Shown: piece by piece, positions 1 through 64,000 of the stretch | How the letters are laid out: every line of letters begins with the position of its first letter | Numbering within the stretch: position 1 is the first letter of the stretch | Source: a virus | Taxonomy: Duplodnaviria > Caudoviricetes | DNA length: 64,000 nt | Virus record (IMG/VR): IMGVR_UViG_3300029955_000001 | Direction: 5' to 3' (one strand) | Translations under genes and position numbers: made by a program | The notes under the pieces: generated by a model | Database searches by the model: none | What the model was told of the DNA's origin: nothing | The model's input: only the letters and a program-made list of their open reading frames with translations

Positions 1-20860: not shown

Positions 20861-21244
20861 ATGTTCACTCCGTTAGATATTGCTTTGTTTATTGTTATTG
20901 CTGTACTGGTTATCTACATTCTATTGCAACATGTGACGGCATTCAAGACCGCTGTTACTACTGTTCTAGCAGATGCAAAAACAGACATTGCTGTTTTGCA
21001 AAAAGATTTGGAAGCTGTTAAAACTTCTACTCTCAATGAGCTTACTAGTATCAAAGGTAAGTTGAGTTCTTCTGCGCCTCAAGCAGCACCGGTCGCTGCC
21101 CCGGTAGTGCCTGCTACACCGGTCCCTGTAGCTGCTCCAGTATCTGCTGGTGATACTGTAGCTCCTATCGCTCAAGCAGCTCCTGTGACCCCGCCTGCAC
21201 CTACTGCTGTCGTTCCTGCTGCAGTTGTACCGGCTGCGCAATAA
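20861..21244 (+). CDS. Membrane-anchored coiled-coil protein with a Pro/Ala tail
   Basis: N-terminal hydrophobic helix, heptad-like middle region, PVAAP-rich C terminus. Confidence 0.55.
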   Translation: MFTPLDIALFIVIAVLVIYILLQHVTAFKTAVTTVLADAKTDIAVLQKDLEAVKTSTLNELTSIKGKLSSSAPQAAPVAAPVVPATPVPVAAPVSAGDTVAPIAQAAPVTPPAPTAVVPAAVVPAAQ

Positions 21245-24200
21245 AGTGTAAGAACTACAAATGCCAAATGGGATAAAACCTGTTTGGCATTTATGCCGTT
21301 ATAATAAACAAAAAAAATAAGGCATAAAGCCAGAGGAGTTTTATCTCCTCTGGCAATACATCTCACCGATATCGCATTACTTCACGGTATCAAATCCAAC
21401 CCTGGTCAACGCAAGGTGGATGTCGTCCATGTCACTAGGAGTCATGTCTATTCCATTAAAAACCGTTGACAACTTAAGCTTCAGACTGTCTGGACATTCA
21501 GGAAGAGCAGCGAACGTGCACATAAACATGTACATCCATTCAAGTGACGCCAGATCAAATTCCTTTCCTTTGATCTTAGCAGACAATTTAATGGTTGACA
21601 CCTTACGCGCCGTATCCACTACCTTACCAATGCCTAACATTTCTTCCGCTTCACCAAGTGTCAGAGAAGCACCCTTTATCGATATGCAGATTTCAAGCAA
21701 AAGGCACGTCAACAACAGCTTCAGCTTCAGTTGCGCGCGGTGGCTGATTCGTATTACCAGATATAAACATTGGTGAAATGGGCATCACTTTACCATTGTC
21801 CACAACATTTGAAGCTATACCTGTTGACGGTGTTGGTACTATCACTGGTACTAAAGGAGACGATACCGGTACAACGTGGTTAACCGTGCGACGTGTCGTT
21901 TGTTTTGGCATTGGTGGATTACCCTTTAACGAATACATCAACACATGTTTACCATTTCTTCCTTTCTCACCAGGAACACGGGTTAGCCAACCTTTGCCAC
22001 CGTCGTATAATGCGGACATCGCTGACCTCACAGCATCTGCGCTAAGACCAACGTCAGCGGTTAGTATTCCGATCTCGTCAGCGCTCAATGGTGAAAGCGC
22101 TTTCAATATCTTCCAAACGGCCACGTTAGTGCAGTCGAACTTCGACAAAGGTAATTCGGCTTCGTTGGTGACGAATGACTCTGTCGCTGCGGTAATGAAC
22201 TTTGCATTGTGATCGTCAAATTCATTCACTGCGTCAACAGTAATGCTAGCAGGCATCAGGTCAAGATAGAGTGAAGATGGAATAGTGGTGGTTCCATCTT
22301 CACTCACCGTCATTGCTGATTTAATTCTATCGCGCATTAGCAAAATCGTTGACGGTGCTGGTGCTGGTTCAACAATTGCAACAGGAGGGTTATTTTCCTT
22401 ACCTGGTTTCGCCGGAACCTTCTTCGGCCAAGGGCTGTTCAACCCTAGTGAGCGTAAATCTAGGCTTAGCTGGAACGACAGACGATGACAATGAGTTCAT
22501 ACTTTCTCCATTTTCTTCAGTTGTGACAACACTACCTAGTAACAAACTACCCAGTGCAGAAAATTCTGTGACTTTCCTTTTCTTATGTAAAGACATTTCT
22601 ACTTCTCCTTTTTTATACACGGTATAAAAGCACACTCACTGACCCGCTACTCCTATACGGATCAGTAAATTACTCTTAAAATAAACCATCGACATAGTTG
22701 TGGTCACATTCGACCATGTATGAATGATGACAATCAGAACACAACATCCCGTTCCCACGATTAGGCATTGTCGGTGCATGACATTGAGGGCAGACAGGTG
22801 AATCTTTCTCATCCCCAGGAATTCTTGAATCCCCACGCTGATACATTTGTGGAAATCCATATTCATTGGCGTCCTCGTAAAATTCATATTCGCCACCAAA
22901 ACGCGCAGTTTCTCTTTCAGCATCCATTTCAGCATCGAGATCGGCACAATGAATGTCGTCCATACGTTTTTCTTCTGGGGTCACTGTGTCAGTCGAACCT
23001 ATGAGTTCTGCTTTTAGTTCAACATCTTCGTCTAGCGCGTAACGTATTTCGTCACGATTTAACTTACCCATCATTTCTCCTTTCGATAGTATCTGGAATA
23101 TAAGAAGTAATTGCAATAAAATTCAAAACAGGACGAAATAATCCTTTACCGTTATACTGCTCAATTCTTTCGACCTTATCGAGATCGTGTAGAACCAAAT
23201 AATTCTTTTGGTCTTGAACCACAATTGTTACAGTTTCATTTTTTTGCAGACTGTCAGAATAAGCTAAGTCCACAATCGCTTTCAGTTCCGTTAAAGTCAT
23301 TATATTTTCCTTTCATTAAAAACATTATCGAAACAGGGTGCGATATCCAGAATCAACAGGCAGTGAAAGATATGAGCTAGCGAGTTTACTATCTGGTTTA
23401 GCGTGAATTATATTTCTAACAAATCCACCAGCTTCTTTTAAAGACCAACTTGTCTCGCCACGAACAAATTTAACAGCCTCGTGGCATTGCATTTCTGAAG
23501 CAAGTTCCTTCAACGTCTGAATATCTTCGTCAGTCATAAAGCTACCCTCTCCTTAATAGTCTTCTGGTTTTGATGAAAGAAATGCTGTTTGTTCTTCAGA
23601 GCTACTAAGCGTAAGAGATTCTACGCCTGGTTTATTTTTGCTCTCAACAAATCATCGAGCGACGAAGCGATGCTGAGCTTCGTTAATTGCTTCGGCCCGC
23701 ATTGCTTCATCGCATATTTGTTTGTTCCTTTGATATTCTTCACGCTGCTGCGACGTCTCGATATTCCTGCATCTTAATATCTTCTTTAGCAAACTTATCC
23801 CGAAGTAGATCGCCAAGCGACATTGGTTTGGCATCAGACATCTCATCAATGACTTGTTTATCCCCTGGTAAAGGTTCTTCTGCGCCTTGTTCCTGTTCCA
23901 AGTCAAATGCATCGAGAATCTCTTCAGACATCGGAATATAATCTGCCATCCGATCAGCGTAACGCTGCGCTGCGCGTTGAGTCTTAAAAAGCCCATCACG
24001 CGAACACACAGGCATTACATTCCCTGGTGATTTTATCCCATACTGTTCCAGCCATGGAAAATAGAGGCCGTTCCGTTCCCCGTCAATTACTTGACTGCAA
24101 CCAAACATCCATGGATCTCCTGGTAAATCTGGAAACGGACGTGTAAGAATAACCAATCGAGACGGTTCTTTTACAAATACTTCACCATCACCGTTGATAT

Positions 24201-25239
24201 AAACTGGCACTTCCCAGAATATCTTTCCATTCTTGATATCCTTTATTTTTACTGCACCTGATTTTGATGACATTTTATTCCTCCCTATTAGAAAGTTTCG
24301 GAGTTGGAGTTTCCATTTCCAAAGCATCCTTATCTTTTTGACGACTTTCACGATGTTTCATCATTTCACCAAACGTCATCGACTCCTTTTTCTGTTCAGC
24401 ATAAAGTTCTTGAGTGCGGTAAAGCACCAGTTGAGGTTAATACCTGACCTGGGTATTTACATCCTGTCACTAACACATACTTCTTTGTCATGGTATTCTC
24501 CTATCTGATTAATCCGTGTTTTGTTAACCACTCAACAAACTCCGGGTGTTTAGTAATAAGGTCAATATTAGTTTTAATGCTCAAGCTTGCAAGACGTATA
24601 TCCCCACTGCTGATGAATGCGTATAGTTCATCCAAACACAATCGAACGTTTTTGTCTGTCTTTACGTCCTTTATCAGTTGAGAAAACTGCGTACCCTTTA
24701 TGGCATAAACACGCGCCAGTTTATTATGGTACTCTTTTCTCATTTCATCCGACGCAGTATAAAGATTAATATCGTCGTCAGTGTTATAGCCTGTATTGAG
24801 ATCAGATCCACAACCAAGAAGAACGTCTGCGCTATTAAGACTGTCTAACTCAATGACTGGTGAAGATAGACTATTAGCTCCACCTACCCAGACTTCTGAT
24901 GGTTCGCCTTTAACTGTAGTCTCAGGCCAATCTTTGAGTATTTCTTTCAGCTTAGTTATGGTTAAACAACCGCCGAACTCTGAAGTAGTTAAATGCATGT
25001 CATTTTCCTATGCGCGTAAACGTATATTACAATTTATCATCAGCGTTTGATAACCAGTGTTCGTAGCCGCCGAAACCAAAATGTTCCTGCGATAAAACTC
25101 CTGCACTATTACTTACTTTAAACTTGATTTTATTTTTCTCAAGTAAGTTTGCAATTTCTGAAACTGTAGGCCCGTCACAGGCGGTTTCGGCGACATTGTC
25201 TGTTCCTTTAAATCGAATGATGTACAGCATGTTGATCTC

Positions 25240-25638
25240 CTAATCGTCGTATTCGTAATTGTCGTATTTGCGGTAAGATTCAAGCTCTTCATCCGCACGT
25301 TGATTTTGTTTCTGGCGACACGCAGGGCACACATCGTAAACTGGACCGTCCGTTCCTTCATACAAGTCTCTAACCGGAGCGCAACTTACAGATTGTTTCT
25401 TGCACCAATCGCATGTTTTCGGAACAAGACGATAAGCTTCTTCTTCCGCTTTCATCTTGGCCAGACAAGACTGACAATAGTCGTTGTATTCCGCCGAGAA
25501 TGAATCTGTTTCACCCTGTATACGGGACACTGCTAGCTTTTCGCATTCGCAGTTATATCCATCACACATCGTTCCGACCGGCAACGGATGATGACTACCG
25601 GGCAAAGTTGATACAGGGCCTTTTGAACAATCACACAT
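25240..25638 (-). CDS. Cys-rich zinc-finger protein
   Basis: Several CxxC-type pairs: CQSC, CDWC, CPAC. Confidence 0.6.
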   Translation of the reverse strand: MCDCSKGPVSTLPGSHHPLPVGTMCDGYNCECEKLAVSRIQGETDSFSAEYNDYCQSCLAKMKAEEEAYRLVPKTCDWCKKQSVSCAPVRDLYEGTDGPVYDVCPACRQKQNQRADEELESYRKYDNYEYDD

Positions 25639-25754
25639 TGTATTCTCCTAAAGTTAAATAACAAAAATTTATTTAATACATTTCACATACGTTATATATG
25701 TCTGAAATATTCTACATTCAGGGCATATAGCTGGGAATGTACCCAGCTATATGT

Positions 25755-26951
25755 TTATCGATAATCTTTTACCGTTTCATAAAGAACATCTAATTCGTTT
25801 TCAAAATTCACCCATCTAGCTAAAGATGTTTTATAGATTGGTTGACGTACTTGTGAGAAACTACTAGTCTTTACAATTCGATCGTTATTATAAAATTCCA
25901 AACATTTTTTATCCCACGGCACACCAATATATTCTAATAAACGACGTGCTTCTTTTTCTGTATCAATCACTATGTTTTCGTAACTTACTTCATGTACAGT
26001 ACCGGGTGGTAATATAGATTCCCAATGTTTCATGTGTTTACGATAACGAACATAGAAACGACCTAACTCACCTTGATCGTAAGAAAAAGGTACATTGCGA
26101 TCTTTAAACAATCTCGTATAGCAAGAGAAGCATGAATCCATTGGATCTCTTGTAGCGTGAATAAATTTCGCATTTGGAAACATCAAATACATAATGCCTA
26201 AATAGAAACTATTAGCTGGCATTTTATCGACAAGGTATTTTGTATTTGGAGCTACTTCCCACGCTTCGTTAATATAGTTTTCACCGATTAATCTAAATGT
26301 CTCTGGAGTGAAATCTAATACACTTTGTGGAAAGTATTTTGCAAATGATTTTTCTGGTAATTGATCAATTATTGTTTTACTCACAAGCGCTAATTCACCT
26401 GCTCCATGAATGCTTGGAACAGTATCTAAAATTTGTTCAATTAACGTAGTACCTGAACGTGGCATTCCCATAATAAAAATTGGTACTCGCTCTTCATTAC
26501 TTATTGGTCTACTACGTTTACTCATCCATTCTTTAGTGAATCCTTTTATTGTTCTTTTCAACAATAAATCTTCTGAGAAATCACTCCAGTTAACTTTTGT
26601 ACGCGTTATGTTATTGCCGTTTGTATACGCTTCAAATGCGCCTGTGTAATTACCTGTGTCTTCTCGCATCTTACCAAGTGTAAACCAAAATTTTTCATGC
26701 AGTGGTGCTGGTAAACCGGATATCTTTGATACTCGATCTTCCAACATCTGTACATGCGGATCATCTTTTTTATAAGAACGAAGTAATGAGATGCCGTAGT
26801 GCGCTTGAACGAAACCAGGTTCTCTAGCTACGACATCGCTGTATGCAGAAATAGCCTCATCTAATTTTCCTTGATCTAATAACATATTACCGTAGTTAAA
26901 TAGATCGTCAAGTGTTTCCCCAACAAACGATGGGCACGCAACATCACTCAT
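25755..26951 (-). CDS. TPR-containing PAPS-dependent sulfotransferase
   Basis: N-terminal TPRs, 5'-PSB loop IFIMGMPRSGTTLIEQIL, VDKMP, and 3'-PB motif RDPMDSCFS. Confidence 0.92.
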   Translation of the reverse strand: MSDVACPSFVGETLDDLFNYGNMLLDQGKLDEAISAYSDVVAREPGFVQAHYGISLLRSYKKDDPHVQMLEDRVSKISGLPAPLHEKFWFTLGKMREDTGNYTGAFEAYTNGNNITRTKVNWSDFSEDLLLKRTIKGFTKEWMSKRSRPISNEERVPIFIMGMPRSGTTLIEQILDTVPSIHGAGELALVSKTIIDQLPEKSFAKYFPQSVLDFTPETFRLIGENYINEAWEVAPNTKYLVDKMPANSFYLGIMYLMFPNAKFIHATRDPMDSCFSCYTRLFKDRNVPFSYDQGELGRFYVRYRKHMKHWESILPPGTVHEVSYENIVIDTEKEARRLLEYIGVPWDKKCLEFYNNDRIVKTSSFSQVRQPIYKTSLARWVNFENELDVLYETVKDYR

Positions 26952-27021
26952 TTAATTTCCTTAAAAAAAAAAATAACTGTTAGCTTACGAAAAAAAAATG
27001 TAAGCTAACATAAAACTATTA

Positions 27022-27696
27022 TTAACTAGCGGCAACAGGAGCCTGCGGTGTAAAAGTACTCTGCATATTTAATTCTGGAACACCAATCAATTTGCCATCC
27101 TGATCAAGATGATGCACGATAGCACCAGTATGGTGAATTACAACAATGGCTTTTGGACCAAAACCTGGGCCAAACATAACTGGTTGTTTTAGAGTGCCGT
27201 TTGAGTCCATTCCAGCAAACACATTCAGTGGTAACGTACCCGCAGCCCAACCACTTAACACATTAAGTGTGTCGATTGCATTAGCTGTAATAAAATAACG
27301 AAGATCTTTTTTGACTTCGTTTTTATTTTTATTATCAGTAGGTGGATTTAAAATATCTTTTAGTTTATTCTCATCATCTTGAATAACGATCGACATTTCC
27401 GTAAAAGGAATGACGTTATGTCGAGCAGCGACTGGTGTTGGAGCCGGAGCAATGGCTGATACAATTTGAGATGGGACTGGCGTGTCTAGAACTGCCACAG
27501 GAGCTTCTACAATAGGAGTCACTGGTGTTGTATCAACTGTATCTTGCGTGGCTGTAGACACGTTTCCTTCATTAGTATCAACAACTGTTCCTACTGCCGG
27601 GTCGGTTGTATTTGTTGTAGACACTTCAGGCAGAACTGGGTTATCTGCTGCTGTAGTAGTTTGACCAGACGGGAAAACTGTATTAGTAATAGACAT
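27022..27696 (-). CDS. Protein with a Thr/Pro/Val-rich N-terminal region
   Basis: 224-aa ORF with a low-complexity first ~90 aa; directly upstream of the sulfotransferase. Confidence 0.6.
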   Translation of the reverse strand: MSITNTVFPSGQTTTAADNPVLPEVSTTNTTDPAVGTVVDTNEGNVSTATQDTVDTTPVTPIVEAPVAVLDTPVPSQIVSAIAPAPTPVAARHNVIPFTEMSIVIQDDENKLKDILNPPTDNKNKNEVKKDLRYFITANAIDTLNVLSGWAAGTLPLNVFAGMDSNGTLKQPVMFGPGFGPKAIVVIHHTGAIVHHLDQDGKLIGVPELNMQSTFTPQAPVAAS

Positions 27697-28741
27697 TTCT
27701 TTTTCCTTTATATTGAATAATTTACACGGTTAAATTTTAGTGAGTTACTTCATAAACAAAGTTAACCGTGTAAATTTTATTTCATTTCGATAATTTCTAA
27801 CACAGTAGTGATTGCTTTCCAGCGATGATTGGCAAAGTTCCAAATAGCTGAACCTTTTTTTAAATCTTTATTTTCGACATCGGATTTAGCTGTCTTAACG
27901 AAAGCACGGATAGCTTGTTCGACGGCGATTACTTCATCATTACTTAATTTTTTACCATTAACAACTATTGTCGTCATTCGCTGTTTCCTCTTATTTTGTT
28001 TCTGATTTCAGAGCAGGATTATTTACAAACTCATAAAAACAATTACGAAGGCCGTTTGTTATTAGTTTAATACTACTAATTTTATCTTCGGCTTCTTCTG
28101 TTATATCTCGTATTTGTTTATTAGAAATCTCTTCTACTTCAATAATGAATTTTTCTGCTCTATCAGAAGAACATGGTAAATCTAACTGATCGTTATAAAT
28201 AGCTTCGATTCTTATTAGATTACCAACTAAATAAATACAAGTTACAGCAGGACGAAGCTTGTCTTCATGCTCAAAAGGTTTACCATTTGCATATACAACA
28301 GTGCCGTTTGGACAAATAAAAAAGCCTTTTGGAAAATTCATTGTTTTTTATCCCCAGAATAAACAGAACCATTAATTACCCACTGGGTCCGTTTTACTGG
28401 AAGCGGGATATGAAGAAGATGATTTATATACACACGCCCTCGTTCTGTTATTTCATATCTTGGTCTGTCTTGACCTATCGCGGCTTGAGAATAATCTTTA
28501 GGTTGTAGTAAGTTTGCTTTATGAACAAACTTACTTATAATGGATTCTTCTTGGCTGTCATTAAATAACGCGGGTGGGTAATCTGTTGTATCGTTATAAT
28601 AACGCAACAGAATAGTAATCTCGATTGAATTCAATATTCCATCTAGTGGTTTATCTGAACTAGTAGGCATAATTTTCCTTTGTTATTTAGAGGGCATTTC
28701 CCGTTCATGAATGGAGAGAATTTTCATTCTCTCCACTATCA

Positions 28742-30286
28742 TTATAAAACATTACTTATAAATACACTTTTATACGTCAATGCTCTATCTTCCAATAATA
28801 CGCGTTTACGTTCATGATACTCTATATGTTTAGCTATGTCTTCACAAACAAAATAAGCAAATGTTGGAGTTCGACCATCTTTCAATTCTCTTAAACGACC
28901 AAACCCTTGTATATTAGCTTGACTACTAGTTACAGCTGTTGTCAATATAACAGTTGTCAATTGATCTATATCGACAGCAGTCCCAGCAGATTCTAATGTG
29001 GTGACTGAAATATCTGCCTGAAGAAGGTTTTCAAATACGTCTTCTTCTACATATCGTCTAATGTCTAAATGTTTATATTTATCCTTAAGAAAATTAGTTA
29101 ATAAGGTACACATGTCTATAGATTTACAGTAGACGATAGCCTTATCGCCTTTCTTATAATTCTGTTTATACGTGCCTTCTAATGTTTGATATACTAATTC
29201 AAAATAATGTTTTGTTAAATCAAAATTCTTTAGAATACTTTGCTCAAACTGATGATGGGTATAGCTATGTGAATTGTATTCCTTTGTTCTTATTTTATCC
29301 GGATTCTTCACTTTGTAAATAACTGCCATACTAGCAATATATTTTTTATATGCCGGGCCTCTACAACGATACGCTGCGGGATAAGCAATTTCGTACATGT
29401 TATTCAAAAACGCATCGTCTGACACTAGCGTGGCTGATAACGATATAGAATGCGGCACATTGGTATAAAGGTCTATCTTAAAATTCAAATGAAAATCTTG
29501 ATGTACTTCGTCAATTAAACGAATACCTACACCTAAGTGCTGGCAATAATTTTCAGGGAGACAAGCATACCCCATATCGAGAGTTTCTTCTCTGAATTTT
29601 TCATACAACTTAATCCAATTCTGAAACGTCTTATTACTAATGATAATAACCTTTGTTTCAAGTTCACCAGTTTCAGCTTCTAATAATAATTCTTGTAGTT
29701 GATCTGAACCTCTAATTACTAATATATCTTCAAATGCGATATCGTAGGTTCTTCGCATATCTAGAACCCATTTTTCAATATACATTGGCTTTACTATAAT
29801 GCAAGTACGTTCGCCAAGTATTTGCATCGCTCTCATTGAACAGAACGATTTACCTAATCCTGTAGCTAAATTTACAAATTTTAAAACAGGAGGATTATGG
29901 CTTACCAAATATTCAATTACTGGGATTTGATAATCCCTATCTTTCCATTCAGACTTAACATCAAACGTCACTTTTATAGGAACAGGTACAGGCTTTTGTA
30001 CCTCTGCAACTAAATCCCCAGTAAGATAATGATATTCTAAATGGCGTTTAAATTCTTCTAGTTGATTAATGTGAAAACGAAATTCACATCTATCCGCTGT
30101 AGACGCGGCAAACACTTTTAACGCGACACGTGAAAATGGACTGTTGTATGATGTTTTAACAATCCCGTATAAAACATATTTTCTTGCAAACGTTTCTATT
30201 GCTGCTCTAGCACGAGGGGTAATGTTAGTCACGACAAAATTATGACTAGACATTACAATTGTTAATTCAGCCATACTGTAATCCAT
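28742..30286 (-). CDS. SF2 DExH helicase (phiKZ gp75-like)
   Basis: ATGLGKS, DEVH, SAT, QGFGRLR. Confidence 0.92.
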   Translation of the reverse strand: MDYSMAELTIVMSSHNFVVTNITPRARAAIETFARKYVLYGIVKTSYNSPFSRVALKVFAASTADRCEFRFHINQLEEFKRHLEYHYLTGDLVAEVQKPVPVPIKVTFDVKSEWKDRDYQIPVIEYLVSHNPPVLKFVNLATGLGKSFCSMRAMQILGERTCIIVKPMYIEKWVLDMRRTYDIAFEDILVIRGSDQLQELLLEAETGELETKVIIISNKTFQNWIKLYEKFREETLDMGYACLPENYCQHLGVGIRLIDEVHQDFHLNFKIDLYTNVPHSISLSATLVSDDAFLNNMYEIAYPAAYRCRGPAYKKYIASMAVIYKVKNPDKIRTKEYNSHSYTHHQFEQSILKNFDLTKHYFELVYQTLEGTYKQNYKKGDKAIVYCKSIDMCTLLTNFLKDKYKHLDIRRYVEEDVFENLLQADISVTTLESAGTAVDIDQLTTVILTTAVTSSQANIQGFGRLRELKDGRTPTFAYFVCEDIAKHIEYHERKRVLLEDRALTYKSVFISNVL

Positions 30287-30338
30287 TTAATTAAGATGGT
30301 CAGGTAGGCCAATCCTACCTGACCATTATCGTTACTTA

Positions 30339-32363
30339 CTAGCTTATGTCTCCTAATACTTCATATGGTAATAACAATGCGTCAAAAATGTGATTTGGTC
30401 TATTTGTATTAATAAAACTCATCGGTTTAATAAGCACGTCCCGATGTCCTTCATAGGCCATTGCTGTTGATAGACTGCGCTGTTGCATCGACATCTTAGT
30501 TACTCCAAGCGCTGATCTTGTCCAAGGCTTTGGTAAACTATAATCATTATTATCAGCAGAAACAATCATAATCCCGTACAACACTACTTCAAGTACTGCT
30601 AGATTAACTACCAGTTTTTCATTAACTAAATCGTACAATTCTTGAAGTACATATGCCGGTGATACATTCTTATCTCGTTCCTGCATTTTATCAACAGAAG
30701 ATTCCAACATAGCAGCTATGGCGCCACTATGGTCAGACATGTTGATATGTTTTAATGGCAGTGTTAAAAACGGTTTAGTCCAATCCCAATTTGACATATC
30801 AAAATAGTAATCACCACCAGCATCGATTGTCCATCGGTTTTCTCGTATTAGTTTAAGCATATCTAAAGTCATGCTAGCTAAACGTCTACCTACTGAAACG
30901 TCAATTCCAATTGGATCGGCATCATCTATTTTAATACTAATTTTAGATAACTCAGATACTCGACCGATGTTCAAGTCATCAATATTTTTTATTTCTATTA
31001 CATCTGTTAAGTTCTTGGCGTCGTCTTCTAAGATTATGAATTGTACTTTCTTTCCTTTTAGATTATCCGCTAGCCAATATGAATTTTCATCAGAAGGATC
31101 AATTCTTAAATATTTACGATGTTCACTTTCTAGAATAATCCCTTCTACAGCAGAGCTACCGTCAAGATGCTTTAACGATAGTACGTTCTGCGATGATTTT
31201 GAAGCAAGGGCAGTGCAACATACTTGACCTATGTTAGTGTCTTTCGGAACAGATAACGACAGTTGACCAAAACAAACACTGCAAATACCATACGGATCAG
31301 GATGTCTACAATGTATAACTGATCGAAGTTTTAATGTTCTCCCAATTAATTCATGACTGTCTGCATGAATGGTCTTTAATACACCGTCGTCATCCATGTA
31401 GTTTTTTCCAATCAGCTGCTTCAAATCTCCTTGGCGAACAGAGCCTTTTCTATTTTCTGTTTTTCTTACATTCCAATATACATATTCAGTTGACCCGCAA
31501 TCACCAGTGTGTAAATTACAAACGATCTGCGACATCAGTTGCAGACGTCTAGAAAAGTACTCGGCTTGTTGTAATGGAGTTTTACTAAATGACAGACTCT
31601 TTGCAGCTGACCGAGATTCAATTAAAGAATCATGCAACAAACGTATTCCTTGTGCAAATCCACGAACAATTGGGTGCCTAAATACATTTGAATCAACATC
31701 GGTCAAAACACCTCTAGCACTAACGCATTGTTGCACTTGTCCCATGCTTACTAAATTAGACCTAGATGCTTTTGATATAGCGTTATTAGGTAATTCTTTA
31801 CCGCTCATCAAAACACTCTTTACAATTTTGTGCGTGTCTTCTATATCCTTCTGTCCTGGATTTGGGAGTTCTTGAAGTCTGGTATTAGCTTCGCGGATTG
31901 TTGGGTTATTTAATACCTCGATGAAGTCTGTTATATCTAGCGATACGACATATTCTTCTAAACGATAGGATAAATCGTTATACATCGCATTCGTATAACG
32001 ATAAATGCGTTCGCATAACTTATCCCTAAAATCATACTCAAATTCAATATTTGATTTATCCTCAGGATGTGTTTCGAAATGGTTATCATACACGGACCAC
32101 ATTGCATTGCCGAGTAACTCTAAATGAGTATCAGAACCAAGGCGCTTACTATCACCCAATATATTGGTAAGATGGTGTTTTGGCAATAAAGGCGTATCTT
32201 GAAATTCTCGATGAAAATCCCATGAATATGAACTATAGAGCGTTGCCCTATCATTCGTGCTAACGATTTCTCCGTTATCGAATACAAGATCAAAAGACCC
32301 TGTTAATATATCCCATAACTCTTTAGTTGTATATTTAAGTAACGTTCTTGCTAATATTTTCAT
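30339..32363 (-). CDS. Non-virion RNAP beta-prime C-terminal subunit (gp74-like)
   Basis: ESRSAAKSL and the zinc site DCGS...LRSVIHC...CSVCFG; adjacent to the beta subunit gene. Confidence 0.88.
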   Translation of the reverse strand: MKILARTLLKYTTKELWDILTGSFDLVFDNGEIVSTNDRATLYSSYSWDFHREFQDTPLLPKHHLTNILGDSKRLGSDTHLELLGNAMWSVYDNHFETHPEDKSNIEFEYDFRDKLCERIYRYTNAMYNDLSYRLEEYVVSLDITDFIEVLNNPTIREANTRLQELPNPGQKDIEDTHKIVKSVLMSGKELPNNAISKASRSNLVSMGQVQQCVSARGVLTDVDSNVFRHPIVRGFAQGIRLLHDSLIESRSAAKSLSFSKTPLQQAEYFSRRLQLMSQIVCNLHTGDCGSTEYVYWNVRKTENRKGSVRQGDLKQLIGKNYMDDDGVLKTIHADSHELIGRTLKLRSVIHCRHPDPYGICSVCFGQLSLSVPKDTNIGQVCCTALASKSSQNVLSLKHLDGSSAVEGIILESEHRKYLRIDPSDENSYWLADNLKGKKVQFIILEDDAKNLTDVIEIKNIDDLNIGRVSELSKISIKIDDADPIGIDVSVGRRLASMTLDMLKLIRENRWTIDAGGDYYFDMSNWDWTKPFLTLPLKHINMSDHSGAIAAMLESSVDKMQERDKNVSPAYVLQELYDLVNEKLVVNLAVLEVVLYGIMIVSADNNDYSLPKPWTRSALGVTKMSMQQRSLSTAMAYEGHRDVLIKPMSFINTNRPNHIFDALLLPYEVLGDIS

Positions 32364-32393
32364 TAGTATTCCTTTTTAGTATACGTAAATTAC

Positions 32394-34592
32394 TTATTTA
32401 TACACAACTGTCTGATCACTTTCCCAGTTAGGTTTATAGTCTCTGTATATAAAAGACAATCCGCTACATTCTGAAATATGTTTAACGAGACTTAACGGTC
32501 TCGCTCCTCCTAATGGTAAAATCTTTCTATCCACTGCCGATTGAATTGCTGTGGGTTTATCAGCGCCTAGAATACTATACAAAATTTGTTTATGTGCAGC
32601 TGGGTTATTATTACGATCGAGAATATCAGCAGTTACTTTTGCACCAGCGTATGCTGCATAGATACGAACCTCAGACTCTCCAAGAGCACGAATTGCTTGT
32701 TGTCGAGATGGGTGTGAATGTTTATCAGTATTAGTAACTTGAGACAATACTCCAAAATGTTGTAGTTTGCCGCTGGACACAGCTGTCCAGTCGTCGCCTG
32801 TTTTCTCTAACAAAATCATATACACACCGCCAATGCGTACATTATTTTTAGTAATAACGCGTTTACCAGAGTTACCAATGTAACTAACAGGGCCGTACAC
32901 TGGTTTATAAAACATTTCTAATTGTTTAATTATTTCTTCTGATTCTGGTTCGTTTTCAGGAGGCATATATAGATAAATGCCATCTTTAATAACTGATGCT
33001 AGATGATCAATACGACGGCCTTTATACTCACCATCTGTAAACCAGACGTGCATCTTTGGAGAAACAATATTATAATAACCTAACAAATATTTCCAAGCGC
33101 GATCTATGGAATCTGGTTGGGTTAGTTCAAGTGTGCTTAGAACTGTTTTAATCTCATGCTCGGAATAACTATCCATTGTTGTCTTGTGTTTAGCGGTTGT
33201 AGCACCAAAGAACCAAGGATGAATATCATTCTTTATTTTAATAACAACATCACGACTAGCCGCATTAATGTATTGTTCGTATAATCGACCAATATTCATT
33301 CGTGAAATAGTAGAATTAGGGTCCATCACGATATCTGCCCGATTACCGTTTTCATCCACAGGCATTTCATCCGGTTCAGCGACGTGTACGATAACTCCCT
33401 TACCACCGTGACAATCTGACAATTTAAATCCTGTAATAGGTTCAATGTCATACTCGATTGTAAACTCCACACGCCAGTCATCTAATTGTGCTTGGCGATA
33501 CAGTTTAATAATCCGGTGTTGGTCGCTATCTACAACAGATAGTGCTTCAACTACCATTCTGTGAAATTCAGGAGTAATTCTTAAGTTCTCACGACGATCG
33601 CTTTTCAGGCGATTATATTCTTCTAGAATTTCCTTATAAAACTCACGTCTAGCTAAGTCGTATTTTTCTACTTGTGTTTCCATTCCAGCAACCGCGTCAG
33701 GTGCGCTATTTTGACTATCGTGTTGTACGCGAATATCAACAATTCTTCCACCAGCACCAGCTGCGTATGTGATTTTATCAAATACAAAATCTGGCTCCAT
33801 AAGAGCACTAACACTTTGTTCAACTACAGCTAATCCTTTATCGTAGCTTCGAAGACACATCAGAATACCGTCATATCGAACGCGATCCCCTATATCAGGG
33901 AATGGCTTGAAGTTATTTTCATCACCATATAAATTCAAAGCAAAACGTTTACTGCCCCATTCAACTGTACGTTGCTCATAAGTCTTAAAAGCAAATCTTC
34001 TTAATACATCTCTACTAATAATTACACCGTCTTCAGAAACCGCTGGATGCGTCATGAAAGCCATATTGCACTGAACACCGTACTTATAACCACCGTTTGG
34101 TGTAATTGACGGTGAGTCTAAAAACACGGTTCCTTCTGCTATAGCAGCACCTGGTCGAATATTTCTAATTCCATCTTGTTCTTTATATTCAAAACCAAAG
34201 TATTGGTGATAAGAACAATACTTAACCAAATTAAATATTCCTACTTCTTTAGTAATTGCGTTTTCATAAATTACTAAAGTTTGAGGATTCATCTTAATTG
34301 AATCAGCACCTATCTTGGGACGATAGCGTGGAATGATCTTGATGATTTCTCCATCGCACGGCATTCTCACTTTGAATGTATATTTACCAAACTCACGCTC
34401 AACACCAGTTTGACAACGACGCTCTGTAGCGCCATTGACAACAAGTGTCTGCGAAATATGACTCGAGAACATTTGCTCTCGACTACTAGAGTTGTGTTGC
34501 CTCCATGGGTTTAACCCATTAACTCCCTGAAACTCACGAAAAAGCTGATTAGAAACCTTAGTGCTCATAACGTTTTCCTTTATGTACAACAT
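32394..34592 (-). CDS. Non-virion RNAP beta C-terminal subunit (gp71/73-like), uninterrupted
   Basis: GFKLSDCHGGKGV, DPNSTISRMNIG, ALGESEV. Confidence 0.92.
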   Translation of the reverse strand: MLYIKENVMSTKVSNQLFREFQGVNGLNPWRQHNSSSREQMFSSHISQTLVVNGATERRCQTGVEREFGKYTFKVRMPCDGEIIKIIPRYRPKIGADSIKMNPQTLVIYENAITKEVGIFNLVKYCSYHQYFGFEYKEQDGIRNIRPGAAIAEGTVFLDSPSITPNGGYKYGVQCNMAFMTHPAVSEDGVIISRDVLRRFAFKTYEQRTVEWGSKRFALNLYGDENNFKPFPDIGDRVRYDGILMCLRSYDKGLAVVEQSVSALMEPDFVFDKITYAAGAGGRIVDIRVQHDSQNSAPDAVAGMETQVEKYDLARREFYKEILEEYNRLKSDRRENLRITPEFHRMVVEALSVVDSDQHRIIKLYRQAQLDDWRVEFTIEYDIEPITGFKLSDCHGGKGVIVHVAEPDEMPVDENGNRADIVMDPNSTISRMNIGRLYEQYINAASRDVVIKIKNDIHPWFFGATTAKHKTTMDSYSEHEIKTVLSTLELTQPDSIDRAWKYLLGYYNIVSPKMHVWFTDGEYKGRRIDHLASVIKDGIYLYMPPENEPESEEIIKQLEMFYKPVYGPVSYIGNSGKRVITKNNVRIGGVYMILLEKTGDDWTAVSSGKLQHFGVLSQVTNTDKHSHPSRQQAIRALGESEVRIYAAYAGAKVTADILDRNNNPAAHKQILYSILGADKPTAIQSAVDRKILPLGGARPLSLVKHISECSGLSFIYRDYKPNWESDQTVVYK

Positions 34593-34674
34593 TGTGTTAT
34601 AACAACTAAATATAAATTTGGAAAAATAATAATCTTTATTGTTATTTTTATGATGTCATTACCACACACTACAC

Positions 34675-34694
34675 TTTAGTGATATATCACTAAA
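34675..34694. promoter_or_regulatory. Perfect 20-bp palindrome containing the promoter core on both strands
   Basis: TTTAGTGATATATCACTAAA lies between the divergent beta gene and the 112-aa gene. Confidence 0.65.
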
Positions 34695-34719
34695 AACCTT
34701 TACATTAAGAGGAACTCTT

Positions 34720-35058
34720 ATGAATGTCGATAGTTTAATGTTTAATCCTGGTAGTGATATTTACTACGATGCGGGGTTTAGAGTTGTTCTAGAAGATCAC
34801 ATGACGTTATTGAGAAATGATTCAACGACGCAAATCATTGACGTTGCTCCGATGGACGCGTATGTGTACGAGGCTGATCTATTTGGTCTTCTTTCTAAAT
34901 ATGGTGTTGCGCCATATTTACACTGGTTAACAATGCGAATGAACGATATGACTTCTCCGTCTGAGAATGATTTGAAATTAACACAGCTATTAATTCCTTA
35001 CCAAGGAAATATCGACAAGATACGACAGTCGTATACTAGTGTTAACAGAATTACATAA
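34720..35058 (+). CDS. Small conserved LysM-like / baseplate-wedge-like protein
   Basis: GGAA RBS; DLFGLLSKYG...WLTMRMN...LLIP pattern. Confidence 0.45.
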   Translation: MNVDSLMFNPGSDIYYDAGFRVVLEDHMTLLRNDSTTQIIDVAPMDAYVYEADLFGLLSKYGVAPYLHWLTMRMNDMTSPSENDLKLTQLLIPYQGNIDKIRQSYTSVNRIT

Positions 35059-35314
35059 TGTTTAATTCTTTTGTATTTTTATGAAATGTTTCACATGGTA
35101 ATCCAGCATCTCTACATGCGTGGCAGCAAAACCAATACTCATGACCGTTTTCTGAATCTTCATCGCCGGTAAACACGTACTCACTATGACCTATTGTCCC
35201 GTGACAATACATGCAGTATAGTTCTAAATGACCAAATGTCATAAAAGCTTCCACATAGAGAAAAAAATAGCATCTAATCTTTTTAAGGATTAGATGCTAT
35301 TTATGCCGTATTAT

Positions 35315-36580
35315 TTAAATCGCACCAAACCCACCATTGCGATTGCCATAATTATTATTACCATAACTAGGAGTGTTATAGCTTCGTCCTATTCCTCCTA
35401 ATCCTGCTGGTCTATCCATACCACTACGTGATTGACCTTGCTGATACTGTTGTACGTTATTAGGAGCGCCAATAACAGAACGCAAACTAGGAACAGAACG
35501 AATCAGTGAGTTAAAATCCAAACCACCATTCTCAGTAACTACTGGCGCAGGCTGATACGATTGTGCTGGTTGGCCATATGTGTTTTGTGGTTGTTGTGGT
35601 GGAACTTGCCACGGTTGAAGATTAGTAACTGGAGCGCTTGCAAATGAAGCTGATGTCGCTGCTGCGGCAGGCGTGGTTCCTACGTCAGTATGTAGAGACT
35701 TACCTTCGTTACCAGCTTGCATTGGAACTAAGCGAATCTCTGATTTCATTACTTCGATATTATCGAATGTTTCTTCCCATTCAGATTCAAACAGAAGTTC
35801 ATCTGCCTCATCTTCCATTGTGTTTCTAAACAATTCAATGATAGTGTTCAGATTAGAAGCTACGACACCTACTGTCTTCATCAAAGCATCAAGATAAGGT
35901 GCAAGTTGAGATTCAGTACCAATGTTATATGTTTCAGGCTTATCAATACCTGGAAAAATATAATCCATCAAGCTTATTAAAGATTTAATATCTTTTACAC
36001 GCAGCTTTACACCATAACACTCATGCTCTGATTTTGTCAAGGCTTCGTATAGTGGAAAATGTACAATACCACATCGTGAGTAAGTAGTTCCTCTTACCTT
36101 ACCACCACGTTTTAGGAATATGGATACAAAATTCTTTTGAGAATTACCTTCGCCAAACTGTTCACATACTTTTGCGAAATCGTCAACCGTCTTCTTATCG
36201 ACATTTTTAACATGACTCAGAAAATCGGATTGTTCAGGCGTTAACGACGCATGCTCGTCTATGTGTGAAGCAATTTTTAACAAATGTAATGTTAGAACGT
36301 GCAACACGTAATTAATACGCACAACTAATGATGCTCGAAACTTTTCCAAGACATCAGATTCGCCTTTCAAAAGACTTTCCGATAACGGATGGAATATCAC
36401 GATATTCGACTTATTAGAATTAGCCAAATGTTCTTGAGTAGGAAGAACTAGTCGTTTTCCTTTTACAAGCAATGGTGTTTTTAATTCACCAATTACTTGA
36501 TTCACATAACCGTCGTCAGTAGCCACTAAGTCAGCTGTTTTAAGTATGGATTTATACAAATCCAATAATTTCATTGCCAT
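35315..36580 (-). CDS. Conserved core protein (phiKZ gp70-like) with a Q/P/N/G-rich tail
   Basis: Lies between the PicA-like gene and the beta subunit gene. Confidence 0.55.
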   Translation of the reverse strand: MAMKLLDLYKSILKTADLVATDDGYVNQVIGELKTPLLVKGKRLVLPTQEHLANSNKSNIVIFHPLSESLLKGESDVLEKFRASLVVRINYVLHVLTLHLLKIASHIDEHASLTPEQSDFLSHVKNVDKKTVDDFAKVCEQFGEGNSQKNFVSIFLKRGGKVRGTTYSRCGIVHFPLYEALTKSEHECYGVKLRVKDIKSLISLMDYIFPGIDKPETYNIGTESQLAPYLDALMKTVGVVASNLNTIIELFRNTMEDEADELLFESEWEETFDNIEVMKSEIRLVPMQAGNEGKSLHTDVGTTPAAAATSASFASAPVTNLQPWQVPPQQPQNTYGQPAQSYQPAPVVTENGGLDFNSLIRSVPSLRSVIGAPNNVQQYQQGQSRSGMDRPAGLGGIGRSYNTPSYGNNNYGNRNGGFGAI

Positions 36581-36596
36581 TGCTTTTTTCCTTTAT

Positions 36597-38069
36597 TTAA
36601 ATAACACCGAAACCACCGGAACTTAACGGTGTTTGTATATTCCCATTAGTTTTACCAACGAAATCACAAGGAGATGGTCTAAGCTGACCCATCAGATCAC
36701 TGAAATCGTTTGCTACTGACATAGCTAGTCTACCATTTGTTGTTACTACCGGAACAGTCAATGCATCGCAAAACGATGGCGTGACGTAATCTACTTCTGG
36801 TTTACCGTCCAAAGATATTTTTATCCATGTTTCTCCAAGTAGATCAATTTGCATCGAGATTTCGAACGACATAGCACCCGAATACGATAGATCTTGCAAC
36901 ACTTGGAATTCCATGTTTCGTATGAAATTCTGCAAACCTAAACTATGATCAAATGTATCAGAAAACCCACGTACATCAAAAACGACTGTACTGATTACAC
37001 CGTCTCTAGATTGATTAGTAGTTTTAAACACAACCCAAGTAAGCCCTTGCTCCATAAGCAAACCTGGAATTGCTTGACTTAAAATAGTCGCGGCATGCGT
37101 AACGCCATCAGAACCACCCCAATCAGCAGTTAGTCCTGCTTGATGCACAGTTGCTTTCTCTGTAGCGGACATTAAAACAACGACTGCTAAATTATCAACA
37201 TTAGGGTCAAGTAACATTAATTCATTATAAGAGAAAGAGTCACCAATGGGTCTTCCTGTGACATTACTAATTGCAGATAACAAGGGGTCTTTAGAAGCAA
37301 TATTTTCTGCTGAATAATCTCTAGCGGCTTCTAGAATATCACCACGAGAAGAACCAATACTTGTATCAGCTTCGGAGCTTTTCCAACTCTGCAAGATATT
37401 AGCCATATAGCTTGCCGGTACACCATTTGCTCGCCTTGATTTCATGGCTAGATTATTAGCTATGGTTCTTTCGTCATACATAGTACAATCAGGCGGCAGC
37501 ATATCACGCGTCATTACTGAATAAATATCTTCAGGTCGCATCCGGTGATTTGATACCTGTTGACCAACACCGGACCAGCTATTATCGGTAATCACGTGAG
37601 AATTATCATTGATAGTCACGTGAGTTTGATTACCGAGAGGCGTCCTTTCGATTGTTCGTCTTTCCGTTATAATAGAGTTAACGGTAAAAATCATTCTCGG
37701 ATCAACGCTACCAGACAACGCAACACCATCGTAGTCGGTATAACCCATCACGTTTTCAATTATCTCACTACCGATACCTGGAAATACAGATCTTACTTCC
37801 ATACAGAAACGCATTCGTTTCTGTCCCCAGCCATTCGGAATGTCGATCGTTCCTTCTGGAGTAGGAGACGGACTAACAAAATGACTAGCAATACCAGCGA
37901 CTGTTGTTGGTCCAATTTTATTTGTATTAAATAATCGTTCTTGAATAATGTTCAATGTAGAGCGATCAAGATTTGTATTGTAAGGTCGTCGAAACTGTTG
38001 GTTATACGTGCCGGTTTCATGAATTATCAAACGTGTAATTGCAATTCCTGGTCTCTGATTAAAAGACAT
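36597..38069 (-). CDS. picA: Phage-nucleus import factor PicA/Imp1-like (gp69-like)
   Basis: 490 aa, immediately downstream of the gp68-like gene as in phiKZ. Assigned mainly by synteny and size. Confidence 0.65.
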   Translation of the reverse strand: MSFNQRPGIAITRLIIHETGTYNQQFRRPYNTNLDRSTLNIIQERLFNTNKIGPTTVAGIASHFVSPSPTPEGTIDIPNGWGQKRMRFCMEVRSVFPGIGSEIIENVMGYTDYDGVALSGSVDPRMIFTVNSIITERRTIERTPLGNQTHVTINDNSHVITDNSWSGVGQQVSNHRMRPEDIYSVMTRDMLPPDCTMYDERTIANNLAMKSRRANGVPASYMANILQSWKSSEADTSIGSSRGDILEAARDYSAENIASKDPLLSAISNVTGRPIGDSFSYNELMLLDPNVDNLAVVVLMSATEKATVHQAGLTADWGGSDGVTHAATILSQAIPGLLMEQGLTWVVFKTTNQSRDGVISTVVFDVRGFSDTFDHSLGLQNFIRNMEFQVLQDLSYSGAMSFEISMQIDLLGETWIKISLDGKPEVDYVTPSFCDALTVPVVTTNGRLAMSVANDFSDLMGQLRPSPCDFVGKTNGNIQTPLSSGGFGVI

Positions 38070-39725
38070 TTAAAAACTCCTTTGTGCAAGAGAAATAGCA
38101 AGATCAGCTAACTTTATTTTAATATCATGCGATACTACTGTTCTTCTATTATTTTTATTTCCATACAACTGTGCTATCCAACTATCGGGTATTGTTAGTC
38201 TCCAATTACGTTCTACAAATAAATTCGACACGAGATCAATACTCTCAGCAGCTGGATTAGTGCGTTTAGCAGTTTTCTGCTTACCAGATGATCGTTTTGA
38301 ATATGGATATAACGCATCGAGTATTTCTAATTGTTCCTTTTTGATTCTTGCGCGTGAATCAAAATCAACACGAAGTGCATCGTTATTTGTTTCTTCTGCT
38401 GCGCTGACTAAACCAGCTAATTCAAAATATCCTTTGTGCCATAAAGCAGCTTGTGCTACTGCCATTACACCCAATAACAATATCTTACTAATGTGTTGTA
38501 AACCCTTATGAGGAATAACTCTAGCGGTTACCCATTGTGTTAGTAGAATCTGCGGGTCGTATATTTGTTGTGTTTCAAGTGCTTTTATGGATAAAAAAGA
38601 TTGCTCCAATAATTCAATTTTAATATCTGGACATAGTTTGAAAGCAAGGGACATTATGTCTTGAGCATAATACGCGATAGTGATAATATCGCCTTCCGAT
38701 ATCTCTTGTTTTATTTTGTAACCTTCGAGTTTCGATAAATTGTTTTCGCCTTCTTGGCTTTGTCCTTCTACAATTTTATCTTTCACTAAACCTATAAAAC
38801 TATTGTCATGACCTTTTGATCTCTGTCCAATGTATTTGTAGATAAATGTAGCTAAATTAGAATTTTGATCTAATCCCCTAACATCGCCTATACTTAAACG
38901 TCGCACCAACACCATTGACAACATCCACGTTGGATAATCTTCAGTGCTTAGTCCATCTAGTATCGGTGATGATTTTGATTTCTCTGATGGAATAGTAGCT
39001 ACTACATACCGTCGTAACTTTTCCATTTCACTTGAATTTATTAACAACGTTTTTGTTAATAACCTACAAGCATAATACTCTTTAAATACTGTTCCAATTT
39101 CTTTCTTTGTTCGCTGAATGAATTCACCCCAAATAGGTATCATCGGGCGCAATAAGATTGACAGTGCCACCAATCCTTTATAATCTTTTTGATCATAAGT
39201 CCGATCACGTGTTCGTGAGTTATCAGCTGCTTCTACAAACTCAACCTCAATATTCTGAGGTATTTGTATATAGCTATAAAACTCACACCAATGTTTTACT
39301 TTTTCTAAATCATGAAAACTAAACAATTGTTCAATCAACACATACAACTTTTTTGTTAGTTCGTTTGTGTCCCATTCCGAATCAAATGTTTCTTTTATAT
39401 TCAAATAACATTTAAATATATTAGTTTGTTCTACCTGAGGTAACTGTGACCAATATTGATTAATCTCTTCAAAGATATCAAAATCACCACTGAATGATAC
39501 CTTATCAAATAAAGCAATATTCCATTCAATAACTAAATCTAAGTTTTTTCCAAGATGGTCTTTATTGTCAACTCGAATTATCTTGACTATGTCGTCAATA
39601 TCTAAATACGATTTACCAGCTAGTTCTTCTAATTGACTTGCGTTTACTATTAGTCCGCTTTTATGGACAACCATTGCGGTTGTTGGGACACCTTGCGCTG
39701 TTGTTCTAATTGTTATAAGTTTCAT
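38070..39725 (-). CDS. Non-virion RNAP promoter-specificity subunit (gp68-like)
   Basis: 551 aa in the conserved position, with LRPMIPIWGEF and LEGYKIKQ motifs. Confidence 0.7.
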   Translation of the reverse strand: MKLITIRTTAQGVPTTAMVVHKSGLIVNASQLEELAGKSYLDIDDIVKIIRVDNKDHLGKNLDLVIEWNIALFDKVSFSGDFDIFEEINQYWSQLPQVEQTNIFKCYLNIKETFDSEWDTNELTKKLYVLIEQLFSFHDLEKVKHWCEFYSYIQIPQNIEVEFVEAADNSRTRDRTYDQKDYKGLVALSILLRPMIPIWGEFIQRTKKEIGTVFKEYYACRLLTKTLLINSSEMEKLRRYVVATIPSEKSKSSPILDGLSTEDYPTWMLSMVLVRRLSIGDVRGLDQNSNLATFIYKYIGQRSKGHDNSFIGLVKDKIVEGQSQEGENNLSKLEGYKIKQEISEGDIITIAYYAQDIMSLAFKLCPDIKIELLEQSFLSIKALETQQIYDPQILLTQWVTARVIPHKGLQHISKILLLGVMAVAQAALWHKGYFELAGLVSAAEETNNDALRVDFDSRARIKKEQLEILDALYPYSKRSSGKQKTAKRTNPAAESIDLVSNLFVERNWRLTIPDSWIAQLYGNKNNRRTVVSHDIKIKLADLAISLAQRSF

Positions 39726-39766
39726 ATGTTTTTCCTTTATTTACACAACACATACTACTCACTTTA

Positions 39767-39790
39767 GTGATATATGACTATATTTGTTTG
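39767..39790 (-). promoter_or_regulatory. Early-type promoter motif
   Basis: CAAACAAATATAGTCATATATCAC on the minus strand, upstream of the gp68-like gene. Confidence 0.65.
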
Positions 39791-39891
39791 TATTGCCATC
39801 ACCTTAAAAACTACGGTAGAAAGTAACCTAAGCCTTCCGAGCCAGGGTTACTTTCTACCGCTACAATATGAACTTATTTCACTACAATTAA

Positions 39892-40605
39892 TTAGAACGG
39901 GAGATCAGTATCGCCGCCGATGTCGTCCTGGGAATTATTGCCTCCGCCGCTAGAACGACCGCCGTTATAATTATTAGGGCGACCACCACCATTGTCTTTC
40001 GGCTTTGGCGCTTCGTAGTTGTCTGCGAGCATTGTCGGCATCAACTCAGTTAAGATGTCCGCGTACGCAGCAGCGCACCATTCAGAAACCTTTGCAATCG
40101 GGAACTCAGAACCATCCCCATGCACATAGCGATGAAAGCGGCTCTGTGGCAGGAAAGGAAATTTAATACGAGGGCGTCCTTTAGTTGTAGATGCTACTGA
40201 AATCCATAGCAAACCATTATCGTCTTTTCCAACATAAATTTCACTTACAACAACAGGCTGTTCACTACGTTTCCCACCTGGGAAAATAAAGTTCTTACAT
40301 TCCAATCTAAACTTACGTTCGTCAACTGGTGCTGTTACAGGAACCTTAATCATTTCACGAATACCGTGAATAAGCATGAAGAAATTTGGCACGTCTACAT
40401 TACCAGAAATTTTTCCGTATCCGTTACTTTCACCAGTGTCTTTAGGATCTCCTGTATATACGGTAATACGAGGGTTATTAGCGTACAATCCCCAAACCAA
40501 ATTAGACCACTTTGAGTCGTCACCAGGACACTTCACTGACAGACTAAGTTTATTGTTATCTAAAGCATTTTTCACACGCGGTGGAGCTTGATAATTACCA
40601 GCCAT
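39892..40605 (-). CDS. chmC: ChmC-like nucleic-acid-binding protein (gp67-like)
   Basis: Directly upstream of the gp68-like gene; G/N-rich disordered tail ending DTDLPF. Assigned mainly by synteny. Confidence 0.6.
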   Translation of the reverse strand: MAGNYQAPPRVKNALDNNKLSLSVKCPGDDSKWSNLVWGLYANNPRITVYTGDPKDTGESNGYGKISGNVDVPNFFMLIHGIREMIKVPVTAPVDERKFRLECKNFIFPGGKRSEQPVVVSEIYVGKDDNGLLWISVASTTKGRPRIKFPFLPQSRFHRYVHGDGSEFPIAKVSEWCAAAYADILTELMPTMLADNYEAPKPKDNGGGRPNNYNGGRSSGGGNNSQDDIGGDTDLPF

Positions 40606-40685
40606 GATTAACTTCCTTTTATTAAATGTTGTATTCTGACGCTCAAATTATGAGTCATGTCAGTAATAAATTACTGTATATTATA

Positions 40686-41531
40686 TTAACCATTCCTAAT
40701 TAATACTTCTTGAAGAATAGCACGTGTGTACGGATCTTTAATAGCGCTTATACTCATAGACAGCTTGTCGTATGTTGATACCGCGCTCCATTTATAATGG
40801 GTAGCTATATCTATAATCTCTCGACGAACCTTAATTGGCATTGGTTGAAACTGCTCATTATCGCCAAATACCTGAATAAGATCCTCTCGAAATGGAATCA
40901 TAGATAAGTTTGATCCTTGATAATATTTCGTATACCAAAGTGCTCTGTCTTTGAGTTTACCAGTATGAGATTCAATCAGTACTAATTTATTAAATTCTCT
41001 ATAAGACAATAAATCATAAGCGTAGTGTGTTAAAATTAAAGCTTTTGTTTTAACAGGTGACTTTATCTTTAAAGTAAATTTAACGATTTCACTAGGATGC
41101 TCAGTTAACAATATATTCATTGTTAAATTATGAAAAGCTGTATACTCTTTTTGTTTTGGAGTATTGTCTACTCTTAACTGAGCGTGTTTATATAAGTGTG
41201 TCATGTTAGCATAGTCGCTATAATAGAACACTACTTTAGTTTTACCTTTTGTTACGTCATTTACGATAGATGTAATCACATCCATTTCTACCGCTATTTC
41301 AGCAGCTACTTGATTTGGAAGTACAAGACCTGCATCTTCTTTATTTAAACTCCCCATAAGGTTTCTAAATAAAGTACGCGTGTTGACATAAAGTTCTTGG
41401 TAATCTTTTATAGGCGGATATTCCGTAGGATAATCTTCATGTATGCCGCACAAAGCCTCTTTAGCCAACGATGTAGCAATGCTTAAATTATACTGGCCTA
41501 CCGCCCTATTAGAAATGGCATCTGTATTCAT
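40686..41531 (-). CDS. Conserved nuclease-like protein (gp66-like)
   Basis: YVNTRTLFRN and LTHYAYDLL motifs; follows the SbcD-like gene. Confidence 0.5.
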   Translation of the reverse strand: MNTDAISNRAVGQYNLSIATSLAKEALCGIHEDYPTEYPPIKDYQELYVNTRTLFRNLMGSLNKEDAGLVLPNQVAAEIAVEMDVITSIVNDVTKGKTKVVFYYSDYANMTHLYKHAQLRVDNTPKQKEYTAFHNLTMNILLTEHPSEIVKFTLKIKSPVKTKALILTHYAYDLLSYREFNKLVLIESHTGKLKDRALWYTKYYQGSNLSMIPFREDLIQVFGDNEQFQPMPIKVRREIIDIATHYKWSAVSTYDKLSMSISAIKDPYTRAILQEVLIRNG

Positions 41532-42637
41532 TCTACCTCCACCATGATACTATTCGCAGCATCTAACATTAAATCAGATGCGCCATTATTCACCATACGT
41601 TCAATTAATAATCCTTTAAGATTATCTTTCGTTAACGTAATCGGCACAAATAATTCTTCTTTATCTACAATTGATTTTTCTTCTTCTATAGTTTTTGATG
41701 GTAATTTTGACCAACTATAAAAAGGAAACTGTCTAATTAGCATTTCCATATTTTCAAATATGGGGTTATCACTATCTGCCTCAACACGCACAAATGAGTT
41801 AGCTGGTAAGTCCTTTACTTTTTCTTCAATAAGTGCTAGAGTGTCTGGTAGTGTTAAACCAAAACAATGAACAGTAATGAATTTCTTTGCTCCTTTATTT
41901 TCAACAAATGTAATTTGATATTTTCCATTATCTCGTACTGTTGCACGAATATGTCCTTTTGGTTCTTCTTCACCATGTGCTAATCTATCAAAAGAACCTT
42001 GTGCAATAATGCGATCAAACTGTGTATAGGTGTGTATGTGTCCAATTAATATTAAATTCTTAACTAGGGATAAATACGCACTGGCGTTATGAACTGGTGA
42101 TTTAACGTACGAGGGTAACTGATGATCGAACGTACCATGCATTATCGCGTAATCTACTTTAGTAAGCCCTTTTGCTTTTAACAGTTCATGGACTTGGCTT
42201 AGTGTTTTATCAGTTGTTGTCTCCCATTCATCAGGTACATAGAGCACGGTTATCCCGTAGCGCTCTATGTACTCGATGGATAGTTCTTTAACGTATTTTA
42301 GTTCAGCGCCAATGCCTGCTAAGGTGTTCGTGTTTGGAAATATCTCTGATTGTTTCCAATCATGCGAAGGTGTCCCTTCCAATACACGAACTAGAATATC
42401 GTGCTTCTTGCATAGTCGCAGAAAATGCGCTACCCAGAATTTAATATCCCATACTTCTTCATCTGATAAATTCATTAAATCGTGAAATACATCACCAGCT
42501 AAAAAAATAATATCTAATTCAGCTGTTTCAGCATTATCAGGAAAAGCTTTTTTAAGATTTTCAATAATCTCAGCTGTAGGATTCTTCCTATGGCCAAGAT
42601 GCAAATCAGAAATCACTGCTATTTTAAGTTCCTTCAT
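41528..42637 (-). CDS. SbcD/Mre11-like metallophosphoesterase nuclease
   Basis: SDLHLG, GDVFH, GTPSHD, GHIH. Confidence 0.92.
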   Translation of the reverse strand: MKELKIAVISDLHLGHRKNPTAEIIENLKKAFPDNAETAELDIIFLAGDVFHDLMNLSDEEVWDIKFWVAHFLRLCKKHDILVRVLEGTPSHDWKQSEIFPNTNTLAGIGAELKYVKELSIEYIERYGITVLYVPDEWETTTDKTLSQVHELLKAKGLTKVDYAIMHGTFDHQLPSYVKSPVHNASAYLSLVKNLILIGHIHTYTQFDRIIAQGSFDRLAHGEEEPKGHIRATVRDNGKYQITFVENKGAKKFITVHCFGLTLPDTLALIEEKVKDLPANSFVRVEADSDNPIFENMEMLIRQFPFYSWSKLPSKTIEEEKSIVDKEELFVPITLTKDNLKGLLIERMVNNGASDLMLDAANSIMVEVE

Positions 42638-42711
42638 TTAAATATCTCCAAGAAGGATATTTGTTTAACGCATGGTCGCTCATAACGTTGCGTGAAGTGT
42701 TAAAATAATTC

Positions 42712-43296
42712 TTATTCTGATATAAATTCAAAATCGTCCGTATCATCGACTTCGTCTGTGGTGTTGTTAATTATTTTCTTTTGATCGGCAGTAAGCTCTA
42801 CAATAGGCAGTCTGCCGTATCTTGTAAAAATACTGTTCCATATAGCCAGATCTTTTAAAACATTACCCGGAACTTTCATGATAAGCGCACGCTTGGTCAA
42901 TTCCGTTGTAAGATAACGAAGTCCTTGTCTCGGACTTTGATTTGCTATCTGTCCGGCAGTAGTAACTACAGATGAAATAGGAACCTTATAATCGCTCGGT
43001 TTCACTGGATTTACTGCTTCTCTATTTAATAGAGGAGGAACTGTAAACAAAATATTATCATTTCTATCAACAACATGAACAGACTTGTACGGACTCCCAG
43101 CGTAGTTTAACCATGTTTCCATATTCACGTTGTAGTGTAATTGCTCATCTCCAGCAAACACTGGTAAGAAAACACCAACAAACACACGCTCTGGTAAACG
43201 TTTAATATCTTCTTCTGCTATTTGAATTAATCGTTTTGTAACAATGTTACTATCGCCAGTTTGTTTTTGTTCTGCAAATTTATCAATGTTAATCAT
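42712..43296 (-). CDS. Conserved hypothetical protein (core block)
   Basis: 194-aa ORF in a tight operon. Confidence 0.6.
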   Translation of the reverse strand: MINIDKFAEQKQTGDSNIVTKRLIQIAEEDIKRLPERVFVGVFLPVFAGDEQLHYNVNMETWLNYAGSPYKSVHVVDRNDNILFTVPPLLNREAVNPVKPSDYKVPISSVVTTAGQIANQSPRQGLRYLTTELTKRALIMKVPGNVLKDLAIWNSIFTRYGRLPIVELTADQKKIINNTTDEVDDTDDFEFISE

Positions 43297-43306
43297 GATT
43301 TACTTT

Positions 43307-43774
43307 CTAAGTAGCAGACCCAGTATTATTCAATTTAACAATGGTCTCCACTATTGAATTTTGAATATTTAATAGTCTGCCAATAGAATAAGTAGTGCCG
43401 TTTTCTGTAACATCACACTGAATGCCAACCGAAACCTTATCTGTCAAATTCGTAGCATTATCATCTGTTGTGATAACAATGTTGACAACTTGATAATAAC
43501 GTCCAAGATACGTGTCAAGAGTTCGTCGTAATTGGTTACTAAAATTAGTGATATCGTTACCGTATTGTTCAATTAACCATTGTATATTTGAAATTCTACC
43601 AGCGTACAAATATGATTGAATATAGTCTGCTTCAAAAAAATGGCTAATCAAAAAATCCGCTTTTTCAGCAGTGGCGAATACCCAACCAGCAGGAGATAAA
43701 GTTGGGACCGGTACAGTGGCTGTGCTGAACGTAGTAATTACATCTGATGCAGTGACTAGTGTTGTAGATGTCAT
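43307..43774 (-). CDS. Conserved hypothetical protein (core block)
   Basis: 155-aa ORF in a tight operon. Confidence 0.6.
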   Translation of the reverse strand: MTSTTLVTASDVITTFSTATVPVPTLSPAGWVFATAEKADFLISHFFEADYIQSYLYAGRISNIQWLIEQYGNDITNFSNQLRRTLDTYLGRYYQVVNIVITTDDNATNLTDKVSVGIQCDVTENGTTYSIGRLLNIQNSIVETIVKLNNTGSAT

Positions 43775-43872
43775 TTTCTAATTCTCTATAATCGGGTAAC
43801 ACATTATGTATCGGGTATGGAAAAAAAAACAGACCTAATCCAAAATACGGACTAAGTCTGTTAGTGTTATAT

Positions 43873-44523
43873 TTACATCATCCCACCAAAGCCTGATGTT
43901 GGGTCTTCTTTTCCAGCATCAATGATGGCTTTTACATTAGCCCATGTTATCAAGATATCAGATTGTTCATCTATATCTAACTCACGATCACCTTCCTTTA
44001 AGTCGTCGATGAACTGTGTATGAGACCACCCAGCTTCACTATCCCCATCTACTGGCAGATCTGTTACAATTCCATCCATTACGCGACGATAGTCGTAATG
44101 CTCGTCACCTGTTGCTTCTGGCTGCACGTCTACATATGTTTCAGAATACCCATCAATACGTTGTTGATGATACAATGTTCTGACAGTAGGCTCAGCCATT
44201 ATCCATCGTTGCATTTGTAGTTGTGCTATTTGAAACTCAGTCACTTCGCATAGTGGTTTAATTACATCCTTTTGGAATAAATTACTTACTTTCTTGTATG
44301 CTACACGTGATAAACGCATTGCCTCACTACCGTTGAACTTTTCAATAAGTTCAGAACTATCTTGTAGAAATGTTCTCCCAGCGTCGGTAAGAGTATTACT
44401 AAAATTATTTAATTGATTTTTAATAAAGTCTACTGTACTAGGATGTTTAGGCGAGTACAATAGAGCATTAAATTCTTGCGCACCGCCTATTAATACTTGC
44501 GCCATTGATTCTCCTTTTTTCAT
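43873..44523 (-). CDS. Conserved hypothetical protein (core block)
   Basis: 216-aa ORF whose ATG overlaps the stop codon of the beta-prime exon 3. Confidence 0.6.
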   Translation of the reverse strand: MKKGESMAQVLIGGAQEFNALLYSPKHPSTVDFIKNQLNNFSNTLTDAGRTFLQDSSELIEKFNGSEAMRLSRVAYKKVSNLFQKDVIKPLCEVTEFQIAQLQMQRWIMAEPTVRTLYHQQRIDGYSETYVDVQPEATGDEHYDYRRVMDGIVTDLPVDGDSEAGWSHTQFIDDLKEGDRELDIDEQSDILITWANVKAIIDAGKEDPTSGFGGMM

Positions 44524-44750
44524 TACTGCACAAAAAGTAATTCTGACATTCGTTGAAACTTAACCGGATCAACAACACTGTCGTCGCTATGAATATACGA
44601 AGCCAATGTGCTGACAACTGGTTTCGGCATCGATAAATTTCGCGATACCATACGTGGGTTATTCAAATCAAAAGTTGATTTATGCGGAGCTAGATTCTTT
44701 AATTGTTCCGTTATACATGTATCGATTGATAATGTTGCGTTTAACTGATC
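44523..44750 (-). CDS. nvRNAP beta-prime N-terminal subunit, exon 3
   Basis: DQLNATLSIDTCITEQLKNLAPHKSTFDL...LLFVQ*; starts right after the intron terminal G at 44751. Confidence 0.85.
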   Translation of the reverse strand, partial: DQLNATLSIDTCITEQLKNLAPHKSTFDLNNPRMVSRNLSMPKPVVSTLASYIHSDDSVVDPVKFQRMSELLFVQ

Positions 44751-45045
44751 CTTTTGTCCATCTAATTCGTTAGATTAGATCGGTATGCTGAATACCTGCT
44801 TTATGTTTCCATAAAGAACTGACTATATCTTCTATTCGTAATGAATAGCCTTCCGTTTCGGAATCACTTGATTCCTACTCGCTTACGCGATAGTCGATGA
44901 ACCTTCTCCTGTACGGAGCTTGGCTGCTGATTGCCCAATCTCTATTCTTTTAAAACCTTGGCTTTGTCTTTCGACTCGCAGTGGTGAATAAAGCTCTCAG
45001 GGGTTTCCAGACAGTTAAAAAGGTTTTTAGACAGCAATTTTGTTT
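44751..45045 (-). ncRNA. Group I intron 2 of the beta-prime gene (295 nt, no ORF)
   Basis: P1 pairing of exon GACGGU with intron GCUGUC gives a U.G pair at the splice site. Q CAATCAGCAG, R GTTCATCGACTA, S GAAGATATAGTC, terminal G. Confidence 0.88.
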
Positions 45046-45065
45046 ACCGTCAAAATCTGCATTAA
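45046..45065 (-). CDS. 20-nt micro-exon encoding (F)NADFDG
   Basis: TT AAT GCA GAT TTT GAC GGT. Splicing yields ...VVGFNADFDGDQLN..., the RNAP catalytic Mg-binding motif. Confidence 0.9.
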
Positions 45066-45492
45066 CTTATTGTCCAATTAGTTCGTTACACTAACCCGGT
45101 ATGTTGTACCTGCTATATATCTCTATATAGAACAGACTATATCTTCATCCTCAGCTTTATCTGTTTGGATGTCCACTGCTTCGGAGCCACTAGCTCCTAC
45201 TCCCATTACAGGATAGTCGTTGAACCTTCATCATTCTTAAATGGTTACCAATTTACATGGTAACGATTAGGCTCTTTCATTTAAGTTAAGATGCTTGGCT
45301 GCTGATTGTCTCTACCAGATTATTTTCAAACATTGACGTATGTGTTTTCACACTCCGCTTTAGTTAATCTGTCTAACAAGAGTTTCCAGCAATTCAATGG
45401 ATTTACATTTATCATTACTGATAAACTGGCCTGTATAAATATTATTTATAGTAATAGTATATTATTTTACTATAGAATTACTTATGTTCCTA
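45066..45492 (-). ncRNA. Group I intron 1 of the beta-prime gene (427 nt, no endonuclease ORF)
   Basis: The exon ends in U (GGC T). P AATTGCTGGAAAC, Q CAATCAGCAG, R GTTCAACGACTA, S GAAGATATAGTC, terminal G at 45066. Confidence 0.86.
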
Positions 45493-46717
45493 AGCCTACT
45501 ACTGACAAAATTGAAAGTGATACAGTGGGGATGTTCGGATCAGTTTTTATTTTCGTAACAAACATTGCTTGTGCTGACCCGCGTTCCAAACTCGGATTTC
45601 TTTGAAATATCACAGGTATGCCCTTGTATGGACATTCATTAATTAACAACTGAAACAGTTCATCTAACAGTGGATGATACTTTTGTGAATGTTCGTTTAG
45701 AAATGCTTTTGCACCATTGGGAGTAAATCCTCTACGCAATAGTTTATTCGTTAAATGAATACCTAATACGGATACTCCAATACCCCACGGGACATGCAAT
45801 TCATCATAATCGTGATTCGCTGTAAGCGATGAAATCACTGCTCTGAAACTAAAATGTGATCTAGTTCCAAATACATGTTTTCTAAATATTCCTTCTTTTT
45901 TAGCTAATGTAAAACGATATAAATCGTCATAAAAATCAGACAGTTGATAAATTGCTTTAATCGTCCTATTTTGTTTTGTTCTAACGGAATGATTTGCCAA
46001 TAAATTATCAATGCTACACATGGTGCGGATCGCGTCCACTGCTCCTGTTACAATTGGATCAACATATGTTCCTACGGTTGTTTCCTCAATAACCAATAGG
46101 GAACGATTAGGCAATGGCAGATAGTCAGAGAACACACAAGATCTTTGCTCTCTCAACAATTGTTCTAAAGGTTCTTCTACGCCTTTCTTTGCTCTGAATC
46201 CTTTTACATTAAATAACGATGCGATAATACTATCAAAGTTATCAACAAAATTATTATAACCTCGTTGGATTCCTAGCTCTTGTACAGTTTCCATAATTGC
46301 CGGAACTTTGACAGCTGGGTGATATGTACTGTCAGCTATCCATCGAATAATGTCGTATCCAGATTTTGAAAACTTTTCGGATAACATTGTTAACACAATT
46401 GGATTGATAAGTTTACTCACTCCTTCTGGCGCTCTAATCCAAACTAACGGCTCAAGATCTTGTTCTAAAGGTGCCTTTACGAATGTTCCGCATTGTTTAC
46501 ACTTCACACCAACGTTATGTTCTCCCTTTATTTCCTGGCATTCGCAAGTAGGCAAATTACTAAGAAGATCGGTATTGTATTTGGTGTAAATCATCGCATT
46601 AAAAGCTTCTTTATCTATTTCAGAACCTTCTGATACGTTGTTAATAATGATTGGTTCTTTAGTGCTATATTTTGAAAACAGTTCATCAAAGTTTACGAGT
46701 TCCAGTGAAATTCCTAT
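45493..46717 (-). CDS. nvRNAP beta-prime N-terminal subunit (gp55-like), exon 1; apparent ATA start
   Basis: Zinc site CEC...CKQC, RKHVFGTRSHFSFRAVI, FQRNPSLERGS. The frame is open upstream of ATG 46594 to AGGAG-N6-ATA GGA ATT TCA CTG GAA. Confidence 0.85.
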
Positions 46718-46809
46718 GATGTTCTCCTGTGGATTTTAAATCAGAGGCAAAAAAGAGTGAGATTTTACTCTCACTCTTTTTGTTACTTACACTATGCCGC
46801 TATACTACT

Positions 46810-48672
46810 TTACTGCCAGCGGCTGAAACCACGATTTGCACCAGACGGTGTCGCGTTTTGATTATAACCACTGCGGAAGATACCGCTCGATTCAGGGGTC
46901 AACAAAGTATGACCCGAGAACTGTGAGCGAGCACGTTCGTAATTACCAAGATCCTGATACGAGTATACAGGCTTCAGAACCAAACCAGCTTCTTGGCAAC
47001 CCTTAACTAGTGCGTTAATGAAACCGACTTCAAACGTGACGCGGCGAGCGTAGCCTGTGAATACCGCGTTATTGCAAATTGATTGGATGATACGTTTCCG
47101 TTCATACAAGCGTTTCGGCAGAGGGATATGTGTGCTTGCAAAAGAATCAGACCACAACTTAATTGCACCTGGGTCTTGTGCGCCGACACAATTCAACACT
47201 GCCAAATAATCAATATCGCGAATGTCTGCACGTTCACCACGAGAGTTCGTGTAATGACCCAGATGGATACGATTGTATTCATCAGTTGCGACACGGCCCT
47301 TTGGATCAAAATACTTTACAAAGTTACCATTCGTAAGCTCGTTAGCGGCTTTAAGAATAGCGATATTTGCTTGGGTATTCCCAGCGGCAGCTGCCGAGAA
47401 TACTTCATTGAACCAGGTCTGAGCACCGCATTCCGGCACATCCAAGGACACCACAAGACCAGGACGAATTGTTGCCTTAACCAACTGCCCGAGATTTTCT
47501 GGTTTAAACTTATCGGCATGTGTGTCAATGCGTTGACCAACGCCACTTGGATCATTGCTAAAGTTAACTTCGATGCCAATAGCACCGATATCACGGAAGT
47601 CTACGTCGCCAGAAGGAAAATCCCTTGGACGGAAACCTTGAACCCAAGCGTTGTTTTCGCCGAGGCCAACGACTGGAACTAGCGCCAATAATTGCGCTGG
47701 AATAGTAAGCAGTTCGGTTGATTCCATCGTTGTTGCAACAAACCGAGCAGCGTAACGCTGAAAAGATTGTTGTGTTGGATCTGGAATACCGTACAAGTTT
47801 TGTGGCGCAACGATAGGGTCCCAGAAGATATCCAGGAAACCACCAATTCGCGCGATAGGTGCTTCACGTCCAGCATCTTGCTGTTGTGTTTGTTGCGACT
47901 GCACTGGTGCAGCGGTAAAATCCAATACGATATCACTGCGCAATGGCGCACCGACCGCATCTTGTTGTTGTGGCATTGCAAACTGTGTTCGCACTGACAA
48001 AGTGGAATCATTCTTAGCGTTTGCAATATTGATATCTTCAAAGTTCTTGCTATTAATTTCAAGCTCAGAAGTACATGCAAAAATAGCATTTGCAATCAAT
48101 ACGTGCAATGCCGATTTGTCTTCAACGTTAAAGTCCTTAGGAACAACACAAGCACCTGCGTTACGTGGTGTGTCTTGCGGAAACAACCGCTGAACGTAAC
48201 CAAGCACAACACCCTTCAAAGTATCGTTGCAGGAATCACCAGCAGTATAGAGAATCTCAACGGATTGACCGTTAATCATTTCTGGCTTAGGTGTGCGAAT
48301 ATCCGCAGACGCTTCGAGCAACAACGAGTGATACGCAACACCCAACAATGGGTTCTGCTTATCACGAACAGCGAGAATCAAAATAGAAATCGACAAGTTT
48401 GGTGTTTGTTCTTTTTCAATTGGAACCAAATTGATTTCAAAACTCTTATCGGCTTTTTCTGTGATCATCTCAGTCATTGCTTTGGTGATCTTGTTCAATG
48501 CTTCCGATGCCTGTGTGCGACTGAATGCAGGCCGTGACAACTTGCGCAGATTGGTGAAGCTGTACCCAGTGCTATCGGCTTTGGTTTGATGATCACGATT
48601 AGGTGCAAAACTACCAGTAGGGTTGTTTTGAACTTCTGCACCATTGCCAGTACTTTCGTCTTTAATAGCCAT
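46810..48672 (-). CDS. chmA: Chimallin, major phage-nucleus shell protein
   Basis: 620 aa, immediately upstream of the gp55-like RNAP gene and preceded by the early promoter motif, as in phiKZ. Confidence 0.85.
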   Translation of the reverse strand: MAIKDESTGNGAEVQNNPTGSFAPNRDHQTKADSTGYSFTNLRKLSRPAFSRTQASEALNKITKAMTEMITEKADKSFEINLVPIEKEQTPNLSISILILAVRDKQNPLLGVAYHSLLLEASADIRTPKPEMINGQSVEILYTAGDSCNDTLKGVVLGYVQRLFPQDTPRNAGACVVPKDFNVEDKSALHVLIANAIFACTSELEINSKNFEDINIANAKNDSTLSVRTQFAMPQQQDAVGAPLRSDIVLDFTAAPVQSQQTQQQDAGREAPIARIGGFLDIFWDPIVAPQNLYGIPDPTQQSFQRYAARFVATTMESTELLTIPAQLLALVPVVGLGENNAWVQGFRPRDFPSGDVDFRDIGAIGIEVNFSNDPSGVGQRIDTHADKFKPENLGQLVKATIRPGLVVSLDVPECGAQTWFNEVFSAAAAGNTQANIAILKAANELTNGNFVKYFDPKGRVATDEYNRIHLGHYTNSRGERADIRDIDYLAVLNCVGAQDPGAIKLWSDSFASTHIPLPKRLYERKRIIQSICNNAVFTGYARRVTFEVGFINALVKGCQEAGLVLKPVYSYQDLGNYERARSQFSGHTLLTPESSGIFRSGYNQNATPSGANRGFSRWQ

Positions 48673-48755
48673 GTTATCTATTCCTTTGTTTATAAAGATT
48701 ATTTCATTGTAGTTTGCGCAAACACAATGGTCATTAAACCTATGTGCTCACTTTA

Positions 48756-48780
48756 GTGATATATGACTGTATTTGTTTCG
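48756..48780 (-). promoter_or_regulatory. Early-type promoter motif upstream of chimallin
   Basis: CGAAACAAATACAGTCATATATCAC on the minus strand. Confidence 0.65.
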
Positions 48781-49072
48781 AATAAAGCCATATTTGTGCT
48801 ATGCAATTATAGCCCCACTAGCCAGCGGTATTAACGCTGGCGTATGGATTATGGATTTGATTTTAGTCATTTCCTATACAATAGGACCAAGTTAGTATTT
48901 TTTTACTTAAATGATACTTTATAAGTTTGTTGTATTTTCTTCCGTTTATTCTGGTTCCTCCAGTTTGTTTTTGCTTCATCTTTAGATTCACCAAGCGCGT
49001 AGAACTCACCTTCAGTATAGCGCCATCCATCTTTTGTTAATACGAAATATCCATCACTATTATATTCATTGT

Positions 49073-49780
49073 TCATTTTTTATTACTGAGCCGCTCTGCC
49101 ATTGTTTTCCTAACGCCATGCCACTCGTATTGAATTGTTCTATCTATGGCTAGTTTTTCATTACCTTCTATAATCTGGTTTTCATTTGTGTAACGAGCAC
49201 CTGCTTGTTTAAGTAGTTCGTCTAACATTGCTTCGTTATGCGATTCAATAAAGAAGTTGCTGTGATAGAAAATACTACCAATTAAATGCGCTATTTGCTC
49301 AAGCCTATAAACACGATTAGCTTCTTTCCATCTTTCTGCACAATCGCAATCGCACGGTGTAGATGCATCTTTAACAGCTTCGCCATGCCAAACACAATCT
49401 GCACTATGTTCCACATCAACATCACAAATAGAAGTTGCAGCAATAGACGTTAAAGAATGCGTTACTTTAGCAGTTGTTTCAGTTATAGCCTTATTAACCT
49501 CAGCTGCTACGATGTCTCGTATTTTCTCAGCGAACTTCACACTAAGATCATTTATAATTGGTGTCCCGTCTAAAAGTTTCCACCACATCGGATGACTGCG
49601 TTTATATTCTTCGAATATTTCATCAGCTTTTTGCATTGCTTGTACGAAATCCATTACTTCTCCTTTTTGTAGTGCTTTCTTTTTACACTTTAATAACAAA
49701 CTAATTAAATCACTATTATCTAATTTATCATGATCAATGAAACCAATCCATCGCAGAAAACAAAATAGGTAATATCTCAT
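49073..49780 (-). CDS. Hypothetical protein
   Basis: 235-aa ORF with a CxC/Cys cluster. Confidence 0.55.
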   Translation of the reverse strand: MRYYLFCFLRWIGFIDHDKLDNSDLISLLLKCKKKALQKGEVMDFVQAMQKADEIFEEYKRSHPMWWKLLDGTPIINDLSVKFAEKIRDIVAAEVNKAITETTAKVTHSLTSIAATSICDVDVEHSADCVWHGEAVKDASTPCDCDCAERWKEANRVYRLEQIAHLIGSIFYHSNFFIESHNEAMLDELLKQAGARYTNENQIIEGNEKLAIDRTIQYEWHGVRKTMAERLSNKK

Positions 49781-50118
49781 TAATTTATTCCTAAGCCAAC
49801 TATAATATCATGTTTGCTCTTAAACCAGTGTCTACCATTAGAAATAATTACATCTCCAACTTTCCAATCGGTAATCACTATTTCTGTTTTTGTCTTTTTA
49901 TCAAACGATTTAATTGGTGTGCTACCAGGATAATCAATTACTAGATAGTATCCAATTGGTTGAGGATCATCGTACAGCTTAGGTATATCCGCTTCAGCGT
50001 CCCAACGACCACATGACGTTAACATACCTAAATCAATAATCTCTTGCACCTCTGGTGAGTAATTAGGTGGTAAATCTGGCGGGGTAAATCCACTACCGTC
50101 GTTCCAATCATTAACCAT
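49780..50118 (-). CDS. Small protein with a tail-fibre-like G-x-W-[ND]-A beta domain
   Basis: CGRWDAEADIPKL...GYYLV...WKVGDVIISNGRHW. Confidence 0.5.
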   Translation of the reverse strand: MVNDWNDGSGFTPPDLPPNYSPEVQEIIDLGMLTSCGRWDAEADIPKLYDDPQPIGYYLVIDYPGSTPIKSFDKKTKTEIVITDWKVGDVIISNGRHWFKSKHDIIVGLGIN

Positions 50119-50389
50119 TATTTTCCTCTTTTATATAATGTTTTTCTAACTGTTTAACAACCATCTTGTAAGTTAAACCGCACCATTCATTACCGTCAAA
50201 GAAAACAACATCGCCTGTTTTCCATAAAGTAATACCGTCAAGATTTGTTTTACCATCGTAGCTTATTTTATACCAGTTTCCAATTTCACCAATTCCCGAC
50301 ATGAGATTGGGACAATTTGCAGACGCGTTCCATGTGCCGCAATAAGACGGAACTACACCCGTAGCTTCCATGATGGTGGATACAATCAT
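50111..50389 (-). CDS. Small protein with a tail-fibre-like G-x-W-[ND]-A beta domain (paralog)
   Basis: CGTWNASANCPNL...GNWYKI...WKTGDVVFFDGNEW. Confidence 0.55.
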   Translation of the reverse strand: MIVSTIMEATGVVPSYCGTWNASANCPNLMSGIGEIGNWYKISYDGKTNLDGITLWKTGDVVFFDGNEWCGLTYKMVVKQLEKHYIKEENNG

Positions 50390-50438
50390 TCCGATACCCT
50401 CATTTTATAGTTGAGATAATAATTTACTGGATGCTTAC

Positions 50439-51530
50439 ATGCAAAACATATTCAATCTAGTACAAAATGTAGAACAAGCCATAATTAAGTTTCCTGAATG
50501 GAACTATATCCGAAGTGGATTAAGAAGAAATCTAAATAACATTATTAGTTTCTATAGGACACACTCGATGGCTGTTGATTCATCACATTTTTTAATCCGT
50601 ATTCTTGAATCTATCACTGTGCCACAATCAATGAATTTAGAAAGGTATTACGCGAATGTAGACGCGGGGTCATTAAATGTGTCAATGGCGTTAAAATTAA
50701 CCAGTCCTGTTTTCAGAGGGCAGATATTTAATGGGATATTTTACGGTCCCGGTAACACAGAAATATTAATTGGACATGATGAAAGTTTTGATCCATTTGC
50801 AGCGCATGACGATTGGGAAAACTTAGCACCTGTTAAAGTACTAAGACATCCAATATCACATTTAGGAATGAATATTCCTGATGGCAAGAGTAATGATACT
50901 GAAACTGGAATAGCTGTAATTGCAATTAATATACCGATGTTAGCTGTTCAGTATAGGGCGTTTCGTTTAAATGAAATAGAAGTTTGTGCTGAGACTGGAG
51001 ATTCAGAGAAGAGCATCATGGAATTTATTAGGATGTATGTGTTGCCTAACATGATGACGTCACATTTAGATAATGTGATATTCAATCGCATTGATAAAAT
51101 GCAAAGAGGAATTCCTTTTGGGAGCACGAAGAAACATCATTCGTTTTATTTGATGGATTGGACATGGCGTGTAGATTATGTACATAGTCGTTTACTTTTA
51201 CAACTGAATGAAATGCAGAGAGATTTTACTGGCATATTAAGATCTATTCAGTTAGTAACAGAACAATCTGTTGAAGATTTAATGTATTTTCCAGACTTAT
51301 CTCCTACACGACAAATTCTTTGGGCGTTGGTTACTGCTAGAGTGAATGTTCTTTCATTTTTATATTCAGTAACAAAACACATGCAAGGTGATCGAAACGG
51401 TACAGAAACAAATCGTATATTACGCGTATTAAATTCCTATGGTGTAGATAGCGCGTTACGACAAGCTTTGCCTACTGAAGCATATTTTGATGTAGCAAGT
51501 GAAATTGAATTTATTGCAAGAGTAGCATAA
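50439..51530 (+). CDS. Conserved phiKZ-like protein (gp52-like, probably virion)
   Basis: 363-aa ORF converging on the DNA polymerase gene, in the syntenic position. Confidence 0.55.
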   Translation: MQNIFNLVQNVEQAIIKFPEWNYIRSGLRRNLNNIISFYRTHSMAVDSSHFLIRILESITVPQSMNLERYYANVDAGSLNVSMALKLTSPVFRGQIFNGIFYGPGNTEILIGHDESFDPFAAHDDWENLAPVKVLRHPISHLGMNIPDGKSNDTETGIAVIAINIPMLAVQYRAFRLNEIEVCAETGDSEKSIMEFIRMYVLPNMMTSHLDNVIFNRIDKMQRGIPFGSTKKHHSFYLMDWTWRVDYVHSRLLLQLNEMQRDFTGILRSIQLVTEQSVEDLMYFPDLSPTRQILWALVTARVNVLSFLYSVTKHMQGDRNGTETNRILRVLNSYGVDSALRQALPTEAYFDVASEIEFIARVA

Positions 51531-51579
51531 TAAATCCCATACCAAAAAAGGTATGGGATTTATGCCGGTAATTCTCGTA

Positions 51580-53727
51580 TCAGTAGAAATCACTTACTAA
51601 TTTTGTTATCTTTTTATCAGTCATGTAAATGCCAAGACTCTCTAGGATAATGTAAAGAACTTTAGTGCTATCTGAAACAATTTTACGCACACCCACTACA
51701 TCGAAAATCTCTTTCGGTATACCACCAGATGCTAGTATACTTTCTGGAAGAATAAATGTTTTACCTAAAGTAAGTTTATCATTCTTTAACATCCATGCTT
51801 CCATTCGTGCCGCTAATTCACGATCTTCCATATTCAGAAGCCACTCGCGGGTATGTGTTGGACTATTCACCTCAGCAGATATTTTGATACCGATATAGGG
51901 TGGTTTATTAACCATGCCGTACTTCGGGCCAAATACTTCTTGCCACATCGTGTACTGCATGTAGTTTGCTGTTAACTCACCCCGCTTATAAGACTCAGCT
52001 GGTTTAATCTGTGATCGTTTAAAATACTCAAACTTACCTTGCGCGATTGAACTGATAATATTTCTTTCAATATCACCCACTTGTTTTAATATCTGATCCC
52101 AGCTTAATTTCTTTTCTTTCAATATTTCATTCATGACAAACAACATTAATTTCTTTGCTTCTGCCATAACAAGTTTAGGCGCATTAGATGCCTTAAGATG
52201 CACGCCTTTAATTTCTGATTTGTACTTACTATAAATGTTTCCTTCTTGCGCTCCAATTAACGCAAAGTAATGCTTTGCTACTTGAGTTGGGGTAAAAACA
52301 TCGAATTTAAATTCATTCTTCATCGCAATTTGAAATAGACGTTTCTTTTCAATTCCAAAATTAGTTGACATGATAGCAAGAACATGCGTGATAGTTTGCG
52401 ATGCTAAGAAAATCAATGCCGCAGCTACTGCATTTGAAACAGGATCAAAGGCATAACTTCCGCTATACCAAAGCACCCAATCTTGTACTGTAAAGATTGT
52501 TGAGTCTGTATCTGAAGTAACAACACAACGACGAATACTTTCTGGGAAATAAGCAACCGATGCCGGTACGTTCTTAGTAACCCAAAACGCTTTTATTAAA
52601 TTCTTATATTCATCAATAACGTTTATGATGTTTTCTACTGTTGAGGCATAAATCCCATACGCGGGTGTACCTGAAACATCCTTAACGTTAATAACTTCTT
52701 TTGTTGATTCTTTCTTTAAATCATCAGCACAAATCATTGAAGCAAAATTACAAATATCGTCAGTTGCTTTCTTAATTGCTGAATCTGGATCAGGATGAAC
52801 CACATTAACTCTTGTTGATAATTTTGTAATGAAAATTCTTACTGCGTCATTATTAAATTTCATTAAATGATAAAGATCGCCTGTGTAGACAAAAGCTGAT
52901 CGTTCTATTGGCGACAGTGTTCTTATTAAGTCATCAATTCTTTTTTGTTGTGAGCGAGTCTTCCAATATAAATCAGTGGAGTAACGAACTGTTTCAATTG
53001 TTTCTTCAATCGACGGATGGCGTAGCCCGAACTCGCACATTGCTTTTTCTATAGCAGAATAATCGCTGTGGTTGATAATACTGATAATGTTATTTCGAGT
53101 AATGTCGGCTGACCAATAGTGTCTGTTGCCAGATATAAATTTTTCATTGTTAGCATTACCGTATCCTGAAGTAGATCTACAATTAGAAGTCAGCGTCGAG
53201 TGTGCTGTCTTGTTATTTAGAACTGTAGAAGAAGATACGTGCGCGCCAGATAAAGAATTATTAGCAAGCTTTTTATTAATCTGTTCTTTTTCTTTTATAT
53301 CTTCTAAAAATTTATTACCGGCTAATTTAGCAGCAAATTTCTCTTTTTTAGCTTTTCCGCGTGCTGCTACGTTACCATCAATAAAATCTACTAATAATGA
53401 TTTCTTAACTTCTGGAGATAAATAAGTAGTAAGAGTTGGTGCTATCAAGTCGTTTTCTTTAACGGCACTATTGATATACTCAGATAACTTACCTACTTTT
53501 CTTTCACGATCTCCATTACGACCACGTTCTAGATAATGTATTTTTGGATCTTTAAATTCGAACTCTCCATTAGGTTTTAAAGATGTTATCACAAACTTAA
53601 CACAGTCGTCATAAGGCTTCCCGGTCATATGTGCTAAATAACTGGCTGAGTCATCAACGTAGTGTTTAAAAATATTAACATCACGAACGTATTCATTCGT
53701 GTCTAAAATAAAAGGGTTATCGGCCAT
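51580..53727 (-). CDS. Family-B DNA polymerase subunit (phiKZ gp50-like)
   Basis: KxxxNSxxG (KKLANNSLSG), SDTDS, IKGVHLK. Confidence 0.92.
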   Translation of the reverse strand: MADNPFILDTNEYVRDVNIFKHYVDDSASYLAHMTGKPYDDCVKFVITSLKPNGEFEFKDPKIHYLERGRNGDRERKVGKLSEYINSAVKENDLIAPTLTTYLSPEVKKSLLVDFIDGNVAARGKAKKEKFAAKLAGNKFLEDIKEKEQINKKLANNSLSGAHVSSSTVLNNKTAHSTLTSNCRSTSGYGNANNEKFISGNRHYWSADITRNNIISIINHSDYSAIEKAMCEFGLRHPSIEETIETVRYSTDLYWKTRSQQKRIDDLIRTLSPIERSAFVYTGDLYHLMKFNNDAVRIFITKLSTRVNVVHPDPDSAIKKATDDICNFASMICADDLKKESTKEVINVKDVSGTPAYGIYASTVENIINVIDEYKNLIKAFWVTKNVPASVAYFPESIRRCVVTSDTDSTIFTVQDWVLWYSGSYAFDPVSNAVAAALIFLASQTITHVLAIMSTNFGIEKKRLFQIAMKNEFKFDVFTPTQVAKHYFALIGAQEGNIYSKYKSEIKGVHLKASNAPKLVMAEAKKLMLFVMNEILKEKKLSWDQILKQVGDIERNIISSIAQGKFEYFKRSQIKPAESYKRGELTANYMQYTMWQEVFGPKYGMVNKPPYIGIKISAEVNSPTHTREWLLNMEDRELAARMEAWMLKNDKLTLGKTFILPESILASGGIPKEIFDVVGVRKIVSDSTKVLYIILESLGIYMTDKKITKLVSDFY

Positions 53728-54233
53728 TGTTGTTTTTTCCTTTTTCCAGTAGCAAATTATAAGTCGTGTAGATATTTTTTAAAGTTTTTAATCTTTAAAA
53801 AAGAAGACGGCATAAAAAAAAGGGTTCCAGTTGTTTAGACCGGAACCCATAAAAAGAATTATCTAGCGAGGAGAGCACTAGATAACGTGCGGCGACGCAC
53901 ACAACAAGATAACATTAACTCAGACAACTTTGCCTTGTTCAGCATCTCTACCCGAAAAGGAATAACGAGGAAATGCACAGACTAAGCTACATTGCCCATT
54001 TCATTAAGTTATATATAAGGAGTAAAAATATAACTTAATGAACCTAGGAGTTAATGCTCTCTTAGCACTATTTCATTTGATAAATTTCAAACAAAACTTC
54101 TTAACAGTGATCCAACGGAGGTAAAAACCACTATTAAGCAAACCGGGTGTGCCAAACCCTTTACTGTCAAACAATTAATGTTCCCAATAAAAAATAACTG
54201 AAAAACATTAGTTGCTCTACATACAATACATTT

Positions 54234-54632
54234 TTAACTTATACTGAGTGTGAACGCGTTATAACCGTTCGCTACTAAACAAGAATTGATACGCGCTATG
54301 TCTGCTTGACTAACATTTGTAATTGTAGCTACAATTGTATTTGTCTCAGTTAACACCACGGTAGAATCGTTAATCCACGGAATACCAAGAACAACTGAAA
54401 CTCCTGCGGTTGTTGTTATTTTAATATAGTTATACTGCTTTGGATCGTTTGGTGTTCCTACCGGAAGTGATGGATAAACAGCCACATGTATCGCCTGAAT
54501 AGGTCTATCTCTATTAGCCATTTCATAGTTCATAACGGCATCAACAACAGCATCGACATAACCAGAACCCAACACAGGAACAGCGAATAGATTAAACGTG
54601 TACGCTTGACCTATTTGAAAGTTTGTAGACAT
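54234..54632 (-). CDS. Conserved small protein upstream of the DNA polymerase
   Basis: 132-aa ORF with the LGIPWI motif. Confidence 0.55.
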   Translation of the reverse strand: MSTNFQIGQAYTFNLFAVPVLGSGYVDAVVDAVMNYEMANRDRPIQAIHVAVYPSLPVGTPNDPKQYNYIKITTTAGVSVVLGIPWINDSTVVLTETNTIVATITNVSQADIARINSCLVANGYNAFTLSIS

Positions 54633-54647
54633 GATGATCCTAAATTA

Positions 54648-55829
54648 TTAATTGAAGAATTTTTTAAGAACAATATCGTTCCCTAACATACAATCATAAG
54701 TGTATGGAAATTCTAATTGCCCTATTCTATTTTTTTCGTATGCGCCTAAATTACGCACTGCGTTATATATACCCATAGCCAAAATGTGCGTAGCGTTTTT
54801 TACAAGACTAAACAAAATAGGATCAGATATATAAGAGGTATTGCGCATACGATTAAGTTCAGGAAGTCTAGATAAATCATTAAAACAATTTTCTTCCCCA
54901 TCTAATAAGATAAAAATTATTTGAGTAATAATCTCTACCACATCATCTCTTCCAAATACATTAGCTGTTTTATTACAAAATTCTTTTACCAATTCTCTAC
55001 TGTTCAGTATAATGAGAACGTCTTTATTAGTCTGCATGTTACATCACTATCTAATATTCAGCATTCAGGTAGTTCTAGTCGTGTCAGTAAAATGTCGTTT
55101 CCCAATAATTGAACAAATTGATAAAACAGATAACCATTACGATAAGCATTAAGTCGTTTTAAGTCACTGTATATTTTTGACGCAAACTCAGACATTGCTT
55201 CGGCGGTGTCGTCGGCATCTTGTGCAAAAGCGGCACCAAGATGATACCTAGCAGCACACTGACAGCTAGCATCAATGTTTAAATTTGTATTGCTATTATC
55301 GTACGACATTGCTTCAAAAATTGTTTCCAATACATCTTCTTCAGTTACTTCGATTTCTATAAGTGCTTTTATTTTTGTACGTAAAAATTTCACTAGATTA
55401 CGAGTATCTAGGATAACATAGTCTGGTAATTTCATTTCGTTTATTTTATTTATTTTTCTCGAATACGATAGTATTGGCATTTAACATTCTCCTTAGTGCG
55501 TATGGAAAGTAGTTGTCACTATAAGCATTAATAGCAATCAGTTTATTTTTTATTTGATTACCTAATTTATTTACAGCGTTTATTACTCTTTCTTCTGCAC
55601 CGTTATCATTGTCATAGTTTTCAGATAGACCTATACCTTTGCTCATAAGGAACGCGGTACAGGTCAATCGAACAGTTGAGGTTGGTAAGTAATTAATTGA
55701 ATTTGTTATTTTTACTAAAGCTTCATCAGCTTCGATGACAGGCATGTCTAGTTCACACACTATTGACCTAAAAGCGTTAAGCTCGCTCTTAAGTTCAATA
55801 ATTAAATAATCCGGAAATTTATTATTCAC
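54648..55829 (-). repeat. Three tandem paralogous small genes (54648..55037, 55058..55480, 55446..55829)
   Basis: Shared C-terminal pattern I-x3-(L/V)-x2-(L/I)-x-A-Y...(F/L)(P/F)Y...(M/L)L-x-N-x-I(V/L). Confidence 0.7.
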
Positions 55830-56711
55830 GATATATCTTTATAATTGCAATTAGATCACTACCAAACCATTTAGATTGTTCAATAGAAACATCATATATT
55901 TCTTTCATAAAAATACCATACATCATTGAATTAACAGCTTCTTCAATTAAGTCTACCACAACTTCAATTAGTAAACTATTATCAGGATAACAAGAATAAT
56001 CCGCTAAACGTGCTTCGTTAGAAAGAGAATATTGTTGTAGTATTGATTCTTTTAAAGGACTAAATGCTGGGTGTTTAATTCCTATTTTCTTATTTTGAAG
56101 ATAATCTAGAAACAAATACCCAGCACTCATAGTAACGGTGTTGCTAATTACTCCTTTTATTCCGTTCTCATAAAAAGAGAATACCGAATCAAACTGTTTA
56201 ACTTGTCTTAGTATCTCAGCGGTAGGTAATAGATATGCCGACATTAAATACCCTCACAAATCAATCGTTGTAATCAACTGGGAACGTAATAACAACATCT
56301 CTAAGGTTACAAAAATCCATACTGTATCCTTCTAGATTATCAAATGTTAATTCTGGGATATGCGCTGCTATTGCATCTATTGTTAATTTAAATATATTCA
56401 GAGACAACTCTACGGCTGTGTCTGAATCTAATCCTTGTTGAATAAGCAATTTCGTAGATGGTCGAAATCGTTTATTCGAATCTATCATTACTGCACTATT
56501 CACTATTTCATGCACTAATAACGACATGTATTCACCAGCGTTATAATTAAGTGCGTTGTTACTTTGCAATAAAGACAATTGGCCGTTTGCTCTGCCGTTA
56601 TTTGTGTTAGCTATATATTGAGCATATTCTGAAATTGTTTGTTTAAGAACACCCACTGGTTCTGCAAGTGAGAGCAATACTTGTTTAGGCTTAATCATTC
56701 TCTATCATCTT

Positions 56712-57356
56712 TCATGACCATTCGCCTTCTGTTATTCTGCGCTGCCAGTCCCATATTCTAAAATCACAACACTTTTCAATGTAGTAATCTCCTCTATTTA
56801 CTTTTAGAAAATGCATCAACCATGTATCTTTGTCAATAAATTTAATAATATTTGTTCTTAAGTCAACTAAAGTAGATACGATGTTATTTACAATATCATT
56901 TAGAGTTTCATCGTTATGGTATTCTGGCTTAATAAACTCACGCCATATTTCTTCATAACTGGCTTGATCTCTGTGTAACCAAACATTTAACCATGCTGAC
57001 TTATCATCTAAAGTCTTTTGAACGAAGGCTTTTATTATTTGCATACCTATTGTTGGCACTGTTGGTTCTTCTGATAACTGCTTTACGTTTTTACTTGTAA
57101 CAACAATATCGCCAGATTGATTAAACACTTCACTTACAATATCACTTAAACTCATAATTGGTGTTTCGACTATTGTCCCATCTTCTTTCTTTTCTTTTTT
57201 ATAATAGTAATTACCAGGACGTAACACAGCGTCAGATTTACCACGTATATAAATACCTTTATCAAAAGGTATCAAGTATTCTTTAAATTTTTCTTCTATG
57301 TGTGAAGCTAATTCTTTTGGATTAAATATAAGTGTACTGGTTACTGGGATGTTCAT
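56712..57356 (-). CDS. Hypothetical protein
   Basis: 214-aa ORF in a tight operon. Confidence 0.55.
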   Translation of the reverse strand: MNIPVTSTLIFNPKELASHIEEKFKEYLIPFDKGIYIRGKSDAVLRPGNYYYKKEKKEDGTIVETPIMSLSDIVSEVFNQSGDIVVTSKNVKQLSEEPTVPTIGMQIIKAFVQKTLDDKSAWLNVWLHRDQASYEEIWREFIKPEYHNDETLNDIVNNIVSTLVDLRTNIIKFIDKDTWLMHFLKVNRGDYYIEKCCDFRIWDWQRRITEGEWS

Positions 57357-57923
57357 AAATAAAATGAATAGTTAAATTGTTTCATCTCTGCGAAGTACTG
57401 AATATACAGGTCTCGCCCTCTCATTACTATTTCAATTTCATTGTGATCAGAATAAATTCGTGGTGCTTTTATATACCAACTAAATACTTTACTTAATCCA
57501 GTTGGCAAGCTAGTATCAAGATAATCTCTGACATTTATGTGTGGTCTACGATTATGAATGTGATTTATGTCAAACAAATTATAAGTCATCTCTATTTCTT
57601 CAGCAATTATCCATTTGACGATATCTTCTTCATCTGCTGGATATGCTTCTAGTATAGGTTCAAAGTATGGTTTTATGTAATGAATAAACTCTTGGATGTC
57701 TTGTATCAAAATTGCCCTGCCAACAGTCATTATAACTCCCTAGGGACTCTCAAATGATTAGCTTGTTATGTTTTTTTATACAATAATATTAAAACGGCAT
57801 ATAGCCTAAAGTTTCTTCACAACCCTTAATCCGCCGTTAGTAAACGCCCCGCAGCATTTGACTAGTTAATTGGAAAAAAGGTTGTGAAGAAACTACCATC
57901 TTAATTTGATGGTAGTGAACTAC

Positions 57924-58943
57924 TTACAGAACAAGTCCTGTATCGGTATCTGGCTGATCTACTTTTGTCAAGATGCTTTCACTTGCTAAACGTGCTTTTT
58001 GTCGCGCAGCCGCGTCTGCTAGAATTTTTGACAGGTGATTGTATTCACCTTTAATAATTCCATCACTAGTAACAAAGTGCATTGGAATACGGCCCTTCAG
58101 CGTGTCAGTACAGCTTTCTGGGATATAACCATTACATTGATAATCTGGAGTGATTGGGAACGGTGTTGTCATTCCTTCTACAGCCAAGGTAGCAACGCTG
58201 ATAATGTTTCCAATGTTGCTAGGGATATCATCGGTCTTTTCAATCAACGACAACGCGACGAGCTGTGGTGTCTTGAACGAAGTCACTTTGTTGAAATTCA
58301 ACCAATGAGCTAGATCTTTAGAATCCAACTCTAGATTTTCACGGGAGAACAAAACACATAAACCAGTGATAATTTCAATGATGCCGCGATCAGCAACAAT
58401 GCGTGGATCTGGGTCATCGCGTGATGTTACGTTCTTATTTTGGACGTAATACATCACAACAGGCAATTTACGCAAGCCTGCAATTGACTCATACGACTTC
58501 AATGTCTTCAGTGTGTTTTCAGCAGCAAGAGCCGATTCAATTCCGCCAATAGCAATACAAACTGTTGGTGTATTTTGTTCTAACAATTCACTCATGATCA
58601 ATGGCGCAATAACAGAACCAGAGCCACCGCCTGTTGACGACAGAACAATAGTAAGATCAGCCGATGGAAACTTCTGAAGAATAGCGCGAATGTGACGGCT
58701 AATCTCAGCATGATTTTCACGACGAACCTTTCCAGACCCATCAAGTCCTTCAAGTACATAGGAGTTATCAGAATTGATATGCTTATGTGAATTAGATTTA
58801 CTTGCGTCAACATAAACAACTTGCAGCATTGCAAAGCCATCTTCAACCTGACCTTTATGCTTTTCTAATTGATTACCAATATTCCAACCAGCACCACCAC
58901 AGCAAATAACAAGTACTTCACCTTTTGGCGTCGACATTTCCAT
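57924..58943 (-). CDS. phuZ: PhuZ phage tubulin
   Basis: CGGAGWNIG, GLDGSGK, tubulin signature STGGGSGS, LDSKD, acidic C-terminal tail. Confidence 0.95.
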   Translation of the reverse strand: MEMSTPKGEVLVICCGGAGWNIGNQLEKHKGQVEDGFAMLQVVYVDASKSNSHKHINSDNSYVLEGLDGSGKVRRENHAEISRHIRAILQKFPSADLTIVLSSTGGGSGSVIAPLIMSELLEQNTPTVCIAIGGIESALAAENTLKTLKSYESIAGLRKLPVVMYYVQNKNVTSRDDPDPRIVADRGIIEIITGLCVLFSRENLELDSKDLAHWLNFNKVTSFKTPQLVALSLIEKTDDIPSNIGNIISVATLAVEGMTTPFPITPDYQCNGYIPESCTDTLKGRIPMHFVTSDGIIKGEYNHLSKILADAAARQKARLASESILTKVDQPDTDTGLVL

Positions 58944-59052
58944 TTTCCTTTTTTAATTAATAACAACACGTTGTGCTTTGCATAGAAGACAGCGATTTTG
59001 TAAAATTTGTATCTAATGAGATATTATGATGAATTGTATATACCTCACTATA

Positions 59053-59075
59053 GTGATATATGGTTCAAAACGAAT
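59053..59075 (-). promoter_or_regulatory. Early-type promoter motif upstream of phuZ
   Basis: CATATATCAC core on the minus strand. Confidence 0.55.
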
Positions 59076-59099
59076 AGGTTAACAAATAAAGGAATTGTT

Positions 59100-59906
59100 A
59101 TGTTAAGTGCACTTAGCAAGGCAACGGATGAGTGTAAGTTTAGGATACCAAGAACTATCTTAGACGTCGTATTTATTCGACGTACTCAGAACTGGAAAGA
59201 TTTACCTGTCAGTATAGATGAAATGATTCTTAGAAACGTGATACGCCCACGTGTAATGATAGATTGTAATTTATTAGGCGGTACTGAAGCTTTTATTAAC
59301 TTAGAAGGTGTTCAGTATACCCGTACAGATGATTATACTTCTGTATATAGAATACCAAAAACTTTAACTCAAGGACGTAGTATTATCGTAGTTAAGAATA
59401 TAACATTTACTGATCCTACAAAAATATCTAGCTACGGTATTGCTGCTGGAACACAGAACACTACCATGTTACAGACAGGTAGCGCTGTAATGGATGCTCA
59501 TGGCAGTATACCAGTAACATCAACAGCTCGCGTGCAATTGATTGGTGAGAACGTTGTAATGGTAAGAGATACAGTTGTTTTGCCAGCTAATATTTATTTA
59601 CGTTGCATATTGGAAAATGATGAAACTCTTTCTCATTTACAATTAGCTAGTTATAGGCATTTCTCAGAACTATGTGTCTTAGCTGTAAAAGCATACATTT
59701 ATAATGAATACGTTATTGAAATGGATGTCGGCGAATTATTAGGTGGTATGCAATTAGGTCGATTTAAAGAGATTGTGGATACCTACGCTGAAGCAGATGA
59801 ACTTTATCGTACCTACTTAGTTGAGAAGTGGCAGAAAGTAGCGGTAATGCAAGATACTGAACAATTCACTAGATTGCTCAGATTAATGATAGGTGGAAGC
59901 AGATAG
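59100..59906 (+). CDS. Conserved phiKZ-like protein divergent from phuZ
   Basis: Probable start MLSALSKA with an AAGGA RBS; the longer ORF call overlaps the phuZ promoter. Confidence 0.55.
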   Translation: MLSALSKATDECKFRIPRTILDVVFIRRTQNWKDLPVSIDEMILRNVIRPRVMIDCNLLGGTEAFINLEGVQYTRTDDYTSVYRIPKTLTQGRSIIVVKNITFTDPTKISSYGIAAGTQNTTMLQTGSAVMDAHGSIPVTSTARVQLIGENVVMVRDTVVLPANIYLRCILENDETLSHLQLASYRHFSELCVLAVKAYIYNEYVIEMDVGELLGGMQLGRFKEIVDTYAEADELYRTYLVEKWQKVAVMQDTEQFTRLLRLMIGGSR

Positions 59907-60020
59907 TAAATGCTATATACATAAAAGCCAGGACATCAACCCTGGCTTTTATGCTGCGCTAAAATAAAAAAAAAATAATAAGTTAATAAAGGAGGGGTAA
60001 ACTTCCATCCCCTCCTCACT

Positions 60021-60986
60021 CTAGCTGTACTTCACCGGTAAATCGTTATACTGCTGAATCAGGCTATCGTCTATCCTCCCGATGTTTAAAGACTGACTAG
60101 AACAGTCAGTGCCGATCATCCATTTAAGCTGTTCTTCATTTAATGAAACACAACCATAAGGAAGATGTTTCGTTTCAAATAAAGCCGCACGCAGCTTGTA
60201 TGGTCCACTCCATCGTACTAATGGTTTCCCTATGTTGTCTGGGTACTCCTGCCAAACAGCAACTAAACCAATAATAGATTTAGTAATAATCATCCGGCGA
60301 CCATACGGATCGTAACAATGCCTCTGCTCCCCTCTCTCCAGATAATTGTACGTCTCTCTATCTATTTGCAGGTTATCGAAGCTACCGTTCGGAGATTCCC
60401 ATTCAGGATTATATCTGAACATAATCGGTCCCATGAGTTCGAACTTCTTAATAAACAACTGCATCTCAGGGTAACGATTCAGTAAATTCATCGTTAATGA
60501 ATCCGTGAGGTTATCCTTAACAGTTTTCTGTTCAGTAGTCCTTGGGGTGTGTCGTGTTGATCGCATTACTTCAGGCATGTAATGTTGTTTTGTACTGCCG
60601 TCGCCAAAATTATCAAAACTAACTGAATCCCCATTTGGTTGTAGGACAGTAACTGTCCGTGATACTTCGTTTGGCTCTGGTACAAATAACTTCATACCAG
60701 CAGGTAGTGATTCTTCTATTGGAGACTTAACAATAGGCGTAGGTTCAGCTTTCTTCTCTTCCTGTACTTCTTTCTTAACAGGTTGTGGTTTGGCTTCTTC
60801 CTTATTAATCATACCGGCTTCGGTTAATACAAACTCCACGAAATGAACCAACCATTTTCTTGGATAGATGACAAAGACGACTTTTGTCTTTGGCTTAACG
60901 ATCTTTGTTTGTTTGCTCTTTGATTCTTCTTTCTTTTTGAGTTCCCGCTTATAAGCAGAACTCCATACTTTTGAAAAACTGCTCAT
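60021..60986 (-). CDS. Hypothetical protein
   Basis: 321-aa ORF with an RBS. Confidence 0.55.
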   Translation of the reverse strand: MSSFSKVWSSAYKRELKKKEESKSKQTKIVKPKTKVVFVIYPRKWLVHFVEFVLTEAGMINKEEAKPQPVKKEVQEEKKAEPTPIVKSPIEESLPAGMKLFVPEPNEVSRTVTVLQPNGDSVSFDNFGDGSTKQHYMPEVMRSTRHTPRTTEQKTVKDNLTDSLTMNLLNRYPEMQLFIKKFELMGPIMFRYNPEWESPNGSFDNLQIDRETYNYLERGEQRHCYDPYGRRMIITKSIIGLVAVWQEYPDNIGKPLVRWSGPYKLRAALFETKHLPYGCVSLNEEQLKWMIGTDCSSQSLNIGRIDDSLIQQYNDLPVKYS

Positions 60987-61754
60987 AGCACACTCCTATC
61001 TATAAAAAAAATTGTTCGAAGAGAACTGTTAGATTCTCTTCGATTTTATTTATGCCGCTGATGCAGCTTTTGATACGGCTTGTGCCGCGAGGTCGGCGGC
61101 GTTTGTTTCGGATTCCTTAGTGTTCTTGTCCTTTTCTTCTTGGAGACGCATTTCCGTTACCACATACGCACATCCAAGAAACCCAACAAGAACGCCCATG
61201 ATGAATTTGCCCATGTTATAATACTCCTAAGTTAATGTCTTTCGATTCGATTGTTTTTCCATTAGTCGATTTCTCAACTAATACTTTTACCATCTTTTCA
61301 CGCTGTGCTATTTTATCAGCTTCGGCTTTAGCTAGTCCTGCTTTGACCAAGACTTCACCTTTTAGGTAAATCTTCTGTCCAATTTGTGCACCTATTTGTT
61401 GGACGATACCGCCTATAAATTTCTCAATTAAAACGTTCACGTCCTCTCCTTTTTATTTAGATTAGCGATCACGCTGTATCGCTAATCTAAACGACCTGTG
61501 AGGGCACAGGTCGTCTTGCCGATGTTTGTGGGTTACGCTGCAGGTGCGTCTGTTGCTGGCGCTGGTGTAGCGACATCGCCTACTGTTGCGGTTGTGGTCT
61601 TGTTGCCAAAGCTGATGTGGTCTTTTGCGAAATAGGCAGCTACACCACCAACAACGATAACGCCAAGAGCGATGAGGCCATTCTTCAGATTGATGTTCAG
61701 CATGATATTTTCCTTTTGGGTGAGTAATAAATTTAGATCAAGCAAGAGAATTCT

Positions 61755-61808
61755 TACTAAATCTCACAACTGTTATATATGTCTGAAATATTCTAGGATC
61801 AAGTTTTC
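61755..61808 (-). promoter_or_regulatory. Second promoter-like repeat family, minus strand TAGAATATTTCAGACATATATAAC
   Basis: Near-identical copies at about 5605-5635, 25691-25715, 61755-61808 and 63903-63957, each upstream of a run of small minus-strand genes. Confidence 0.7.
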
Positions 61809-62895
61809 AAACACGCTCCTTACTTACTTTACTACATGTACTTCTACTACAGATTTTTTACAATTACGAACTACGCTGGATTGAGGTTTTCGGTAAACGT
61901 AACATCACTTACCGAATGACTTTCTTTAATGATTGAGGCTACCTTGCTTTCAAACTCCTCCATGAGCCTTCTGGCTTCTTGTGTGTGAAACTTGGCCTCC
62001 TCCATTGTTGTTTCGTCGTCGCAGTTACGTTCACCGGACAACAGCTCTGCTACTTGTTTTGCGATCTTGCGATTGCGAAAAGCAGTTGCTACTATTCCAG
62101 TTACTGCCAAGGTTACTACGCTGCCAATTGCTACGAGGATTTTTGTTTTTGCGGATGTCATGGTAATTATCCTGAAATTGAAATAGTTTGAAATACGAGT
62201 TAAGTTATTTCTTAAAGAAGTATTGTGATTCTACTTCTCTGTGTAGTTCTTTTGTGATCTTGATGATTTTTTTTCATCGCCATTCAAATAAGCTTCTTGA
62301 AGACGATCTTGAAACTTTTGAATATCGGCTTTGCTGAAAGCAAAACCAACTCCATTGTTTTCCTTCAAGATAATTTTCAGATGAACAATAGACCGCATTG
62401 CCGGTATCGTGCTATCTAGCACTTTCTTTTGTTTTTCTTCTTTGTTCTTCGATGAAAAAAGCTTAGCGACGCCACCTCCTATTGCTAGTACGGCTAAGCC
62501 AATAACGGCTTTTATGTTCATGATGCACTCCTGATGTGTTAAGTTATAGATTGTGTTCTGCTTTATAACGACGAAGAGCATCTGGTTCCATATTACGTTC
62601 GTATTCTGCTTCTTGTTCCATTCTAGCGCAATAGCTATTTATCTTGGCTTTATGTTCAGACTCTTTTTTCATTTCAAAATACTTAAGAATAAGAACACCA
62701 CCAGCAATACTAACTACTGCTAATGTTACATGAACTCTCCACATGGCATTCTCCTGATTTAAATGTAAATAATAAAAAAGACCATTAACAATAAATAAAA
62801 CCAACCTTATTGTTAATGGCTGGAAATCGTTTTATGCGTGAGGGCTTTCAAAAGGAGGTTATATGTCCTAATGGCCCTCGGTAAGCACGGATAGA

Positions 62896-63498
62896 TCAGG
62901 AAGTTAAGTTCCTGATTTCAGCAAGGGCCTTCCGGCCAATGTTTGCTATCCGCATCAGATCGTTGTCGCTCATCTTCGACAACATATCCACTGTTACCTT
63001 CCCGCCAAGTTCGTCGGTAAGATTATTCTTGACTCTTACTGATAACTTAGAGTCTTGAATCAGTGTTGTATTAGGCACCCGCGTTAAAACGGCAGCGCTC
63101 TCTGGTACTATAAATCCACGATGTTGAAACACCGCTACTTTATGAGTACCGCCATCAGCCGTAGCTGCCTCAGAGCTTACGCGAAGCGTAAAGGCATACA
63201 TCGGTATGATACCGACCTTGATTAACGCATCTTCCAGCGCTGACATCAGGTAAGGCGCACCTCCAATCATTGCGGAGGTAATGGGTGGTTCACCCAGTGC
63301 TCTTGCGTATTCTCTATGCGCGACAGCTATATCAGCAATGCTGGTCGCTGCCTCACGAATGAAAACTGATGTCGGCATACTGTCAAAGGTCAACAGCGCT
63401 ATGAGTTGAAGCAGGAACCCACCAGTAACATCAACCAAACCAGCGAGCAGCTGGTCCTTTGTTGCTTTGTGTTGCGTTAAATTCAAGATTGCATTCAT
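62896..63498 (-). CDS. Two-domain protein with a C-terminal RNAP alpha-CTD-like domain
   Basis: C terminus KLSVRVKNNL...MSDNDLMRIANIGRKALAEIR; N-terminal domain LNLTQH...MIGGAPYL...YAF...F-x-H-x-GF. Confidence 0.65.
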   Translation of the reverse strand: MNAILNLTQHKATKDQLLAGLVDVTGGFLLQLIALLTFDSMPTSVFIREAATSIADIAVAHREYARALGEPPITSAMIGGAPYLMSALEDALIKVGIIPMYAFTLRVSSEAATADGGTHKVAVFQHRGFIVPESAAVLTRVPNTTLIQDSKLSVRVKNNLTDELGGKVTVDMLSKMSDNDLMRIANIGRKALAEIRNLTS

Positions 63499-64000
63499 TT
63501 TGTTTCTCCAGTATAAAAGGGTGTGGGTTTTTAAAGCTACTCGTGTGAGGGCAGTGGTATATCACTACGCATAGTGACCCGTTTCTCTGACCCTCAGGCT
63601 AATAGCCTAGTGGATAATAATCCAGGATGTTCTTGAAATAAGTTTTGTTGCGTTTTACGAGGCCGCCGCCTAGATACACATTGGATTCCCTTCAAGAGCG
63701 TTAAGAAGTAAGCAAGCTCCCGATTGCTTACTTCTTAACTCATTATCAGTTAGTGCAAACCGTTAAGGCTTAGGCTGCTTTCGCTTTGCGTTTGCCGGTC
63801 CAAATCTATCTCGCCCCTGCATACGACAGTATTGTGCTTTCGCTGGCAATATCAAATCTATATACATTGGTGACAGTTTGTTATAGTGTCTTTCCATATA
63901 ACTACTAAATCTCACCTCCAGTATATATGTCTGAAATATTATAGGATCAAGTTTTTCTCAGACATATACACTGGTTGTTTCTTAGTACCTATTCCAATTA

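What the first reader, a model, noticed from the sequence alone, without database searches (positions are those of the whole stretch)
44523..46717. RNAP active-site motif isolated on a 20-nt micro-exon between two ORF-less group I introns
No ORF call contains NADFDGD. It is rebuilt only by two splices: GGC T|TT AAT GCA GAT TTT GAC GGT|GAT CAG. Both introns have P/Q/R/S elements, a 5' exon ending in U and a terminal G, and intron 2 has a perfect 6-bp P1 (GACGGU/GCUGUC). Established: phiKZ-like nvRNAP genes carry group I introns, usually with a homing endonuclease. Two endonuclease-free introns 20 nt apart around the catalytic Asp residues make all nvRNAP activity depend on double splicing. Micro-exon skipping would yield a dead subunit, which could act as a timing control.
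Basis: partly seen in the sequence, partly recalled or inferred. Interest (0 to 1): 0.75.

Follow-up and report, generated by a model that had tools for sequence, protein, structure and literature searches.

The report
Polymerase active site on spliced micro-exon
In an uncultured nucleus-forming giant phage from peat, two self-splicing introns only 20 bases apart cut through the codons of its RNA polymerase's catalytic loop, and environmental RNA shows both being removed exactly as predicted. It is a real but crowded example of a known kind of selfish element.

Summary
Rfam finds two full-length group I introns on the minus strand, at 45492-45066 (427 nt) and 45045-44751 (295 nt). Neither carries a sense ORF. 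They flank a 20-nt exon at 45065-45046.

Joining exon 1, the micro-exon and exon 3 gives an in-frame 490-aa homologue of phiKZ gp55 (nvRNAP beta-prime N part). It reads ...SVVGFNADFDGDQLNATLS, the layout of 57 uninterrupted relatives.

Peat and permafrost metatranscriptome contigs carry exactly this doubly spliced RNA. They also carry a 426-nt circular form of intron 1. A DNA run is colinear with the window.

The design is not unique:
- A relative with 74% amino-acid identity has the same two sites and a 20-nt micro-exon, with a compensatory change in P1.
- Five other lineages have 9-15 nt micro-exons inside the motif.
- phiKZ itself is split after the N of NADFDGD.
- Intact and interrupted alleles are interleaved on the gene tree.

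The best reading is repeated invasion of a homing hot spot by selfish introns that later lost, or never had, an endonuclease gene. Earlier notes of this scan describe the same design on other DNA, in at least 30 genomes. Published precedents include the 23-nt exon of Twort orf142.

The parts
45493..46717 (-). Exon 1 of the nvRNAP beta-prime N-part gene (phiKZ gp55 homologue), 1225 nt. It ends ...GTA GTA GGC T.
   Evidence: It matches phrog_2987 positions 2-412 of 478, E 6.5e-138. It is 34% identical to phiKZ gp55 over the full length, E 7e-87. Homologues align from residue 1. The codon at the homologues' start position is ATA (46717-46715), 5 nt after AGGAGA.
45066..45492 (-). Intron 1: a group I intron of 427 nt with no ORF. 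It has a 4-bp P1 (exon GGCU with intron GGCC) closing a long AT-rich P1 extension, and it ends in G.
   Evidence: RF00028 scores 89.2 bits over the full model. RNA contigs join 45492/45493 to 45064/45065. A 426-nt circular RNA contig joins G45066 to A45491. P1 covaries with the orthologous intron in L113: GGCU/GGCC becomes GGGU/GCCC.
45046..45065 (-). Micro-exon of 20 nt: TT AAT GCA GAT TTT GAC GGT. It codes for (F)NADFDG. Its last 6 nt form the exon strand of intron 2's P1.
   Evidence: The sequence is read. It is present between exon 1 and exon 3 in RNA contig X18 record 15, and it is implied by the 19 unplaced letters in X14 record 10. The same 20-nt exon is found in L113.
44751..45045 (-). 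Intron 2: a group I intron of 295 nt with no ORF. Its P1 is GACGGUAA/UUGCUGUC, with the U-G pair at the splice site, and it ends in G.
   Evidence: RF00028 scores 83.4 bits over the full model. The P1 hairpin folds with z = -2.7. RNA contigs join 45046 to 44750. Its P5 region is 81-91% identical to introns of phiKZ and of N4-like Pseudomonas phages.
44523..44750 (-). Exon 3, 228 nt including the stop codon. It begins GAT CAG TTA AAC (DQLN...).
   Evidence: It matches phrog_2987 positions 422-477 of 478. It continues the motif exactly as in uninterrupted homologues.
46810..48672 (-). Chimallin (phage nucleus shell protein) gene directly upstream, in the same order as phiKZ gp54-gp55.
   Evidence: PF25677 scores 140 bits and phrog_4795 has E 2.5e-90. 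The same neighbour is present in L113.

Best explanation
Host and gene. The gene encodes the catalytic (beta-prime N-terminal) subunit of the non-virion RNA polymerase of an uncultured chimallin-encoding jumbo phage from peat.

The insertions. Two related group I introns of the phage IA type have inserted at two separate sites, 20 nt apart, in the DNA coding for the metal-binding loop NADFDGD. Neither carries a homing endonuclease gene.

Splicing. Each intron recognises its own 5' splice site through its own P1 and removes itself. The micro-exon is ligated between exons 1 and 3, which restores an ordinary 490-aa subunit. Intron 1 then circularises through its terminal G with loss of its first U, and it persists as RNA. 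Splicing at these junctions, the circle and the reading frame are shown. Autocatalysis without protein help is inferred from family membership.

Origin. The arrangement is best explained as double occupancy of a homing hot spot by selfish elements. Related phages carry introns at six or more sites in or next to these 21 nt, singly or stacked, some with an HNH gene. The ORF-less copies here are either degenerate descendants or are moved in trans by HNH endonucleases encoded elsewhere in the same phage. The origin and the absence of a dedicated regulatory role are inferred.
For: Intron identity:
- Both introns match the full Rfam RF00028 model.
- U precedes each 5' splice site and G ends each intron.

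Reading frame:
- The spliced frame matches 57 uninterrupted homologues residue for residue across the motif.
- The phrog_2987 profile is covered at 2-412 by exon 1 and at 422-477 by exon 3, leaving just the micro-exon's residues uncovered.

RNA evidence:
- Contig X18 record 15 reads 45636..45492 | 45064..45046 | 44750..44439 with no mismatches.
- X14 record 10, from another study, reads 45707..45492, then 19 letters, then 44750..44656.
- X14 record 11 is a 456-nt contig whose end repeats its start across the joint 45066->45491. This is a 426-nt circle plus the k-1 overlap.
- DNA run X5 is colinear with the window across all four boundaries.

Conservation:
- L113 (74% aa identity) has both sites, a 20-nt micro-exon, two RF00028 hits and a compensatory P1 change.

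Hot spot:
- Micro-exons of 12, 12, 12, 15 and 9 nt occur in L027, L080, L033, L066 and L061.
- phiKZ is split after N.
- About 30 of about 83 non-redundant loci are interrupted in the motif.
- Intact and interrupted alleles are interleaved on the tree.

Possible trans-acting endonucleases and paralogy:
- HNH_3 ORFs lie at window 14110-15120 and inside the paralogous intron 3.
- The three introns of the window are 77-78% identical over 150-280 aligned columns.
Against: - Self-splicing has not been shown in vitro, so a protein cofactor cannot be excluded.
- P1 of intron 1 is only 4 bp, and its local fold is no better than shuffled sequence (z = -0.19). Its assignment rests on the RNA junction and on one covariation.
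- The RNA evidence consists of assembled contigs from metatranscriptomes, not reads from a defined infection. Contigs cannot show rare isoforms or kinetics.
- The double-intron state is conserved between two phages of 74% aa identity. That would also be expected if the arrangement were useful to the phage.
Confidence: 0.85

Rival explanations
1. Regulatory device. The two introns and the micro-exon are kept because variable splicing, such as micro-exon skipping or delayed removal of one intron, yields a truncated, catalytically dead subunit that times or throttles nvRNAP activity.
For: - Skipping gives a frameshift and an immediate stop.
- Exon skipping between two similar IA2 introns around a 23-nt exon is documented for Twort orf142. 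Skipping is the major outcome for some engineered tandem introns (PMC10136302) and for a Bastillevirinae gene (PMC11878797).
- The same double arrangement is kept in a relative of 74% aa identity.
- Unspliced RNA across the intron 2/exon 3 boundary is present in one RNA run (X13 record 3).
Against: - Most relatives, including the closest one (P0002, 76% aa identity), have an uninterrupted motif. The device is therefore dispensable.
- Intron sites and numbers vary freely between close relatives.
- The splice-site guides of the two introns differ (GGCC versus GCUGUC), and exon 1's end cannot pair with intron 2's guide (sequence). Ueda et al. found that such differences favour exon inclusion.
Confidence: 0.07
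2. Immunity by occupancy. The ORF-less introns are retained because they destroy the recognition sites of two different intron endonucleases carried by competing phages. This protects the polymerase gene during co-infection.
For: - Intron endonucleases of chimalliviruses cut intron-less RNAP alleles of competitors and reduce their fitness (PMC11620839).
- Relatives carry HNH-bearing introns at neighbouring sites of this same motif: L061 at NAD| with a 341-aa HNH ORF, and phiKZ at N| with gp56.
- Many sites are occupied across the family.
Against: - No endonuclease specific for either site was identified here.
- Protection is a by-product of any insertion and needs no selection to explain it.
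- Nothing in the sequence tells this reading apart from neutral persistence.
Confidence: 0.25
3. The spliced-looking RNA contigs come from a co-occurring intron-less strain, and this phage's own copy is an unspliced, broken gene.
For: - Intron-less alleles are common in the family.
- Metatranscriptome libraries can hold DNA (warning).
Against: - The spliced contigs match the window's exons with no mismatches over 476 and 311 nt, while the nearest known relatives differ by about 25-30%.
- The DNA run laid beside them shows only the intron-containing form.
- A circular intron 1 RNA joined at the terminal G exists. Only RNA processing can produce it.
Confidence: 0.03

Closest known systems
phiKZ gp55 / gp56 / PHIKZ056.1 (nvRNAP beta-prime N-part gene with a group I intron carrying an HNH endonuclease)
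   Same: - It is the same gene family (34% aa identity over the full length).
- It has the same neighbour, chimallin gp54.
- Its group I intron also lies inside the NADFDGD codons (RF00028 75.6 bits).
- Its intron core shares an 81-91% identical stretch with intron 2.
   Different: - phiKZ has one intron, inserted after N (AAT|GCT), and it contains a 334-aa HNH gene.
- The window has two ORF-less introns at other sites (after GGC T and after GAC GGT) and a 20-nt exon between them.
- Splicing of the phiKZ intron was not detected by ONT-cappable-seq (PMC10914365), whereas splicing is seen here.
Staphylococcus phage Twort orf142 introns 2 and 3 (Landthaler and Shub 1999, as summarised in PMC10136302 and PMC3073962)
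   Same: Two similar phage IA-type group I introns flank a very short exon (23 nt there, 20 nt here) in one protein-coding gene.
   Different: - Twort's gene encodes a structural protein, and its exon is not a catalytic motif.
- Exon skipping was shown there and was not seen here.
- I could not read the original paper.
Bodo saltans virus polr2a intron cluster i1a/i1b/i1c (Deeg et al. 2018, PMC5871332)
   Same: A viral multisubunit RNA polymerase gene is invaded several times by related group I introns. ORF-less 'offspring' copies sit beside an endonuclease-bearing 'parent'. Here the ORF-less introns 1 and 2 are paralogues of the HNH-bearing intron 3 in the DNA polymerase gene.
   Different: - That case is a eukaryotic giant virus.
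- The parent and offspring introns lie in the same gene there, but in different genes here.
PhiPA3 gp210 intron in the virion RNAP gene (Birkholz et al. 2024, PMC11620839)
   Same: It is a group I intron at catalytic residues of a chimallivirus RNA polymerase gene.
   Different: It lies in a different polymerase (virion) and subunit, it is a single intron, and it carries an active HNH endonuclease with a shown role in competition.

Membership tests
Group I intron (Rfam RF00028) | Covariance-model match above the curated gathering score, covering the whole core | tested here: met
   The scores are 89.2 and 83.4 bits against a gathering score of 50. Both matches cover model positions 1-253.
Group I intron (Rfam RF00028) | The 5' exon ends in U, which pairs with G of an internal guide sequence (P1) | tested here: met
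   Intron 2 has an 8-bp P1, GACGGUAA/UUGCUGUC, with z = -2.7. Intron 1 has GGCU/GGCC, which is weak on energy but is supported by a compensatory change to GGGU/GCCC in L113.
Group I intron (Rfam RF00028) | The last intron nucleotide is G (omega-G) | tested here: met
   G lies at 45066 and at 44751. G45066 is the nucleotide joined in the circular RNA.
Group I intron (Rfam RF00028) | Precise excision and exon ligation in RNA | tested here: met
   Metatranscriptome contigs from two studies carry exon 1, the micro-exon and exon 3 joined at the predicted sites. A DNA run does not carry the joined form.
Group I intron (Rfam RF00028) | Autocatalytic splicing with guanosine and Mg2+, without protein | not testable with these tools
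   This needs in vitro transcription and a splicing assay.
Mobile group I intron with homing endonuclease | An endonuclease ORF inside the intron | tested here: not met
   No sense ORF of 40 aa or more lies in 44751-45492. HNH_3 ORFs exist elsewhere in the record, at window 14110-15120 and inside intron 3.
phiKZ gp55-type nvRNAP beta-prime N-terminal subunit | Full-length homology, the NADFDGD metal-binding motif near the C-terminus, and a position next to chimallin | tested here: met
   - phrog_2987 matches with E 6.5e-138.
- BLASTP against gp55 gives E 7e-87.
- The motif is present only after splicing.
- Chimallin lies upstream.
Twort-type tandem introns with exon skipping | Two similar group I introns flank a short exon | tested here: met
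   The exon is 20 nt. The introns are 77% identical over 150 aligned columns.
Twort-type tandem introns with exon skipping | An RNA product lacking the short exon | tested here: inconclusive
   No 45493|44750 joint appears among the contigs of three RNA runs. Contigs drop rare variants, so this does not show absence.

The most novel reading that the evidence does not exclude
The 21 nt coding for NADFDGD in chimallivirus nvRNAP genes are a battleground with at least six distinct intron homing sites. Stacked ORF-less introns would then be kept as immunity against competitors' intron endonucleases. In addition, the abundant circular intron 1 RNA might have a role of its own in the infected cell.
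Probability: 0.2. Interest if true: 0.6.

Novelty: new member of a known kind. Interest (0 to 1): 0.4.

Why it matters
- Gene finders miss the catalytic motif of this essential polymerase subunit. In the protein database about half of the closest relatives are truncated at this spot. Annotation and phylogenies of jumbo-phage RNA polymerases are therefore systematically affected.
- The case gives in-situ RNA evidence that two group I ribozymes can each use a 20-nt exon as substrate, one as its 3' exon and the other as its 5' exon. Relatives suggest this works down to 9 nt.
- It documents, in environmental data, a multi-site intron hot spot at a polymerase active site. That is relevant to the recent idea that intron endonucleases are weapons in phage-phage competition.
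- It does not reveal a new mechanism.

Tried and rejected
- Exon-skipped RNA. No exon1-exon3 joint was present among the contigs of three RNA runs. Contigs cannot show rare forms, so this is not counted as evidence.
- Depth. Intron 1 contigs have far higher k-mer depth than exon contigs (203 vs 6, 36 vs 6, 27 vs 7). Intron 2 is barely assembled in RNA. The tool warns that contig depth is a poor measure, so I treat the accumulation of intron 1 RNA as a hint only.
- X13 record 6. It ends at 45492 with 49 unplaced letters, which would fit 19 + 30 nt of the spliced form.
- Other joints. The joints 45100->44948 and 45233->45286 have short sides or mismatches and also occur in DNA. I take them as related introns of other phages.
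- Energy support for P1 of intron 1. The fold is no better than shuffles.
- Other endonuclease families. PF01844 (HNH) and PF01541 (GIY-YIG) were searched in the 114-kb record and gave no hits.
- Literature. No paper holds 'group I intron' + 'RNA polymerase' + 'NADFDGD'. A search for 'micro-exon' + phage + group I intron found nothing relevant. The Twort paper PMC22036 is not held.
- Automatic classification of loci. The scripts mis-sorted a few loci (L018, L058, L094) because tblastn read through into introns. The counts I give are corrected by hand and approximate.
- Chimeric ribozyme. I considered a single large ribozyme formed from the 5' half of intron 1 and the 3' half of intron 2. By eye, the P3 strands of the two introns in the Rfam alignment do not match well. 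I did not test this formally.
Full report
What is there.

On the minus strand, an ORF of the phiKZ gp55 family runs from 46717 down to 45493 and then hits stops. It encodes the beta-prime N-terminal part of the non-virion RNA polymerase. Its matches are phrog_2987 at E 6.5e-138 and phiKZ gp55 at 34% identity, E 7e-87. The gene directly upstream (46810-48672) is chimallin (PF25677 at 140 bits, phrog_4795), the same order as phiKZ gp54-gp55. The window is part of a 114-kb IMG/VR virus record that is 43% complete by CheckV. Its DNA is found in peat and permafrost metagenomes. The nearest isolate is Burkholderia phage FLC9, at 60% amino-acid identity.

The two introns.

Rfam's group I model matches twice in full (positions 1-253). 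One match is at 45447..45113 with 89.2 bits, the other at 45055..44799 with 83.4 bits. With the flanking P1 and P9-P10 parts, the introns span 45492..45066 (427 nt) and 45045..44751 (295 nt). In both, the 5' exon ends in U and the intron ends in G.

- Intron 2 has an 8-bp P1, GACGGUAA/UUGCUGUC. The splice-site U-G is its sixth pair, and the hairpin folds better than shuffled sequence (z = -2.7).
- Intron 1 has only a 4-bp P1, GGCU/GGCC. This closes a long AT-rich extension and gains no energy support (z = -0.19).
- Neither intron has a sense ORF of 40 aa or more.
- Together with a third intron at window 124-431 (+), they form one paralogous family: 65% mean column identity overall and 77-78% in pairwise local alignments.

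The splice restores the gene.

Joining 46717..45493, 45065..45046 and 44750..44523 gives 1473 nt in frame. The product is 490 aa and reads ...SILSVVGFNADFDGDQLNATLSID.... Of the 120 best database homologues, 57 are uninterrupted and read ...SVVGFNADFDGDQLNGTLS... at the same place. The phrog profile is covered at 2-412 by exon 1 and at 422-477 by exon 3, so only the micro-exon's residues are missing. Omitting the micro-exon shifts the frame and gives a stop directly after ...SVVG.

RNA evidence.

Seven metatranscriptome runs from peat or permafrost hold about half of the region's words. I laid three of them and one DNA run.

- RNA contig X18 record 15 (476 nt) reads 45636..45492, then 45064..45046, then 44750..44439, without a mismatch. 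This is the doubly spliced mRNA.
- X14 record 10, from another study, reads 45707..45492, then 19 letters too short to be listed, then 44750..44656.
- X14 record 11 is a 456-nt contig that runs 45487..45066 and continues at 45491..45458. It is a circle of 426 nt plus the 30-nt overlap expected from k = 31 assembly. G45066 is joined to A45491, so the circle is the intron minus its first U.
- From memory, the T4 td intron circularises in the same way, with loss of the added G and the first U. I did not check this.
- DNA run X5 is colinear with the window across all four exon-intron boundaries.
- Intron 1 contigs have much higher depth than exon contigs in all three RNA runs. The tool warns against reading depth as level, so this is only a hint that the excised intron is stable.

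How common is this?

- A relative with 74% amino-acid identity (L113, the contig of P0028) has the same two insertion sites and a 20-nt micro-exon with three synonymous changes. It has two RF00028 hits of 86.6 and 75.1 bits. The exon 1 end has changed from GGCU to GGGU while the guide has changed from GGCC to GCCC. This compensatory change supports P1 of intron 1.
- Five further lineages carry two or three introns with micro-exons inside the motif: L027 (NA|DFDG|D, 12 nt), L080/L081 (12 nt), L033 (12 nt, three introns), L066 (15 nt, three introns) and L061 (9 nt, first intron with a 341-aa HNH ORF).
- Across the family I saw insertion sites after QRN, after G+1, after N (phiKZ), after NA, after NAD, after DFDG and after DFDGD.
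- Of roughly 83 non-redundant loci that cover the motif, about 54 are uninterrupted and about 30 are interrupted there. These counts were corrected by hand.
- On a quick tree of the N-terminal 400 residues, intact and interrupted alleles, and different sites, are interleaved even within well-supported small clades. The window's nearest relative (P0002, 76% aa identity) is intact.

Interpretation.

The pattern is that of selfish, mobile group I introns repeatedly invading a highly conserved stretch. This is the textbook preference of such elements (review PMC12908238). The ORF-less state is what the homing cycle predicts after fixation. The alternative is movement in trans. The record encodes two I-HmuI-like HNH proteins. 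One lies inside the paralogous intron 3, which splits the DNA polymerase gene exactly between profile positions 494 and 495. The other stands free beside an RNAP beta gene. This resembles the parent and offspring introns of Bodo saltans virus (PMC5871332).

Exon skipping is known around the 23-nt exon of Twort orf142, around a 34-nt Coxiella exon and in a Bastillevirinae gene (PMC10136302; PMC11878797). Nothing here supports it, however. The two guides differ, and exon 1 cannot pair with intron 2's guide, which should favour inclusion.

Novelty.

Group I introns in chimallivirus RNAP genes are known, including the one in phiKZ gp55 inside this same motif. Tandem phage introns around a very short exon are also known (Twort). 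I found no paper that describes micro-exons in NADFDGD of these phages. Earlier notes of this scan report the same design on other DNA, in at least 30 genomes, including Goslar-like and Klebsiella jumbo phages. Other notes report more spliced introns in this same phage. I did not test those notes. I therefore class the finding as a new member of a known kind. It is well documented here by environmental RNA.

Noticed in passing
window 1-481 (+), continuing upstream in L112 (G000:C1:30923-34000): A third group I intron (RF00028 90.1 bits at 124-431) splits the DNA polymerase gene exactly between phrog_3011 profile positions 494 and 495. The break lies beside an ...SASYPNGG... stretch, which I read from memory as polymerase motif A. 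This intron contains a 445-aa I-HmuI-like HNH_3 endonuclease ORF upstream of the ribozyme core. Its core is a paralogue of introns 1 and 2.
   Followed up: partly
window 46715-46717 (-): The codon that aligns with the start Met/Val/Leu of all homologues is ATA, 5 nt after AGGAGA. The 41 residues before the first ATG are conserved. A relative of 72% aa identity (L068) has the same ATA, and RNA and DNA contigs agree with the window. This is a probable AUA start codon.
   Followed up: partly
window 14110-15120 (-) and 15195-16565 (-): A free-standing 336-aa HNH_3/NUMOD endonuclease gene lies directly downstream of a complete RNAP beta-subunit gene (phrog_2962, profile 1-432 of 433). No Rfam intron is nearby. 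It is a candidate trans-acting homing enzyme.
   Followed up: no
window 45066-45492 (-), RNA runs X13, X14, X18: Excised intron 1 is assembled at 4 to 30 times the contig depth of the exons, and as a 426-nt circle in X14. Intron 2 is hardly assembled from RNA. This suggests very different stabilities of the two excised introns.
   Followed up: partly
window 44860-45010 (-) versus phiKZ 50257-50330 and N4-like Pseudomonas phages (PAP02 and others): A 74-128 nt stretch of intron 2 is 83-91% identical to introns of unrelated Pseudomonas phages, although the host genes share no detectable DNA similarity. This is consistent with horizontal spread of this intron family.
   Followed up: no
window 12421-13965 (-): A 514-aa ORF consists almost wholly of T, A, V, P, S and D residues. 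An equally long open frame lies on the opposite strand. This is a low-complexity region of unknown meaning.
   Followed up: no
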